A DNA stretch of 64,000 bases, from contig CAWAHW010000002.1 of the NCBI GenBank assembly GCA_963781885.1, positions 1,024,001 through 1,088,000 on the forward strand. The letters run 5' to 3'. The notes beneath the pieces were generated by a model. It was not told where the DNA came from, did no database searches, and was given only the letters and a program-made list of their open reading frames with translations. The DNA is from an uncultured Spirochaetota bacterium (GTDB lineage Bacteria > Spirochaetota > Spirochaetia > SZUA-6 > Fen-1364). Position numbers and translations under genes: made by a program. Positions 1 through 64,000 of the stretch are shown here, piece by piece. The number at the start of each line of letters is the position of its first letter. Position 1 is the first letter of the stretch.

Positions 1-1
1 G

Positions 2-379
2 GTGCCGCGGGGCCTCATGGGAAGCTGGACGTCGTTTGGTGACGGCGACGTGGGGATCTGGAGCGGCTCCACGGTCAAGGACCAGGCGTGGAAGTTCCTC
101 GCCTTCCTCGGGACCGCGGAGAACAATGCGCTGTGGCAGAAGGCCTCGGGGCAGGTGTCCATCAACATCTCCAACGGCCAGACCAAGGAAGCGGCATCCA
201 ATCGTTTCATGAAAGCGACGGTGGACTCAGCCGCTTTCGCGCAGATCCTGCCGGCGGTGCCCGCCGTCAACGACTTTGTCGGTACCGTGTGGCCGGCGAC
301 CATGCAGCGGGCATTCATGGGCGAGATCACCAGCGAACAGATGATGAAGACCTTCGAGGACCTCTTCTTCAAGAAGTAG
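2..379 (+). CDS. Carbohydrate ABC transporter substrate-binding protein, C-terminal part (truncated by window edge)
   Basis: Typical SBP C-terminus (KDQAWKFLAFL...AFMGEITSEQMM), directly upstream of two sugar permeases. Confidence 0.8.
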   Translation: MPRGLMGSWTSFGDGDVGIWSGSTVKDQAWKFLAFLGTAENNALWQKASGQVSINISNGQTKEAASNRFMKATVDSAAFAQILPAVPAVNDFVGTVWPATMQRAFMGEITSEQMMKTFEDLFFKK

Positions 380-389
380 AGGTTTCACC

Positions 390-416
390 GGGGGCGCTTG
401 TCTCACGAGCGCCCCC
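390..416 (+). terminator. GC-rich hairpin after the SBP gene (partial terminator or mRNA stabiliser)
   Basis: GGGGGCGCTTG-TCTCA-CGAGCGCCCCC inverted repeat. Confidence 0.6.
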
Positions 417-441
417 TTGTCTGTTCCGAAAGGGAAGACGC

Positions 442-1332
442 GTGCGCAATCCCCGCACACGGACCGCTATCCTGCCGTACGTCCTCCTCTCTCCCGCGGT
501 CATTGCGACGCTTCTCGTCGTCTTCGTGCCCATCGTCCAGGCGGCGTCGTACAGCATGATGAACTTCATCCTCTGGAAGCCCAAGGCGAAGGGATTCATA
601 TTCCTGGGGAACTACGCGGCCCTCCTTTCGGACCCCGTGTTCTGGATCTCTCTGAAGAACAGCCTCGTGTGGATTGTGGGAGTGGTCATCCTGCAGCTCC
701 TCCTGGGTCTCGGGACCGCCCTTCTCCTGAACCGCGAGTTTCTCTGGCGCGGCGTCGCGCGGGCGCTCATCCTGATCCCCTGGGTGACGCCGAGCGTCAT
801 CACGGCGCTCATGTGGCGCTGGATGTACGACGGGAACGCCGGTGTCATCAACGACCTCCTGGTCCGTGTCGGCATCCTGCACGAATACTTTCCGTTCCTT
901 GCGAATGGGAAGACCGCGCTGCCCGCAATCATGGTTGCCCTCATGTGGCAAGGCTTCCCCTTTTTCGCCATCATGATCCTTGCGGGCCTTCAGGCCATTC
1001 CCCTGGAGCTCTACGAGGCGGCCGAGGTGGATGGCGCTGGACCGGGGCGCAAGTTTCTGCGCATCACACTGCCGATGCTCGTGCCGGTGCTGCTCACCGC
1101 AATACTCCTGCGGATCATCTGGGTGGCAAACTCCCTGGACATCATCTTCATCATGACGGAGGGCGGGCCCGGCTACTCCACCTATACGCTGCCCCTGTAC
1201 TCCTACCTCAAGGCGTACAAGGGCATGGACTTCGGCTACGCCTCCGCGCTCGCCGTCATGATCACGATCCTCCTCGCCGTCGTGGTGGCCTTCTACGTTG
1301 CGCGGACCGTCCGCTCGGAGGACCAGCTGTGA
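442..1332 (+). CDS. Carbohydrate ABC transporter permease (MalF/UgpA-like)
   Basis: EAA motif LYEAAEVDGAG and six hydrophobic segments; GTG start at 442 behind AGGGA. Confidence 0.9.
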   Translation: MRNPRTRTAILPYVLLSPAVIATLLVVFVPIVQAASYSMMNFILWKPKAKGFIFLGNYAALLSDPVFWISLKNSLVWIVGVVILQLLLGLGTALLLNREFLWRGVARALILIPWVTPSVITALMWRWMYDGNAGVINDLLVRVGILHEYFPFLANGKTALPAIMVALMWQGFPFFAIMILAGLQAIPLELYEAAEVDGAGPGRKFLRITLPMLVPVLLTAILLRIIWVANSLDIIFIMTEGGPGYSTYTLPLYSYLKAYKGMDFGYASALAVMITILLAVVVAFYVARTVRSEDQL

Positions 1333-2165
1333 AGGCCGAACGCTCGTTCCTTCGAAGGCTTTTCACGCTCCATCTGCCGCTGCTGCTCATCCTTGCCTTC
1401 GCGCTCGGGCCCTACATCTGGAGCTTTCTCACCGCAATCACCCCCGAGGCGGAGCTCGACGTGAAAGGGGTTTCCTATTTCCCCGAGCATCCGACCACGA
1501 TCAACTTCCAGCGCCTCTTCGGCGCCATCAATTTCCTCGCCAACATGCGCGACAGCTTCATCGTGTCCGCCTCCACGATGGTCGTGGGCCTGGGGATCAC
1601 AATCACCGCCGCCTACGCGTTCTCCCGATTCCGTTTTCGCGGCAGGGGCTTCTTTCTCGTCCAGTTCCTCGCGATCAACATGTTCCCCGTGGTGCTCCTC
1701 CTCATCCCCCTGTTCATGATCGCGAAGGTGGTGGGGATCATGGACCACTACATCGCGCTCGTCATTGCCTACTCCACCTTCACCATCCCTTTCTCGGTCT
1801 GGATGATGACGGGCTTCTTCAACGCGATACCTCGCGAGCTGGACGAAGCGGCCCAGATCGACGGATGCACGCAAGTCTCGGCCATGTGGCGCGTGATCAT
1901 CCCGGTGGCGAGGCCGGGCATCGCGGCGACCGGCATCTACGTCTTCATCACGGCCTGGAACGAGTTCCTCTACGCGGTGATGCTCACCAGCCGGCACGTG
2001 CGCACCATCACCGTCGCGCTGCAGAACATGATCGGCGAGTACAAGATCGAGTGGGGTCTTCTCAACGCCGGCGGGGTGGTGAGCGCCTTGCCGGTGCTCA
2101 TCCTCTTCTTCTTTGTCCAGAAACAGCTCATTCACGGGATGACCGCAGGGTCGGTCAAAGGATAG
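1329..2165 (+). CDS. Carbohydrate ABC transporter permease (MalG/UgpE-like)
   Basis: ELDEAAQIDGC EAA loop, WNEF motif, GSVKG end; GTGA overlap with the previous stop. Confidence 0.9.
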   Translation: MKAERSFLRRLFTLHLPLLLILAFALGPYIWSFLTAITPEAELDVKGVSYFPEHPTTINFQRLFGAINFLANMRDSFIVSASTMVVGLGITITAAYAFSRFRFRGRGFFLVQFLAINMFPVVLLLIPLFMIAKVVGIMDHYIALVIAYSTFTIPFSVWMMTGFFNAIPRELDEAAQIDGCTQVSAMWRVIIPVARPGIAATGIYVFITAWNEFLYAVMLTSRHVRTITVALQNMIGEYKIEWGLLNAGGVVSALPVLILFFFVQKQLIHGMTAGSVKG

Positions 2166-2173
2166 GGGCGCTC

Positions 2174-2593
2174 ATGCAGGGAAGCTACACCAGGGAGCAC
2201 GACGGCGAGGGGTTGGCGCGCGTCTACGAGAACGGGGCATGGATGGTAGGGCTCAAGAACTACAAGCCCGCCAACGACGCACGCCTCTTCAATGAGATCG
2301 AGCGCCACCGGCAGAGCGACGAGCTGTTTCTCCTCCTCGCGGGCTCCTGCGTGCTGCTCTCCGCTTTCGAGCAGAACGGTGCGCTCAACTTCGAGGCGCA
2401 GGCCATGCGCGCCGGCCTCCTGTCGGTGATCCCGGCGGGGCTCTGGCACACGACCATCACGGAGCCCGGCTCACGGCTTGCCCTCATTGAGGACCCGAAT
2501 ACCGGACCCGCCAACAGCGACGTGCGCGTGCTCTCCGCCGCGGAGCTGGAGCTCGCGCGGAAGGCGATCGCCGCGGCAGCCGGACGGACGTAA
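2174..2593 (+). CDS. Cupin-fold protein (ureidoglycolate lyase / sugar isomerase-like)
   Basis: ERH..SDELF and IPAGLWH cupin metal motifs; ATG at 2174. Confidence 0.7.
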   Translation: MQGSYTREHDGEGLARVYENGAWMVGLKNYKPANDARLFNEIERHRQSDELFLLLAGSCVLLSAFEQNGALNFEAQAMRAGLLSVIPAGLWHTTITEPGSRLALIEDPNTGPANSDVRVLSAAELELARKAIAAAAGRT

Positions 2594-2673
2594 TCGCATC
2601 ATCTTCTTTCGGTAGGCGGCTCATCGATGATTTGAACGATCGGACGTCGTGGGTCGGCTATTGAGGAAATAGA

Positions 2674-2759
2674 TGCCGGAGACGGGGGTCGAACCCGTAC
2701 GCCCCTTGCGAAGCAGAGGATTTTAAGTCCTCTGTGTCTGCCAGTTCCACCACTCCGGC
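2674..2759 (-). tRNA. tRNA-Leu(TAA)
   Basis: Reverse complement GCCGGAGTGGTGGAACTGGCAGAC...GAGGA-CTTAAAA-TCCTC, long variable arm, GTTCGAC T-loop; CCA not encoded. Confidence 0.95.
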
Positions 2760-2761
2760 CT

Positions 2762-3022
2762 TCCACGGTACCCGTGGAGTTCATTGATGCGAAGGCTCGG
2801 CCGCCATGGAGGGCGGCAGGCCGAGCAGGCCTTCCTCGGGCCTCGTTTCGTGCATCCGCGGCCACCGACCCGGTGGCATTCCATGCACTCCTCGGCCCTC
2901 GCCATCCATGACGAGGGTACCCCGCGGAGCTCAAGGACGAACGCGAGGCGCGTTCCTCAGTCGGTCCTTCCCTGCGCGGGTGGAGGCGCGGGCCTTCCGC
3001 GTTGGGCGTGGCCTTTCCACGC
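2762..3022. repeat. Cluster of GC-rich palindromes (REP-like or structured leader) upstream of tRNA-Leu
   Basis: CCACGG-TAC-CCGTGG, GCCACCG-ACC-CGGTGGC, CCCTCG..CGAGGG, GGCGTGG..CCACGCC hairpins; several with CATGGA cores. Confidence 0.5.
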
Positions 3023-3109
3023 CGATTTTCGAAAAAAGCGTATCGTTTTGCCGCCCGTCGAGTCAAGACAATCAGGTCGGGAGCCGAACATAGACTGAGG
3101 ATTTTCCCG

Positions 3110-3943
3110 ATGATGGGCAGGCTTGCACATGCATGTTTCCTCACTTTTTTCCTGATGGCCGCAACAGGTCTGTTTGCGGCGGACGCGGAGTACACGATCA
3201 AAGAGGGCGACACGCTCTTTTCGGTCGCGCGCAGGCTGCAAGTCCCCGTGGATCTCCTGAGCAGAATGAATGGCATCACGGATGCCGGGAGGGTGAAGGC
3301 AGGCACCGTGCTGAAGGTTCCCCTGGTCTACACGGTGAAGAAGGGCGACACGCTGTACGGCATCGCTCGTCAATTCTCCATCTCCCTCGCGAGCCTGATG
3401 GACGCGAACGGCTTTGCGGAACAGGCAAAATTGAAGGTGGGCGAGAAGCTTTCCATCCCCGCAGCGGGGGAAAGCGCGCCTTCCGTCGATCAGCAGGCAA
3501 CGGGCGGAAATCCGCCACCGGTCGTCTCCGCCCCCCCGGCAGGGACGGATGCGGCCCCTGTCGCGCGCGTGGCTGGGAGCTTTGTCTGGCCGCTCACCGG
3601 CAAGCGCGAGCCGGAGAGCGGCAAGCTGCCGGGGATTGTTTTTTACGGCGCCGCGGGAGACGTCGTGCACTCCGCCACCGCCGGGGAGGTCAAGTGGGCG
3701 GCGACATTCTGGGGCCGCGGGAAGATCATCATCGTCAAACAGGCTGACGGGACGCTGCTCACGTACAGCGGGAATCGGGAGATCCTCGTGAACGTCGGCG
3801 ACCGCGTCAGCGCGGGAAGCGAGATTGCGCGGCTGGGAGACAGCCCCGAGGGAGGGGGCGTGAGGCTGCACCTCAGCATCCAGGACGCGAGCGGGCATGT
3901 CGTGGATCCGGAGAAGTACTTCTCCGCGAAGAGTTCGTCATGA
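3110..3943 (+). CDS. LysM x2 plus M23-like envelope protein (NlpD-like)
   Basis: Signal peptide; two YT(I/V)K.GDTL LysM repeats; FVWPL and VNVGDRV.AG..IA M23 fold; Zn ligands look degenerate. Confidence 0.85.
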
Positions 3944-3953
3944 AAGGGTGTAT

Positions 3954-5039
3954 ATGGGAAGGCACCTCGAAAAGCAAAGGGCAGGAAGCCCACCGCGGGC
4001 GGGTTCGGGAATAAGAACTTCCTCCTCCGACGTCGAGCCGGCGGATCATCGCCTGGGCGGCTACCGGGAAAGCACCGCCGCAATCATGGACGGCCCGCGC
4101 CAAGTCGACGCTGCCGAAGAGAAGGACCTCCTCGCCCTCTACATCCGCCAGATCGCCCGCTATCCCCTCCTCACGGGACAGGACGAGCAGGCCATCGGCG
4201 CTGCGATCCAGGCCGCGCGCGACGAGCTTGCCGGTCTGGAGGCCAAGGCGGCCGCCTGCAAGGTGCCGCGCAGATCGTACCTCCGGCGAAAAGCGGAGAT
4301 GGAGCACGAGATCGGCCAGCAAAAGAACCGGCTGATCCTGGGCAATCTGCGGCTCGTGGTCTCCGTGGCGAAAAAATACCAGCATCGCGGCGTCTCCCTG
4401 CTTGACCTCATCGATGAGGGCAATATCGGGCTTATCGAGGCAGTCGAGCGGTTCGACTACCGCAAGGGCTGCCGGTTTTCGACGTACGGAACCTGGTGGA
4501 TCAAGCAGGCGGTGATCAAGGCGCTCGCGGAGAACGGGAAGGCCATCAAGATCCCGATCCACCTCCTCAACACGATCAAGAAATGCTTCTCCATTGCGCG
4601 CCAGCTCACCCAGGAGCTTGGCCGTGAGCCCAGCAACGCGGAGATCGCGGATTACCTGCGCATTTCCAAGACCCGGGTGGAGGAGCTCATCAGCCTGTCA
4701 TGGGACCCGACCTCCCTGGACACGCCGATCGCCGGGGAAAACCCGACGCGGCTTGCCGACCTCATCCGTGACGACATGTCGGAGAAGCCATTCGAGTCAG
4801 CCTTTGCCCTGGCCCTCCACGATACCCTCATGATGGTCCTGGACAAGCTGAACGAGCGGGAGATGCGCATCATCAAGCTGCGTTTCGGATTGGACGGGGA
4901 GGGGCCTTTCACGCTGGAGGAGACGGGGAAAATACTCGGCATCACCCGGGAACGGGTCCGCCAGATCCAGGAGCGGGCCATCGTGAAGCTCAAACAGCTG
5001 CGCGTGTCGAGCGAGCTTGAAACATTCATCCAGGAATGA
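3954..5039 (+). CDS. RNA polymerase sigma-70 factor, RpoD/RpoS family (no region 1.1)
   Basis: [41 protein letters not shown]; start could also be 4086. Confidence 0.9.
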
Positions 5040-5118
5040 TGCGCCCGTCGAACGGCGGCAACCTTGACACGGGGTGGGACCGCTTCTACAATAGCTTCGG
5101 TTATACGAAGGAAGATGC

Positions 5119-6354
5119 ATGCTCACCACCTACTCCTTGAGCGGTCTCACCGTGGTCACGCCCGCTTCCGCGCTGCCCGGCAGCAGCATCCAGGTGGACC
5201 AGAAAAAGCTGGGGCGCCTGGAGGGGAAAAGCAAATTTGACCTTCGCTTCGGGGACGGTTTCGTCGCCTTCCCCGCTCTTATCAATATTCACGATCACTT
5301 CAACGGCAACTACCTTCCAAAAGTAGGCCCCCCACCCGGGGAGTTCTACATCAACTGGGCAACCTGGGACCGGGATCTGAAGAACTCCGACGTGATCAAG
5401 GTGGAGCGCGCCCGCACGAGCGTGGAGGAAAGGTATTTCCTCAGCGCCTACAAGAACATCTTCTCCGGCGTCGTGACGGCCAACGACCATTTCCCGCACG
5501 AATACAACGAGCCCTTGATACCGCGGCTGCCCATGAGGACGATCAGGAACTACACGCTGTCGCACGCCTGCTCGTCGTTCGACCTGCGGTGGGGCGACGG
5601 ATTCGAGATCGAGCACGCGCGCGCGAAAAAGATGAACTTCCCCTTCATCACGCACCTGGAGGAGGGCTTTGACCCGGAGACCCAGGGGGGCATCGAAACG
5701 CTGGAGGCGTCGGGCTGCCTCGACGATCACACGGTGATGATCCACTGCATCGGCTTCTCCGATGAGGACATCGTGAAGGTCGCCCGGGCGGGGGCGCACG
5801 TGGCGTGGTGCGCGAACTCGAATATCTTCATGTTCAACGTCACCTGCAAGATCAAGAAGATGCTCGAGGCGGGCGTCAACGTCTCCATCGGCACGGATTC
5901 AACGGCCACGGGTTCCGTCAACATCCTGGAGGAGATGCGGTTCGACCGGGAAACCTACCGCAGCATGTACGGAGAAGACCTCGCGGCACGGACGCTCGTC
6001 GACATGGTGACCGTCAATCCGGCAAAGGCGTTTCGGATGCAGAAGGAAACGGGGAGCCTGGTGGAAGGGAAGCTCGCCGACATCCTCATCATCCGCCAGC
6101 AGAAGGACGATCCGTGGGAATCGCTCCTGGCGACCCTGCCGGAGGACATCGAGCTGCTCGTGCAGGACGGGTCGCCGCTGTACGGGAGCGCCGCGCATGA
6201 GGCCCTTTTTACCGAACGCGGCGTCGCCTTCACAAAAATCACCGTCCGGGGCCGCCCGATGCTGGTCAAGGGCGATCCCGCGGGCCTGATGGAGCGCGTG
6301 CGCAAGGCCGTCGGCTTCCGCAAGGTCCTTGACTTCATCCCCCTGGATACCTAG
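5119..6354 (+). CDS. Amidohydrolase superfamily metalloenzyme (deaminase-like)
   Basis: INIHDH, THLEEG, IHC, IGTDS motifs and GSLVEGKLADI C-terminus. Confidence 0.85.
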   Translation: MLTTYSLSGLTVVTPASALPGSSIQVDQKKLGRLEGKSKFDLRFGDGFVAFPALINIHDHFNGNYLPKVGPPPGEFYINWATWDRDLKNSDVIKVERARTSVEERYFLSAYKNIFSGVVTANDHFPHEYNEPLIPRLPMRTIRNYTLSHACSSFDLRWGDGFEIEHARAKKMNFPFITHLEEGFDPETQGGIETLEASGCLDDHTVMIHCIGFSDEDIVKVARAGAHVAWCANSNIFMFNVTCKIKKMLEAGVNVSIGTDSTATGSVNILEEMRFDRETYRSMYGEDLAARTLVDMVTVNPAKAFRMQKETGSLVEGKLADILIIRQQKDDPWESLLATLPEDIELLVQDGSPLYGSAAHEALFTERGVAFTKITVRGRPMLVKGDPAGLMERVRKAVGFRKVLDFIPLDT

Positions 6355-6378
6355 GGTTCACTGAGGAGCGGACGGAAA

Positions 6379-7416
6379 GTGTCGCCCAAGGCCGTACAAT
6401 ACCGAGCCAACTCGATCATCTACTTCAAGGGGGACCAGAGCGAACGCATCTTCCTCCTGAACTCGGGGAAGGTCAGCCTGAGCTACGTCGACATCGAGAC
6501 GGGCCAGGAAATACGCGACATGATCAAGATGGGCGAGTTCTTCGGCGTCAAGTCGGCCCTCGGGCGCTACATGCGGGAAGAGACGGCGGTCGTCCAGCAG
6601 GACGCCACGGTCATGGTCTTCTCAGTTCCCGAGTTCGAGCAGCTGGCATCCAAGAACACGCGCATCATCACGAAGATGCTGAAGGTGTTTTCCAACCAGC
6701 TCCGCCGCATCCACCGGCAGGTCCAGAACCTCATGGTCTCCGACGAGCAGGTCAACCCCGAGACGGGCCTCTACAAGATCGGGGAATACTACCTGGCGAA
6801 CAAGCGCTACGGGCAGGCCCTGCACGCCTATAAGCGTTATCTCGTGTACTACCCGTCCGGGACGTATGCCACGGATGCCGCCAACAAGCTCGCCCAGGCG
6901 GAGGAATTCCTTTCCCGCTATGGGTCGGGCGTCCCCGCGAGCTCCGCCGCGCCGGTTGCGCCATCCGGCGCCGCTCCCGCGCGTTCTGTCGCCCCCGCAC
7001 CGCAGCCGGCCGCCGGCGGAGACACGTCGGACGTTGCCCAGCAGTACTACAACGCCGTGAGTCTCGTGAGCCAGGAGAAGTACCTGGATGCCTTCAAGGC
7101 GTTCAAGAAGATACTGGAGGGCGGGCCGGATGCGGAGTACTCCGCGAAGACCGAGTTCGAGATGGCGAAGTGCCTCTTTTACCTGAAGCAATACGACAAC
7201 TGCATCAAGTCCTTCACCGCGATCGCCCAGAAGTTCCCCAAGCATCCCGAGATGAAGGACGCCCTGTTCTTCGTCGGCCGCTCCTACGAGGAGAAAGGGG
7301 ACAAGGGGAAGGCCGCGGGACTCTACAAGAAGATCATCAGCATGGGCCCTGAGGACGATCCGGTGATCCGCAAGGTGCGCAAGGCTTTGCGCACGATGGA
7401 AGGTGAGAAGGGATGA
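6379..7416 (+). CDS. Cyclic-nucleotide-binding domain plus TPR protein
   Basis: IIYFKGD..IFLLNSGKV..GEFFG N-terminal CNB domain; TPR helices with YP and FP..H motifs. Confidence 0.85.
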   Translation: MSPKAVQYRANSIIYFKGDQSERIFLLNSGKVSLSYVDIETGQEIRDMIKMGEFFGVKSALGRYMREETAVVQQDATVMVFSVPEFEQLASKNTRIITKMLKVFSNQLRRIHRQVQNLMVSDEQVNPETGLYKIGEYYLANKRYGQALHAYKRYLVYYPSGTYATDAANKLAQAEEFLSRYGSGVPASSAAPVAPSGAAPARSVAPAPQPAAGGDTSDVAQQYYNAVSLVSQEKYLDAFKAFKKILEGGPDAEYSAKTEFEMAKCLFYLKQYDNCIKSFTAIAQKFPKHPEMKDALFFVGRSYEEKGDKGKAAGLYKKIISMGPEDDPVIRKVRKALRTMEGEKG

Positions 7417-8071
7417 GCGTGTCCTCGGGCCCCGATCTTTCGATGTTCAACCGGTTCTCCAAGATGTTCCGCAAGGGCGACATCATATTCTGCGAGTACG
7501 AGCCCGGCGACACCTTCTACCTCATCCAGTCTGGACGGGTGCAGATCGTGCGGATCATCGGGGACCTGGAAAAGAACATCGACATCCTCAACCCCACAGA
7601 GATATTCGGCGAGATGGCCATCCTGGAGGAAGCGCCGCGTTCCGCCACCGCCGTCGCGCTCGACGACGTGAAGGCGCTGGAGTTCAACAGGGAGAATTTC
7701 GAGGTCCTCATGATGGGCAACCCGCAGATCGCGATGAAGCTCCTGAAGCTCTTCATCAAGCGCATCTACGACCAGAAGAGGCGTTTCCTGATCCTCACGC
7801 TGGACGACGTCGAAGCGAAGGTCGCGGACGTCTTCCTGATGCTTGCGGAGAACCAATCGGTGGACACTTCCACGGTGGATTCCATCGATTTCAAGAGCTC
7901 CGTGGATGACATGTCCCACTGGGCGGGAATTCCCCCGGCCAATGCCGGGAGGTGCTCAACCATTTCGTGGCCCAGCGCCGCATCGAGCTGTACCCGGACA
8001 GGATCGTCGTCAAGAACATCAACGATTTCGCGCGTTTCGTGAATTCGCGGCGCAAGCAGAAAGAGAAATAG
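7413..8071 (+). CDS. Crp/Fnr family regulator (frameshift near 7940)
   Basis: FGEMAILEEAPRSATA cNMP cassette; the C-terminus continues in another frame as CREVLNHFVAQRRIELYPDRIVVKNINDFARFV, ending at TAG 8069-8071. Confidence 0.85.
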
Positions 8072-8125
8072 GGCGTCGCGGATGCCGAAGAGCGGCATGA
8101 GGCGGTCGCCGGGAGAGGCGCCCTT

Positions 8126-8836
8126 TCAGATGCCCAGGTACGCCGACTTCACCTGTGGATTTTCCGCGATTTCCTTTGCCGAACCCGAAAGCACGATCCT
8201 GCCCGTTTCCAGCACATAGGCGCGCTGCGCGATGGAGAGGGCCATCTGGGCGTTCTGCTCGACCAGGAGAATGCTTGTCCCCTGCTTGTTGATTTCCACG
8301 ATGATCCGGAATATCTCCTCCACGAGAATGGGCGAAAGTCCCATGGACGGCTCGTCGAGAAGCAGGAGGCTGGGCTTGCTCATGAGACCGCGTGCCGTGG
8401 CGAGCATCTGCTGCTCCCCGCCGGAAAGCGTTCCCCCGTACTGCCCCGACCTTTCCCGGAGCCGCGGGAAGCTCTTGTAGACCCGCTCCAGCGTCTGCTG
8501 GATCTCCGCCGGGTCGCTGCGCGTGTAGGCGCCCATCATGAGGTTCTCCCGCACGGAGAGAGGCGCGAAAATCTTCCGTCCCTCGGGGACATGGCTGATG
8601 CCCAGGGTGACGATCTTTTCCGCCGGTCGCGTTGAGATGTCCTCGCCCTTGAAGGTGATCGCGCCGGTCCGCGACCGCAGGAGCCCGGAGAGCGTGCGCA
8701 GAGTCGTGGATTTGCCCGCGCCGTTGGCGCCGATGAGCGTGACGATCTCCCCCTCATCGACGGTGAAGGAAATGCCCTGGAGCGCGTGGATTGCCCCGTA
8801 ATAGACGTTGAGGTTCTCAACCTGCAGCTGCAGCAC
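8126..8836 (-). CDS. livF: Branched-chain amino acid ABC ATPase
   Basis: GANGAGKST, LSGGEQQM, LLLLDEPSMGL, AYLG end. Confidence 0.95.
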   Translation of the reverse strand: MLQLQVENLNVYYGAIHALQGISFTVDEGEIVTLIGANGAGKSTTLRTLSGLLRSRTGAITFKGEDISTRPAEKIVTLGISHVPEGRKIFAPLSVRENLMMGAYTRSDPAEIQQTLERVYKSFPRLRERSGQYGGTLSGGEQQMLATARGLMSKPSLLLLDEPSMGLSPILVEEIFRIIVEINKQGTSILLVEQNAQMALSIAQRAYVLETGRIVLSGSAKEIAENPQVKSAYLGI

Positions 8837-9626
8837 TGTTCGCCACTCCTTTGCCGAGGTAGGCTTCGACGACGGTCTGGTTTCCCTGTATCTCGGACGG
8901 CGTGCCCCGCGCGATGACTTCCCCGAAGTCCATGACGGTGATGTATTCGCAGACGCCCATGACGACCCGCATCTGGTGCTCGATGAGAAGGATCGTGAGC
9001 TTGAAGCGCTCCCGGATGAAATGGATGAGCTCCATCAACTCGATGATCTCCCGGGGGTTCATGCCGGCGGCAGGCTCGTCCAGCAGGAGGAGACGCGGGT
9101 TGCAGGCAAGGGCGCGCGCGATCTCCACCCTGCGCTGTTCACCGTAGGGGAGATTCTTCGCGATCTCTCCCGCAATCCCCTCGAGCTTGAAAATGGAGAG
9201 GAAATCGAAGGCCCGCTCGGTGAGCTCCGCCTCCTTCGTCGTATACCTGCGCGTCCGCAGGATGCTGTCGGAAAGGCTGTAGCCGGCATGGGGGTGGTAG
9301 GCGATGCGGACGTTGTCGAGCACCGACAGGTTGGAGAACAGCCGGATGTTCTGGAAAGTGCGCGCGATGCCGCTGCGCGTCACCTCGTGGGACTCCAGGC
9401 CGTCGATGCGGTCATTCTGGAACTTGATCAGCCCTGAGGAGAGGGTGATGAGACCCGTGATCAGGTTGAACACCGTGGTCTTGCCGGCGCCATTGGGACC
9501 GATCAAGCCCCAGAGCGCCCCCTCGGGAAGATCCAGGGAAAAGTTTTTGACGGCGCAAAGACCGCCGAAATACTTTGTCAGCTCCTCGACGTGGAGGATG
9601 ACCGGGGCCGGCGTGGTGTCTGCCAT
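8817..9626 (-). CDS. livG: Branched-chain amino acid ABC ATPase
   Basis: GPNGAGKTT, IARTFQNIRLF, LPYGEQRR, DEPAAGMN. Confidence 0.95.
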   Translation of the reverse strand: MADTTPAPVILHVEELTKYFGGLCAVKNFSLDLPEGALWGLIGPNGAGKTTVFNLITGLITLSSGLIKFQNDRIDGLESHEVTRSGIARTFQNIRLFSNLSVLDNVRIAYHPHAGYSLSDSILRTRRYTTKEAELTERAFDFLSIFKLEGIAGEIAKNLPYGEQRRVEIARALACNPRLLLLDEPAAGMNPREIIELMELIHFIRERFKLTILLIEHQMRVVMGVCEYITVMDFGEVIARGTPSEIQGNQTVVEAYLGKGVANSAAAAG

Positions 9627-9627
9627 G

Positions 9628-11007
9628 TCAGGCCCCTCCCTTTTCCGTCGGAGCCGACCCGGCCGTATCGGCCGGCGCCCCCTTCAGGCGCCTCACGAAA
9701 TTGTCCGCCTTCATGAATCCCCATTCTATCGTGCCCAGGAGGCCCTGCGGACGCAGGAGCATCAGGAGCAGCAGCGTGAGGGGATAGAGCACGAAACGCC
9801 ACGTCGGGGCCTCGGTGCCCAGCTGTCCCAGGAGGCTTCGCAGGAAGCCCTCCAGGAAGAAGACCCACCCGAACGACGCCGCGATGGCCCCCGACATGCT
9901 TCCCAGTCCGCCAAAGACGACGATGATGAGCGGGTTGAAGCCGGGAAGGAAGCCGAATGTCGCGGGGCTGAGAAACCCGATGTAATGGGCGTAGACCGCG
10001 CCACCCAGACCGGCGACGAAGCTTCCCACGACGAATGCAAGAAGCTTGGAGCCGGCGACATTGATGCCCATCGCTTTTGCGGCAATCTCGTCCTCCCGAA
10101 CGGAGAGGGTCGCCCGCCCGGTGCTCGATCGTACGAAGTTCCTGATGATGATGATCACGGCCAGGAGAAAGACGAAAGCCCAGATCCAGGTCGTGAGCTT
10201 CGGGATGCCGATCATGCCGCGCCCGCCTTTCATTTCAGGGAAGGGCAGGAGGGTATCGGAGTTATCCAGCAGCGTCTTCACGACGATGGCGAAACCCAGC
10301 GTGGCGATGCCAAAGTAATCGCTGCCGAGCGTGAGCACGGGGAGGCCGAAGAGGAAGCTCACTTCCGCGGCGAAACACCCGGCGAATATCACCGACAGGC
10401 CGAAGACGACCTGCTGCATGGCGAAGGAAGCCAGAGGGCCCGGCACATCGGAGGTCCCGAAAAGCGGCGTGAGCGCCGGCGCAATGGCGTTGCCCAGAAG
10501 CACCGCAACAAGTCCTGCCGCGACGATGGCGATCAGATAGAAGGTGAACGCGGACAGCACGGGGATGCCCCGCTTCAGCCGCAGCAGCCGTCCGACGCCG
10601 AAGAGCGCGGCCGCGCCCAGGACCACCCCGATGCCGACCACCAGGAGCCCCGCCGGGTCTCCGTTGCTCCAACGCCAGGTGATGTCGGCGGCGCAGTAGG
10701 CGCCGATGCCATAGAATCCCCACTGCGCAAGGCTGAACTGACCGTTGAAGCCATAGATGAGGTTCAGCCCCATCGCCACCATGGCCATCGTGCAGGCCTG
10801 AAAGAGCAGACCCTGGTCGAACGCGGTGAAGACAGGGGTATCGCCGATCTTCAGGAGGAAAGCGGTTTGCACGATGCCGAATGCCAGGAGGATCGTGAGC
10901 GCCTTCTGCCAGAGCGGCTTGCGTCCCAGGCCCCAGAGCAATCCGTAGATCCAGGCCACCAGGGCCACCATTTTGACGACAGTCAGCAGAAGGTTCGTGA
11001 ATTCCAT
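9628..11007 (-). CDS. livM: Branched-chain amino acid ABC permease
   Basis: GLNLIYGFNGQFSL, DYFGIATLGF, VREDEIAA..MG motifs. Confidence 0.9.
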   Translation of the reverse strand: MEFTNLLLTVVKMVALVAWIYGLLWGLGRKPLWQKALTILLAFGIVQTAFLLKIGDTPVFTAFDQGLLFQACTMAMVAMGLNLIYGFNGQFSLAQWGFYGIGAYCAADITWRWSNGDPAGLLVVGIGVVLGAAALFGVGRLLRLKRGIPVLSAFTFYLIAIVAAGLVAVLLGNAIAPALTPLFGTSDVPGPLASFAMQQVVFGLSVIFAGCFAAEVSFLFGLPVLTLGSDYFGIATLGFAIVVKTLLDNSDTLLPFPEMKGGRGMIGIPKLTTWIWAFVFLLAVIIIIRNFVRSSTGRATLSVREDEIAAKAMGINVAGSKLLAFVVGSFVAGLGGAVYAHYIGFLSPATFGFLPGFNPLIIVVFGGLGSMSGAIAASFGWVFFLEGFLRSLLGQLGTEAPTWRFVLYPLTLLLLMLLRPQGLLGTIEWGFMKADNFVRRLKGAPADTAGSAPTEKGGA

Positions 11008-11021
11008 TTGCCGTCCCCTCC

Positions 11022-12149
11022 CTACGCCTTCTCGCCCGATGGTTCGCCGAAGATGCCGGTCGGCTTGATGAGGAGCACGACGATCAGGATGGTAAACGCC
11101 ACCGCGTCACGCATGGGCGTGGAGATGTAGCCCGCCGTGAGCACCTCGGCCTGTCCCATGATGAGCGCGCCGACGAAGGCGCCGGGGATGCTGCCGATGC
11201 CCCCGAGCACCGCCGCGACAAAGGCCTTCAGGCCCGGGATGATGCCGAGGATGGGGGTGATGGAGGCGTAGGAAATCGCGTAGAGGACGCCGCCGAGGCC
11301 GGCAAATGCCGCGCCGATGGCGAAGGTGAAGGAGATCACCCGGTCCACGTTGATGCCCATGAGGCGCGCCGTGGGCTTGTCGAAGGAAGAGGCGCGCATG
11401 GCCATGCCGATCTTCGTGCGGCGGACGATGAACTGGAGCAGGATCTGCACGATGATCGAGGCGGCCATGATGATGAGAAAGATGTTGGAAAAGGTGACGC
11501 TATGGGACGGAGTTTCGACGCCGGCCGTGATGCGGTGGATGCCGCCCGAGATGTACCACGCCACGGTGTCGAAGGGGCTCTTGTAGGGGATGAAGCGCGC
11601 CGTGTAGACGAATTGGAGGTTGCCGAAATATTCGAGGAAGAATGAGACGCCGATGGCCGTGATGAGGGCCGCGATGCGGGGGGCGTCGCGCAGGGGCTTG
11701 TAGGCCACCCGCTCGATGGTGACGGCCAGCAGCGTACAAACCACCATCGAAAGGATGATGACGGTGGCGGACCCGATGACGATGGAGAGCCCGCCGCCGA
11801 TGCCCGGGAAGGCGAGCGACGGCCACTTGTGCAGACCGAAGCGGGCGACGGCGAAGTAGCTCGTGAAGGCGCCCACCATGAAGACGTCGCCGTGGGCGAA
11901 GTTGATGAGCTTCACGATACCGTAGACCATCGTGTATCCCAGCGCAATGAGCGCGTAGACAAAGCCAAGCTTCAGCCCATCCAGGACGTTCTGCGCCAGC
12001 AGAGTCGGGTTCCTGACGCCCTGCGAGACGATGATCCACAGCACCCCGAGCGCGAGGAGGAGGAGAAAGGCCCAGCCGACCCATGCGAGGGGCGGCCGCC
12101 GAACGCTGAGGCGGGGAAGGGACGGGACGGCATTGCGTGATACTGGCAT
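11022..12149 (-). CDS. livH: Branched-chain amino acid ABC permease
   Basis: YALIALGYTMVYGIVKLINFAHG and GLKAFVAAVLGGIGS. Confidence 0.92.
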   Translation of the reverse strand: MPVSRNAVPSLPRLSVRRPPLAWVGWAFLLLLALGVLWIIVSQGVRNPTLLAQNVLDGLKLGFVYALIALGYTMVYGIVKLINFAHGDVFMVGAFTSYFAVARFGLHKWPSLAFPGIGGGLSIVIGSATVIILSMVVCTLLAVTIERVAYKPLRDAPRIAALITAIGVSFFLEYFGNLQFVYTARFIPYKSPFDTVAWYISGGIHRITAGVETPSHSVTFSNIFLIIMAASIIVQILLQFIVRRTKIGMAMRASSFDKPTARLMGINVDRVISFTFAIGAAFAGLGGVLYAISYASITPILGIIPGLKAFVAAVLGGIGSIPGAFVGALIMGQAEVLTAGYISTPMRDAVAFTILIVVLLIKPTGIFGEPSGEKA

Positions 12150-12182
12150 GTGCGCTCCGGTCTACGAAAGAGATTCAAAGAA

Positions 12183-12206
12183 GAGGGCAACCCGCGGGTT
12201 GCCCTC
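12183..12206 (-). terminator. Perfect hairpin between livK and livH
   Basis: GAGGGCAACCCGCGGGTTGCCCTC followed by TTCTTT on the minus strand. Confidence 0.65.
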
Positions 12207-12227
12207 CGAGAAACGTCGAAGCAGTGC

Positions 12228-13367
12228 TTACGGCTGGACGAATGAGTTGTAGGTGATCTCTCCGCCTTCAACCTTCAGGATGACCGCGCCCTTGATGGGG
12301 TTGTGCTGCGCATCAAAGGTGATGTTGCCGGAGACGCCGGCGAACTTGATCTTTTCGAGCGCGACACGGACCTTGTCGGTGTTGTCGGCGCCCGCGTTCT
12401 TGATCCCCTGGAGGATCATGTTGGTGGCGTCATAGGCCAGAGCGGCGAGGGCGTCAGGAACGATTGCATTGCCTGAGTCGTCCTGGTACTTCGCGCCGTA
12501 GGCCTTGAGGAAGTTCTGAACCTCGGGCCTCTGGTCGCCGGAGAAGTAGTGGTTGGTGTAGTAACCGCCTGCTGCGGCAATCTTGTCCAGGTCGGAAGAA
12601 TCCCAGCCATCACCGCCCATGAACGGAACAGTGAGGCCCTTCTCCTTGGCCTGCTTGGTGGCAAGGTTCACGACGTTGTAATAGTCGGGCAGGTACACGA
12701 TATCGGGCTTCGCGTCCTTGATCTTCGCGAGAATGGCGGAGAAGTCCGTGTCCGTGCCGGTGTAGCTTTCTTTGCCGACGATCGTGCCGCCGAAGCCCTT
12801 GAAGGTGGATTCGAAAGCAGCGGAAAGACCCACGACGTAGTCATTGGCCTGGTCGACCATGAGGAATGCCTTCTTTGCGTTCAGGTTCTTGAACGCAAAA
12901 GTGGCTCCCACCTTGCCCTGGAAGGGGTCGATGAAGCACGCGCGGAAAATATACGGCTTTGCCTTGCCATTCTTGTCGATCGTGAACGCGGTCGCCGTCG
13001 AAGTTCCGCTGATCTGGATGACCTTGGCTGCGTTGGCGATTTCGGACACGGGGATGGAGGCCTTGGAGCAGACCTCGCCCATGATGTAGTGGACCCCGTC
13101 CTGGTTGATGACCTTGTTGGCCGCGTTGACCGCGGGGTCAGGCGTGCACTGGCTGTCCTCGACGATCGGCACGATCTTCATACCCAGAACGCCGCCCTTG
13201 GCGTTCCACTGGTCGATGGCCAGAAGGGCGCCATCACGGGTCGACACGCCGAATGTCGGCACGGGGCCCGAGAGGGGCGCCAGGATGGCGAGCTTGAGGT
13301 CAGCGGCGCCCGCAGCGACCGCCAACACCAGCCCCATGATGACGAGGAGCGGAAGAAGACGCTTCAT
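12228..13367 (-). CDS. livK: Branched-chain amino acid ABC substrate-binding protein
   Basis: Signal peptide; PLSG..TFG, NAKGGVLG, FRACFIDPFQG; AAGGAGG SD before ATG 13367. Confidence 0.9.
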   Translation of the reverse strand: MKRLLPLLVIMGLVLAVAAGAADLKLAILAPLSGPVPTFGVSTRDGALLAIDQWNAKGGVLGMKIVPIVEDSQCTPDPAVNAANKVINQDGVHYIMGEVCSKASIPVSEIANAAKVIQISGTSTATAFTIDKNGKAKPYIFRACFIDPFQGKVGATFAFKNLNAKKAFLMVDQANDYVVGLSAAFESTFKGFGGTIVGKESYTGTDTDFSAILAKIKDAKPDIVYLPDYYNVVNLATKQAKEKGLTVPFMGGDGWDSSDLDKIAAAGGYYTNHYFSGDQRPEVQNFLKAYGAKYQDDSGNAIVPDALAALAYDATNMILQGIKNAGADNTDKVRVALEKIKFAGVSGNITFDAQHNPIKGAVILKVEGGEITYNSFVQP

Positions 13368-13559
13368 GGAAACCTCCTTACGATGAATGCTCACGGTTTG
13401 ACAAACCGCCTCGCCGCTCGATCCACGTTCCTTGTCAGATTCCCCTGCGCTGCACGTCTTTTCTGCCTGCCGACAAGCCGTTGGTCGTTCGGCCGTTCAT
13501 CAGAGAACAATCTCTAGGCCTGGAAACTTATACCGGCCGTGCATAAGCTGTCAATAAGA

Positions 13560-13979
13560 TCACGCTCCCGCTTTCCGCGGTGCCGCGGGAAGGACACTGT
13601 TGCGCACCTCCGGGATGTCCACGTACCAGATCTGAAACGCGGAGAAGAGCATGGAAATCACGGCGATGATCACGTAGCCGGTATTGATGCGCTGAACGCC
13701 GCCGACGTACTCCGTGGCGTGCGGAAGGAACATCATCAGCCTGCTGATGATGCTGAATCCCTGGGCAAATGCGAGGAGGCGCCAGGGCGCTGCCGACTGC
13801 GTGCGGCGGACCAGGATCTGCACGATCGCGACGATCACGAGGATCGTGAGGAAGGCCGGAAGCCACCATTCCTGAGATTTGATGGTGAATGCCGAAAGGG
13901 GAAAGATGATCAGCGGCACGATCTGCAGTATCAGCATGACGGGCACTGCGGCACGGGAGGCGAGCATCTTGCGAAACAT
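13560..13979 (-). CDS. Hypothetical four-TM membrane protein
   Basis: Four hydrophobic segments; extended -10 TGATAATGT 6 nt before the ATG. Confidence 0.65.
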   Translation of the reverse strand: MFRKMLASRAAVPVMLILQIVPLIIFPLSAFTIKSQEWWLPAFLTILVIVAIVQILVRRTQSAAPWRLLAFAQGFSIISRLMMFLPHATEYVGGVQRINTGYVIIAVISMLFSAFQIWYVDIPEVRNSVLPAAPRKAGA

Positions 13980-14032
13980 GGGCCGACATTATCACGCCCG
14001 GCCCTTCATGTCGAGCGTTTTTATGCGCGAAT

Positions 14033-14105
14033 AGCCAAGACTGGGACTCGAACCCAGGACCTGCGCATTACGAATGCGCTGCTCTACCAGCTGAGCTATC
14101 TTGGC
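14033..14105 (-). tRNA. tRNA-Thr(CGT)
   Basis: GCCAAGATAGCTCAGCTGGTAGAGCA-GCGCA-TTCGTAA-TGCGC...GGTTCGAGTCC; no CCA. Confidence 0.95.
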
Positions 14106-14263
14106 GTTAATTCCTTGTCGCGCATCATTCTAAATCAAGTCTCACGCAGCCGTACATCCCTGCCGTATCGGGGGAAACACTAACTTCCCCCCCCTCGCGT
14201 GTCAAGTGACGGCGCGGCGCACGCGGGGATTTGCTTGGAGAAGCCTTCGGCGCGGCGCTTTCC

Positions 14264-14593
14264 TCAGCCTTCCGCCGTCCAGTTCAGGACGAAGGCTCCG
14301 GACTTGTCCGTAAAGGATCCCACGCACGCCATGATGAAGTCCACGAGGACCCAGATGGAAAGGACGTTCCAACCGAAGAAGATGAAGAGCACACCCGTCC
14401 CCGCCTTGCCGACGTAGAACCGGTGAATTCCGATCCAGCCCAGGAAAAGGCAGAGAAGCACGACCGCGAGCCTGCTTTTCTGGCTGACGGCCTTGTTCGT
14501 CACGGTGGCGGATCCGGCCTTCATCGGGTGTCCGCAGCTGGGACAGGTGACGGCTTGGTCGGACAACTCCTTGCCGCAATTCGGACAGAACAT
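14264..14593 (-). CDS. Zinc-ribbon plus TM2 domain protein
   Basis: MFCPNCG..CPSCG and KSRLAVVLLCLFLGWIGIHRFYVGK. Confidence 0.9.
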   Translation of the reverse strand: MFCPNCGKELSDQAVTCPSCGHPMKAGSATVTNKAVSQKSRLAVVLLCLFLGWIGIHRFYVGKAGTGVLFIFFGWNVLSIWVLVDFIMACVGSFTDKSGAFVLNWTAEG

Positions 14594-14689
14594 CGGTGCC
14601 CTCCTTATTTATGACACTGCAAAATACACGACTCCCGCGCTGTCCGCAAGGCCGAAAGTCTGAAGGCCGGCGGCGTCGGCTTTCTCACG

Positions 14690-14716
14690 TCAAGGAAGCT
14701 GGCGGGCTTCCGATAA
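14690..14716 (+). promoter_or_regulatory. Sigma-28 (FliA)-type promoter of the flgF operon
   Basis: TCAA-N15-TCCGATAA, 23 nt upstream of the flgF GTG. Confidence 0.7.
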
Positions 14717-14739
14717 TGGAAAGAGGACAGGAGGCGCTC

Positions 14740-15585
14740 GTGGTTCGAGGGCTGTACACCGCCGCCAGCGGCATGAACGTCCAGCAGAACAGGCTGGACG
14801 AGATCGCCAACAACCTGGCGAATGTCGATCTCACCGGGTACAAAAAAGATACCGCCATCCAGAAGGCGTTCCCGGAAATGCTCATGAGGCGCATGAACGA
14901 CAATGGCGTCTACGTGTTCCCCTTTGGGTCGGTGGACACCATGCCCATCGTGGGCACCGTCGGGACCGGCGTGGAGACGAACGAGGTCTATACGAACTTC
15001 ACGCAGGGCGCCCTGAAGCAGACGGAGAACGATTTCGACGTCGCCCTGGAGGGCAATGGGTTCTTCACGGTGCAAACCCCCCAGGGGGAGCGACTCACGC
15101 GCAATGGCTCCTTCCTGCTCAACAGCGACGGCTACCTCGTCACGAAGTCCGGCGATTTTGTGCTCGGGGAGAACGGCCCGATCAAGCTGAAGAAAAACAA
15201 CTTCACCATCGACGAGGACGGCAATGTGTGGCAGAACGCGACATTCGCCTCCGACGACAAGCGCCTGGTCTCGCAGGACGAGAACCAGTGGGAGAACACG
15301 CAGAAAGTGGACCGGCTGCGCATCGTCGACGTGAAGCGCGACCGCTATCTGCAGAAGCAGGGCAACTCGTACTGGCTCACCACCGACGAATCGGGGGCCG
15401 CGCAGGTCATCGACGGCGCGCGTCCCAAGGTGCGCCAGGGATTCCTCGAAGCGGCAAATGTGAGTGCGGTGCAGGAGATGGTGGAGATGATCGAGGTCAA
15501 CCGCGCCTACGACGCGAACCAGAAGACCATCCAGACGGAAGACGCCTTGATCGGAAAACTGTGGAATGAGGTGGTGAAAGTATGA
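14740..15585 (+). CDS. flgF: Flagellar basal-body rod protein FlgF/FlhO
   Basis: GLYTAASGM, IANNLAN..TGYKKD, TRNGSF, QGFLEAANV; GGAGG SD. Confidence 0.88.
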   Translation: MVRGLYTAASGMNVQQNRLDEIANNLANVDLTGYKKDTAIQKAFPEMLMRRMNDNGVYVFPFGSVDTMPIVGTVGTGVETNEVYTNFTQGALKQTENDFDVALEGNGFFTVQTPQGERLTRNGSFLLNSDGYLVTKSGDFVLGENGPIKLKKNNFTIDEDGNVWQNATFASDDKRLVSQDENQWENTQKVDRLRIVDVKRDRYLQKQGNSYWLTTDESGAAQVIDGARPKVRQGFLEAANVSAVQEMVEMIEVNRAYDANQKTIQTEDALIGKLWNEVVKV

Positions 15586-16376
15586 TGCGCTCACTGTGGA
15601 CTGCCGCGTCGGGCATGGAGGGGCAGCAGTTCAACATCGACACGATTTCCAACAACCTCGCAAACGTCAACACGACGGGGTTCAAGCAGATGCGCGCCGA
15701 CTTCGAGGACCTGCTCTACCAGACGCAGAAGCTCGCGGGCACCCCGGCAACGGAAGACACGGTGCTCCCGACGGGCGTGCAGGTGGGGCACGGCGTGCGG
15801 CCCGGGGCGACCCAGGAGATCTTCACGCAAGGCGCCCTCCAGTCAACGGGCAACCCCGCGGACATGGCCATCGAAGGCGACGGCTTCTTCCGCGTCATCC
15901 AGCTCGACGGAACCTACGGCTATACGCGGGACGGCTCCTTCAAGATCGACTCCAACGGCCAGGTCGTGACCTCGGACGGCTACAAGCTCTCCCCCGAGGT
16001 GATCCTGCCCGAGGGCTTCGTGCCCGACAGCCTCACCGTTTCGCAGGACGGACGCATCACGGTGAAAGTGGCCGGCAGCGACGACCCGATCGAGGTGGGT
16101 CAGCTCGAAATCTACCGATTCGTGAATCCCGCGGGGCTCGAAGCCCTCGGGCAGAACCTGTTGAAGGTCACCAATGCGTCAGGTGACGCAATCCCCGGCC
16201 GGCCGGGATTCGACGGCATGGGCAAGGTGCTGCAGAAGTTCCTGGAGATGTCCAACGTGTCGGTCGTGAAGGAGATGGTGAATATGATCGTCGCGCAGCG
16301 GGCCTACGAGCTGAACTCGCGCGCCATCCAGACCTCCGACTCCATGCTCGCAACGGCGACGTCGCTGAAGAGGTAG
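15582..16376 (+). CDS. flgG: Flagellar distal rod protein
   Basis: MMRSLWTAASGM, FEDLLYQ, TRDGSF, LEMSNV, QRAYELNS. Confidence 0.95.
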   Translation: MMRSLWTAASGMEGQQFNIDTISNNLANVNTTGFKQMRADFEDLLYQTQKLAGTPATEDTVLPTGVQVGHGVRPGATQEIFTQGALQSTGNPADMAIEGDGFFRVIQLDGTYGYTRDGSFKIDSNGQVVTSDGYKLSPEVILPEGFVPDSLTVSQDGRITVKVAGSDDPIEVGQLEIYRFVNPAGLEALGQNLLKVTNASGDAIPGRPGFDGMGKVLQKFLEMSNVSVVKEMVNMIVAQRAYELNSRAIQTSDSMLATATSLKR

Positions 16377-16388
16377 GCTGAAAGCCGC

Positions 16389-17153
16389 ATGAGACCGCGC
16401 CGCGCCATCCGTGCCCTGACCGTGCTCGCGCTGCTGCTCGTTTCGATGGCGGCCTTTGCCCAGGGAGCGACGCTGTACGTGACGCGGGTGCTGGTCGCGG
16501 AGCGCGGCGACGTCAAGCTCGGCGACATCGTCCGGCCTTCCGGCGGTGTGGCCGCGGCCGCGCGGGAAACCTTGTCCCGCAGCATCGGGACGCTGGCCGA
16601 CAAACCACTGTACATGCCGGTGGCATCGTATCTTGCCGACCTGGAGTCGGCTTTCGGACAGGATGCCATCATCGTCGGCTCGCGGACGCTGATCGTCCCG
16701 AAAGGCACGACGCTGGAACAGGAGTCCTACGCGCTCGATCGCCTGGTCGACTTCCTGCAGTCCAAGGGCCTGCTTTCCGATTCCGCCCAGGAGCTCCCCC
16801 TCACGCAGAATGTCATGAAGGGTGCTGCCATGGTCGACGGAACGCCCATCTTCCAGGCGCAGAAGAGCCGCGGACAGACGGATGTTTCATTCTCCCTGAC
16901 CGGCGCAGACGGGAGCTCGGTGACGGGCCGGGTAACGCTTGCGGCCGCGTCCGCCGATGCGACCGCGGGTGTGACGCCCGGCAGCACCGTCACGGTGCTT
17001 TTCCACAAGGGGCCCATCACGATACAGATGCCCGGCAAGGCCATGGGCTCGGCTTCCATGGGGGACAGCGTGAGCGTTTATGTCGCCGACAGCCAGAAAA
17101 GCTTCATGGGAACCCTCGCTGACGGGAAGGCGGTGAATGTTGACCTGCCGTAA
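16389..17153 (+). CDS. FlgA-like P-ring assembly chaperone (putative)
   Basis: Signal peptide; C-terminal SAF-like G..VTV..HKG..TI...GKAM.S...GD.V; lies between flgG and flgI. Confidence 0.6.
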   Translation: MRPRRAIRALTVLALLLVSMAAFAQGATLYVTRVLVAERGDVKLGDIVRPSGGVAAAARETLSRSIGTLADKPLYMPVASYLADLESAFGQDAIIVGSRTLIVPKGTTLEQESYALDRLVDFLQSKGLLSDSAQELPLTQNVMKGAAMVDGTPIFQAQKSRGQTDVSFSLTGADGSSVTGRVTLAAASADATAGVTPGSTVTVLFHKGPITIQMPGKAMGSASMGDSVSVYVADSQKSFMGTLADGKAVNVDLP

Positions 17154-18147
17154 GCCGTCCGTCCTTGTGCTCCTTTTTGTCGCCGCTGTCGCATCGGCAG
17201 CTCCTGCCGTGCGGATAGAGGACATTGCGTCGGTGCGGGGGGTGCGGGGGAACCAGATACTCGGCATGGGCCTCGTGACCGGTCTCGACGGCAAGGGAGA
17301 CTCCTCGACGTCACCCCTGCTGCGGTCCACGCTGTCGTCGCTCGTGTCCAGCTTCGGGGTTGCTTTGGCGCCCGCCGACGTGCGCAGTAAGAACGCCGCC
17401 GTGGTCATGGTGAGCGCGGAGCTCCCGGCCTTTGCCCGGGCCGGCGACCGCATCGACGTCACCGTGTCGAGCTTCGGCGACGCGCGCGACCTGGGCGGCG
17501 GCATCCTCCTCCAGGCGAATCTGCAGGCGGCGAACGGGCAAACCTACGCCGTGGCCCAGGGCCGCGTGCTCACGACCAGCGATCCCAACGGCGCAAAGAC
17601 CGTCGGCAACATCTCCCAGGGGGCGATCGTGGAGAAGGACGTGGTCTCCACGTACCTGGACAACAATGTCGTCTCCATCGTCCTGCGCAATCCCGACTTC
17701 GTGACCGCGAGCGCCGTTCAGAAAGCCATCGAGGTCGCCTTCTCGGGCATCAGCGTCACGAGCAGGGATGCATCGCTCATCGACGTGCAGCTTCCCGAAG
17801 CGAACCGCGCCAACCCCGTTGCATTCCTCGCGCAGTTGGAGGCGCTCACCGTCACCCCGGACTCCGAGGGGAGGGTGGTGATCAATGCTGCCAACGGCGT
17901 GATCGTCATGGGAGAGAAGGTGCGCATCGGCAAGGTTGCCGTTTCCTACCGCACCGCACGGGTGACCGTGGGCGGCACCGGGTCCGCCGCGCAGCCTCCC
18001 GACATCTTCGTGCTGGGCGATACGACGACCGTGGACGACTTCGTTTCGGCCCTGAAGGCGGTGGGCCTCAAGGCGGACGTGATCATCGGCGTGCTCCAGG
18101 CCGTTGAAAAGGCCGGCGCGCTTTTCGGCAATCTCGTGATCATGTAG
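17137..18147 (+). CDS. flgI: Flagellar P-ring protein
   Basis: RIEDIASVRGVRGNQILGMGLVTGLDGKGD, KNAAVVMVSAELP, YAVAQG. Confidence 0.93.
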   Translation: MLTCRKPSVLVLLFVAAVASAAPAVRIEDIASVRGVRGNQILGMGLVTGLDGKGDSSTSPLLRSTLSSLVSSFGVALAPADVRSKNAAVVMVSAELPAFARAGDRIDVTVSSFGDARDLGGGILLQANLQAANGQTYAVAQGRVLTTSDPNGAKTVGNISQGAIVEKDVVSTYLDNNVVSIVLRNPDFVTASAVQKAIEVAFSGISVTSRDASLIDVQLPEANRANPVAFLAQLEALTVTPDSEGRVVINAANGVIVMGEKVRIGKVAVSYRTARVTVGGTGSAAQPPDIFVLGDTTTVDDFVSALKAVGLKADVIIGVLQAVEKAGALFGNLVIM

Positions 18148-18156
18148 GGGGGGATC

Positions 18157-18456
18157 ATGCAGGTGACGTCGGTCAGCAACAGTTATTCGTACCCGCTCAA
18201 CAGCTCCCAGGTAAAGAAGCCGATCGATAAATCCAGCGAGCTGTACAAGGCCAGCGAAGATTTCGAGGCGCTTTTCATCAAGCAGATGCTCGACGTCATG
18301 CGGAAGACAATCCACAAGGAAGATGACCTCCTGGGCAACGGCATGGGTCAGGATATGTACGAGGACATGCTCTACGATGAATATGCAAAGAAGATGGCCG
18401 AAACCGCCCAGTTCGGGCTGGCCGACATGATTTATCAGCAGGTTTCATCGAAATAA
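18157..18456 (+). CDS. flgJ: Single-domain rod-binding FlgJ (no muramidase domain)
   Basis: ASEDFEALFIKQMLDVMRKT, YEDML.DEYA, FGLADMIYQQ. Confidence 0.88.
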   Translation: MQVTSVSNSYSYPLNSSQVKKPIDKSSELYKASEDFEALFIKQMLDVMRKTIHKEDDLLGNGMGQDMYEDMLYDEYAKKMAETAQFGLADMIYQQVSSK

Positions 18457-18467
18457 TAGGCAACAAC

Positions 18468-18485
18468 TGTATCAAAAAGAATACA
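18468..18485. promoter_or_regulatory. Candidate enhancer (UAS) for a sigma54 activator
   Basis: TGTAT-N8-ATACA palindrome about 100 bp upstream of the -24 element, in an AT-rich spacer. Confidence 0.45.
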
Positions 18486-18576
18486 ATAGCACCAGATTCG
18501 GAATTCCAGTTGTCATTCTTATAATTAAATTCTTACGCAGTAATAAAATAATCGCAAATCTTGTGGCTCAAGCGAA

Positions 18577-18592
18577 TGGCATGAATATTGCT
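18577..18592 (+). promoter_or_regulatory. Sigma54 (-24/-12) promoter of rpoS
   Basis: TGGCAT-GAATA-TTGCT matches TGGCAC-N5-TTGCW with exact spacing. Confidence 0.85.
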
Positions 18593-18614
18593 ACATAATG
18601 TGCAGGGTAGCTCA

Positions 18615-19460
18615 ATGAGCAGGAAAAGAGAGATATCGACTTCCACAGACGATAACCTCAAATCCTACTTCGACCAGATCAAGAAGGCCAAGCTTCTGAC
18701 ATTCGAGGAGGAGCTGGAGCTTTCCCGCAGGATCCAGGCCGGCGATGAGGCAGCCCGGTCCCGGCTCATCGAATCGAATCTCCGCCTTGTCGTGCGCATC
18801 GCGAAAAACTACCTGACGCCGGAGGTGACGATACTCGACCTTATCCAGGAAGGAAACCTTGGACTTATGAAGGCAGTCTCCAAATACGATTACAGGAAGC
18901 AGGTGCGCTTCAGCACCTACGCCTCGTGGTGGATCAAGCAGGCGATCGTCCGATCCCTTTCGAACAAGAAGCGCGTGATCAGGCTCCCGCATCGGCAGGA
19001 AGAGAAGCTGCGAAAGATCAACAAGATCTACAACAACCTGTCGCAGGTCCTCATGCGGGAGCCCTCCCTCCAGGAGATCGCCGATGAGATCGGGCTCCAG
19101 GAGGAGGAGGTTTCCTCCATCATCAATTCATCCGGATCGGTGGCCTCCCTTGATGCGACACTGTCCTCCGATTCCGGGAGCCTGCACGACATCGTGGAAG
19201 ATACCGCCTACGAGCCGAGCCAGGACCTCATGAAAAAGACCCTCCAGGAGGACACGCTGCGCTTTCTCAACGCCCTGCAGGACAAGGAAAGGCAGATACT
19301 GCTGTACAGATTCTCCTTCGTGAGCGGGAAGCGTTATACCCTGAAAAAGATCGGCGACGAGCTGGGAATTTCTCCCGAGACGGTGCGGCAGATCGAGCTG
19401 CGCGCCCTCAAGAAACTCAAGGGGTTCTCCGATGAGCTGAAGGAGTATGTCTACAACTGA
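18615..19460 (+). CDS. rpoS: RpoS-like alternative sigma factor (Borrelia-type)
   Basis: NLRLVV, DLIQEGNLGL, FSTYASWWIKQ, and ETVRQIE variant of region 4.2; downstream of flgI-flgJ with a sigma54 promoter. Confidence 0.75.
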   Translation: MSRKREISTSTDDNLKSYFDQIKKAKLLTFEEELELSRRIQAGDEAARSRLIESNLRLVVRIAKNYLTPEVTILDLIQEGNLGLMKAVSKYDYRKQVRFSTYASWWIKQAIVRSLSNKKRVIRLPHRQEEKLRKINKIYNNLSQVLMREPSLQEIADEIGLQEEEVSSIINSSGSVASLDATLSSDSGSLHDIVEDTAYEPSQDLMKKTLQEDTLRFLNALQDKERQILLYRFSFVSGKRYTLKKIGDELGISPETVRQIELRALKKLKGFSDELKEYVYN

Positions 19461-19476
19461 GACTGCGGAATAGCTC

Positions 19477-20419
19477 ATGCCCCGCCGCGCCGCCCCCGCA
19501 CGCCGACTCCCGATAGCCCGTCTGGCCGCGCTCTTCATTTTCCTGCTCGCCGCCGCTGCCGTTGCCATTCTTGCCGGCTGCCCGCCCACACCGCCGCGCG
19601 CGGTGACGCCGTTCGCAGGCAACGCCGCCCGTGGCGACGGAAGGCCAGGAGCGCCGCCTCCCGCAGACCGAGACGACTGCCGCCCCTGGGCGCGCGGAAG
19701 GCACGGTGCCGCCGGAGCATCCCCAGCCGGAAAAAACCGGGCTTCTTTCGGTCATCATCGATGACGCGGGCTACAGCCTCGGCGAGCTGCAGGCATTCCT
19801 CGACCTGCCCGTGCCTCTCACCATATCCGTCCTGCCCAACCTGCCGCACAGCACGGAGGCGGCGCGAAGGGTGCTTGCCGCGGGCAAGGAGCTCATCCTG
19901 CATTGCCCGATGGAGCCTCTGGGCGGAGAGAATCCCGGTCCGGGCGCCTTGTACACCGGGGAAAGCAACGCACGCACCATCCAGCTTCTCGATGCCGCCT
20001 TTGCCTCTGTTCCCGGCGCAATGGGGATGAACAACCACATGGGCTCCAAGGCCACGGCCGACCCTGCGCTCATGGGCGACGTCATTGCCTACCTCAAGCG
20101 CCACGGTCTGCTGTTCATCGACAGCAGGACGACGGCGGACACCGTGGGCGCGCGCATCGCGGAGGAGCAGGGCGTGCGGGGAACGCAGCGGGATGTGTTC
20201 ATCGACGACATCACGACGGATGCCGAGATCGCTTCCGCCTTTGAGAAAGGCATCGGGGAGGCGCGGGCGCACGGCACCGCGGTGCTCATCGGGCATGTAC
20301 AGAACAGGGGGGTGATCGATATACTGCGCGCCGGCGCCGCGAACGCGGCGGTAAAAGGCGCGCGATTCGCGCGCCTGACGGACGTGATCGAAGAGCGCGA
20401 AAGGAATCCCGCACCGTGA
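19477..20419 (+). CDS. Divergent polysaccharide deacetylase (DUF610/YibQ-like), frameshift near 19610
   Basis: IIDDAG, HCPMEP, NNHMGS, FIDSRT, RDVFID, IGH motifs; the N-terminal anchor lies in the 19477 frame. Confidence 0.85.
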
Positions 20420-21429
20420 AGATACTCGGCATCGAAAGCTCGTGCGACGAATGCTCGGCCGCCGTCGTGGAGGACGGGCGGCGCATCCACAGCAATGTCA
20501 TCCTCAGCCAGATCGATTTTCACAAGCCCTACTATGGCGTGGTCCCCGAGATTGCCTCGCGGAAACACATTGAATGGATCGGCCCGGTCGTACGGGAGGC
20601 GCTGGAAAAAGCCGCGACGACCCTGGCCGACATCGAGGCTATTGCCGTCACCTACCGCCCCGGGCTCATCGGTTCCCTGCTCGTGGGTCTCTCTTATGCA
20701 AAGGGCCTTTCCTGGGGCCTGGGAAAACCCCTTGTCGGTGTCGATCATATCCTCGCCCACCTGTATGCGCCTCACCTTGAGCGGGACATCGCCTACCCGT
20801 ACCTGGGGCTCCTGGTCTCCGGAGGCCACACCATTATCGCGGTGGTCGAAAGGCACGACAGGATCCAGGTTCTGGGAACGACCATCGACGATGCGGTGGG
20901 GGAAGCCTTCGACAAGGTCGCGAAGTACTATGATATCGGTTTCCCGGGCGGGCTTGCCATCGACAAGCTGTCGGTGAGCGGCGATGCGCGCGCGTACAAG
21001 TTCCCCCGTTCGTCTCTGCACAAAGGCGACGCGCGCTATGACGTGTCCTACTCGGGCCTGAAGACGGCCGTCATCCACCAGAGCGATTCGTTCTGGAACG
21101 GGGAATCGGAAAAGAGCGTCGCCAACATTGCCGCCTCTTTCCAGAAGGCGGCGATCGACATCCTCGTCGACCGGACGCTCGCCGCCGCGGCGGACAACGG
21201 CCTGCGGCGAATCGTGGCCGGGGGCGGGGTCGCTGCCAACAGCTATCTCCGCGAGCGCATGGCTTCCGAGAAGGACGTGGAGGTGATTTTTCCTTCGCCG
21301 CGGTTGTGCACGGACAACGCCGCGATGGTCGCCGGATGGGGCTATCAGGCGTACGTCGAGGGGAATGTCGCGGACTTTTCGCTGAACGCCGAAGCGCGCG
21401 TCCCAATGTTCAAGAGGGCGTATCCGTAG
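20416..21429 (+). CDS. tsaD: tRNA N6-threonylcarbamoyladenosine synthesis protein
   Basis: ILGIESSCDE, GVVPEIASRKH, VSGGHT, DDAVGEAFDK, CTDNAAM. Confidence 0.97.
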   Translation: MKILGIESSCDECSAAVVEDGRRIHSNVILSQIDFHKPYYGVVPEIASRKHIEWIGPVVREALEKAATTLADIEAIAVTYRPGLIGSLLVGLSYAKGLSWGLGKPLVGVDHILAHLYAPHLERDIAYPYLGLLVSGGHTIIAVVERHDRIQVLGTTIDDAVGEAFDKVAKYYDIGFPGGLAIDKLSVSGDARAYKFPRSSLHKGDARYDVSYSGLKTAVIHQSDSFWNGESEKSVANIAASFQKAAIDILVDRTLAAAADNGLRRIVAGGGVAANSYLRERMASEKDVEVIFPSPRLCTDNAAMVAGWGYQAYVEGNVADFSLNAEARVPMFKRAYP

Positions 21430-21489
21430 CACGCCGCAGACGTGCGAAGGGCGGCGGCCGTTGGAGGCCCGAAGGGCCGAAACGGCGGG

Positions 21490-21681
21490 AGCCACGGAAG
21501 GCGAGGCCGACGAGTCCCTTCCGCTCCTGGCGGAGTTGGAAGGACGGCAGGAGGCCGTAGCCACGGAAGGCGAGGCCGACGAGTCCCATGGATGGACGGC
21601 AGGAGGTCGTAGCCACGGAAGGCGAGGGCGACGAGTCCCTTCCGCTCCTGGCGGAGTTGGATGGACGGCAGGAGGCCATAG
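21490..21681. repeat. Three-copy tandem repeat (69/52/69 bp)
   Basis: Unit AGCCACGGAAGGCGAGGCCGACGAGTCCC[TTCCGCTCCTGGCGGAGT or A]TGGA(A/T)GGACGGCAGGAGG at 21490, 21559, 21611. Confidence 0.9.
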
Positions 21682-21806
21682 CGCGCCAGGCGGCTACAGG
21701 TTCGTTTCCTTCAGCTTCCGGCGAAACCGGGCGACGTTCCGTTTTGCCGATTTTTCAATTTGACAAGGCATATGCACGTTATTAGACTTCTGTGCAGGAG
21801 TTAGGA

Positions 21807-22250
21807 ATGTACAAGGTGCTCATACTCTGGGCCCCGGATACTGCCGACAATCAGGCTGTTGTCGGCAGCGTTGTGCGCGCCCTGGAAAGCGACAGCTCCC
21901 ACGCGACCGCGCGGAAGGCGGTCGAGGCGACGATTGCCGACATCAACGGCTCCGACGTGGTGGTTTTCGGCGCGGGCAAGACGGGCGCCGAGGATGTGCC
22001 TGCCGATTTTTCCGAGTTCCTCCGCACTTTCAAGGGTGTGACGCTGGCCGGCAAAACGGCCGGCTTTTTCTCTTTCGGATCCGAGAAAGCAACGGCGCGC
22101 TTGCGCAAATCGCTGAAGGATACGGAGGTCTCCGAGATCGACGAGGATCCGCTCTTCAACGGCCAGATACAGGAGACTCCGGCCATCATTACGCAATGGG
22201 CCAGGAGGCTCATGGGTTTTCACCAGGAGGTGCGGAATGGCCGCACATGA
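21807..22250 (+). CDS. Flavodoxin-fold protein, degenerate
   Basis: KVLILW..SDVVVFGA..GVTLAGKTAGFFS pattern; TTGACA-17-TAGACT promoter upstream. Confidence 0.6.
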   Translation: MYKVLILWAPDTADNQAVVGSVVRALESDSSHATARKAVEATIADINGSDVVVFGAGKTGAEDVPADFSEFLRTFKGVTLAGKTAGFFSFGSEKATARLRKSLKDTEVSEIDEDPLFNGQIQETPAIITQWARRLMGFHQEVRNGRT

Positions 22251-22779
22251 AATCCTCGACAAGGCAATACGGAAGGTTCCCGGATTTCCAAAACCGGGCG
22301 TTCTCTTTTACGACATCACGGGGATCCTCGTGGATCCGAGTGCTTTTGCCTACTGCGTCGACAGGATGGAGGAGCTCTATGCCGGCGTGGAGTTCGATGC
22401 CGTGGCTGCCATTGAATCGCGCGGCTTCCTTTTCTCGGCCCCCTTTGCGCTGCGCCGGAAACTTCCCCTCATCCTGCTCCGGAAGAAAGGAAAGCTTCCG
22501 GGAGAAACCTACCGCATCAGCTTCACGCTGGAGTACGGGGAGGACATCCTCGAGGTTCATCGAAGCGACGTCCATGCCGGCCAGAAAGTTCTCCTGATCG
22601 ACGATCTCATTGCCACCGGCGGAACTCTTTCTGCCGCAGCCCAGCTTCTGGCACTCGGCGGGGCAAAGGTGACGGGCATATTCGGCGTCGTCGGCCTGCC
22701 TTTTCTCCACTATGACCGGGCCCTGACAGGCTTCAATGTGCGGACACTCATTCAATACTCAGCGGAGTGCGCGGAGTAG
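22237..22779 (+). CDS. apt: Adenine phosphoribosyltransferase
   Basis: PGFPKPGVLFYDIT, ESRGF, RKKGKLP, LLIDDLIATGGT. Confidence 0.96.
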   Translation: MAAHEILDKAIRKVPGFPKPGVLFYDITGILVDPSAFAYCVDRMEELYAGVEFDAVAAIESRGFLFSAPFALRRKLPLILLRKKGKLPGETYRISFTLEYGEDILEVHRSDVHAGQKVLLIDDLIATGGTLSAAAQLLALGGAKVTGIFGVVGLPFLHYDRALTGFNVRTLIQYSAECAE

Positions 22780-22794
22780 AATCCTCCCTTCCCC

Positions 22795-23805
22795 TCAGCA
22801 GATGCGCGGAAGCTGAAGGCCCCGGGGAAAATCCACGAGACGCCTGCCCCCGATGCGCGTCGTCAGCATGACCTTTCCCGGACAGGCACGCGAGACGTGA
22901 CCGACGCACCGGGCCGACTTGCCCAGAGGATGGGCGTGAAGCGCGCGCAGGGCCTCGTCCTCCATATGGCCGTCCACAATTGCGACGAACACCCCTTCAT
23001 TGGCGATCTCCATCGGGTTGAGTCCGAGCATGTCCGCCACGCCGCGCACGTCTTCGGAGACGGGGAATGCGGCGTCTTCCACGTCGATGCCCCAGGACGC
23101 GCCGGTCGCCACCTCGTTCAGGACGGAGGAAACGCCTCCGCGGGTCGCATCGCGCATGAAGCGCAGGCCCTCAGCGAGATGGAAAAGGCGGCTCACGGGC
23201 GGGTAGAGGAACGCCATGTCCGAGCGGAGCGTTTCACCGACGGGGAGATTCTCCCGCGCGGCCAGAATGGTGAGACCGTGGGCGCCGATGGGCGCGGAGA
23301 CGATGACGCTGTCCCCCTCCCGGATGCGCGTGGGTGACAGCACGTGTGGAAAGACGCGCCTGCCCACGCCTGCCGTGGTGACGAAGAGGCCGCCCCCTTT
23401 GCCGCGCGGAACCACCTTCGTGTCACCGGTGACGATCCGGGCATTCGCCTCGTGAGCGGCCGCCGCGGCGGATACCAGCGCCCGGCGCAGATCGTCCACG
23501 AGAAAGCCTTCCTCGATCACCAGAGCAAGAGACACGCACACGGGCTTTGCGCCGCTCACCGCGAGGTCATTGCAGGTGCCCAGCACGGAGAGTCTTCCGA
23601 TGTCCCCGCCCGGGAAGAAAGGCGGATCGACGACATAGCCGTCCGTCGTCATGAGGAAGTCGGAGCCGATCTCGATCGGGCTGGCGTCGAGCAGCTCGGG
23701 GTAGGAATCCGTGCGTAGCACGGGATGGATGACGGTCTCCACGAGATTGCGCGAAAGCGCCCCGCCGCTCCCGTGCTCGAGCCGGACGCGCCGGTCGTCG
23801 CTCAT
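22795..23805 (-). CDS. hypE: Hydrogenase maturation protein
   Basis: HGSGG, TTDGYVVDPPFFPGGDIG, GDTKVV, MRDATRGG, C-terminal LPRIC. Confidence 0.95.
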   Translation of the reverse strand: MSDDRRVRLEHGSGGALSRNLVETVIHPVLRTDSYPELLDASPIEIGSDFLMTTDGYVVDPPFFPGGDIGRLSVLGTCNDLAVSGAKPVCVSLALVIEEGFLVDDLRRALVSAAAAAHEANARIVTGDTKVVPRGKGGGLFVTTAGVGRRVFPHVLSPTRIREGDSVIVSAPIGAHGLTILAARENLPVGETLRSDMAFLYPPVSRLFHLAEGLRFMRDATRGGVSSVLNEVATGASWGIDVEDAAFPVSEDVRGVADMLGLNPMEIANEGVFVAIVDGHMEDEALRALHAHPLGKSARCVGHVSRACPGKVMLTTRIGGRRLVDFPRGLQLPRIC

Positions 23806-24881
23806 TGCGCCTCCCCGTACCGAAGGTAGGCGGCGCATGTTCCTTCGGAGGAAACCATGCAAGGCCCGACCGGATCGTCCGGCGTGCAGCGCGTTGCGAA
23901 AAGCGCGCACTGGGGAGGCGTATTGAGGCCCGCAATGATCCGCGCGCATAGGCACCCCGGCGGCTCGACGTCCACGGCAGGGGGAAGTGAGAACTCCCTT
24001 TCTGCGTCGTACGCGGAAAGGGACGGCTTCAACCCGAGCCCTCCGCCCGGGATCGCCCCCAGGCCGCGCCATGCGTCATCGCGCGGCTCCAGCGCCTCGG
24101 CCATCAGCTCCTGCCCGCGGGTATTCCCCTCCCTGCGCACCGCGCGCGTGTAAGCGTTCTCCACGCGGCATTCGCCCCGCGCGATCTGGCGGACCAGCAT
24201 GAGGATGCCGACGAGCATATCCAGTCCCTCGAATCCCGTGATCACGCCGGGCCTGCCGCCTTCCTGCTCCAGCAGGCCATATGCCTGCGCGCCGATGATC
24301 GTGGAGACGTGCCCCGGAAGCATGAAGCCGTCGATCCCGTGCACGGGGCTCGCCAGGAGGAAGCGCAAGGCAGGCGGCACCGTCTTGAACGCCGTGTAGA
24401 GGAAGAGATTGGAGATGCCCCTGCCCCGGGCCTCTTTCAGCGCCGCGAGCACGACGGGCGTCGTCGTCTCGAAACCCACGGCCAGGAACACGACGGGGCG
24501 ATCGGTGGCCTCCGCCATCGCCACGAGCTCGGCGGGGGAGTAGACCAGCCGCACACGACCGGTTCCCGCCAGAGAGTACAGGCTCCTACCCGCGCTGCCC
24601 GGCACCTTCATCATGTCGCCGAACGTGGCGATCAGCGCCCGGCCGGAATCCGCCAGAGCAAGGGCATTGTCGATGTAGCCGGAAGGCGTGACACAGACGG
24701 GACAGCCCGGCCCGGAAACCAGGACGATGGATTTCGGAAGAAGCGAATGAATGCCCTGCCGGCGCAGCTCCACGGTGTGGGTCCCGCAGACCTCCATGAG
24801 CCGCAGGGAACGGTCAGCACGCGCGGCGGCCGCCTCGATCTCTGCAACGAGACGGGAAGCGATCCTCCGCTCGTCGCTCAT
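23802..24881 (-). CDS. hypD: Hydrogenase maturation protein
   Basis: MEVCGTHT, GPGCPVC, GFETT, PGHVS, GPCMVSSEGTCAAY. Confidence 0.96.
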   Translation of the reverse strand: MSDERRIASRLVAEIEAAAARADRSLRLMEVCGTHTVELRRQGIHSLLPKSIVLVSGPGCPVCVTPSGYIDNALALADSGRALIATFGDMMKVPGSAGRSLYSLAGTGRVRLVYSPAELVAMAEATDRPVVFLAVGFETTTPVVLAALKEARGRGISNLFLYTAFKTVPPALRFLLASPVHGIDGFMLPGHVSTIIGAQAYGLLEQEGGRPGVITGFEGLDMLVGILMLVRQIARGECRVENAYTRAVRREGNTRGQELMAEALEPRDDAWRGLGAIPGGGLGLKPSLSAYDAEREFSLPPAVDVEPPGCLCARIIAGLNTPPQCALFATRCTPDDPVGPCMVSSEGTCAAYLRYGEAQ

Positions 24882-25114
24882 CCCGGCGGCTTCCCCGAAA
24901 GCTCGTCGAGCGTGCGGAAGAGGTCGAGCCGCTCCTCTGCCTCCTCGTTGCTGAGGGTCTCTATCGCATAGCCGGCGTGGACGATCACGTGGTCCCCCGG
25001 CCGCGGGTCTTTCAGCAGGGACACATCCACTTCCACGGTGGCCTTTCCCTGCGAGACGAGCGCGCGGCGCTCACCGACGAGCTTCTCTATCCGAACGGGC
25101 GTGGCAAGACACAT
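24878..25114 (-). CDS. hypC: Hydrogenase assembly chaperone
   Basis: MCLATP N-terminus and GDHVIVHAGYAI. Confidence 0.95.
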   Translation of the reverse strand: MCLATPVRIEKLVGERRALVSQGKATVEVDVSLLKDPRPGDHVIVHAGYAIETLSNEEAEERLDLFRTLDELSGKPPG

Positions 25115-25124
25115 GAACGGTCCC

Positions 25125-27427
25125 TCAGCTTTCCGCGAACCAGGCCTGACCGACGGCGAGCCCGCCGTCTCCGGGCGGCGCCTGTTCGTTCAGGAAAACC
25201 CCAAAACCATCGTTGATCAAGAGGGGGACCAGCAGGTCGCGGAGGAGGAGATTCTGGAACACCCCGCCGCAAAGCGCAATGGCGGCAACGCCCGTTGCAT
25301 CGCGCATTCGTCGCGCCCCTTCGGCGGATGCCTGCGCGATGCACGCATGGAACAGAAGGGACAAGGCGTGCACGTCACTGGACGATCTCTTGCGCAGCAG
25401 GCGGCCGAGCAGGGGACGCGGGTCGATGAGAAAAAGACGATCGTCTCCCGGTCCGGCCTTGAACGGAAGCAGGGCAAGTGCCTCCTCCCGGGAGACCGCG
25501 CCTCCGTCCCCGCCCGCGGCGGCGCGAAGTCCCTTGCCCTCCAGGCGTATGGGGCCTTCCCCTTCGTAGCTTGAGCTTTCCACGAGACCCAGTATTGCCG
25601 CGGCGGCATCGAAGATGCGGCCAAGGGAGCTCGTGATCGGGCAGTGCAGGCCGGACCGCAGCATGGCGCGCAGCATCTCGGCGTCACCGGGGGGATCCCG
25701 GGTATGTCGGCTCCCTCCTGTCCGTCGAGCAGCGCAAAGGCGATCCGGGGAGGACGCAGCGTTGCCGCGTCCCCGCCGGGGAGCGGAAAGGGGGAAAAGC
25801 TCCCCAGCCGCCGGAAAGCTCCGCGTGTTGCGTGGAGGAACTCGCCACCCCAGATGGTGCCGTCCGTACCGTAGCCGGTGCCGTCGAACGAAAGGGCAAG
25901 CGTTTCTTCCAGGCCGTGTTCCGCCATGACCGAAAGCGCGTGCGCGTGATGGTGCTGAACGGAGACAACGGGCACGCCCGGGGGCGGCGCCCACCGGGAC
26001 GAGCGGTAGGCAGGGTGCATGTCGCGCATGACGACATCGGGTGACACCGCGTACAGCTCGAGAAGCTGCCGGACCTGCGCGTCGAACTGGCGCATTGTTT
26101 CCGCGTCGTCAAGGTCGCCATTGTAAGCGGCAAGGTGCAGGTCGCCTCCCTGCGCAAGGGCCGGTGCATTCTTGAGGTCGCCGCCAAGGGCCAGCACCGT
26201 GCCCTTCACCGGTCGCGCAAGGTTGATGAGCCGCGGCACCAATCCCCGGGACCTGCGCAGGAGGTACGGGGGCGAGCTTTGCGGCACGCGGACGATGGAG
26301 TCGTCGGCGCGGAAGACGATATTGCGATCGTGAATCAGGAAAAGCTCCGCCGCGCCGGCGAGCTTCGCGATGGCCTCGTCGGGCGTGGTGATGATCGGCT
26401 CGTTCGCCCGGTTGCCCGACGTCATCACGAGATGGCCGTAATCGATGCCCGCGCGCGGATGGCGAAAGAGAAGGACATGAAGGGGAGTGGAGGGAAGCAT
26501 GATGCCCAGGGTGTCGGTATCGGAGACCGCATCGAGCCAGCGCGGCGCCTCCGCGCGGCGCCGGGCGATCACGATCGGCGCATGCGGCGACACCAGGGCA
26601 TGCTCCTCGGCTTCGGAGAGAACACAGAGCGCCCGCGCCTCCGGGAGATCGCGCACCATGAGCGCGAATGGCTTTCTTTCCCTTGCTTTTTCCCGACGAA
26701 GACGCGCAACGCCCGCCCGGTGCCGCGGATCCACGGCGAGATGAAAGCCCCCCATTCCCTGCAAGGCCACCACCCTGCCGGCGCGCAGGCCTTCGATTGC
26801 CGCTTCGAGCGGGTCGCCGCGCACATCGCCGCCGATCGCCCGGCAGAGAAGACGCGGGCCGCAATCCGCACAGGAGTTCGTCTGTGAATGAAAGCGCCTG
26901 TCCCCGGGGTCCGCGTATTCGCGGCTGCAGGCCGCGCACTGCGTGAAGGGGCTCATGGAGGTGTTCTCCCGGTCGAATGGCGTGCTCTGGACGATGGAAT
27001 AGCGCGGCCCGCATTGCGTGCACGTGATGAAGGGGTAGAGGAAGCGCCTGTTTCCGGAGTCGAGAAGCTCCGCCGTGCAAGCGGCGCAGGGCGCGAGGTC
27101 GGGAGGAATGGGCGGGAAGGAAAAAGGGTCCGGCGCGCTGGCCGCGATCAGAAAGGCCTTTTCACGCGTCTGCTCCGCGATGATTTCCCTCCCGATATCG
27201 TCGATGCGTGCCGTGCCGGGAATGCTCGCCGCAAGCCTGGCTTCGAACAGAGCAACGGCGGCGCCATCCCCCTGCACCTCGGCAACGACGAAGGAGCGTC
27301 GATTCTGCACAAAGCCGGAAAGCCCCAGGGACACGGCCAGGCGGTAGAGGGCCGGGCGGAAGCCCACTCCCTGCACCGTGCCGCGAAAAATGAACCGCAT
27401 CCTCGCCACACCCCGACGGTACTTCAT
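25125..27427 (-). CDS. hypF: Carbamoyltransferase HypF (frameshift in a homopolymer run at about 25690)
   Basis: GTVQGVGFRP, CTQCGPRYS, CADCGP, QHHHAH, DGTGYG; C-terminus SSLGRIFD..GGVFQN..GDGGLAVGQ in a second frame. Confidence 0.92.
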
Positions 27428-27474
27428 CGGAGCTTCGATTGACCACTGCCCGCGGCGTGATATAGTGTCGGGGC

Positions 27475-28554
27475 ATGGAACGGGTGATATTGAAAGCGCA
27501 GGATCTCGACGGGTACCTCCGGGCGGACGACAAAGCCACAATCGAGGTAATGGACAAGATGTTCCACAAGGCGATGGAGCGTTTTGCGTTGCTCGCCGAT
27601 CCCTCCCTGCCATCGCGTCACGCCAAGGCAACGGAGGACCTCGTCTCACTCTACAGCGAGATGGGCCACGCGATGCAGGAGATCGTTGCACGGGAGCCGC
27701 GCGTGCACGTGTATTCCTTTGAAACCCCGCGCGAAGTGCACGGCGAGGTTTCGCGCCTCATCGCGAAGCTGCGCGATTCGCGCACGGAGCTTCCCGAGTT
27801 CGTCTACTACACGCAGCGCGCCTACGAGCTGCTGTTCAATTTCGCCTTCGGGTCGACGTCGCGGGAGAAGAAGAATCACATCGTCGTCCGCACGCCCGTC
27901 ACGATCCCCGTGCAGAACTTCGCGGTGCACAAGATCCCGGACGTGGACGAGCTGATCGAAAACTCCGTGATGTGCGTGATGCTGCGCGGCTCGCTCCTCC
28001 CTTCCATGATCATGTCAAAGGAGATTCAGGAGTATTCCTCCCACGGCTACGTGACCCCGTTTGCGCTCTTCAAGATTTCACGCGACGACACGAAGGAAGA
28101 GGGCAACATGGAGTACGTGCTCCGTCTGGACAGATCCTACGTCGATCCCGCCAGTCTCGACGGCAAGGACCTCTTCTTCGCCGACCCGATGAATGCCACC
28201 GGCGGGAGCCTCGTCACAATCGTCAAGTATCTGTTGAGCAAGGGCGTGCGGCCGCGCTCCATCAAGTTCTTCAACGTGATTTCCGTGCTGAAAGGGGCGC
28301 TGCGCATCGCGCGCGCGCTGGAGAGCGCGGAGATCTATACGCTGTGGATGGACCCCGTGCTCAACGCAAAGGCGTACATCCTGCCCGGGCTCGGTGATGC
28401 GGGAGACCGGATCAACGGTCCGGACGACGGCGACAAGCCCCGCAACATCATCCAGCTTATCGCGGACTATGGCACGCACATCGTCTCCCTCTATCGCGAG
28501 CAGGTGCGCCGGATCGAGCAGACCGTGCTCGGGGGCGACACGGGCCGCACTTGA
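27475..28554 (+). CDS. upp: Uracil phosphoribosyltransferase, long spirochete type
   Basis: VMLRG, ADPMNATGGS, YILPGLGDAGDR. Confidence 0.85.
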   Translation: MERVILKAQDLDGYLRADDKATIEVMDKMFHKAMERFALLADPSLPSRHAKATEDLVSLYSEMGHAMQEIVAREPRVHVYSFETPREVHGEVSRLIAKLRDSRTELPEFVYYTQRAYELLFNFAFGSTSREKKNHIVVRTPVTIPVQNFAVHKIPDVDELIENSVMCVMLRGSLLPSMIMSKEIQEYSSHGYVTPFALFKISRDDTKEEGNMEYVLRLDRSYVDPASLDGKDLFFADPMNATGGSLVTIVKYLLSKGVRPRSIKFFNVISVLKGALRIARALESAEIYTLWMDPVLNAKAYILPGLGDAGDRINGPDDGDKPRNIIQLIADYGTHIVSLYREQVRRIEQTVLGGDTGRT

Positions 28555-28590
28555 ACCTCCGTCGCGGCCTCTGTTAGGATTGGCGCCACA

Positions 28591-29244
28591 ATGATCCTCT
28601 TCCTGATCGCGTCGCTGCCGTTGCTATTCAGCCTCGTCGTGCTGCTGCCCTGGGATCGGCGCCGCGGGCCGCACACCCTCACGACGGTATCGACGTATCT
28701 CAAGGGCCTTCTCATCTTCTTCCCCGGCTACATCGTCATCCTGATCTTCCGGAGAATCTTCGGTTTCTCGTATGACGGATTTCTTCTCTATTTCTCCTAT
28801 CTGCTCCGCGATCATTTCGTGCCCGCGCTCACGGCGGTTGCCGGATTTCTCCTTCTGCAGAAGACCCTCACCCTGTCGGGAAAGGAAGAGGATGTCTTTC
28901 TTGCGGTTTTTGCCTACATGGCGGGATTCATGACGGTGCTCAATATCGCCGATGCCCTGAGGACGTGGGCGAGCGCGGACACGTATACGCTCTTTCTTCT
29001 TCCCTTGCTGCGCGTCGCACTTGTTCTGGCCGTGGCGCTCGCGGCGGGCCGTTTTTATCGCTGGGAGGGAAGGGACGGGGCCTTCTTCTGCGTGGCTGTC
29101 GCGGCTTTCGCTTTGGTCCTGGACTGTGCGAGCTTCCTCTATGGCGCGAGCAGGGTGACGCTCGCCATCCTGCTGACGGTCGGCCTCTTTCTTGCTCCCT
29201 GCGTGGTTGTGGCTTTCCGATTCCCCAGGGTAATGCGCGGCTAG
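28591..29244 (+). CDS. Hypothetical multi-pass membrane protein
   Basis: About seven hydrophobic segments; TGTTAGGAT extended -10 just upstream. Confidence 0.65.
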   Translation: MILFLIASLPLLFSLVVLLPWDRRRGPHTLTTVSTYLKGLLIFFPGYIVILIFRRIFGFSYDGFLLYFSYLLRDHFVPALTAVAGFLLLQKTLTLSGKEEDVFLAVFAYMAGFMTVLNIADALRTWASADTYTLFLLPLLRVALVLAVALAAGRFYRWEGRDGAFFCVAVAAFALVLDCASFLYGASRVTLAILLTVGLFLAPCVVVAFRFPRVMRG

Positions 29245-29259
29245 ACCGACCACGGTACG

Positions 29260-29350
29260 CCGTGGCCGCATGAATGCCACGGACTACCGTGGCCGCATGA
29301 ATGCCACGGACTACCGTGGCCGCATGAATGCCACGGACTACCGTGGCCGC
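29260..29350. repeat. 27-bp tandem repeat, 3.4 copies
   Basis: CCGTGGCCGCATGAATGCCACGGACTA at 29260, 29287 and 29314, plus a partial copy at 29341. Confidence 0.95.
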
Positions 29351-29351
29351 C

Positions 29352-29948
29352 CTATTCCAGATTCCTCGCCAGGATGCCCGCCCCGAGAACGCTCACCAGC
29401 GTCTTTGGGTCGATGCTCCTCATCTGCCGGCCTGCCTGCTGGAAGAGGCCGGGCTCGGTCGAAAGCGTCATCAGCACGATGTAGTAGACGTGGAATGCAA
29501 GCGACGCCGCATCGATCTCGCGCGCGAAGATGTCCTCCTCCACGCCCTGCTCGATGATCGAGCGGATGATCTCCACCCCTTCCTGGAAGAAGTCCTTTGC
29601 ATAGCGCGAGTCTGCCCACCGGCTGAGCAGGTCGCTCCCCGGGTGGAAAAGATCGCGAAAGAGCGGGTAGGAATCGAGGAACCAGCCGAACGTCGTGATG
29701 AAGCAGTCGAGCTTCTCCATCGCGTTTGTCGAGCCGCGCGAGCGCTGATTGTACTGGTAGTGGAACTCGTTGTACGCCTCGCGCATCACCGTGTGGAAGA
29801 GCTCTTCCTTGTTCTTGAAATAATTGTAGAAGGTGGGCTTGGAGATTCCGATGTCCGCGATCAGAGCGGAGAGCGACGACCCCCGGTATCCGTAGGTGTG
29901 GAAGTATTCGCGAGCTTTTTCGAGCGCCTTTTCCTTCTTTTCTTCCAT
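29352..29948 (-). CDS. TetR/AcrR family regulator
   Basis: GYRGSSLSALIADIGISKPTFYNYFKNKEELF HTH. Confidence 0.92.
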   Translation of the reverse strand: MEEKKEKALEKAREYFHTYGYRGSSLSALIADIGISKPTFYNYFKNKEELFHTVMREAYNEFHYQYNQRSRGSTNAMEKLDCFITTFGWFLDSYPLFRDLFHPGSDLLSRWADSRYAKDFFQEGVEIIRSIIEQGVEEDIFAREIDAASLAFHVYYIVLMTLSTEPGLFQQAGRQMRSIDPKTLVSVLGAGILARNLE

Positions 29949-29967
29949 CTTCCCTCGGTCTGCAGGC

Positions 29968-30005
29968 AAAAGACCATCCACGCCGCCCGCGGCGTGGATG
30001 GTCTT
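29968..30005 (-). terminator. Rho-independent terminator of fba
   Basis: AAGACCATCCACGCCG-CCCG-CGGCGTGGATGGTCTT with a T-run on the minus strand. Confidence 0.75.
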
Positions 30006-30009
30006 CCCG

Positions 30010-30981
30010 CTACACCCGACCGGCGCTGCCCAGGACGTCCTTGTTTTTCCGCTCGATCAGCTTCATGAGCTCGTCGCGCGCGGCGCCCAGGTACCCGCGG
30101 GGATCGAAGCCTTTGGGATCCTCCGCCAGCGCTTTGCGGATCATTGCAGTGATGACCAGGCGGCCGTCGGAGTCGATATTGATCTTGCAGACGGCGGACC
30201 GCGCCGCCTTGCGCAGCTGCTCTTCCGGGATGCCCGAGGCGCCTTCCATCTTCCCGCCGTACTTGTTGATGATGTCCACGTACTCCTGCACCACCGAGGA
30301 GGCGCCATGCAGGACGATGGGGAACCCGGGAATGCGCCGCTCCACTTCTTCCAGGATGTCGAAGCGGAGGGTGGGCAGGGGATCGCCCGGCTTGATCTTG
30401 AACTTGTATGCCCCGTGCGAGGTCCCGATGGAAATGGCAAGGCTGTCGACACCGGTCTTCTTCACGAAGGATTCCACGTCGTCGGGGTTGGTGTAGTGCG
30501 ACGTCTCGGCGTGCACCTCGTCCTCGATGCCGGCGAGCACGCCCAGCTCGCCTTCCACCGTCACGTCGTGCGCGTGCGCGTACTCCACGACCTTCTTCGT
30601 GAGCTCGACGTTCTTGTCGAAGGGATGCGCCGAGCCGTCGATCATGACGGAGGAGAACCCGCTCTCGATGCAGGACACGCACAGCTCGAAGGAGTCGCCG
30701 TGGTCGAGGTGGAGCGCGACGGGCACCGGCACACCGGACGCCTTGATGATTTCCATTGCGCCCTGCGCCATGTACTGGAGCAGGATCTGGTTTGCATATT
30801 TGCGGGCACCCTTGGACACCTGGAGGATGACCGGCGAGCGGCTGTTGATGCAGCCCTGGATGATTGCCTGGAGCTGCTCCATGTTGTTGAAATTGTACGC
30901 GGGAATGGCGTATTTGCCCGCCATGGCCTTCTTGAACATTTCTCTGGTGTTTGAGAGACCCAGCGACTTGTAACTGACCAT
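30010..30981 (-). CDS. fba: Class II fructose-1,6-bisphosphate aldolase
   Basis: LHLDHG, SSVMIDGS, VEGELG, GTSHGAYKF, VLHGAS, KINIDSD. Confidence 0.96.
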   Translation of the reverse strand: MVSYKSLGLSNTREMFKKAMAGKYAIPAYNFNNMEQLQAIIQGCINSRSPVILQVSKGARKYANQILLQYMAQGAMEIIKASGVPVPVALHLDHGDSFELCVSCIESGFSSVMIDGSAHPFDKNVELTKKVVEYAHAHDVTVEGELGVLAGIEDEVHAETSHYTNPDDVESFVKKTGVDSLAISIGTSHGAYKFKIKPGDPLPTLRFDILEEVERRIPGFPIVLHGASSVVQEYVDIINKYGGKMEGASGIPEEQLRKAARSAVCKINIDSDGRLVITAMIRKALAEDPKGFDPRGYLGAARDELMKLIERKNKDVLGSAGRV

Positions 30982-31061
30982 TGTTTCTCCTTCTGGAAGC
31001 TCTGGACTACTATCATGCGATAGACGTACCCTGTCAAGTGTACGAGGTCCGCTGCCGCCCC

Positions 31062-32024
31062 ATGAAGCGCATTTTGCTCATCCCGACGTGCATGCTCGGC
31101 GTTTTCCTGCTCTGCGGGTGCTGGAACGGGAGGGTTCTCTTTTCGTTCGAGCAGCCTTATTGGTCCACGGTCGGAAGCACGCGCATGCGCGCGACCCTGG
31201 AAGCGGCGGCACTGGTCCGGGGTTATGTGCCCCGGTTCGATCTTGCACCGTCGGACGTGGATCCTCACGAAAGGCTTTCGGCCATGCTTTCGCGTCACGC
31301 CTACGCGCTCGCCGTCGTCGGCCCCCTGCTGTCATTCGAGAGCGGCGCTTTTGCAGACCGATTCCCCGGCACGCGCTTCGTCCTCGTCGACGTGCAGGGG
31401 CAGGTGAAGGGCCTTCCGCCGAATGTCGTCACGCTGAGCTTCGACAGGACCCGCTCCTTCCGCGAGGCGGGCGCCGCATCGGCTGCGGCCTTGAAGGGCG
31501 AGACGCCGAAGGTGCGCGCGGACGGTACCATTCAGGCGCCGTTGGTCGGGACGATCTCAAGCGCCGATTCCGACCTCACGCCGGAAGAGATTGCCGCATT
31601 CGACGCGGGCGCCGTCGCTGCCGATCCGGAGATGACGCCCATCGACAAGGCGCTTGTCTCTCCCGTCGACAAGGCGGCGATCGCAGCCTCCGTGACGCAG
31701 ATGAGAACGCAGGGGGTCGAGGTCTTCCTGCTGGGCCTGGGCAGTCTCAACCCGTCTGCCCTGGACGCGCTGCGGACCCTTGGCGGCAGCGCCGTGATCG
31801 GCGACTGGCAAACCGGGGGCGCTTATGCCGCGCAGGTGCTCCTGTCCGTGGAGGATGACGTTGCCGCCGGTCTTGTCCGGGCCCTGGAGGCGCGGGGACC
31901 CGACGGGAAAGACGTCCGCGGACCGGTGCGGCTTGTCGCGGGCAAGGCGCATCAGCCGGTGCTGCCCGTCGGCGTCGCGCCGTCAGAAGGGCCGGTCGCC
32001 GCGGGTAAGGGTAAAAAGATTTGA
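31062..32024 (+). CDS. Putative lipoprotein, distant BMP / periplasmic-binding fold
   Basis: MKR..LLCGC lipobox-like signal; FPGTRFVLVD..NVVTLSFDR..FREAG resembles the BMP family. Confidence 0.5.
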   Translation: MKRILLIPTCMLGVFLLCGCWNGRVLFSFEQPYWSTVGSTRMRATLEAAALVRGYVPRFDLAPSDVDPHERLSAMLSRHAYALAVVGPLLSFESGAFADRFPGTRFVLVDVQGQVKGLPPNVVTLSFDRTRSFREAGAASAAALKGETPKVRADGTIQAPLVGTISSADSDLTPEEIAAFDAGAVAADPEMTPIDKALVSPVDKAAIAASVTQMRTQGVEVFLLGLGSLNPSALDALRTLGGSAVIGDWQTGGAYAAQVLLSVEDDVAAGLVRALEARGPDGKDVRGPVRLVAGKAHQPVLPVGVAPSEGPVAAGKGKKI

Positions 32025-32049
32025 CAAGGCATAGCGCTGGAAATATAAT
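32021..32049 (+). promoter_or_regulatory. Consensus sigma70 promoter of the flaA pair
   Basis: TTGACA-17 nt-TATAAT perfect match. Confidence 0.85.
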
Positions 32050-32101
32050 TTCTGGTGATTCGGGCAGGACTGATTTCCGAGTTGAGCAGAAGGAGACGGG
32101 C

Positions 32102-32842
32102 ATGAGGCCAGGATTGAGAGTGTTCCTCGGCACGGCGCTGGCAATGGCGCTCATCTTTTCCGCGGCGTTTGTCATGGCGGACGAGCAGACGCAGACGATC
32201 GCGACGAGGAACATCGTGACTTTCGATGATCCTGCCACGGCCAGCAACTGGATCGTCCAGGGCAGCAAGTACGCGACATCTGGTTTTCCGCAGATGCAGC
32301 TCGTCAAGGCGTGGCCGGAAGCCCTGTATGGATTCAACACGGACAACAAGAATCTCTATGCCATGGGCGTGCACGGGCGTTTCGACCGCAAGTCCTACAA
32401 CTACATCGAGATCATTCCGGCGGCCAAGGATTCGTCGGGCAAGCTCGCACCGACCACCATTCCGCTTCCCGGCCGCGTCCAGAATCTCAACATGTGGGTC
32501 TGGGGCGCCAACTACAACTTCTGGATCGACGCGTACATCCGCGACTATCAGGGGATCGACCACGTGCTGCACATGGGCTCCATCATGTTCCCCGGCTGGC
32601 GGAACCTGTCGGCGACCATCTCGCCATCGATACCCCAGTCCCGCAGTTATATCCCGCGTTACGCGGGGCTGGTCCTCACAAAGCTCGTCCTCTGGACGGC
32701 GCCGGATGAGAAGGTGGATGACTTCTATTTCTTTCTCGACGAGATCGACATCATCACGGACCTCTTCGAGACGCGATTCGACGGTGAGCAGCTCGCCGAC
32801 CCGGTCACGCTGAACAATCTCTGGCAGCAGGGAAACAAATAG
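32102..32842 (+). CDS. flaA: Flagellar filament outer layer (sheath) protein, FlaA family
   Basis: Signal peptide; GVHGRFDRKSYNYIEI, IPLPG, MWVWGANY, GWRNL, FFLDEI. Confidence 0.88.
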   Translation: MRPGLRVFLGTALAMALIFSAAFVMADEQTQTIATRNIVTFDDPATASNWIVQGSKYATSGFPQMQLVKAWPEALYGFNTDNKNLYAMGVHGRFDRKSYNYIEIIPAAKDSSGKLAPTTIPLPGRVQNLNMWVWGANYNFWIDAYIRDYQGIDHVLHMGSIMFPGWRNLSATISPSIPQSRSYIPRYAGLVLTKLVLWTAPDEKVDDFYFFLDEIDIITDLFETRFDGEQLADPVTLNNLWQQGNK

Positions 32843-32853
32843 GAGACGCGAAG

Positions 32854-33597
32854 ATGAAGACCCGACTGACAATTGTGCTGCTCGCTGCCATGGCTTTCCT
32901 CGCGCCTTCCGCGTTCGCGCAGACCGCCGCACCCGCAGCGCCGGCGCCGAACGTGACGGCGGGAGAGCCCACCCCTTCGGAGATCGGCAAGGACCAGGCC
33001 CAGCAGCTCCTCAAGGAGGTATCGATCGAAAAGTTCGAGGATGCGGCGTTCTGGTACGCTGCCATGCCGCTCGACATGGGCGTCGCGACCTCCAAGAGGC
33101 TCGCGGGATCGCCGCAGGGCAAGCAGCCCATTGCCGACGAAGCGGCACTGGGAATCAAGGAAGACGACAAGTACGTCCTTGGCGTGAAGGTGAGCTTCTT
33201 TCACCGCGGCGCGTCCTACTTCAGCATCCATCCCCTGAATCCCATCCCGGTGGAAGGGATCGTGAAGACCCTCTCCGTCTGGGTCGTCGGGCGAAACTTC
33301 AACCACACGCTGAAGATCCTCTTCGACGACTACCGTGGCCAGGCGCAGTCCCTGACCGTCGGCACGCTGAACTTCATCGGGTGGAAGAAGCTCACGGTGG
33401 CCATCCCGCCGAGCATCCTGCAGACTGAGTACCACTACACGTATCAGAGCGGCATCCGCATCACGGGCCTGGAGATCGACTGCGATCCCCTGGATTCATT
33501 CGGAACGTACTACGTGTATTTCGATGACCTTCGCGCGGTCACCGATCTCTTCGGAGAGTCGAAAAGGGATACCGACGACATGTCGGACGACTGGTGA
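32854..33597 (+). CDS. flaA: Flagellar filament outer layer protein, FlaA family (second paralog)
   Basis: VLGVKVSFFHRG, PIPVEG, SVWVVGRN, LNFIGWKKL, YFDDLRAVTD. Confidence 0.88.
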   Translation: MKTRLTIVLLAAMAFLAPSAFAQTAAPAAPAPNVTAGEPTPSEIGKDQAQQLLKEVSIEKFEDAAFWYAAMPLDMGVATSKRLAGSPQGKQPIADEAALGIKEDDKYVLGVKVSFFHRGASYFSIHPLNPIPVEGIVKTLSVWVVGRNFNHTLKILFDDYRGQAQSLTVGTLNFIGWKKLTVAIPPSILQTEYHYTYQSGIRITGLEIDCDPLDSFGTYYVYFDDLRAVTDLFGESKRDTDDMSDDW

Positions 33598-33617
33598 GAA
33601 GAGGGTTTCGAGGAAAG

Positions 33618-33657
33618 AAGCCCTTGCGGTCCGCCCTGGCGGGCTGCAAGGGCTTTT
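33618..33657 (+). terminator. Terminator after the flaA pair
   Basis: AAGCCCTTGCGG...CTGCAAGGGCTTTT. Confidence 0.75.
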
Positions 33658-33688
33658 CATTCTCCGGCCCGAATGGTAATATTTTTTC

Positions 33689-34510
33689 ATGACCCCCGAG
33701 GAGGAGGTGAAAGGCCTCAACAAGCTCATCCGGCAGTATGAGACCGTGTACCGAACGACGCCGGACGCCGAGCAACGGGACCGGGCCGAGCGGCAGCTCA
33801 AGGAACTTCGCAGCTACCGCAGCAAGATCCTTGCCGTCAACGTCATCAATGCGGAGGAGCTTGAGGACGCACCGTCGGAGGAAGACGAGTTCGCCTCGAC
33901 ACCGCTCCTGCGCCAGCTCGTCGCGCAGAACACCCTGAGCCCGCGCGACGCCATCGTCCCCTTTGCAACCGGAAATGCGGGGCCGACGACAGCGCAGAAG
34001 GAGATGCTCAATCTCTGCCTGTATGCGCGCTACTTCGAGAAGGAGTTCCTGCCCTTCCTCGCGGAGAAGCAGCTGAAGCTCGACTTCAAACACTCCCTGG
34101 ACCGCGATTCCTTCTACAGCAGCTACCAGGCCCTCCAGCGGAAGATCGACAGCTACCGGGAGGAGAACGCGCGGCTTGCCGAAGGGATCGTCAGCCGCGA
34201 CATGGAGCTGGAGATCCGCAAACGGTCGAACAAGCTCGTGCGGCTCATCGAGGCCGACGCGGCGCGTTTTTTCCGCGCGCTGGAAGGATTTGCCGACGCG
34301 CTCGTGGAGGACGCCCGTGGCGATGCCGTGAAGTGCCTCAACTGCGACGCGGAGATCTCCTTCGACAGCATCGAGGGCCGCCGCGCGCTCCAGGGCCGGA
34401 AAGTGGCGGACGCCCTCGCGGACCTGCGCGATTTCGCCCTCGAAGCCATCGCCTACCTCAACATACCCGAGATCGACAGCCAGGAGAACGAGCGTGCAGA
34501 TCGACATTGA
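33689..34510 (+). CDS. Hypothetical helical protein
   Basis: Long ORF with genome-like codon use, overlapping the bactofilin start. Confidence 0.7.
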   Translation: MTPEEEVKGLNKLIRQYETVYRTTPDAEQRDRAERQLKELRSYRSKILAVNVINAEELEDAPSEEDEFASTPLLRQLVAQNTLSPRDAIVPFATGNAGPTTAQKEMLNLCLYARYFEKEFLPFLAEKQLKLDFKHSLDRDSFYSSYQALQRKIDSYREENARLAEGIVSRDMELEIRKRSNKLVRLIEADAARFFRALEGFADALVEDARGDAVKCLNCDAEISFDSIEGRRALQGRKVADALADLRDFALEAIAYLNIPEIDSQENERADRH

Positions 34511-34874
34511 GGCAAACTCCACGATCGGCGAGGAGTCCCTCTTCGAGGGAAAGTTCGCCATCAGGGGAAGCCTGCGCATCGACGGGAGATTCGAGGGCCA
34601 GGCCCTCATGGTGGACCAGCTCCAGATCGGCCCCAAGGGCCGCGTGAAGACGAACATCACGGCGACGAGCGTCGTCGTGGAAGGGCTCATCATCGGCAAC
34701 ATCACCTCGTCCCGCCGCATCCTGCTCCTGGCCACCGCGCGCGTTCTGGGCGACATCAAGACGCCCGAGCTCATCATCCAGGACGGCGTCATCCTCGAGG
34801 GACGGTGCACCATCAGCCACATGCAGATAGAGAATACCCCCGACTACATCCAGGGGCTGTACAACCGCAAGTAG
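34494..34874 (+). CDS. Bactofilin (polymer-forming cytoskeletal protein)
   Basis: STIGEESLFEGK..LRIDGRFEG..VVVEG.IIGNI..ARVLGDIKT..LIIQDGVILEG. Confidence 0.92.
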   Translation: MQIDIEANSTIGEESLFEGKFAIRGSLRIDGRFEGQALMVDQLQIGPKGRVKTNITATSVVVEGLIIGNITSSRRILLLATARVLGDIKTPELIIQDGVILEGRCTISHMQIENTPDYIQGLYNRK

Positions 34875-34875
34875 G

Positions 34876-36051
34876 ATGGAGCAGCCCCAGGAGATCCTTC
34901 GCGGTCTGTACTTTTTCCGCAGCCTCGCGGAGGAAGACCTCGCGAAGGTTTCCGCCGTCTGCCGCGAGGAGCAGTTCGCGCCCGGGGACATGATCTGCCG
35001 CGAAGGCAGTCCCGCGGACAGGTTCTACATCATCGTTGAAGGCGCGGTGGAGGTCTGGAAGGACTGGGGCGACGCGGAGGCCGACCTCCTTGCGCGGCAC
35101 GGGCCCGGGCACATGTTCGGCGAGATGGCGTTGATCGACGAGCTGCCGCGCAGCGCCACCGTCATCGCCGCGGAGTCTTCCCGGCTGCTTTCCGTCGGCA
35201 GGGAGGACTTCCACCGCATCATCCACGAGAACGCATCGGTGGCGCTGACCGTCATGCGCTCGGTCTCGTCGATGGTCCGCGTGTCGAATGAGAATTTCGT
35301 CGAAAGCCTTCGCAAGAGGAACCGGGAGCTCGTGAAGGCAAATCGGCAGCTGAAGAGCGCCCAGCAGAAGCTGCTGCAGACGGAGCGCTTTTCCGTCCTG
35401 GGTCGATTCTCGTCCCTCATCCTCCACGACATCCGCAACCCGCTGTCGATCCTCCGCGGCTACGCGGAGATGGTGCTGCTCCATGCGCGCGACACGGCGA
35501 CGGTGGAGCGCAATATCGGCCGCATCATCGACGAGGCGGACCGTCTCAACAGGATCGCGGGGGAGCTGCTGGACTTCTCCCGCGGCGAGATCAGCCTCAA
35601 CGTCGCAATCGTGAACCTGAAGGAGCTCGTCGACGAGGTCGTCCATATCATTGCCGAGCCTTGTTCCTCGCGCCGCATCGAGATCCGCACGGACGTCGCC
35701 TGGCCGGGACCCGTCCTCATCGACCATGACCGCATGCTCCGCGTGCTCCTCAACCTCGCCGACAACTCGCGCAAGGCAATGCCGCAGGGGGGCTGCCTCT
35801 GCCTCAGCGTCGCAAAGCAGGACAAGCGGCTGTTGATCGCCGTGACGGACTCGGGTGAGGGCATGGATGCGGAGGTCCAGAAGAGGCTCTTCGAGCCCTT
35901 TTATACCTCGTCGCGCGAGGGCGGCACGGGGTTGGGCATGTCGATCGTGAAGAGCATCGTGGACGCGCACAACGGCGTTTTGTCCTTCTCCAGCAGGAAG
36001 GGTGCGGGCACCACATTTGAAATCGCACTGCCCCTGGGTGCCTCGGGCTGA
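34876..36051 (+). CDS. cNMP-binding domain histidine kinase
   Basis: FGEMALIDELPRSATV; H-box ILHDIRNPL; N-box NLADNS; DSGEG; GGTGLG. Confidence 0.92.
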   Translation: MEQPQEILRGLYFFRSLAEEDLAKVSAVCREEQFAPGDMICREGSPADRFYIIVEGAVEVWKDWGDAEADLLARHGPGHMFGEMALIDELPRSATVIAAESSRLLSVGREDFHRIIHENASVALTVMRSVSSMVRVSNENFVESLRKRNRELVKANRQLKSAQQKLLQTERFSVLGRFSSLILHDIRNPLSILRGYAEMVLLHARDTATVERNIGRIIDEADRLNRIAGELLDFSRGEISLNVAIVNLKELVDEVVHIIAEPCSSRRIEIRTDVAWPGPVLIDHDRMLRVLLNLADNSRKAMPQGGCLCLSVAKQDKRLLIAVTDSGEGMDAEVQKRLFEPFYTSSREGGTGLGMSIVKSIVDAHNGVLSFSSRKGAGTTFEIALPLGASG

Positions 36052-36136
36052 AGGGGACGAGAGGTCCCTCCGCGCCCCCTTTTTATGCCCGCCCCTTGAC
36101 AATAAGGGGCCGCTCAAGTACATATCCCGTGTACGC

Positions 36137-36207
36137 TTCCCGGTAGTGTAACGGTAGCACAAAAGACTCTGGATCTTTTTGTGGGGGTTCGAATCCTCCC
36201 CGGGAAA
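36137..36207 (+). tRNA. tRNA-Gln(CTG)
   Basis: TTCCCGG/CCGGGAA acceptor stem, AAAGA-CTCTGGA-TCTTT, GGTTCGAATCC. Confidence 0.93.
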
Positions 36208-36236
36208 GACTTACCCGCAAGCAATCGCGGGAAAGT

Positions 36237-36308
36237 GGCCCCTTCGTCTATCGGTTAGGACATGAGATTCTCAATCTTAAAAGAGGGGTTCGATTCCCCT
36301 AGGGGCTA
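36237..36308 (+). tRNA. tRNA-Glu(CTC)
   Basis: GGCCCCT/AGGGGCT acceptor stem, TGAGA-TTCTCAA-TCTTA, GGTTCGATTCC. Confidence 0.93.
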
Positions 36309-36309
36309 A

Positions 36310-36339
36310 AGAGGCGGCAGTGATGCCGCCTCTCTTGTT
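36310..36339 (+). terminator. Terminator after the tRNA pair
   Basis: AGAGGCGGCA-GTGA-TGCCGCCTCT-CTTGTT. Confidence 0.7.
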
Positions 36340-36354
36340 GTGCGGGAGATCCCT

Positions 36355-37114
36355 TCATTGCCGGAACAGCTCTTGGACCTGGCTCGAGGTCAGGGCAGCT
36401 GAGTAGATCCTGATGTCGTCCACCAGCCCGGCGAACTGGGGAGTGCTTCCGCCGATGATGAGAGGGCCTGCCGGGACCGGACTGTCGTAGCTGTATGCCG
36501 CAGAGCTCACGCCGAACTGGTCCCCGTCCAGGTAGCCTGTGACGGTCTGTGCCTTGCCATCATACACCTCCACGACATTGTGCCACGTGTTGAGCGTGTA
36601 CGGAGCGGCCGGCCCGAACGCCTTCACGTCGTTGGGCCCCACTTGGGTCTGGATCTTTCCTCTGTCGCCGTCCAGGTTGATGCCGTAGGAGAACTGGTTC
36701 TCCTTCGCCATCGCAGAGAACACGTCCGCGTACGAGCCGACGTAGGTCGGCGAGAGGAACCAGAGACTGATGGTGAAAGAGCTCGATGCCCGGCAGCAGA
36801 AGGCCCGTGCCGAAGCTGACGTTCGCATTGTTGTCAGGCCCGGTGATGGCGCTGACGGACAGCGCTGCATTCGCGACGCCATGCCGGTCCGGCGCGAAGC
36901 TGGTTCCGCCCAGCGACGTGCCATCGTTGCCGTTCCCGCTGCTGTCGGACAGGCTGCCGTCCATCAGCCATTCGCCAACAGAGGCCGGCAAGGCTTGCGC
37001 ACTCTTCGCACCGGGCCGACCGCTTGTCGCGCACGTGGACAGCACGAGGACTACCAGCGCGGTCGCGATGATGACGCCGGCCCTGCCAACCCAGGGCAGA
37101 TTCGATTTGCCCAT
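36355..37114 (-). CDS. LamG/concanavalin-like lipoprotein (frameshift near 36790)
   Basis: LSTC lipobox; W.MDG...DSSGNGNDG..DRHG..NAAL, then in a second frame SFTISLW..WHNVV..YLDG..FAGLVDDIRIYS.AL. Confidence 0.8.
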
Positions 37115-37426
37115 GTTGCACCCCCTGACTCCACGACGTCAGGCGCGCATACCCGCTGTCGTGTTCCCCATGCTTGCACAAGGCGCTCGTTCAGTCCATG
37201 AGGTTGTCGCGGTTCACGAGGGCTAGAGGCGCTGTCGTTGGAGGGCGCGAGAAAGATGGCTGCTCCGCCCTGACGGCCTGGCGCCGTCAGCCATTGCCAA
37301 CGTTTCGAGGGAAGCTAATAGGTCTTGTTGACAATGAGCTCTGGACGGCCTACCGTACCGACTGGTTGCCATCCAAAGCCGAAGCGAAGGCCGCGTCGCG
37401 CGAGGCGTCACGAGGGTACTGCGACC

Positions 37427-39202
37427 ATGAAAAGGTTGTTTGTGCTCGTTCTTTTGTCGCTCTTTGGTCTGCGCCTCTTTGCGCAAAACGAGGACCTTCG
37501 AGGCCTGAAAATCGTCGTGCGTCAACTGGAGGGCGAAACGGCGGTCGCTGGCAGGCAATACGCCGTCCTGATCGCCGTGGACAAGTATCAGACGTGGATG
37601 GCGCTTCGAAACCCGGTCGAAGATGCAAAGGCTATCAAAGACATACTGGTCCGAAAATACTTCATAACCGATTTCATCGAGCTCTATAATCAGGACGCGA
37701 CAAAAGCCGGCATTATCAAGCTCTTCAACAAGCTGATCAACGACATAAAGCCGGAAGATTCCGTCTTGATTTTCTATGCGGGGCACGGGTACCTGGACAA
37801 GAGTTCCAATACTGGGTTTTGGATCCCCGTCGATGGCGGAACAGACATCTACCAGCAAGCGAACTGGCTTCCCAACGCCCAGATCAGAGGCTTCATCAGC
37901 AATATGCTGGCGCGGCATGTTGCGCTCATTGCCGATTCGTGCTTTTCGGGAGACATTCTCAATCCAACGCGCGGTCTCGCTCCAACAATCACGAGCGAGT
38001 ATTTCAAGAATGCATATGCCCGAATCTCTCGGCAGGTGCTCACGTCGGGAGCCTCAGAATCCGTTCCCGACGAGTCCCAATTCACTCGTCAGCTCAAGCT
38101 TGCCCTGGAGGGAAACACTTCTCCTTATCTGGATCCGCTGATGCTCTACAACCAGATACGATTGGGTGTCACGCAAACCACACCGCTGTTCGGTGACCTC
38201 AAGGATTCAGGACATCAGGAAGGGTCAAGCTTCCTCTTGTTTCTCAAAAGCCCAAGCGACCAAGCCGCCCCCACTGAGGGAGCCGCATCCTCCGCGCTGG
38301 GACCAAAGGCAACTTTCAGTTTGGAAAAGGTCTCGGGAAAAGTGAATATAGAGACAAAGACCCCGGGGACTCTTCTGCTCGATGGTGCGGTGCAAGGGCA
38401 GGTTCCCGCGGGGCGCATGGCAACGATTGCGAATCTCGAAGCTGGCAGCCACGAGCTGGAGATGCACTACGATAATGGCAAGACCGAAATGATACGGGTC
38501 ACGATAGATTCCGACGAGCCGCTTTCAATCAGGTTTGGAGACGTATACCCGCAGGCTGCCGCGTTGTCGGGTGCCGGAGCAGGAAGTCAGGCAGGGCTTT
38601 CCGAACCCCCAAAAACCCCTCCGAAGGATTCTTTAGTGGATGGAGATTCACTGCCGGAAGCCTCAATTAGGATCGATGGCACGTTCGATGACTGGGATGG
38701 CGTTCTGCCGGCATTCACCGCCGGTACACGGTCGCCCACGACGAAGCAGTTGGCGATTGAGAAGGTCTATTGCGCGGTCGATGGAAAGAACTTCTACGTT
38801 AGATTCGACATTCAGGACGTCACTCCGAGCTCCTTTTTTCATTCCCACAATTTCTATATGGATAAAAAGAGCTCGTACGGCATCGATTTTGAAAACGGGA
38901 TGAACCATGTCGTGGCCGAAATTAATTTTGACAACAGCCCAAAGGTTAACCGCTGGAATGTCGACATAATCAGGTTGGTTGATGGTCGCTGGGAGGTGAT
39001 CGACAAGACACGTGGAAACTACGCCATGAGAGGTTCGTCACTGGAAGCCTCCTTCCCATTGGAACCAATCAAGAAGAACCTCGGTGATCTTGGCGCGAGT
39101 GGTTTCTTCCAGGTAGGCGCGCGCACTGAGTACTTTGATGATCAATGGAATTTGATTCAAGATGGCGGAGACCATACGACGGTGAAAAAGGTCGCTTTTT
39201 GA
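37427..39202 (+). CDS. Secreted caspase-family (peptidase C14) protein with PEGA-like and C-terminal beta domains
   Basis: Signal peptide; YAVLIA..Y..LRNPVEDA; catalytic YAGHG and ADSCFSG; LTSG..E.V.D. Confidence 0.85.
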   Translation: MKRLFVLVLLSLFGLRLFAQNEDLRGLKIVVRQLEGETAVAGRQYAVLIAVDKYQTWMALRNPVEDAKAIKDILVRKYFITDFIELYNQDATKAGIIKLFNKLINDIKPEDSVLIFYAGHGYLDKSSNTGFWIPVDGGTDIYQQANWLPNAQIRGFISNMLARHVALIADSCFSGDILNPTRGLAPTITSEYFKNAYARISRQVLTSGASESVPDESQFTRQLKLALEGNTSPYLDPLMLYNQIRLGVTQTTPLFGDLKDSGHQEGSSFLLFLKSPSDQAAPTEGAASSALGPKATFSLEKVSGKVNIETKTPGTLLLDGAVQGQVPAGRMATIANLEAGSHELEMHYDNGKTEMIRVTIDSDEPLSIRFGDVYPQAAALSGAGAGSQAGLSEPPKTPPKDSLVDGDSLPEASIRIDGTFDDWDGVLPAFTAGTRSPTTKQLAIEKVYCAVDGKNFYVRFDIQDVTPSSFFHSHNFYMDKKSSYGIDFENGMNHVVAEINFDNSPKVNRWNVDIIRLVDGRWEVIDKTRGNYAMRGSSLEASFPLEPIKKNLGDLGASGFFQVGARTEYFDDQWNLIQDGGDHTTVKKVAF

Positions 39203-39253
39203 GCGAAACCTGCTGATGCTTTTATGTCGTTGAAATCAATAAGGCGATAGATC

Positions 39254-40900
39254 ATGAGGAGAGTCATTCTTATATCGATTTTTGCTTTGTCTTTTTTCAT
39301 TGTGGATCTGACGGCGACTGCGGCCCCCGCATCGACCCATACCGTAACGTACGACGGAAACGGGAATACGGGCGGAAGCGTTCCGACGGACAGCAGCAAC
39401 TACATCCAGGGAGCGACTGCCGCCGTGTTAGGGGATAGTGGCAGCCTTGTGAAACGCAATTTCGCTTTGGCCGGATGGATGACGAAGATTGACGGAACCG
39501 GAACGAGTTATGCGGTGGGAGCTACTTTTAGGATGAGCCCCGAGGCGGTGACCTTGTACGCCCTGTGGGTACCTCTTTCTCTCAAATTCAGTAGTTCAAA
39601 GAAAAGCATCGTGATTACTGGATATGCAGTTGCGCCGAAAGGAGCCCTTACCATTCCAGCCGGTATCACCAGCATCGGGCAGTATGCCTTTCAAAATTGC
39701 AAGGGCTTGGTCAGCGTCATTATGCCCTCGAGCGTCACCAGCATCGGAATGGAGGCATTTTTCGATTGCGCGAGCCTGACAATGGTCACTCTCTCCGCCA
39801 ATGTCACCAGCATCGGGCAGTGTGCCTTCTGGAACTGCACGAGCCTATCCGACGTTACTATCCCCGCCGGCATCACCCGCGTGGCCGACGGCGTTTTCCG
39901 GGGCTGCGCGGGCCTGACCAGCATCACCATCCCTTCAGGCGTCACCACCATTGGCAGCGAGGCCTTTTCCGGCTGCGCGGGCCTGACCAGCGTCATTATC
40001 CCCGGGAGCGTCACAGGTATCGGCGAAGGTGCATTTAGCAAATGCACGATCCTCTCCAGCGTCGCTATCCCTTCCTTCGTCACGAGCATTGGCCGCTTTG
40101 CCTTTGAGGGCTGCACCAACCTGACTCGCGTCACCGTTGATCCAGCAAATGCATACTATGAATCCGACAACTCAGGTGTGTTGTTCACAAAGGGTGGTAC
40201 GACTTTGCTACAAGCTCCTGCAAAAATGAGTGGAGATTACGTCCTGCCGGCAAGCGTCATTCACATCGGCGACTTTGCCTTCCAAGAGTGCGCCAGCCTC
40301 ACCAGCGTCACTATCCCTTCCAGCGTCACGAGCATTGGCGAGAATGCCTTTCCGGGCCTCGCCAGCGTCCTTATACCCGCCAGCGTCACCAGCATCGGCG
40401 ACGGCGCGGTTTCGGGAAGCTTCGTCACTGTTGATCCCGCAAATGCATACTATGAATCCGATAGCTCTGGCGTGCTGTTTACAAAGGACGGTGCGACCCT
40501 AATACAAGTGCCAACCGAAATGAATGGAAGCTATGCCGTTCCCGCGAGCGTTACTGTCATCGATCAGTATGCCTTCGGCGGTTGCACGGGCTTGACCAGC
40601 GTCACAATCCCTGCCAGCGTCACCAGCATCGGCTACGGCAATTTTGCTAACTGCCGAGCCCTCACGAGCGTCACAATCCCTGCCAGCGTCACCAGCATCG
40701 GCGAAGGTGCATTCAATAACTGCACGCGATTGACGAGTGTTATCGTCAAAGCGACCATACCGCCGACACTCCCTTCGGGATCGTACGCATTTCATTTTGA
40801 GGCGAGCGGCTTTGTCATCAGAGTTCCCGCGGGAATTGTCGCTGCGTATAAGGCTGCTGCCGGGTGGAGCGATTACGTCTCAAAAATCGTTTCGCAGTAG
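39254..40900 (+). CDS. BspA/TpLRR leucine-rich repeat surface protein with InlB B-repeat
   Basis: VTYDGNGNTGGSVP..FAGW..TLYALW, followed by many LTSVTIP.SVTSIG..AF..C repeats. Confidence 0.92.
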   Translation: MRRVILISIFALSFFIVDLTATAAPASTHTVTYDGNGNTGGSVPTDSSNYIQGATAAVLGDSGSLVKRNFALAGWMTKIDGTGTSYAVGATFRMSPEAVTLYALWVPLSLKFSSSKKSIVITGYAVAPKGALTIPAGITSIGQYAFQNCKGLVSVIMPSSVTSIGMEAFFDCASLTMVTLSANVTSIGQCAFWNCTSLSDVTIPAGITRVADGVFRGCAGLTSITIPSGVTTIGSEAFSGCAGLTSVIIPGSVTGIGEGAFSKCTILSSVAIPSFVTSIGRFAFEGCTNLTRVTVDPANAYYESDNSGVLFTKGGTTLLQAPAKMSGDYVLPASVIHIGDFAFQECASLTSVTIPSSVTSIGENAFPGLASVLIPASVTSIGDGAVSGSFVTVDPANAYYESDSSGVLFTKDGATLIQVPTEMNGSYAVPASVTVIDQYAFGGCTGLTSVTIPASVTSIGYGNFANCRALTSVTIPASVTSIGEGAFNNCTRLTSVIVKATIPPTLPSGSYAFHFEASGFVIRVPAGIVAAYKAAAGWSDYVSKIVSQ

Positions 40901-40991
40901 GCGAAACGGCGTCAACGCGATCCCGTGAGGCTGCCGGAGACCGTCATACCCGGCGAGCGAGGAACGGCCCGAAATAATCCCAAAATTTGTC

Positions 40992-41021
40992 TTTACAAAC
41001 AATCTAACAATATGTTAAAAT
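40992..41021 (+). promoter_or_regulatory. Promoter with an overlapping palindromic operator for the TetR-fliG unit
   Basis: TTTACA...TGTTAAAAT; TAACA-ATA-TGTTA inverted repeat at 41005-41017. Confidence 0.6.
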
Positions 41022-41051
41022 ATTAGAATCTTAGGTCGGCGGGAGGCTTGC

Positions 41052-41651
41052 ATGGCTTCTCACAGAAGAGACGAAATCCTGGCGGCTGCCGGAAACTGTT
41101 TTGCGAAGTTCGGCTTTGAAAAAACGACCCTCGATGATATTGGTGCGCTGGTCGGCGTGAACAAGGTGTCCTTGTATCATTACTTTAAGAACAAAGAAGC
41201 CATTTTTGTCGAACTGATCACCCGGGAAGCCGATGAGTATGGCCAATCGATTCACCGCAAGGTTGATGCCATCAAGTGCTGCAAGGACAAGATCCTCGCC
41301 TGGATAAAAGAAGGCTTTAGGTACAGCACGACGAACAGCATTCTAAACCAGTTCTCCATCGAATCGCTGGACAAGCTGACTCCTCAACTGGAGGAACTGA
41401 AGGTTTACGGGATGAAGAAAGGGATTGAATACATCGAGACAATCCTGATCGACGGCCAGCAAAAGAACGAGGTCATTGCCTGCGATGCACGCCGGGTTGC
41501 GGAATCAATTCAGAACGTCGTGTATGCGATAAAAGATCAGGCGTATCATCAGGCAAGATCCAATCCCGACAGGAAGATGGATTTTGGCAAACTGGTCGAC
41601 GATGTGGTTTTTGCCGTCTCGCTCATACTTGACGGGATTACTTCAAAATAG
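41052..41651 (+). CDS. TetR/AcrR family regulator
   Basis: GFEKTTLDDIGALVGVNKVSLYHYFKNKEAIF; GGGAGG SD. Confidence 0.92.
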   Translation: MASHRRDEILAAAGNCFAKFGFEKTTLDDIGALVGVNKVSLYHYFKNKEAIFVELITREADEYGQSIHRKVDAIKCCKDKILAWIKEGFRYSTTNSILNQFSIESLDKLTPQLEELKVYGMKKGIEYIETILIDGQQKNEVIACDARRVAESIQNVVYAIKDQAYHQARSNPDRKMDFGKLVDDVVFAVSLILDGITSK

Positions 41652-41663
41652 CCGGGGGACATT

Positions 41664-41816
41664 ATGGCAGAACTGGATTTGGAGTTTGCGCGCCTGCTTG
41701 ACGTGGAGAAAACCCCTCCCGGCAAACTGGCGGAATATGGCGCGGCAGTTGTCATGGCGCGCCTGTGGCCCGGGGACGTCGCCGATCTCCTGAGGATTTG
41801 GATCGAGGAGGAGTAG
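41664..41816 (+). CDS. 50-aa microprotein resembling the FliF C-terminal FliG-binding segment
   Basis: Hand translation MAELDLEFARLLDVEKTPPGKLAEYGAAVVMARLWPGDVADLLRIWIEEE*; GGGGG SD-like; stops 3 nt before the fliG ATG. Confidence 0.7.
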   Translation: MAELDLEFARLLDVEKTPPGKLAEYGAAVVMARLWPGDVADLLRIWIEEE

Positions 41817-41819
41817 CGC

Positions 41820-42923
41820 ATGGCAAAACAGGCAGCAAGGGCCGCCGCCGCCCCGCAGGACAAGGCAGGAGCAGGAGCGACGCCACAGGCAAGGCGCGAA
41901 GGCACGAAAGCCGCAGCGTCCAAGAAAGCGCTCACCGGCAGACAAAAGGCGGCGGTGTTCCTCGTCACCCTCGGTTCCGATATAGCCTCCGAGATCTTCA
42001 AGCATCTGCGCGAGGACGAAATCGAGCAACTGACTTTCGAGGTCGCGCGTCTGGAGAGCATCGCCCCCCAGGAGCGCGATGAGGTGCTCCTTGAGTTTCA
42101 CGAGCTGATGATGGCCCAGGAGTTCATCTCCACGGGCGGAATCGACTACGCGCGCGAGCTTTTGGAAAAGTCCCTGGGAGGACAGAAGGCGGTCGATATC
42201 ATCAACCGCCTGACAAGCTCGCTGCAGGTGCGGCCATTCGATTTCGTTCGACGCACGGACCCGTCGCACCTTCTGAACTTGATCCAGCAGGAGCATCCCC
42301 AGACAATCGCCCTGATCCTGGCGTATCTCGAGCCGCAGAAGGCTTCCGTCATCCTCGGCAGCCTCCCGCACGAGATACAGTCCGACGTCGCGAAGCGCAT
42401 CGCCACGATGGACCAGACCTCTCCCGAGGTGCTCCGCGAGGTGGAGCGCGTACTGGAAAAGAAGCTCTCCAGCATGTCATCGGAGGACTACACCGCGGCG
42501 GGCGGAGTGGAGAACATCGTGGACATTCTCAACATGGTCGACCGATCGACGGAGAAGACCATCGTGGAAGCGCTGGAGGAAGATGATCCCGAGCTTGCGG
42601 AGGAGATCAAGAAGCGCATGTTCGTCTTCGAGGATATCGTGCTCCTGGACGATCGCGCCATCCAGAAGGTCATTCGCGAGGTGGATACCGCGGAGCTCGC
42701 CAAGGCCCTGAAGAGCGTGGACTCCGAGGTGCAGGACAAGATCTACCGCAACATCTCCAAACGCGCCTCCACGCTTCTCAAGGAAGACATGGACTACATG
42801 GGCCCGGTCCGGCTGAAAGACGTGGAAGAGGCGCAGCAGCGCATCGTTGCCGTCATCCGCAAGCTGGAAGAGCAGGGGGAAATCGTCGTGGCGCGCGCCG
42901 GAGAGGAAGAGCTGGTGGTATGA
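41820..42923 (+). CDS. fliG: Flagellar motor switch protein FliG (outside the usual fliF-fliG-fliH operon)
   Basis: LTGRQKAAVFL, GGIDYARELL, EHPQTIALIL, MFVFEDI, GPVRLKDVEEAQ. Confidence 0.96.
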   Translation: MAKQAARAAAAPQDKAGAGATPQARREGTKAAASKKALTGRQKAAVFLVTLGSDIASEIFKHLREDEIEQLTFEVARLESIAPQERDEVLLEFHELMMAQEFISTGGIDYARELLEKSLGGQKAVDIINRLTSSLQVRPFDFVRRTDPSHLLNLIQQEHPQTIALILAYLEPQKASVILGSLPHEIQSDVAKRIATMDQTSPEVLREVERVLEKKLSSMSSEDYTAAGGVENIVDILNMVDRSTEKTIVEALEEDDPELAEEIKKRMFVFEDIVLLDDRAIQKVIREVDTAELAKALKSVDSEVQDKIYRNISKRASTLLKEDMDYMGPVRLKDVEEAQQRIVAVIRKLEEQGEIVVARAGEEELVV

Positions 42924-43441
42924 TGGTCGACTATAGAAAGCTCACCGAGCCATCGGTCCAGGTTGCGGAGGCTCTCACCCGCTGGGAGAACGACCCGGAG
43001 CTTGTTCCATTCACGCGGTATTGCAAGAACCAGGAGGAATGGGAAAGAAAAAAGATCGTCAGCCCCGACGGCCTTGCCGAGCGGATGCGGCGTCAGACGA
43101 TCTACCTCGTCTATCTGGACGACCATTTGATCGGCGAGCTGAGCTATGAAATTGACCCCGCGCTTTTGTACAAGAAGGAAAAAGGAACCGCCTGGATAGG
43201 CATTGTCCTCGGCGAGGAGATCGGGCGCGGCAGGGGAATCGGAGGCGGCGCGATGCAGTACCTGGAGGATCAGATCAGGATCGCCGGCTACAAGAGAATT
43301 GAGCTGGGCGTTTTCGAGTTCAATGCCAGGGCTAGAGCACTGTACCGCAAAGTTGGCTACGTCGAGATCGGCAGGATCCAGGCCTTCACCTGGTGGCAGG
43401 GAAAAATGTGGCAGGACATCCGGATGGAAAAACTCCTGTAA
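42920..43441 (+). CDS. GNAT family N-acetyltransferase (RimJ/RimL-like)
   Basis: GRGRGIG acetyl-CoA motif, LGVFEFNARARALYRKVGY; ATGA overlap with fliG. Confidence 0.88.
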   Translation: MMVDYRKLTEPSVQVAEALTRWENDPELVPFTRYCKNQEEWERKKIVSPDGLAERMRRQTIYLVYLDDHLIGELSYEIDPALLYKKEKGTAWIGIVLGEEIGRGRGIGGGAMQYLEDQIRIAGYKRIELGVFEFNARARALYRKVGYVEIGRIQAFTWWQGKMWQDIRMEKLL

Positions 43442-43477
43442 GCCGCTCTGCCGATGCGCGCGGTCGAGCGTGCATTC

Positions 43478-45058
43478 TCATCCCTCCCCGTTCGCGACGA
43501 AGTTGTTGTAGTAGTATTCCAGCCCGTCGATCAGCGCCTGCCAGGATGCCTCGATGATGTTTTCATCCACCCCGACCGTGTCCCACGTCTGCTCGCCGTC
43601 GGAAGTCGTAATGAAGACGCGGACGCGCGCCGCCGTTGCCCGCTCTGGATCCAACACGCGCACCCGGTAATCGGTGAGCTTCAGCTTTTTCAAAAAGGGG
43701 TGGAGGGGAAGGAGGGCGTCGCGGAGCGCGCCATTGAGCGTATCGACGGGGCCGTCGCCGACGGCCGCGCCCATGAGCAGGTTGCCGTTGGCGCGGACAA
43801 AGAGCCGGCCCACGGTCTTCGCCGGTGTGCCGACCGACTTGTAGTTCTCCAGGTGGTAGTTGCTGAGCTCCAGGAGCGATTTGTACTGGCCGAGGGCGCG
43901 CCGGATCACAAGATCGAATGACGCCTCGGCTGCCTCGTACTCGAAACCCTTTTCCTCCAGCTCCTTGAGCTCGACGAGGAGCCGCGCGACGATTTCCGAT
44001 GACTTCTCGAAGTCGCCATACCGGGCCATCTTTTTCACGATCGTGGATTTGCCGGCGAGCTCGGAAAGCAGGACGCGGCGCTCATTACCCACCAGGGCCC
44101 CGTCCACGTGCTCCATGAGGCGCGGCGCCTTGCTGATCACGTCGGCATGCTGTCCCGCCTTGTGGGAGAAGGCGGCCTCGCCGACGTAGGGCTGGCGCTT
44201 GTCGGGGATGATGTTCGCTTTCTCCGCGACGAAGCGCGAAAGCGCGGTGAGAAGCGCGAGGTTGGCGCAGGCAGCGGCACCGTCATTCATCTTCAGGCAC
44301 AGGGTGGGGATCAGCGTGCAGAGATTCATGTTCCCGCAGCGCTCGCCCCAGCCGTTGATCGTGCCCTGCACGTGCACGGCGCCGTGCGCGATGCCGGCGA
44401 GCGTGTTGGCGATGGCATTGCCGGTGTCGTCGTGGAAGTGCACCCCGAAAGCACCCAGCTCCTTCATCGGCAGCTCGGAGATGATGCGGGCCACCTCCGA
44501 CGGGAGGGTGCCGCCGTTGGTGTCGCAGAGCACGAGGCAATCGGCGCCCGCGTCGCGGGCCGCGCGCAGCGCGGCAAGGGCATACGCGGGGTCATCCTTG
44601 TAGCCGTCGAAAAAATGCTCCAGATCGTAGAAGACCTCGCGCCCCGCCGCCTTCAGGGCGGCGAGTGAATCCGCGATCATGCGGAGATTCTCCTCTTCCG
44701 TCGTCTGGAGCACCTCGCGCACGTGGGCCTTCCAGGTCTTTCCCACCACGATGACGGTGGGGGTTTCCGCCTGCAGGAGCGCCGTGATCTGCGGATCCGT
44801 ATCGGCCTTGCCCATGGGCCTGCGCGTCGAACCGAATGCCACGACCTTCGCGTGGCGAAGGCTCTCCTTGCGCATCCGCTGGAAGAACTCGCTCTCCTTG
44901 CGGTTGGAAAGGGGAAAACCGCCCTCGATGTAGTCGATGCCCAACTCGTCCATGGCCAGCGCGATCTGGACCTTGTCCTCCAGCGTATAGCTGATGCCCT
45001 GGCCCTGCATGCCGTCCCGTAACGTCGTGTCATAGATGACCGTGCGCCGGCCGCTCAT
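43478..45058 (-). CDS. cimA: Citramalate synthase
   Basis: YDTTLRDGMQG, IEGGFP.SN, AFGSTRR, VGKTW, EHFFDG, HKAG.H. Confidence 0.88.
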   Translation of the reverse strand: MSGRRTVIYDTTLRDGMQGQGISYTLEDKVQIALAMDELGIDYIEGGFPLSNRKESEFFQRMRKESLRHAKVVAFGSTRRPMGKADTDPQITALLQAETPTVIVVGKTWKAHVREVLQTTEEENLRMIADSLAALKAAGREVFYDLEHFFDGYKDDPAYALAALRAARDAGADCLVLCDTNGGTLPSEVARIISELPMKELGAFGVHFHDDTGNAIANTLAGIAHGAVHVQGTINGWGERCGNMNLCTLIPTLCLKMNDGAAACANLALLTALSRFVAEKANIIPDKRQPYVGEAAFSHKAGQHADVISKAPRLMEHVDGALVGNERRVLLSELAGKSTIVKKMARYGDFEKSSEIVARLLVELKELEEKGFEYEAAEASFDLVIRRALGQYKSLLELSNYHLENYKSVGTPAKTVGRLFVRANGNLLMGAAVGDGPVDTLNGALRDALLPLHPFLKKLKLTDYRVRVLDPERATAARVRVFITTSDGEQTWDTVGVDENIIEASWQALIDGLEYYYNNFVANGEG

Positions 45059-45561
45059 ATCGCCTCCCGTCGGAAATCGGACGTCGAGAGAAGATACGGC
45101 ATCCAGCCCCCGGCGGCGATCACCGCTTCCATGAAGGGAGGGTACGGCTTCAACCGGACCTCGGCCCCCGTGGGCAAGAGGAGAAATCCCCTCTGGAGAT
45201 CGATGTCGATCTCATCGCCTTCCTTCACGAGCGCCGTGATTCCCGCGGCCTCGACGATGGGAAGGCCGATGTTGATGGCATTGCGGAAGAAGATGCGGGC
45301 GAAGCTGTCCGCGACCACGCAGGCGATGCCCGCCGCCTTGAGCGCAATTGGCGCGTGCTCGCGGGAGGACCCGCAGCCGAAGTTGCGGCCTGCCACCATG
45401 ATGCTTCCCGCCTGGACGCTCGCCGCGAATCCGGGCCGCACGTCCTCCATGCAGTGGGCGGCAAGCTCCTTGGGATCGGTGGTGACAAGGTGGCGGGCAG
45501 GGACGATCTCGTCCGTATTCACATCGTTGCCGAACACAACGGCGTGTCCTTTCAAGCGCAT
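45055..45561 (-). CDS. leuD: 3-isopropylmalate dehydratase small subunit
   Basis: DVNTDEIVPA, NFGCGSSREHA, SFARIFFRNAINIGL. Confidence 0.92.
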   Translation of the reverse strand: MRLKGHAVVFGNDVNTDEIVPARHLVTTDPKELAAHCMEDVRPGFAASVQAGSIMVAGRNFGCGSSREHAPIALKAAGIACVVADSFARIFFRNAINIGLPIVEAAGITALVKEGDEIDIDLQRGFLLLPTGAEVRLKPYPPFMEAVIAAGGWMPYLLSTSDFRREAI

Positions 45562-46831
45562 CAGATGCCTCCTTTGCCGGCGACTTCTCCGGGCTTGCCA
45601 CCCGTCCCGCGACCGCGCTTGCCGCTGCCGTGGCCGCCGATGCAAGGTAGACCTCGCTCGTGCGGTGCCCCATGCGGCCGACGAAGTTCCTGTTCGTTGT
45701 CGACACGCAGCGCTCCCCGTCGGCAAGGATGCCCATGTGACCGCCCAGGCAGGGCCCGCACGTGGGAGGGGATATGACCGCCCCCGCATCGAGAAAGACC
45801 TCGAAGAGCCCTTCCTGCAACGCCTGGCGATACACACCCGGCGTGGCGGGAATCACGATGCAGCGGGTGCCCGCGGCCACCTTGCGGCCTTCGAGCACGG
45901 ACGCGGCAAGACGCAGATCCTCGATCCGGCCGTTCGTGCAGCTTCCGATGATCACCTGGTCGATGCGCGTGTCATGCACGTCGCCTGCCGGATGGATGTT
46001 CTGCGGCAGGTGCGGTGCGGCCACCAAAGGCTCGAGCGCCGAGACATCCATGCGCACGACCTTCTCATATGTGGCATCCTTGTCCGGCGCGACGTGCGTC
46101 CAGGCCCGTTTCGTCCTGTGCGCAAGGTAGTCGGTCACCTTTGCATCGGTCGCGAATATGCCGTTTTTCGCGCCTGCCTCCACGGCCATATTCGCCATCG
46201 TGAGCCTTGCTTCGACGGAAAGGGCGTCGACCGTGGTGCCGCCGATCTCGAGTGACTTGTATGCCGCTCCCGACACGCCAATTGTGCCGATGAGCGCGAG
46301 GATGAGGTCCTTCCCGGTCACCCACGGCCGAAGCGTCCCGTTGAAATCCACCCGTATCGTCGGCGGCACGCGGAGCCACGCCTTGCCAGTGAGATAGAAA
46401 CCCGCGAGGTCGGTGGATCCCATGCCCGTGGAAAAGGCACCCAGCGCGCCATGCGTGCAGGTGTGCGAGTCGGCGCCGATGACGAGCATGCCCGGGACGA
46501 TCGCGCCGAGCTCCGGCAGGAGGGCATGCTCGACGCCGACCTCGCCCTGCTCGAAGAAATGCGTGCCGGGGTGGCGCCGGCTGAAATCGCGCAGCACCTT
46601 GGCCTGCTGCGCCGAAGCGATGTCTTTGTTCGGCGTGAAGTGGTCCGCGACCAGCCAGACGCGCTCGGGATAGCGGCAGACCTGTGCCCCCGTCTTCTCG
46701 AACTCCTCGATGGCGATCGGCGCGGTGATGTCGTTGGCCAGGCCGAGATCGGGCTCGATCAGGAGGAACTCACCGGGCGTCACCGTTTCACGACCCGCGG
46801 CCCGCGCCAGGATCTTCTCGAACAGTGTCAT
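45561..46831 (-). CDS. leuC: 3-isopropylmalate dehydratase large subunit (probable frameshift near 45590)
   Basis: DH, GADSHTCT, IGSCTNGR, CGPCLG, TNRNF.GRMG; the likely true stop is a TGA overlapping the leuD ATG. Confidence 0.9.
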
Positions 46832-48362
46832 GCGAATCTCCTTCGCCCTTGCGCGCGGCCTGATAGGCCTTCCACCGGTTGAGGGCGTTCACGTACGCCT
46901 TGGCGCTCGCTTCCAGGATGTCCGTGGAAGCCCCGCGGCCGACAAACTTGCGGCCGTCGATTTCCAGGGAAACGCTCACCTCGCCGATTGCCTGTTTCCC
47001 GGGTGTGACCGCCTGCACGATGTATTCGAGGAGCTTCGTCGTGAGGCCCAATGCGCGGTCGATGGCGTTGAAGATCGCGTCCACGGGCCCGTCGCCGGTG
47101 GCAGCCTCCTCGTGGCGATCGCCGCCCGAGCTGATCCGGACGGTTGCCGTGGGCACCGCGACGTTCCCGGACTGGATGTTGAAGTACTCCAGGCCGAATG
47201 TCTCCGTCTCGCGCCCGAGCTGGTCGGCGACGATGACGTACAGGTCGTCGTCGTAGACCTCCTTCTTGCGGTCCGCGATCTCCAGGAAACGCTCGTAGGC
47301 CTTCTTTGCATCTGCCTCCGCCACCTCCAGACCCAGCTCGGCGAGCCTGTTGCGGAAGCCGTGCAGACCGGAATCCCGGCCCAGAACGAGCTGGCTCGCG
47401 TCGCGCCCCACCGACTCGGGCGTCATGATCTCGTAGGTCTCGCGCTTCTTCAAAACGCCGTCCTGGTGGATGCCCGATTCGTGGGCGAATGCATTTTCGC
47501 CGGTAATGGGCTTGTTGCGCGGGATGGGAAAACCGATGGTGTTCGCCAGGAGCCGCGCCGTGTTCCATATCTGGCGCGTGTTGATGCCGGTGGTGTACGG
47601 GAGGATGTCCTTGCGCACCGAAAGCGCCATCACGAACTCCTCCAGGGATGCGTTGCCCGCGCGCTCACCGATCCCGCTGATCGTCACCTCGACCTGACGC
47701 GCCCCGGCGCGCACGGCCGCAACCGAGTTCGCCACCGCCATGCCCAGGTCATTGTGGCAGTGCACGGAGAGCACGGCCTTGTCCATGTTGGGCGTGCCTT
47801 GGACGATCGCGCGCAGGAAGTCGAAGAACTCCGTCGGCGTCGTGTATCCCACCGTGTCAGGGACATTGATGATCCGCGCCCCCGCCGCGATGACGGCGGA
47901 GATCACGCGGCAGAGGAAGGCGACGTCGCTGCGGGTGGCGTCCTCAGGTGAAAACTCCACCTCGGCCGCCTTGTTCCGCGCGTGGCGCACGGCGGCAACC
48001 GCCATTTCCAGCACCTCGTCGGGCTTCTTCCTGAGCTTGTATTCCATGTGCAGCGGCGAGGTGGCGAGGAAGGTATGGATGCGCGGATGCTCGGCGTCGC
48101 GTATCGACTCGGCGGCACAGTCGATGTCCTTTTCGACTGCCCGCGCAAGGGCCGCGATGGTCGCGCCGCGCACCTGCCGGGCAATCAGCTTGCAGCCCTC
48201 GAGCTGGTGGGGTGACGAGATGGGGAAGCCTGCCTCGATGACGTCCACGCCCAGCCGGCCGAGCTGGACGGCGAGCTCGAGCTTCTGCTCCACGCTCATC
48301 GATGCGCCGGGCGACTGCTCCCCGTCGCGCAGTGTCGTGTCGAAAATGCTGATGCGGTCCAT
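46788..48362 (-). CDS. leuA: 2-isopropylmalate synthase
   Basis: IFDTTLRDGEQSPG, HCHNDLG, GIGERAGN, AHESGIHQDG, GDGPVDA. Confidence 0.95.
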   Translation of the reverse strand: MDRISIFDTTLRDGEQSPGASMSVEQKLELAVQLGRLGVDVIEAGFPISSPHQLEGCKLIARQVRGATIAALARAVEKDIDCAAESIRDAEHPRIHTFLATSPLHMEYKLRKKPDEVLEMAVAAVRHARNKAAEVEFSPEDATRSDVAFLCRVISAVIAAGARIINVPDTVGYTTPTEFFDFLRAIVQGTPNMDKAVLSVHCHNDLGMAVANSVAAVRAGARQVEVTISGIGERAGNASLEEFVMALSVRKDILPYTTGINTRQIWNTARLLANTIGFPIPRNKPITGENAFAHESGIHQDGVLKKRETYEIMTPESVGRDASQLVLGRDSGLHGFRNRLAELGLEVAEADAKKAYERFLEIADRKKEVYDDDLYVIVADQLGRETETFGLEYFNIQSGNVAVPTATVRISSGGDRHEEAATGDGPVDAIFNAIDRALGLTTKLLEYIVQAVTPGKQAIGEVSVSLEIDGRKFVGRGASTDILEASAKAYVNALNRWKAYQAARKGEGDSHDTVREDPGAGRGS

Positions 48363-48375
48363 GACGGTACTCCTT

Positions 48376-48903
48376 TCACTCCTCATCCGATTCGCCGCGG
48401 CCGCCGGTCGTCACCGGCACCGCGCTTTTCCTGCTGCGCTCCATTGCCACGATCCCGCTGCGCGCCATCTCCACGATTCCGTACGGAAGGAGGAGAGCGA
48501 TCAGGTCGTCGATCTTTTCCGGCGACCCGCTGAGCTCGATCGACATCGTGTCGAAACCCACGTCCATGACCTGTGCCTTGAAGACGTCGGCCACCTGGAA
48601 TATCTCCCCCCTTTGGGCCGCCTGCGCGCTCACTTTCACGAGCATGAGCTCGCGGTTGAGGCAGGGCACGCCGGTGAGCTCCGTCACCGTGATCACGTCC
48701 ACCAGGCGGTTGAGCTGCTTCTTGATCTGCTCCACCACCGCGTCGTCGCCGGTGCAGGCCAGGGTGATGCGCGACACGGTGGGGTCGGTGGTGGTGCCCG
48801 CGGTGATGCTCTCCACGTTGTAGCCGCGTCCCGACAGGAGCCCCGATATGCGGGCCAGGACTCCCTGCTGGTTTTCCACGTGCAGCGATATGATATGCGT
48901 CAT
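48376..48903 (-). CDS. ilvN: Acetolactate synthase small subunit
   Basis: VENQQGVLARISGL..RGYNVES, KQLNRL, EMARSG. Confidence 0.93.
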   Translation of the reverse strand: MTHIISLHVENQQGVLARISGLLSGRGYNVESITAGTTTDPTVSRITLACTGDDAVVEQIKKQLNRLVDVITVTELTGVPCLNRELMLVKVSAQAAQRGEIFQVADVFKAQVMDVGFDTMSIELSGSPEKIDDLIALLLPYGIVEMARSGIVAMERSRKSAVPVTTGGRGESDEE

Positions 48904-48914
48904 CTCACTCCCCC

Positions 48915-50639
48915 TCAGGCGTTCATCATCTCGTGGATGCCGGCGCCCGCCGGAACCATCGGCCATACATTTGCCTCCCGCTCGATCTGGAAATCGAGGA
49001 AAACGGGTCTGTTCGTGATGGCGCGCGCCTCTTCCAGCGCCGGCCCGATCTGGTCGACGTGGGCGATCCGGATGCCCACCGCCCCATAGGCCTGCGCAAG
49101 CTTCACGAAGTCCGGCGTGTACGGCGGGCAGTCATCCCGCGGCTCGGCGCAGTCGGGCGGGCATCCGGCGTTGCGCTCCAGGCAGACACCCGAATAGCGC
49201 CGGTTCTGGAAGACCTCCTGCCATTGCCGGACCATGCCGAGATATCCATTGTTGAGGATCGCCACGATCACGGGCACCCTTTCGCTCACGGCAGTGGCCA
49301 GCTCCTGTACGTTCATCTGGATGGAGCCGTCGCCGGCAATATCGATCACCCGGCGGCCGGGATTGCCGAGCTGGGCGCCGATTGCCGCGGGAAAGCCGTA
49401 GCCCATCGTGCCCAGGCCGCCGGATGTCAGGAGCGACCGCGACTGCCGGAAGGTGAAGTACTGGGCAGTCCACATCTGGTTCTGGCCCACCTCCGTGGAG
49501 ATGATGGCGTCGGGGAATGCGGCGGCAATCGCGCGAATGACCGTGGCGGGGGAAAGCCTTCCGTTGCCGGGAAGCTCTCCCAGCGGATGACTGCGCTTCC
49601 ATTCGTCGGTCTCCGCGATCCAGGCGGCGTGGTCGGGCCTTTTCAGGAGCGGCAGGAGCTCATCGAGAACCGACGCAGCGTCGCCCACGATCGGGACATC
49701 CACGGCCACGTTGCGCGAGATGGATGCCGGGTCGATGTCGATCTGCACCACTGTCGCATGCGGCGCGAACTTCGAGAGGTCGCCCGTTGCCCGGTCGTCG
49801 AAACGCGTGCCCACCGCGAAGAGCAGGTCGCAGGCCTGCACGGCGGTATTCGCCGCATAGGTGCCATGCATGCCGACCATGCCGAGGAACCGGGGGTGAT
49901 CGCTTGGCAGCGCACCGATGCCCATGAGGGAGGCGACGACGGGCACATCCACGACGTCCTGCGCCCGGCGGAATGCGACCGCGGCGCCCGCAACATGGAT
50001 GCCGCCGCCGGCGTAAAACAGCGGCTTGCGTGCGCGCGCGAGCGCCAGCGCCGCCTTGCGGATCTGAGCCGGACTGCCGCGCGTCACGGGCTTGTAACCG
50101 CGGATGGAGACCGGGCCGGGGAGGGGATCGTCCGCCGCCTCCGTGAGCACGTCCTTGGGAAGGTCCACCAGGACAGGGCCGGGACGTCCCGTCCGCGCAA
50201 TGTGAAAAGCTTCGCGGATGACCCGGCCCAGCGACGCGCGATTGGTGACCAGATAGTTGTGCTTCGTGACCGAGCGGGAGATGCCGACGATGTCGGCCTC
50301 CTGGAATGCATCGTTTCCGATCATGGAGCGCGAGACCTGGCCGGTGAAAACCACAAGCGGGACGGAGTCGAAGTTCGCCGTGGCGAGACCCGTGACGGTA
50401 TTTGTCGCGCCGGGCCCGCTCGTGACGAGGCAGACCCCGACGCGACCGGTGGAGCGCGCGTAGCCGTCCGCGGCGTGCACGGCGCCCTGCTCGTGCCGCG
50501 TGAGCACGAGGCGCAGACCCCGTTCGCCGTAGAGGGCGTCGAAGACGGGGATCACCACGCCGCCGGGAAAACCGAAGACGATGTCGACCTTCTCCTCTTT
50601 CATCCCCTCGATCAGGAGCTGGGCGCCTGTCCGCGTCAT
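48915..50639 (-). CDS. ilvB: Acetolactate synthase large subunit
   Basis: [46 protein letters not shown]. Confidence 0.96.
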
Positions 50640-52327
50640 GTTTTCCCTCTCTCACGGACGGCGCCGCGCGATGCCGGCCCGACGCTTGCCGCATATGCGT
50701 CGAGGAATGCGCTGCCGGTCGATGCGACCCGGGGCACGAATGCGGCAGTCCTGCGCTCCCATTCGTCTTTCTCTATCAGGAGGTCCAGCCGCTTGCCCGG
50801 GATATCGATCCGTATCCTGTCCCCTTCCCGTACGATACCGATGGGGCCGCCCATCGCGGCCTCGGGGGTCACGTGGCCGATGGATGCCCCGCGGCTTGCT
50901 CCCGAGAAGCGTCCGTCGGTGATCAGCGCAACCTCCCGGTCCAGCCCGATACCCGCGATCGCGGAGGTGGGCGCAAGCATCTCCCGCATGCCCGGGCCGC
51001 CGCGGGGCCCCTCGTAGCGGATGACAATCACGTCGCCCGGCCTGATCTTTTTGCCGATTATGGCGGCCTGCGCGTCCTCCTCACCGTCAAACACGCGCGC
51101 GGGCCCCTCGTGCACGAGCATCGCCGCGTCGACCGCCGCCTTCTTCACGACGCAGCCCTCCGGGGCGAGGTTGCCTTTCAGCACTGCAAGGCCGCCTTCC
51201 GCGTGGTAAGGCCGGTCGGGCAAGGCGATGTAGGTGCCGTCGGCCGCCGGGGCGCCGCGGTATGATTTCTCCAGGGACGATCCCGTGACGGTGAGCGTGC
51301 TGCCGTCAATGCACTTCATTCCGGCCAGCGCCTTCAGCACCGCCATGACGCCTCCCGCGGAATGAAGGTGCTGCATGAAATGGGGCCCCGATGGGGCAAG
51401 CGAGCAGAGATGGGGGACCTTTGCGCTCAGCAGGTCGAAATCATCCAGCGTGAGCTCCACGCCTGCTGAGGTCGCGATGGCAGGGAGGTGGAGCGCGGAG
51501 TTCGTCGATCCGCCGAGCGCCATGTCCAGCGCCACGGCGTTCAGGAATGCGGCGCGCGTCATGACCGAGCGGGGGGTGATGCCCTCCTTCACGGCACGCA
51601 CGGCGGCGCGCCCCGCCTCGCGCGCGAGGATCTGGCGGTCCGCATAGACGGCCGGGATCGTGCCGTTTCCTGGAAGGGCAATCCCCAGCGCTTCCGACAG
51701 GCAGTTCATGGTGTTTGCGGTGAAAAGCCCCGCACAGGAACCCGTGCCGGGGCAGGCGGAGCATTCCAGTCTCTTCAGGTCTTCATCCGACATGGCCCCC
51801 GCGCCGTGCTTCCCCACTGCCTCGAAGACCGTCTCCAGGCCCACGGCGCGGCCGTCGAAGCTTCCCGCGAGCATGGGCCCGCCCGAGACGATGACGGCAG
51901 GGACGTCCAGGCGCGCGGCAGCCATGAGCATGCCCGGCACGATCTTGTCGCAATTGACCACGAGCACGAGGCCGTCCAGCGCGTGCGCCTGGGCCACGAT
52001 CTCCACCGAATCGGCAATCAGGTCACGGCTGGGAAGCGAATACTTCATCCCGACGTGGCCCATCGCGATTCCGTCGCACACGCCGATGGTGCCGAACTCC
52101 GCCGCGATCCCGCCCTCCGCCCAGATGCCTTCGCGCACGCTGTCGGCAAGACGGCGCAGCTCCCGATGTCCCGGGATGAGCTCGCTGTACGAGTTGGCGA
52201 TGCCGATGACGGGACGGCCCATATCGCCGTCTTCCCACCCCAGGGCGTGGAAAAGGCTCCTGTGCGGTGCGCGCTCCGCGCCCTCCTGCACGGCCGCGCT
52301 GCGACGTTTCGTTGTCCACGTGCTCAT
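50636..52327 (-). CDS. ilvD: Dihydroxy-acid dehydratase
   Basis: [46 protein letters not shown]; GGAGG SD. Confidence 0.96.
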
Positions 52328-52350
52328 GAAGCCTCCTTTGCTCACGGAGC

Positions 52351-52387
52351 AAAAAAAAGGGCCGCTCTCCCGGAAGGAGAACGGCCC
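52351..52387 (-). terminator. Attenuator terminator upstream of ilvD
   Basis: GGGCCGTTCTCC-TTCCG-GGAGAGCGGCCC-TTTTTTTT on the minus strand. Confidence 0.88.
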
Positions 52388-52414
52388 GCGCTGAACGTCG
52401 TCATCGACCGCGCG

Positions 52415-52504
52415 CTACCCTCCCGGGCGTCTCTGGCTCCTCTCAAGGAGGACGCGAATAAGGATGAGCCCGGAAATGGAAAGAGACCGGCAGGCGCTTT
52501 TCAT
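52415..52504 (-). CDS. ilv/leu operon leader peptide
   Basis: MKSACRSLSISGLILIRVLLERSQRRPGG*, with an LILIRVLL run, between a TTGACA promoter and the terminator. Confidence 0.75.
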   Translation of the reverse strand: MKSACRSLSISGLILIRVLLERSQRRPGG

Positions 52505-52563
52505 GTCACGGTATATATATGCGGCCTTTGGATATTTGTCAAGGGAGAAAACGCACGCCGAAT

Positions 52564-54051
52564 CTAGAATGTGGCCGCGCGCCGCTCGAATGATTTCTGC
52601 AGTCGGTCCAGGATTGCGCGCGCCTGCTCCTCGTCCTGGATGCGGAAATCGCTCAGCACGGGCCTTTCGATCTGCTCGAAGTTGATCAGGTCGCGCTCGA
52701 TACCGGTGTAGGCGTTGGCGAGATAGACGCAGAATACGACGTCCTTGTACTGGAGCGGACTGGACAGCGGGTCGTGGTGGAACTTGATGCCGTGCACGAG
52801 CTGCTCGGGGAAGTTCCACTTCTTGGCGATGAGCGCGCCGATGTCGGCGTGATTGAGGCCGAAGGAGAAGCGCTCCAGGATGCGCGGCGGGATGTCCTTC
52901 TCCTTGCAGAACCGGGCCATCTGCTCCATCGCATTGGGATGGAGATAGCTCACGATGATCTGGCCCAGGTCGTGCAGGATGCCCGCGACGTAGACGTCGT
53001 CCAGGATGTCGGCCTTCGGCTTGAGGCTGCGCGCCAGAAGATAGGCGTAGTAGGCGACGCGGTTGGAGTGCTCCCAGAGCGTCTTCATCTCCGCGTACTT
53101 CTCCCCGAGTATCTTCTGCGCGCCGTAGGAATAGAGCAGGTTGCGCAGGCCCTTCATGCCGACGATTTTCACGCCCTGGAGGATGTTGTTCACCCGGCGG
53201 GGCAGCACGTAGTGCGCCGAGTTCACGAGCTTCAGGAGGTCCGCCGTCAGCGTGGGGTCCGTGGCAATGCGGCCCGCCATCTGGGCGATGGTCGCCCGGG
53301 GGTCCTCCGTGAGGTGGATGAGCTCGACGATCGTCTCGGGGAAATGCGGCAGGGAATCGACGTCGCGGACGATGGCCTCCGTGAGCACGCTGATCTTTTC
53401 CAGCTGCACCTGACTCATGGGGATGCTGAGAGTCGCCACGGTCTCTCCGTCGTGCGGCTCGATGGAGAATGCCTCCTCCCCGAGCCCCAGGCGGCGGAGG
53501 AACTGCAGGAGGATGAGGATGCCCAGCCCCGCGCCCTCCGTTGAATCGATGGGCTGCGCAAGGGCCTCCACGAAGGAATGGAACGCACGGGCGCGCGTGA
53601 TGCGGTCGTAGATGCGCGTCTGCTCCCGCGGGGTGAGCTCCGCGCTGTTGCGCACGGATATCTCGAGGCTCCCGCGCGTCGTATGGAACGTGACGCCGAT
53701 GTACTGGCTGCGCTCCTTCAGCAGGTCGAGCCAGTGCTCCAGACGTTCGGCGGATTGCACGCGGAAATCCTTCATGCCCGCGTCGTAGTCGCCGTCGTTG
53801 AGGATGTCCAGACCCTTCTCCTCGAAATAGAGCCGCTTCATGTTCGCCTTCTGCGCGTTCACGATCAGCTCCTTCAGGCAGTAGGAGAGCGGCTCGAGGA
53901 TGCGCTCCTGGCCGAGCTCGGCAAGGTAGGCTTCCAGGATCCTGTCCAGCAGGGCATGTGATTCATGCGGAAGGCTTGTCAGGCGGAAGGTGAGGGGAAT
54001 CGAGCGCAGGGCTGCCTTCTGAATTTCAGAGATGTCGATTGTTGTAGCCAT
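52564..54051 (-). CDS. GHKL-like ATPase domain plus HDOD domain protein
   Basis: ELIVNAQKAN and EGAGLG in the N-terminal half; LPHFP, DPTLTADLLKLVNS, ILHDLG, KKWNFP..HH. Confidence 0.85.
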   Translation of the reverse strand: MATTIDISEIQKAALRSIPLTFRLTSLPHESHALLDRILEAYLAELGQERILEPLSYCLKELIVNAQKANMKRLYFEEKGLDILNDGDYDAGMKDFRVQSAERLEHWLDLLKERSQYIGVTFHTTRGSLEISVRNSAELTPREQTRIYDRITRARAFHSFVEALAQPIDSTEGAGLGILILLQFLRRLGLGEEAFSIEPHDGETVATLSIPMSQVQLEKISVLTEAIVRDVDSLPHFPETIVELIHLTEDPRATIAQMAGRIATDPTLTADLLKLVNSAHYVLPRRVNNILQGVKIVGMKGLRNLLYSYGAQKILGEKYAEMKTLWEHSNRVAYYAYLLARSLKPKADILDDVYVAGILHDLGQIIVSYLHPNAMEQMARFCKEKDIPPRILERFSFGLNHADIGALIAKKWNFPEQLVHGIKFHHDPLSSPLQYKDVVFCVYLANAYTGIERDLINFEQIERPVLSDFRIQDEEQARAILDRLQKSFERRAATF

Positions 54052-54126
54052 GCAGAAGGGAGTATAGCAGGAACCGGGCGGCAACGAAAGCCGCGGCAAC
54101 GGTCGTTCTCCGGCAGGGCCGGCGCT

Positions 54127-55902
54127 CTATGTCTCCGTTGCGAGGATGTCGTCGATGCTTTCCGGGTGCTCCTTGAATGACTCCAGCATCTGTATCCTCT
54201 GGAACGTCTCCAGGCTGTCAACGAACACGTCCACGATGTCCGGGTCGAAATGCGTCCCGCGTTCCCCCGTGATGATCTTCACCGCCTCTTCGTGGGGGAG
54301 GGCGTCCTTGTAGCTGCGCTTGCTTGTCAGGGCGTCATAGACGTCCGCCACCGCCACCAGACGCGCCGAGAGCGGGATCTGATCGCCCTTGCGGCCCGCG
54401 GGATAGCCGCCGCCGTCCCAGCGCTCATGGTGGGAGAATGCCACTTCCTTGCCGATGGTGAGAAAGGATTCCAGCTTCACCTCGAGGTCCACGGAGCGCA
54501 GCGCCTCGCCGCCCAGAGTGGCATGGCGCTTCATCTTCTCGAACTCCGCGGGGGTGAGCCGGCCGGGCTTCTGCAGGAGCGCGTCCTCGATGCCGATCTT
54601 GCCCACGTCGTGGAGCACGGAGGAGAGGCAGAGGTCCTCGATGTAGTCAGGCGTGATGTAGGCGGCGTATTTCGGCAGTTTTGCAAGACCGGTGGCGAGC
54701 ACACGCGTGTACTCGCGGATGCGCTCCAGGTGCTTTCCCGTGTCCAGGTCGCGGTATTCCGTGAGCTTTGCGAACCCGAGGATGGCGGCGGACTGCGTCT
54801 CCTTGATCTGCAGGAACGACGCCTGGAGCTTTTTCTCCAGGCGGACGCGCTCGGTGAGATCGCGCTCCATGATGGAGTAGGCGATGGTCTCACCGGTCGT
54901 GCTCGTGAGGGCGGAGTACGAGGCGTAGGTGAACTTGATGGTGCCATCCGCGCAGCGCCGCGGCACGTCGGTCTCCACGTGCCGCCCCTTGTTGCGATCC
55001 ACAAGCGAGATGATCTGGGCGATGGGGATGCTTTTCTTGTGGACCTGGAAGACCTCGTTGAAATCGCGGCCGACGATGTCGTCGCGTCGGTAGCCATACA
55101 TCTTCTCCGCGTAATAATTGCAGTTCACGATCTTCCCCAGCGGATCGACGATGATGATGGAGGAGAGGATGGTGTCGAAGAGGAGCATGTAGTTGCGCTC
55201 CGAGATCTTGAGGCGCGCCTCCAGGTTCTTGACGTACGTGACGTCCTTGAAATGCGTGGTGTACCCCGTGACCACGCCGCGGTCGTCGCGGACGACCCAG
55301 GAGGTGTCCAGCACGCGCCGCGGCTGGCGCGCACGCGTGAAAAGATGCGTCTCAAGGTTGTAGACCGCGTCCGATTCGGCAAGACGAAGGATCTTGTCCT
55401 CCAGCTCGGGCAGGTGCGCGTAGAGGGCGGAGATGTTCGGCAGCGCGTCCCCCTGCTCCCAGCCCAGGAGCTCCCGGAAGGCGGGGTTGGCGAGCGTGAT
55501 CGTGCCGGTCAGGTCCGCCGAGATGAGCGGGTCTCCGATGTTGCTGAAGAGATTCTCCAGCTCCCGCCGGGAGCGCTTGGCCGTGGTGCCGCCGGTCGGA
55601 GCCGCGGTGACGCGCGCGAGGGTGTAGCTGTCGTGATGGGCCCCCATCGTGAGCGCCGAGATGGTGAAAAGCCGCGGCGTGCCGCCATGGTCCTCGATCA
55701 GCACCTCATGGTCGCACGACCCGTCCTTTTCCGCCGCGCTGAGGGCGGTGAGGAGCTCGGATTCGCGCGCGAGCACGTCCGTCGTGCAAAGTCCTGTGGA
55801 TTTCAGAAGGACGTCATTCCAGAAGACGATCCTGCGGTCCGCGTTGACGATGAAAAAGCCGTCCGCGAACTCGTCGATGATCTTCAGGAGGATCTCATTC
55901 AC
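54127..55902 (-). CDS. PAS x3 plus HD-GYP c-di-GMP phosphodiesterase
   Basis: Three PAS-like segments; RD..TGKH, LHDVGKIG, HHERWDGGGYP, ADVYDAL. Confidence 0.9.
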   Translation of the reverse strand: MNEILLKIIDEFADGFFIVNADRRIVFWNDVLLKSTGLCTTDVLARESELLTALSAAEKDGSCDHEVLIEDHGGTPRLFTISALTMGAHHDSYTLARVTAAPTGGTTAKRSRRELENLFSNIGDPLISADLTGTITLANPAFRELLGWEQGDALPNISALYAHLPELEDKILRLAESDAVYNLETHLFTRARQPRRVLDTSWVVRDDRGVVTGYTTHFKDVTYVKNLEARLKISERNYMLLFDTILSSIIIVDPLGKIVNCNYYAEKMYGYRRDDIVGRDFNEVFQVHKKSIPIAQIISLVDRNKGRHVETDVPRRCADGTIKFTYASYSALTSTTGETIAYSIMERDLTERVRLEKKLQASFLQIKETQSAAILGFAKLTEYRDLDTGKHLERIREYTRVLATGLAKLPKYAAYITPDYIEDLCLSSVLHDVGKIGIEDALLQKPGRLTPAEFEKMKRHATLGGEALRSVDLEVKLESFLTIGKEVAFSHHERWDGGGYPAGRKGDQIPLSARLVAVADVYDALTSKRSYKDALPHEEAVKIITGERGTHFDPDIVDVFVDSLETFQRIQMLESFKEHPESIDDILATET

Positions 55903-56030
55903 GAAGCATCCTTTCGGGGACGGGAAAGCGTAGCACCGCGGGCAGGTGGTGTCAATGCGACGTCGTCCCCCGCCTTTTCAATCTTTCAATCGCCGGGCTT
56001 TCTCTCTATACTATAGGCCGGGAGCGGTGA

Positions 56031-57998
56031 ATGAGAAAAATCCGCATTGTCGTCCTCCTCCTGGTCGGTGTCTCTCGCCTGCTTCCCGCCGAGCCCCTCG
56101 GCGCCGCATGGACGCCGGTCGTTCCGGAGGGCCGCGGCATGTGGCTGCGGAGCGAAGGGACCCTGCCGGCCGGCAGTTTTGCGCTTGTCGTGTCCCCCGC
56201 GGCGGTCGTGGAACAGGTCACGCTCGACGCCGTGGTCGTCGAACGGCCCGTCGACGCCGCGGCCCCCGCGTACCGCGCCTTCATGCTCCCCGCGACCCAG
56301 GACGCCGGCGCGCACGTGCTCACGGTGCGCTACCACGCCACGGGGATCACCGACGCGCTGCCGACTTTCACCGTGGTGCCCGGCGCCGGCATCCGCACGC
56401 GCCTGGCGCTCCTTAATATTCCCGTGATCCCCCTGAGGCTTTTCGCGGGGCTCTTCTCCCTTCTGCTCGCCATCCAGTTTCTCATCCAATACATCCGTCA
56501 ACGCTCCACGGAGACTTTTCTTCTGATTGCCATGCTCGCGGCCAACGCGCTCTCGGAGCTGTTTCCTGCCTACCTGGTCGTTTTCGTCCCCATGGGCATC
56601 GCAGTGAAGATCGGGGGAGCGGCATTCGCGGTGGCTGCCGTGACGCTCCTTTACTCGATGCTGCGGATGCTGAAATTCGACCGGTTGCCGTTCGTGCTGC
56701 CCCTCGTGCTCTGTCCGATCGCCGCCGCCTGTGTCATGGCAGCGTCTCCCCACCTGTCCCTCATGGTCGCCGCGGGCCTGGTGACGCGCGGTGTGCTTGC
56801 CGCCTGCTTCGCCTGCGTGGCGGTGCTCTGCGGCGTGAGCATGCTCAAGGCGGGATTCCGCCGTGCGCTCCTCCCGCTCCTCCTTTCCGTGTCCCTGTTC
56901 GCGGCGCTGGCCGCCGGTGTCGCACTCGACGTTCTCCTGCCGGGGCGGGCGTTCATCGCCTTCCTGCCCGGCCTCCTCATCGCCCTGTTCCAGGGCTCCG
57001 TTTCAACGAGCGAGCTCCTGCGCACGCAGGGCATGTACCGGCAGACCAGCCAGGAGCTGATCGAGCGCATCGAGAGCGACTGGGAGATGATCGAGCGCAT
57101 CCGCGAGGGCAAGGAGCTCCTGGAAAAGCGCAACATCGACATCATGAAGCTTTCCGGGAAGCTCCTGGAAAGCGCGCAGAAGCAGTCTTTCACCATCGGC
57201 GGTCTCATCGTCTCCCTGGAGGATGCCGGCACGGGAGAGTCGCGGGTCGTCGCGAAGGAAAGGGACATCCTCGGCTACACGGAGCAGGTGGACGGCCTGA
57301 TCACGAGCTTCAACACCCAGATCCTCGAGACGCTGGAGGAGATGGAAGCCCTCTACCAGCGCTCCATCGTGATCCGCAAGGCGGTGAGCCAGATCATCGG
57401 CATCGCCGAGAAGACGCACATGCTTTCCCTGAACGCCTCCATCGAGGCGGCAAAGGCCGGCGCGGCGGGAAAAGGCTTCTCCGTCGTCGCGCAGGAGATC
57501 CGCAAGCTCGCCGACCTCACCCGCACCGTGTCCGATCAGGTGAGCGCGGTCATACGGGATACCAACCGCGGCATCGAGAAGGGCGTGAGCCGCATCAAGG
57601 GCCTGGGCACGGGATTCGTGGAGATCATGAAACGGAGCGAGGAAATCCGGACGATGATCGCGGAGAACTCGCACGCCTTGGAAGACGTGAGCAGGGCGCA
57701 TACCCACATCCAGGACGGGCTTGCCGGCGTCGACAGCCTGATACGGGCGATCCTCGAGGTTTCCCACGACATGCGCGAGATGACCGACCGGCTCGCCGCG
57801 GCATTCTCCTGGTTCGGCGAGACCCTGAAGCTGAAGGAAGAGGCGGCGGGCACGCTTCCGCCCATGGCGGCGATGCCTCCCGAGGCGACCGATTTGCCGG
57901 TGGAGGCGGCCGAGGTGGAGGAAATACCCGACGACGCGCCCGGCGCGGAGCTCACGAGCGCTGCCTCCAGCAACGCCGGCTCGTCCGGGACGCCCTGA
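56031..57998 (+). CDS. Methyl-accepting chemotaxis protein with multi-TM sensor
   Basis: [35 protein letters not shown] signalling tip; about 7 TM segments. Confidence 0.85.
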
Positions 57999-58009
57999 GA
58001 TTCCGGCGA

Positions 58010-58432
58010 CTATGAAACCGGTGCGTCTCCGATGAGGCACAGCCATTCCGCTTCCACGGCGACCTCCTCACCCACATACGCGGTACCCGACTGTCTGAGC
58101 ACTTTTTTGCTGATGCGCAGATTGCGGATGACCATGCGAAGCTCGTCGCCCGGCTTCACCTGGTGGCGGAATTTCGCCTTTTCAATTGCGGCCAGAAAGA
58201 AGAGCCCCGGATTGCCGGTCACCATTTTCACCCCTGCGCCTCCGCACTGCGCCATTGTCTCTATCAGAATGACCCCCGGGACAACGGGAAAGCCCGGGAA
58301 ATGGCCGGCAAAGAAAAACTCCTTCCCGGTAAAGCGTCGGTGGCCGATCACCTGTTCTTCGGTCGCGCTCTCGATGCGATCCACGAACAGGAATGGCTCC
58401 CGATGGGGGAGAAATTCTTTTATGTCGGTCAT
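58010..58432 (-). CDS. fabZ: 3-hydroxyacyl-ACP dehydratase
   Basis: LPHREPFLFVDR, FFAGHFPG.PVVPGVILIETMAQ. Confidence 0.95.
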   Translation of the reverse strand: MTDIKEFLPHREPFLFVDRIESATEEQVIGHRRFTGKEFFFAGHFPGFPVVPGVILIETMAQCGGAGVKMVTGNPGLFFLAAIEKAKFRHQVKPGDELRMVIRNLRISKKVLRQSGTAYVGEEVAVEAEWLCLIGDAPVS

Positions 58433-58571
58433 GGTCGGGACAGTAGCATGGGTCGCATGGCTTGGGAAGGTGGTTGAATTGACACTCGCGGGGTCAAATG
58501 CTAATTTCCGACCGATTTAGTCATGGATACGAAAGTCTTGCGGCTGTTCGAATCTGACGAAGAGGAAGAAA

Positions 58572-59011
58572 ATGGAACTGAAAGATCTATACGCCTTGAT
58601 GGAGAAATTCGAGAAAAGCGGGCTTTCGGAGCTGAGCTATAAAAAAGACGGCACTGAGGTAAGCCTAAAAAAAGCCTCTGCGGTTCCCGCCTATGCTCCG
58701 CCTGCGCCACCGTATCCTTCCGCGCGTGAAGCGCACCAGGCGCCCGCAGAGACAGCCCGGCCGGATCCGGTACCGAGCTCATCAGGGCGCCGCTCGTGGG
58801 GACATTCTATCGTGCCCCCGCGCCTGATGCGCCCCCATTTGCGGAAAAGGGCGACACCATCAAGAAGGGCAAACCTCTCTGCATCCTCGAGGCCATGAAG
58901 CTGATGAACGAATTCCAGGCCGAGTTCGATCTGGAGGTCGTCGAAGTGCTCGTGGACAACGGCAAGATGGTTGAGTTCGGCGCGCCCCTCTTCGAGGTGC
59001 GCCGGTTATGA
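58572..59011 (+). CDS. accB: Biotin carboxyl carrier protein (frameshift between about 58700 and 58770)
   Basis: N-terminal ELKDLY..FEKSGLSEL; second frame APLVGTFYRAPAP..ILEAMKLMN. Confidence 0.9.
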
Positions 59012-60336
59012 TCCAGAGTCTCCTGATCGCGAATCGCGGCGAGATCGCTCTCCGCGTCATCCGCACCTGCCGCGAAATGGGCATCCGTACGGTCGTGGCG
59101 CACTCCGTCGCGGACCGGGACTCCCTGCCGGTGCGGAGCGCGGACGCGAGCGTCTGCATCGGCCCCGCGCCGGCGCGCGACAGCTACCTGAACGTCCGCA
59201 ACCTCGTGACCGCGGGCGTCCTCTGCGGCTGTGACGCCGTGCATCCCGGTGTCGGGTTCCTGTCGGAAAACGCCGGCTTTGCCCGCGAGGTGCGCGACGC
59301 GGGGCTCATCTTCATCGGCCCCGACCCTGACGTCATCGACCTGCTGGGCGACAAGATCCGGGCGAAACGCTCGGCGATGGAGCTGGGCATCCCCGTGATC
59401 CCGGGAAGCGCCGGCTCCGTCGGCAATGTGAAGGAAGCGCGGGAGGCCGCAGACTCGCTTGGGTATCCGCTGATCGTGAAGGCGGCGGCGGGCGGCGGCG
59501 GCAAGGGCATGCGCATCGTCAGGAGCGATCGGGAGCTGTCCGACGTGCTCGCCGTGGCCTCGCAGGAAGCGATGAAGGCATTCGCGGACGGCACCGTGTA
59601 TCTGGAGAAGTACCTGGAGAATCCCCGGCACGTGGAGATCCAGATCGTGGCCGACAGGAAAGGCAATGTCGTGCACCTTGGAGAGCGGGACTGCACGGTC
59701 CAGCAGAACCACCAGAAGCTCATCGAGGAAAGCCCGTCCGTCGTCGTCACGCCGGACCTCCGCGCCCGCATGGGGGAGGATGCCGTGCGCCTGTTGCGCG
59801 TTCTGGGCTACACGGGGGCGGGGACGGTGGAGTTTCTCGTCGACGAGGGGAAGCACTATTTCATGGAGGTGAACGCCCGCGTGCAGGTGGAGCACCCGGT
59901 GTCCGAGGCGGTCACCGGCATCGACATCATACGGCAGCAGATCCTCGCGGCAAGCGACGAGGCGCTGGAGTTCCGCCAGGAGGACGTCACGCTCGGCGGC
60001 TACGCCGTGGAATGCCGCATCAATGCGCGCTCGGCGGGAAGGGTAACGCGATTCGAGAGCCCCGGCGGTTTCGGCGTCCGCATGGACACATTCCTCTACG
60101 CCGGTTACTTCGTCCCACCCTGGTACGACCACCTGGTGGCAAAGCTCATCTGCGTCGGCAGGACCCGTCCCGAGGGGTTGCGGCGCATGGAAAGGGCCCT
60201 GCGCGAGCTCACGATCGAGGGGATCGAGACGAACGTCGCGTCGCAACGAAAGATCGTGGCGCATCCGCGATTCCGCAAGGGCGTGTACGGGACGAGCCTC
60301 TTGGGCGAGCTTCTGAAGGAAGGGGCACTGCAATGA
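59008..60336 (+). CDS. accC: Biotin carboxylase
   Basis: LIANRGEIALR, HPGVGFLSEN, GGGGKGMR, MEVNARVQVEHPV. Confidence 0.95.
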   Translation: MIQSLLIANRGEIALRVIRTCREMGIRTVVAHSVADRDSLPVRSADASVCIGPAPARDSYLNVRNLVTAGVLCGCDAVHPGVGFLSENAGFAREVRDAGLIFIGPDPDVIDLLGDKIRAKRSAMELGIPVIPGSAGSVGNVKEAREAADSLGYPLIVKAAAGGGGKGMRIVRSDRELSDVLAVASQEAMKAFADGTVYLEKYLENPRHVEIQIVADRKGNVVHLGERDCTVQQNHQKLIEESPSVVVTPDLRARMGEDAVRLLRVLGYTGAGTVEFLVDEGKHYFMEVNARVQVEHPVSEAVTGIDIIRQQILAASDEALEFRQEDVTLGGYAVECRINARSAGRVTRFESPGGFGVRMDTFLYAGYFVPPWYDHLVAKLICVGRTRPEGLRRMERALRELTIEGIETNVASQRKIVAHPRFRKGVYGTSLLGELLKEGALQ

Positions 60337-61202
60337 AATCAAAGGGGATCCAGGGCTGGATCCGCGGCCGCATCGAGCATCCCGTGCGGAAGAAGCGCGA
60401 CGAGCGCCTCCTTATCGATGAGACGCATTCCTGCCCTTCCTGCCACCGGCACCTGTCGACGCAGGAGCTGGAGACGACACTGTACATCTGCCCGCACTGC
60501 CAGCATCACTTCCGGCTCACCGCGTGGGAGCGCATCCGTTTTACCGCGGATGAAGGGGTGTTCCAGGAGCTTTCCTCGGAGATCGAGACGGCGAATCCGC
60601 TGGAGTTTCCCGATTACGAGCAGAAGCTCGACGCGGCGTTCCGCAAGACCGGCATCAAGGAGGCGGTGGTCACCGGCCTTTGCAAGGTCGACGGCCACGA
60701 GGTGGTCCTGGCAATCATGGACTTCCGTTTCATCGGCGGGAGCATGGGCGCCGTCGTGGGGGAGAAGGTGATGCGGGCCATGCTCGTCGCCGCGGAGCAG
60801 AAGCTGCCGATGATCGTCTTCACGTCCTCCGGCGGCGCGCGCATGCAGGAGGGCATCCTTTCCCTGATGCAAATGGCGAAGACCGCCGTCGCGACGCAGG
60901 CGCTGGACAAGGCGCGCTGCCCTTATTTTGTCGTGCTCACGGATCCGACCACCGCGGGCGTTCTTGCCTCCTTCGCGATGCTGGGCGACGTCACCCTTGC
61001 CGAGCCGGGAGCGCTCATGCGCTTTGCCGGCGCGCGCGTGGTGGCAGGCACCATCCGGGAGAAGGTGCCCGAAAACTTCCCCCTGTCGCAGTATCACTAT
61101 GAGCGCGGCTTCATCGACCTGATCGTGCCGCGGCAGGACATGCGCGCGACGCTCGGTTTCCTCCTGCGGACGCACATACCGGCGGCAGGAGGCAAGGGAT
61201 GA
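60333..61202 (+). CDS. accD: Acetyl-CoA carboxylase carboxyltransferase beta
   Basis: CPSC..CPHC zinc finger, FIGGSMG.VVGEK, SGGARMQEG, PTTAGV. Confidence 0.95.
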   Translation: MKSKGIQGWIRGRIEHPVRKKRDERLLIDETHSCPSCHRHLSTQELETTLYICPHCQHHFRLTAWERIRFTADEGVFQELSSEIETANPLEFPDYEQKLDAAFRKTGIKEAVVTGLCKVDGHEVVLAIMDFRFIGGSMGAVVGEKVMRAMLVAAEQKLPMIVFTSSGGARMQEGILSLMQMAKTAVATQALDKARCPYFVVLTDPTTAGVLASFAMLGDVTLAEPGALMRFAGARVVAGTIREKVPENFPLSQYHYERGFIDLIVPRQDMRATLGFLLRTHIPAAGGKG

Positions 61203-62167
61203 GCGACCCGATCGTCCGCGAGAAGATCCTGGAGCTCAAGAGCATTGCGGAGAAGTCGCACATCGACATCTCCCGGGAGCTCGCGGAGCTGGAGATCAAG
61301 CTGAAAGGCACCCCCGTGCCGGAGAACGAGGCGTGGCGCAGGGTGGAGCTCGCACGGCACCCCGAGCGGCCCACGACCCTCCAGTACGCACAGGCGATAT
61401 TCGACGATTTCCTCGAGCTGCACGGGGACCGCAACTATGGCGATGACCCCGCGCTCGTGGGCGGTATTGCCGTTCTCAATGGCATGCCCGTCACGTTCTT
61501 CGGCCACCAGAAAGGCCAGAACATGAAGGACAACCTGATGCGTAACTTCGGCATGGCCCATCCCGAGGGATACCGCAAGGCGCTGCGTCTGGCCCGCCAG
61601 GCGGCGAAATTCGGCCGGCCCATCCTCACCTTCATCGACACCCCGGGCGCCTATCCGGGCGTGTCAGGGGAGGACCGGGGAATAAGCCAGGCGATCGCGC
61701 TCAACATGAAGGAGTTCTCGGTCCTGCCCGTGCCCATCATCGCGACGATACTCGGTGAGGGAGGATCGGGCGGCGCCATTGGCATCGGCGTGGCCGACAT
61801 CGTGCTCATGATGCAGAATGCCTACTATTCGGTGATCACGCCTGAAGGCTGCGCCTCCATCCTCCTGCGCGACTCTTCAAAGGCCCGCGAAGCGGCGGCG
61901 CTCCTGAAGCTCACGCCGCGCGATCTTCTTCGCTTCAGGGTCGTTGACAGGATCGTGGAAGAGCCCGCGCAGGGCGCGCACAAGGACCCGGCGGGCGCCG
62001 CGGCGGCGCTGAAAGCGGACATCCTCACGTCGCTGGCCGTGCTCTCCCGACGCAGCGTCGAGTCCCTGCTCGCGCAGCGGCACCAGAAATTCCTCAGCCT
62101 TGGGGTCTTCCACGAGGAGGAGGCGCGGCGCAGAAGCCTCCTGCAGAGATTGCGGGATTTCTTCTAG
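61199..62167 (+). CDS. accA: Acetyl-CoA carboxylase carboxyltransferase alpha
   Basis: ARHPERP, ELHGDR..GDD, PEGYRKA, DTPGAYPG, GEGGSGGA. Confidence 0.95.
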   Translation: MSDPIVREKILELKSIAEKSHIDISRELAELEIKLKGTPVPENEAWRRVELARHPERPTTLQYAQAIFDDFLELHGDRNYGDDPALVGGIAVLNGMPVTFFGHQKGQNMKDNLMRNFGMAHPEGYRKALRLARQAAKFGRPILTFIDTPGAYPGVSGEDRGISQAIALNMKEFSVLPVPIIATILGEGGSGGAIGIGVADIVLMMQNAYYSVITPEGCASILLRDSSKAREAAALLKLTPRDLLRFRVVDRIVEEPAQGAHKDPAGAAAALKADILTSLAVLSRRSVESLLAQRHQKFLSLGVFHEEEARRRSLLQRLRDFF

Positions 62168-62215
62168 AGCCGAACAATCGGCGCTCCCGGAGGGTCGCGG
62201 AAAGCCGCGACAGCC

Positions 62216-63412
62216 CTAGAGGATCCCTGCCTTTTTCCCCGCTTTGCCTGCGACATCCAGTATCTGGTCGCATTCCGCGTCCGTATGGATTGCCATGTAG
62301 GAGGTGCGGATGAGGGTGCCGTCGGGCGGAACGGCGGGGCTCAGGATGGGATTGGTGAACACGCCGCCGTCCATCAGGAGGCGCCAGAAGGCGAGCGTCT
62401 TGTCCATGTCGCCGATGAGAAGCGGCACGATGGGCGTTTCCGCCGTCCCGACATTGAAGCCAAGCGACTTGAAACCCGCGACCATCTTGCGGCCGATTGC
62501 CTGGAGACGCCGCACGCGCTCGGGCTCCTTCTCGATGATGTCCAGACATGCCCGGACGGATGCAATGGTCGCGGGAGGCATCGAAGCGCTGAACAGGAGC
62601 GGCCGGGCCATGTGCTTGATGTAGTCGATGACCTGGTCGTCGCCCGCGACGAAACCGCCCAACGCCCCGAATGACTTGGAGAACGTGCACATCACGACGT
62701 CGGCCCGGGCAACGCCGTGGTAATGCTCCTCCGTGCCGCGTCCCGTGTTGCCCAGGACGCCCAGGCCGTGCGCCTCATCGAGGTAGAGACGTGCCTTGTA
62801 CTGGTTGCACAGCTCCCGCAACCGGGGAAGCTTCACGATGTCCCCCTCCATGCTGAAGACGCCGTCCGTCACGACGAGCTTCGGGGCTTCCGCGTCGGTC
62901 TCGCCGAGAAACTTTTCCAGGCTTTCCATGTTGTTGTGCTGGTAGCGGTGGAGACGCACCTTGCCCCGCATCCCCGAGCTCAGGAAGATGCCATCCATGA
63001 TCGAGGCGTGATTGAGCTTGTCGGAGAAGATGTGCTCGTCCTTGCCGACAAGGGCCGAAATGGCCCCGAGATTCGTCTGGTAGCCGGTCGTGAAGCAGAG
63101 GGCCCTTTTGCGGCCGGTGAAGCGCGCAAGGCGTATTTCCAGCTCCTCGTGGAGCTGGAGGGTGCCGTTGAGGAACCGGGAGCCCGAGCAGCTCGTGCCC
63201 CATTTCCGCGTCGCTTCGATGGCAGCTTCCTTCACCCGGGGATCCCAGGAGAGGCCAAGGTAGTTGTTGGAGCCCGCCATGATGAGCTCTTTTCCTTCCA
63301 TGACCACCCGCGAGCCGCGGCTTTCCTGGATCGGGATGAAATAGGGATAGACACCGCGTTCGTGGGCTTCATCCCATGGCTGTTTTGTATAGCACTTCTC
63401 GAAAATGTCCAC
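62216..63412 (-). CDS. PLP alpha-oxoamine synthase, serine palmitoyltransferase-like
   Basis: GVYPYF, GSNNYLGL, GSRFLNGT, HASI, DGVFSMEGD, DEAH, TFSKS, FSASMPP. Confidence 0.75.
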   Translation of the reverse strand: MDIFEKCYTKQPWDEAHERGVYPYFIPIQESRGSRVVMEGKELIMAGSNNYLGLSWDPRVKEAAIEATRKWGTSCSGSRFLNGTLQLHEELEIRLARFTGRKRALCFTTGYQTNLGAISALVGKDEHIFSDKLNHASIMDGIFLSSGMRGKVRLHRYQHNNMESLEKFLGETDAEAPKLVVTDGVFSMEGDIVKLPRLRELCNQYKARLYLDEAHGLGVLGNTGRGTEEHYHGVARADVVMCTFSKSFGALGGFVAGDDQVIDYIKHMARPLLFSASMPPATIASVRACLDIIEKEPERVRRLQAIGRKMVAGFKSLGFNVGTAETPIVPLLIGDMDKTLAFWRLLMDGGVFTNPILSPAVPPDGTLIRTSYMAIHTDAECDQILDVAGKAGKKAGIL

Positions 63413-63500
63413 GCACGGGCCTCCTCGCCTTGGAAAATCGGCTATAGTGATACTATGCGGATGCCCGGCGTGTAAAGGCGGAGGAAAACGGCCTGGAAGC

Positions 63501-64000
63501 CTATTGTTTCAGGAGCTCGTCGAAAAGCGCCACGCGCAGGTCCCCGTCCCACTCCGGCCCGCCGACGCCGACAACCCGGGCAAGCAGCTTTCCGTTGCGG
63601 TCGATGATGTAGTTGGCGGGAATCCCGCCGGCCGCGTACATGTCGCTCGCGCTCACCTCGCCCGTCGTGTCCAGAAGCACGGGGAACGTGTAGCCGTATT
63701 GTTTGATGAAGGCGCTCACCTTTGACTTGTCCTCGGCCACATCGACGGCAACGATCTCCAGCCCTTTTGCCTTCATCTGGTTGTAGAGCTTTTCCATTGA
63801 AGGCATTTCGATCTTGCAGGGGCCGCACCATGTCGCCCAGAAGCTCAGGATGACCACTTTTCCCCTGAAAGAGGAAAGGCTCACGCTCTTTCCCTCAAGG
63901 GTTTCAAGCTTGAAGTCATCTGATGCGATATCCACGTTCGGAATGTCGAACCCGGCCTTTCGCAGGTCGTCCGTCAGGGTATTTGTGGAGGTGGACACGA
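63501..64000 (-). CDS. TlpA/ResA-like thiol-disulfide oxidoreductase (5' end outside window)
   Basis: GKVVILSFWATWCGPCKIEMP. Confidence 0.92.
   Translation of the reverse strand, partial: VSTSTNTLTDDLRKAGFDIPNVDIASDDFKLETLEGKSVSLSSFRGKVVILSFWATWCGPCKIEMPSMEKLYNQMKAKGLEIVAVDVAEDKSKVSAFIKQYGYTFPVLLDTTGEVSASDMYAAGGIPANYIIDRNGKLLARVVGVGGPEWDGDLRVALFDELLKQ

Follow-up and report, generated by a model that had tools for sequence, protein, structure and literature searches.

Why would a bacterium encode the tail of FliF by itself, as a 50-codon open reading frame placed directly ahead of an extra copy of fliG? The joint between the FliF tail and the N-terminal domain of FliG (FliG_N) anchors the switch ring on the membrane ring in every bacterial flagellar motor, and the two partners are thought to fold only together. 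The window analysed here, the whole 64,000-nt stretch of DNA from an uncultured Spirochaetota bacterium, contains such an arrangement, consisting of the following features:

40992..41021, + strand: candidate sigma-70-like promoter (TTTACA, 18 nt, TAAAAT, with TG before the second hexamer), 30 nt 5' of tetR
41052..41651, + strand: gene for a TetR-family regulator of 199 aa (PF00440, 55 bits; cut-off 24)
41664..41816, + strand: mini-ORF (fliF'), 50 codons, with GGGGGA 4 nt 5' of its ATG
41742..41813, + strand: last 24 codons of the mini-ORF, derived from the FliF tail (DNA homology from 41753), with the putative FliG_N-binding helix
41806..41812, + strand: GGAGGAG, Shine-Dalgarno sequence of the extra fliG, within the last mini-ORF codons
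41820..42923, + strand: extra (orphan) fliG, 367 aa, three domains, paralogue of the canonical FliG2-type gene
42920..43441, + strand: GNAT acetyltransferase gene (PF00583, 52 bits), with a 4-nt overlap with the fliG stop (ATGA)

Starting at the ATG at 41664 and ending with the TAG at 41814-41816, the mini-ORF would specify a 50-aa product whose C-terminus is VMARLWPGDVADLLRIWIEEE, and its stop is separated from the fliG start at 41820 by a 3-nt spacer. These coordinates agree with the preliminary description of the window, which had also reported that no fliF precedes the mini-ORF and no fliH follows fliG. Indeed, the upstream position is held by the TetR-family gene, whose product has the N-terminal helix-turn-helix domain (PF00440), and the gene 3' of the extra fliG is not fliH since it encodes a GNAT acetyltransferase (PF00583). 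Given the gaps of 12 nt (tetR/mini-ORF) and 3 nt (mini-ORF/fliG), the 4-nt overlap of fliG with GNAT, a promoter-like site and the failure to find a convincing + strand terminator within the string, the four genes are packed tightly and look like a single operon. The site at 40992..41021 matches the consensus at 10 of 12 positions, in a region with 2 promoter-like sites vs. 0.8 expected from shuffles, and is a candidate promoter for the entire tetR-mini-fliG-GNAT string. The TAG stop of tetR is in frame with the mini-ORF, 4 codons ahead of its ATG, and the G+C content of tetR (0.48) is below that of the fliG module. No orthologue of tetR was found in 20 genomes of the genus, the best match having 43% identity over 81 aa. 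Nothing resembling the inverted repeat of an operator was seen close to the tetR promoter; the only inverted repeat, at 40888-40908, was rejected as an operator, being instead a terminator-like hairpin after the gene upstream. A search of 40800-43600 against Rfam gave nothing above threshold and a single match to a snoRNA model (E 0.92).

The origin of the locus is apparent from the bacterium's own flagellar genes. Blastn aligned positions 41753-42923 of the window with the 3' end of fliF and the adjoining fliG on contig C5 (51507-52701) at 83.6% identity over 1198 columns, and the alignment crosses the 3-nt spacer and takes in the final 61 coding bases of the mini-ORF. Because the homology runs at the DNA level through the spacer into the mini-ORF, resemblance of the latter to fliF is not due to chance. 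By this alignment the locus is shown to be an old copy of the fliF 3' end together with fliG, i.e., a paralogue module. Elsewhere, the genome has one full-length fliF (566 aa), directly 5' of the canonical fliG on C5, one fliM, and a third, FliG1-like fliG (C2:553768-554733; 32% identity). Since there is only one fliF and one fliM, any motor role of the extra FliG would use canonical partners. The layout of the Shine-Dalgarno sequence at the extra fliG matches that of the canonical fliF-fliG junction, where 15 of the 18 other genomes measured have 3 nt between stop and start and the remaining ones 2-4 nt. In a nucleotide tree, the orphan fliG was placed inside the genus, beside a clade made up of the canonical genes of this genome (G000) and of its sister species, G005 (nearby nodes, 46-65%).

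Surveys of 21 genomes from the genus and 92 from the order each turned up the extra fliG once. Outside these, a metagenome protein of 368 aa (P0035), encoded on a 29,030-bp JGI contig and not found among the 92 genomes, groups with the orphan FliG with 99% bootstrap support and has 9 derived residues in common with it. In addition, a relic of the last 94 nt of the orphan fliG sits before the GNAT orthologue, a syntenic anchor, in both G005 and metagenome contig L156. This relic is 90% identical to the orphan 3' end vs. 77-82% to canonical genes, and it is all that is left of the module in G005. Judged from these relatives, the extra fliG is a member of a small paralogue lineage. FliG_MC-like matches were also seen within frames of 525-710 aa in three genomes of the genus.

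The preliminary description had named a misassembly near 41660 as something that would overturn its reading, and a fragment of another strain's fliF-fliG could in principle have been joined chimerically into an unrelated tetR/GNAT locus during assembly or binning. The genome is metagenome-assembled (its relatives are MAGs), G+C rises from ~0.48 to 0.61 near 41650, and among the Logan contigs listed (three runs of one study) none lies over 41525-41684, the tetR/mini-ORF junction. The other two junctions are corroborated, however. A 194-nt contig from run X1, whose matches are short identical pieces, covers 41685-41878 with one letter different and bridges the junction of the mini-ORF and fliG (the matches from X2 and X3 are mostly relatives' fliG at 85-95% likeness), and the fliG/GNAT junction was found independently in G005 and L156, where the relic has orphan-specific bases. 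Moreover, the locus is on a 1.56-Mb contig, and the orphan fliG differs by 16% from each canonical gene and has a sister, P0035, with the 9 derived residues in common, so that it cannot be taken for a strain variant of the canonical gene. We therefore regard an artefact of this kind as extremely improbable.

The preliminary description had called the extra fliG an orphan of full length. [quoted passage not shown] Compared with the canonical copy, dN/dS is 0.082 at a dS of 0.72. We considered and rejected a FliG1-type paralogue, as the extra FliG is nearer the fliF-linked, FliG2-type protein of its own genome (90% aa identity) than the FliG1-like one (32%). Although 18 of its 24 orphan-specific residues affect sites that do not vary among 17 canonical genes, the replacements are mostly conservative (I/V, E/D, M/L); likewise, the 16 changes at canonical-invariant positions in the core are mostly conservative and the 6 in the N-domain are all so, while the segments QQEHPQTIALIL and MFVFEDI are the same as in the canonical copy. 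By these sequence measures, the extra FliG is shown to be a complete, conservatively altered rotor protein under purifying selection. Leaving aside any role of the peptide, we consider a duplication origin combined with a functional extra FliG to be very probable.

The mini-ORF itself is a different matter. Its last 24 residues (AAVVMARLWPGDVADLLRIWIEEE) are identical to the canonical tail (NAANMAREHPEDVAQLIRTWLVEE) at 12 positions and changed at the other 12, and they retain the core P-x-D-V-A-x-L-L-R-x-W-I of canonical FliF tails. Together with the DNA homology, this upholds the earlier identification of a FliF C-terminal tail free of ring or membrane parts: the product has neither the ring-building domains (PF01514, PF08345) nor the two transmembrane segments, which a protein of 50 aa could not hold, and by sequence it counts as a FliF fragment rather than as a FliF. 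It matched no Pfam family at E<=1 and no PDB entry at E<=10. Alignment to the genome's own FliF gave a match in the last 24 codons, while residues 1-26 had no significant FliF similarity (418 of 500 and 658 of 2000 shuffles scored equally high). Before the hinge proline, only M-A-R of the first-helix region is kept, and residues 1-26 contain a TPPG that should break the first helix of a FliF tail. Three relatives have a TetR-like ORF that resembles residues 2-25 (E 0.3-0.4); this was attributed to chance, the window's own TetR being without similarity. The earlier proposal that only the FliG-binding peptide had been kept, with its own start, is one way to read the locus; the piece came along with the duplication, residues 27-50 alone are demonstrably derived from FliF, and residues 1-26 cannot be aligned.

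Such a sequence could simply be a decaying relic of the fliF'-fliG duplication with no peptide function, open by chance or as a leader or translational-coupling ORF that helps fliG translation, in which case the extra FliG would work without the peptide and might bind ordinary FliF tails in the motor. Several properties of the mini-ORF point in this direction. In the sole 24 alignable codons, dS is 0.65 and dN 0.42, and the dN/dS of 0.64, with differences falling about equally on the three codon positions (8/8/9 by a hand count of the codon table), compares with 0.08 in the adjacent fliG; by comparison, the canonical FliF tail is invariant at the positions equivalent to M31-E50 in 18 of 19 other genomes, with dN/dS essentially 0. 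The mini-ORF has diverged much further than any tail in a set of 80 canonical spirochaete sequences (with LW in place of EH, D of Q, I of T and E of V), its N-terminal half is unalignable to FliF, its GC3 has fallen to 0.725 from the 0.92 of the canonical fliF end, the 3-nt stop-start spacing is simply inherited, and G005 has dispensed with the module. Neutral copies of the last 24 codons remained open in 64-68% of simulated trials, and we estimate the chance of a 50-codon open frame at such a G+C content, from composition alone, at roughly 20%. The extra fliG, with a strong Shine-Dalgarno sequence of its own, does not need an upstream ORF. On the other side, the frame and the position of the stop relative to fliG are intact at a dS of ~0.65, and synonymous changes have occurred in the motif codons for V (GTC vs. 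GTG) and R (AGG vs. CGG). A pure leader ORF, moreover, would not constrain amino acids.

The arrangement of a mini-fliF followed by fliG did not recur in relatives: none of 92 genomes of the order yielded another mini-ORF, and the sister species G005 has destroyed the module. The 50-aa protein, whose ORF the preliminary description had noted as missing from the ORF track, is present in identical form in the NCBI, ENA and Logan protein sets, where it stands as a singleton, and searches for orthologues among 5.8 billion clustered proteins (lengths 27-88 aa) returned only itself, while 506 pattern matches in genome contigs and 598 in metagenome contigs yielded 0 confirmed cases each. HMMER against 1.84 billion representatives found no orthologue, only the mini-peptide itself and two repeat-like matches (E 6e-5 and 1e-4), which were set aside as long proteins (666 and 1048 aa) matching in 7 and 4 stretches. 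The protein collection did include 31 short canonical-like FliF tails of 27-88 aa. Among the 18 that were read, all those reaching the C-terminus are canonical and several start at a conserved internal Met, and one (P0028) ends before the terminal acidic residues; these were rejected as relatives of the mini-ORF and look like broken or edge-cut fliF calls. A short frame of 47 aa in another genome (G015:C3) was also rejected, there being no fliG close by, and for two weak short-frame matches (G002:C47, G046:C79) the FliG matches of those genomes sit on other contigs. That the mini-ORF is a singleton in every search adds to the case for a relic.

One argument for a retained peptide comes from where the substitutions have fallen. 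We compared the mini-ORF at 9 core positions (P, D, V/I, A, L/I, I/V, R, W, L/F) common to the canonical spirochaete tail and the solved tails 12dr_A and 5tdy_A, and found 9 of 9 kept, 7 as identical residues and 2 as I/L swaps. Neutral simulations at the observed number of substitutions conserved all 9 positions in 0.02% of open frames (25 substitutions) or, starting from a null-friendly ancestor, in 0.09% (23 substitutions), values that are to be read with the fact that the positions were picked after the sequence had been seen, from three reference tails only. At least 7 identical motif positions arose in 0.7-2.4% of simulations and at least 11 untouched codons in 1.1%, and the total aa identity of the tail is only marginally above neutral expectation (p 0.025-0.11). 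Avoidance of the FliG-contact positions far beyond that of random change (0.02-0.1% of simulations) speaks against simple decay, and survival of the motif is suggestive of continuing selection on the peptide.

When the peptide and residues 36-145 of the extra FliG were modelled as a complex, the median score was 0.58 (runs 0.58, 0.56 and 0.66) vs. a best of 0.01 for the controls (n=3), with a partner pLDDT of at least 61 and contact agreement between runs of at least 67%; when the tool was calibrated, 58 of 80 solved complexes and 2 of 110 mismatched pairs attained the mark, with scores of 0.60 or less in only 7 of the 80 solved complexes and in both passing mismatches. The prediction thus passes its controls, weakly supporting binding of the peptide to FliG_N and weighing to that extent against a mere relic, although the pass may reflect likeness only, because a similar complex has been solved (5TDY). 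FliG_N of the extra copy is almost unchanged while the peptide has diverged. If binding were of the canonical type, the peptide would therefore be expected to show roughly the conservation seen in canonical tails, and the near identity of the extra FliG_N to the canonical one, by which the extra FliG could dock on the real MS ring, again favors a relic. All considered, a mini-ORF that is merely decaying is a serious possibility, if somewhat short of an even chance.

Because the N-domains of the extra and canonical FliG differ at only 6 conservative positions, a binder of one should bind the other. The peptide might then act in trans on canonical FliG, competing with the FliF tails of the MS ring and blocking assembly of new C-rings when the operon is switched on via TetR control, with the extra FliG being incidental or a buffer for the peptide. 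Its position behind a repressor gene suggests such conditional expression. Yet strong selection on the extra fliG, which persists in P0035, would be unexplained if that gene were incidental, and the high dN/dS and singleton status of the mini-ORF count here as well. We consider an action on canonical FliG very improbable.

Comparison with known systems places the locus close to the canonical joint. The C-terminal 24 residues of the mini-ORF product have homologues in the FliF tails that bind FliG_N in Thermotoga maritima (PDB 5TDY) and in M-ring chain 12dr_A, with which they have in common the core P-x-D-[VI]-A-x-[LI]-[IVL]-R-x-W-[LFI], and, as in canonical fliF-fliG, FliG_N is encoded directly downstream at a 3-nt spacing. 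Unlike a FliF tail in a motor, however, this tail would be a separate 50-aa product without a transmembrane or ring part, and its first-helix region has been replaced or interrupted. Several fliG genes per genome are normal in spirochaetes, with one copy away from fliF. In Borrelia burgdorferi, FliG2 is essential for flagellar synthesis while FliG1 is not and localises asymmetrically (PMC7225975). A FliG1-like gene (32% identity) is present here too, but, unlike either member of the B. burgdorferi pair, the extra fliG makes a third copy; it is a recent duplicate of FliG2 type, not FliG1 type (90% aa identity), and it alone carries a FliF-tail ORF. According to PMC6079021, FliG_N alters its conformation to co-fold with the FliF C-tail, the signal of FliF-FliG coevolution sits in the last twenty tail residues, and engineered FliF-FliG fusions and co-expressed constructs made for structural work have the tail and FliG_N as one folded unit. 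The locus resembles those laboratory constructs but is natural, with the tail split off from the ring. No description of a separately encoded FliF C-tail was found in the open-access literature and preprints searched.

If the peptide is functional, it would be translated directly ahead of the extra FliG, would bind the N-domain of the latter one-to-one, and would there occupy the site that otherwise docks onto the MS ring. The outcome would be a soluble, capped FliG, produced only upon release of the TetR-type repressor, which might serve as a stabilised reserve subunit or act as a decoy that binds FliM, stator units or further partners of FliG. The preliminary description had pictured such a complex as a motor brake or clutch, a FliM/MotA decoy or a chaperoned spare FliG, roles that are all hypothetical. 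Whether the peptide is a functional FliG_N cap or a relic is about evenly balanced, and the full statement, in which a duplicated module with a functional extra FliG also encodes a peptide that caps it, falls just under an even chance. A more far-reaching proposal, that the free FliF-tail peptide and its dedicated third FliG form a natural soluble mimic of the MS-ring/C-ring joint, made on a chemical cue via the TetR-type repressor and tuning motility by titrating FliM/FliN, stator units and other FliG-binding regulators off motors, or by exchange into motors, is unlikely on the present evidence. Since it comes from one genome of an uncultured organism, the locus is for now a lead, not a result.

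Even conservatively, this locus illustrates the birth of a flagellar paralogue by a duplication whose boundary falls inside fliF. On that reading, a useful gene is under selection in one lineage and has been destroyed in the sister, and the fragment that accompanies it decays except at the residues that touch FliG. A natural locus with the tail alone beside a spare FliG would serve to ask how much of the tail binding needs, whether the FliG so bound stays soluble and assembly-incompetent, and whether cells regulate motors by means of capped rotor subunits. If the peptide does act as proposed, it would be the first example of a FliF tail that is encoded separately and acts in trans, and would represent a new type of motor regulator.

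We confirmed that a 50-codon frame (hereafter the mini-ORF) lies 3 nt before a complete fliG, with a TetR-family gene on its upstream side, as the preliminary description had stated; by Pfam, the gene downstream encodes a GNAT acetyltransferase.

Features of the extra fliG locus
41052-41651, + strand: TetR-family regulator, upstream neighbour
41664-41816, + strand: mini-ORF of 50 codons, ATG at 41664, TAG ending 41816; product C-terminus ...VMARLWPGDVADLLRIWIEEE
41820-42923, + strand: extra fliG, 367 aa, all three FliG Pfam domains far above cut-offs
42920-43441, + strand: GNAT acetyltransferase, downstream neighbour, 4-nt overlap with the fliG stop

The mini-ORF had been thought to be missed by annotation; it is present among gene calls, and the identical protein occurs as a singleton across the NCBI, ENA and Logan sets. 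The genome spans 4.64 Mb in 7 contigs, and its relatives are MAGs of uncultured Spirochaetota or Spirochaetaceae. On contig C5 it has its only full-length fliF, coding for 566 aa, and 3 nt after the end of that gene begins the canonical fliG, coding for 375 aa; the genome also carries a single fliM and a FliG1-like gene at 32% identity. A blastn comparison aligned window positions 41753-42923 with C5 positions 51507-52701 at 83.6% identity, and the alignment starts within the mini-ORF, spans the 3-nt spacer and ends precisely at the fliG stop codon. Since the match has this extent, the locus represents a copied fliF end plus fliG; judged by sequence, the feature is genuine and its derivation clear.

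Compared with its canonical sister, the extra fliG showed a dS of 0.72 and a dN of 0.059 (dN/dS 0.082), and dN/dS against 17 other canonical genes was 0.056-0.083. Eighteen of its 24 specific residues fall at sites invariant in 17 canonical sequences, and nearly all changes are conservative. GC3 is 0.80 for the extra gene vs. 0.90 for the canonical one, and canonical FliG cores within the genus and family share 98-99.7% mutual identity. In a nucleotide tree, the extra gene was placed beside the clade formed by its genome's canonical gene and that of a sister species, G005; its branch is 3-5 times as long as those of the canonical genes, and support at nearby nodes is only 46-65%. A second complete FliG at ~90% identity was found in none of the 20 other genus genomes and nowhere else among 92 genomes of the order. 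By canonical fliG, no relative is closer than G005 (dS 0.39; 69% complete), and both G005 and a metagenome contig (L156) carry a GNAT orthologue (77% identity) preceded by just the last 94 nt of fliG, with homology to the window from 42829 onward at ~83%. This relic has no start codon, is identical in the two records, overlaps the end of a PAS-histidine-kinase ORF, and is 90% identical to the 3' end of the extra fliG vs. 77-82% to canonical genes. A metagenome protein of 368 aa on a 29-kb contig (P0035) clusters with the extra FliG at 99% bootstrap and has nine derived residues in common with it (E82A, T121G/A, I143V, F154L, R199Q, S232N, M312I, I330V and I345V). Together, the relic and P0035 place the duplication before the split between the window's species and G005; the copy is still whole in at least two organisms and has been destroyed in one. 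These comparisons establish the extra fliG, at the sequence level, as a duplication-born and functional third FliG under purifying selection. The mini-ORF itself is known from one genome only, that of an uncultured organism, and we regard an assembly artefact as very improbable. The kinase-like ORF (at least 621 aa; L156:2-1867 and G005:C12, record L074) ends within the relic in another frame, and the best matches to its product in the window's genome lie elsewhere, on contig C2 at 85.4-86.9 kb (62% identity).

The four genes are tightly packed: tetR ends 12 nt before the mini-ORF, which stops 3 nt before fliG, and fliG overlaps the GNAT gene by 4 nt. A promoter-like site with 10 of 12 consensus matches lies directly upstream of tetR, and no convincing + strand terminator was found within the string; the simplest reading would be one TetR-controlled operon. 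The extra fliG has its own Shine-Dalgarno sequence, GGAGGAG, within the final codons of the mini-ORF, the same layout as in the canonical pair. G+C is 0.47-0.57 in tetR and the preceding 4 kb, 0.61 in the fliG module and 0.63 in the genome. Since no orthologue of tetR exists elsewhere in the genus and a different gene abuts the relic in G005, the module's left flank has undergone at least one rebuilding, which may be the source of the FliF fragment's present length and start. The low-G+C stretch spans 37400-41650 (flanks 0.62-0.68), holds two long ORFs along with tetR, and could represent an island, variable or gained by horizontal transfer, that abuts the module.

ORFs within the low-G+C stretch
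37325-39202: 625-aa ORF
39254-40900: 548-aa ORF, repeat-rich

tetR and the mini-ORF (41052-41816) lie in one frame, with nothing but the tetR stop (TAG) and four codons between them, a coincidence to be expected in one case out of three; read-through would yield a TetR protein bearing a FliF tail. In three genus genomes, a TetR-family gene also follows the FliG1-like gene at a distance of ~1.5 kb and in the same orientation (G006:C14:59137-61959; G016:C16:48611-51325; G007:C15:378395-381428).

The main rival explanation is that the mini-ORF is a relic, or a mere leader ORF, next to a working spare FliG, which we consider a serious prospect at somewhat below even probability. Its product matched no Pfam family and no PDB chain at E<=10. 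Alignment with the full-length FliF, proposed earlier as a check, held for residues 27-50 (12 of 24 identical) but not for residues 1-26, for which 418 of 500 shuffles scored as high against whole FliF and 658 of 2000 against the collinear segment. For the 24 homologous mini-ORF codons, dS was 0.65, dN 0.42 and dN/dS 0.64, and the 25 nucleotide differences were spread 8/8/9 over the three codon positions. Several replacements (LW for EH, D for Q, I for T, E for V) lie beyond canonical tail variation. Protein collections, genome and metagenome contigs and the order's genomes yielded no relative of the peptide.

The last 20 residues of canonical FliF were identical in 18 of 19 other genus and family genomes despite many synonymous changes, the exception being one R-to-K change, and were almost unchanged in 23 order-level loci (23 parsed of 27 tried) and in 80 spirochaete loci from genome contigs. 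A long FliF frame precedes fliG in 79 of these 80. In the other (L093:1-1450, a Spirochaetaceae MAG), an otherwise ordinary fliF has an in-frame stop directly after ...INMAR that cuts off the last 16 codons (HPEDVAQLVRTWLQEE), although these still stand immediately 5' of fliG; the stop may stem from a sequencing error, or it may truly truncate the FliG-binding helix. With its last ~20 residues (MAREHPEDVAQLIRTWL.EE) near-invariant order-wide, little changed across 80 species and free at synonymous sites, the spirochaete FliF-tail/FliG interface is, by these alignments, unusually hard-frozen. The protein collection also holds 31 short canonical FliF C-tails (27-88 aa; P0002-P0032), nine of exactly 54 aa. 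The inspected members of these nine begin at the conserved internal Met of ...QAMREAAL..., and two of the 31 (P0023, P0027) have unrelated N-terminal stretches. These are probably broken or edge-cut fliF calls.

The canonical spirochaete tail shares nine cross-phylum positions (P, D, V/I, A, L/I, I/V, R, W, L/F) with the M-ring chains 12dr_A and 5tdy_A (the Thermotoga tail), and the mini-ORF is identical at seven and has I/L swaps at two, although this motif was defined post hoc from just three references. We simulated neutral decay of the ancestral 72 nt with the observed number of substitutions and a spectrum taken from synonymous sites of the fliG pair, assuming uniform site rates in one lineage. 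With the present canonical sequence as ancestor (25 substitutions), all nine positions stayed conserved or conservative in 0.02% of open frames and at least seven stayed identical in 0.7-1.3% (total identity P = 0.025-0.11); with a null-friendly ancestor and pseudocounts (23 substitutions), the values were 0.09% and 2.4%, with at least 11 untouched codons in 1.1% (total identity P = 0.06). Substitutions are therefore concentrated away from the FliG contact, a pattern expected under selection on the contact face alone. The mini-ORF is a FliF-tail fragment, and the evidence for continued selection on its FliG-binding face is suggestive but thin. Prediction of the proposed complex, using the peptide without an alignment and residues 36-145 of the extra FliG with a 15-row alignment, gave a median score of 0.58 (runs 0.58, 0.56 and 0.66; best of three controls 0.01), with partner pLDDT of at least 61 and at least 67% of contacts common between runs. 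This lends binding weak support: in the tool's calibration, 58 of 80 solved complexes passed, as did 2 of 110 mismatched pairs, and just 7 of the 80 lay at <=0.60, along with both passing mismatches. Since the structure of a like complex, 5TDY, is already solved, the pass may reflect likeness alone.

Two fliG genes are known in spirochaetes; in Borrelia burgdorferi, FliG2 is required for flagellar synthesis and FliG1 localizes asymmetrically (PMC7225975). The extra gene here does not belong to the FliG1 type but is a recent copy of the one linked to fliF. Lacking both ring and membrane domains, the 50-aa product is not itself a FliF, but it qualifies as a FliF C-tail segment; a search of open-access literature and preprints turned up no paper on a FliF tail encoded by a gene of its own. 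Three genus genomes also contain matches to the middle and C-terminal domains of FliG (47-58% identity to residues ~132-364) within frames of 525-710 aa, which are fusions of FliG_MC to something larger.

FliG_MC-like matches
G018:C4:275727-276419
G004:C199:3511-4191
G019:C20:19242-19931
G018:C10:292320-293003

Published work describes FliG_N as refolding around the FliF tail, whose last twenty residues carry the coevolution signal (PMC6079021), and the rings as matched one-to-one (PMC8956890). From its sequence, a FliF tail helix stands in an open frame ahead of the third FliG. A peptide acting in trans as an assembly inhibitor seems quite unlikely. We tentatively favor, at only slightly less than an even chance, a peptide that is translated and caps its neighbor: it would bind the N-domain of the adjoining extra FliG, and a FliG thus pre-filled by a free tail would be unable to dock onto the MS ring, leaving a soluble FliG with its middle and C-terminal domains free.
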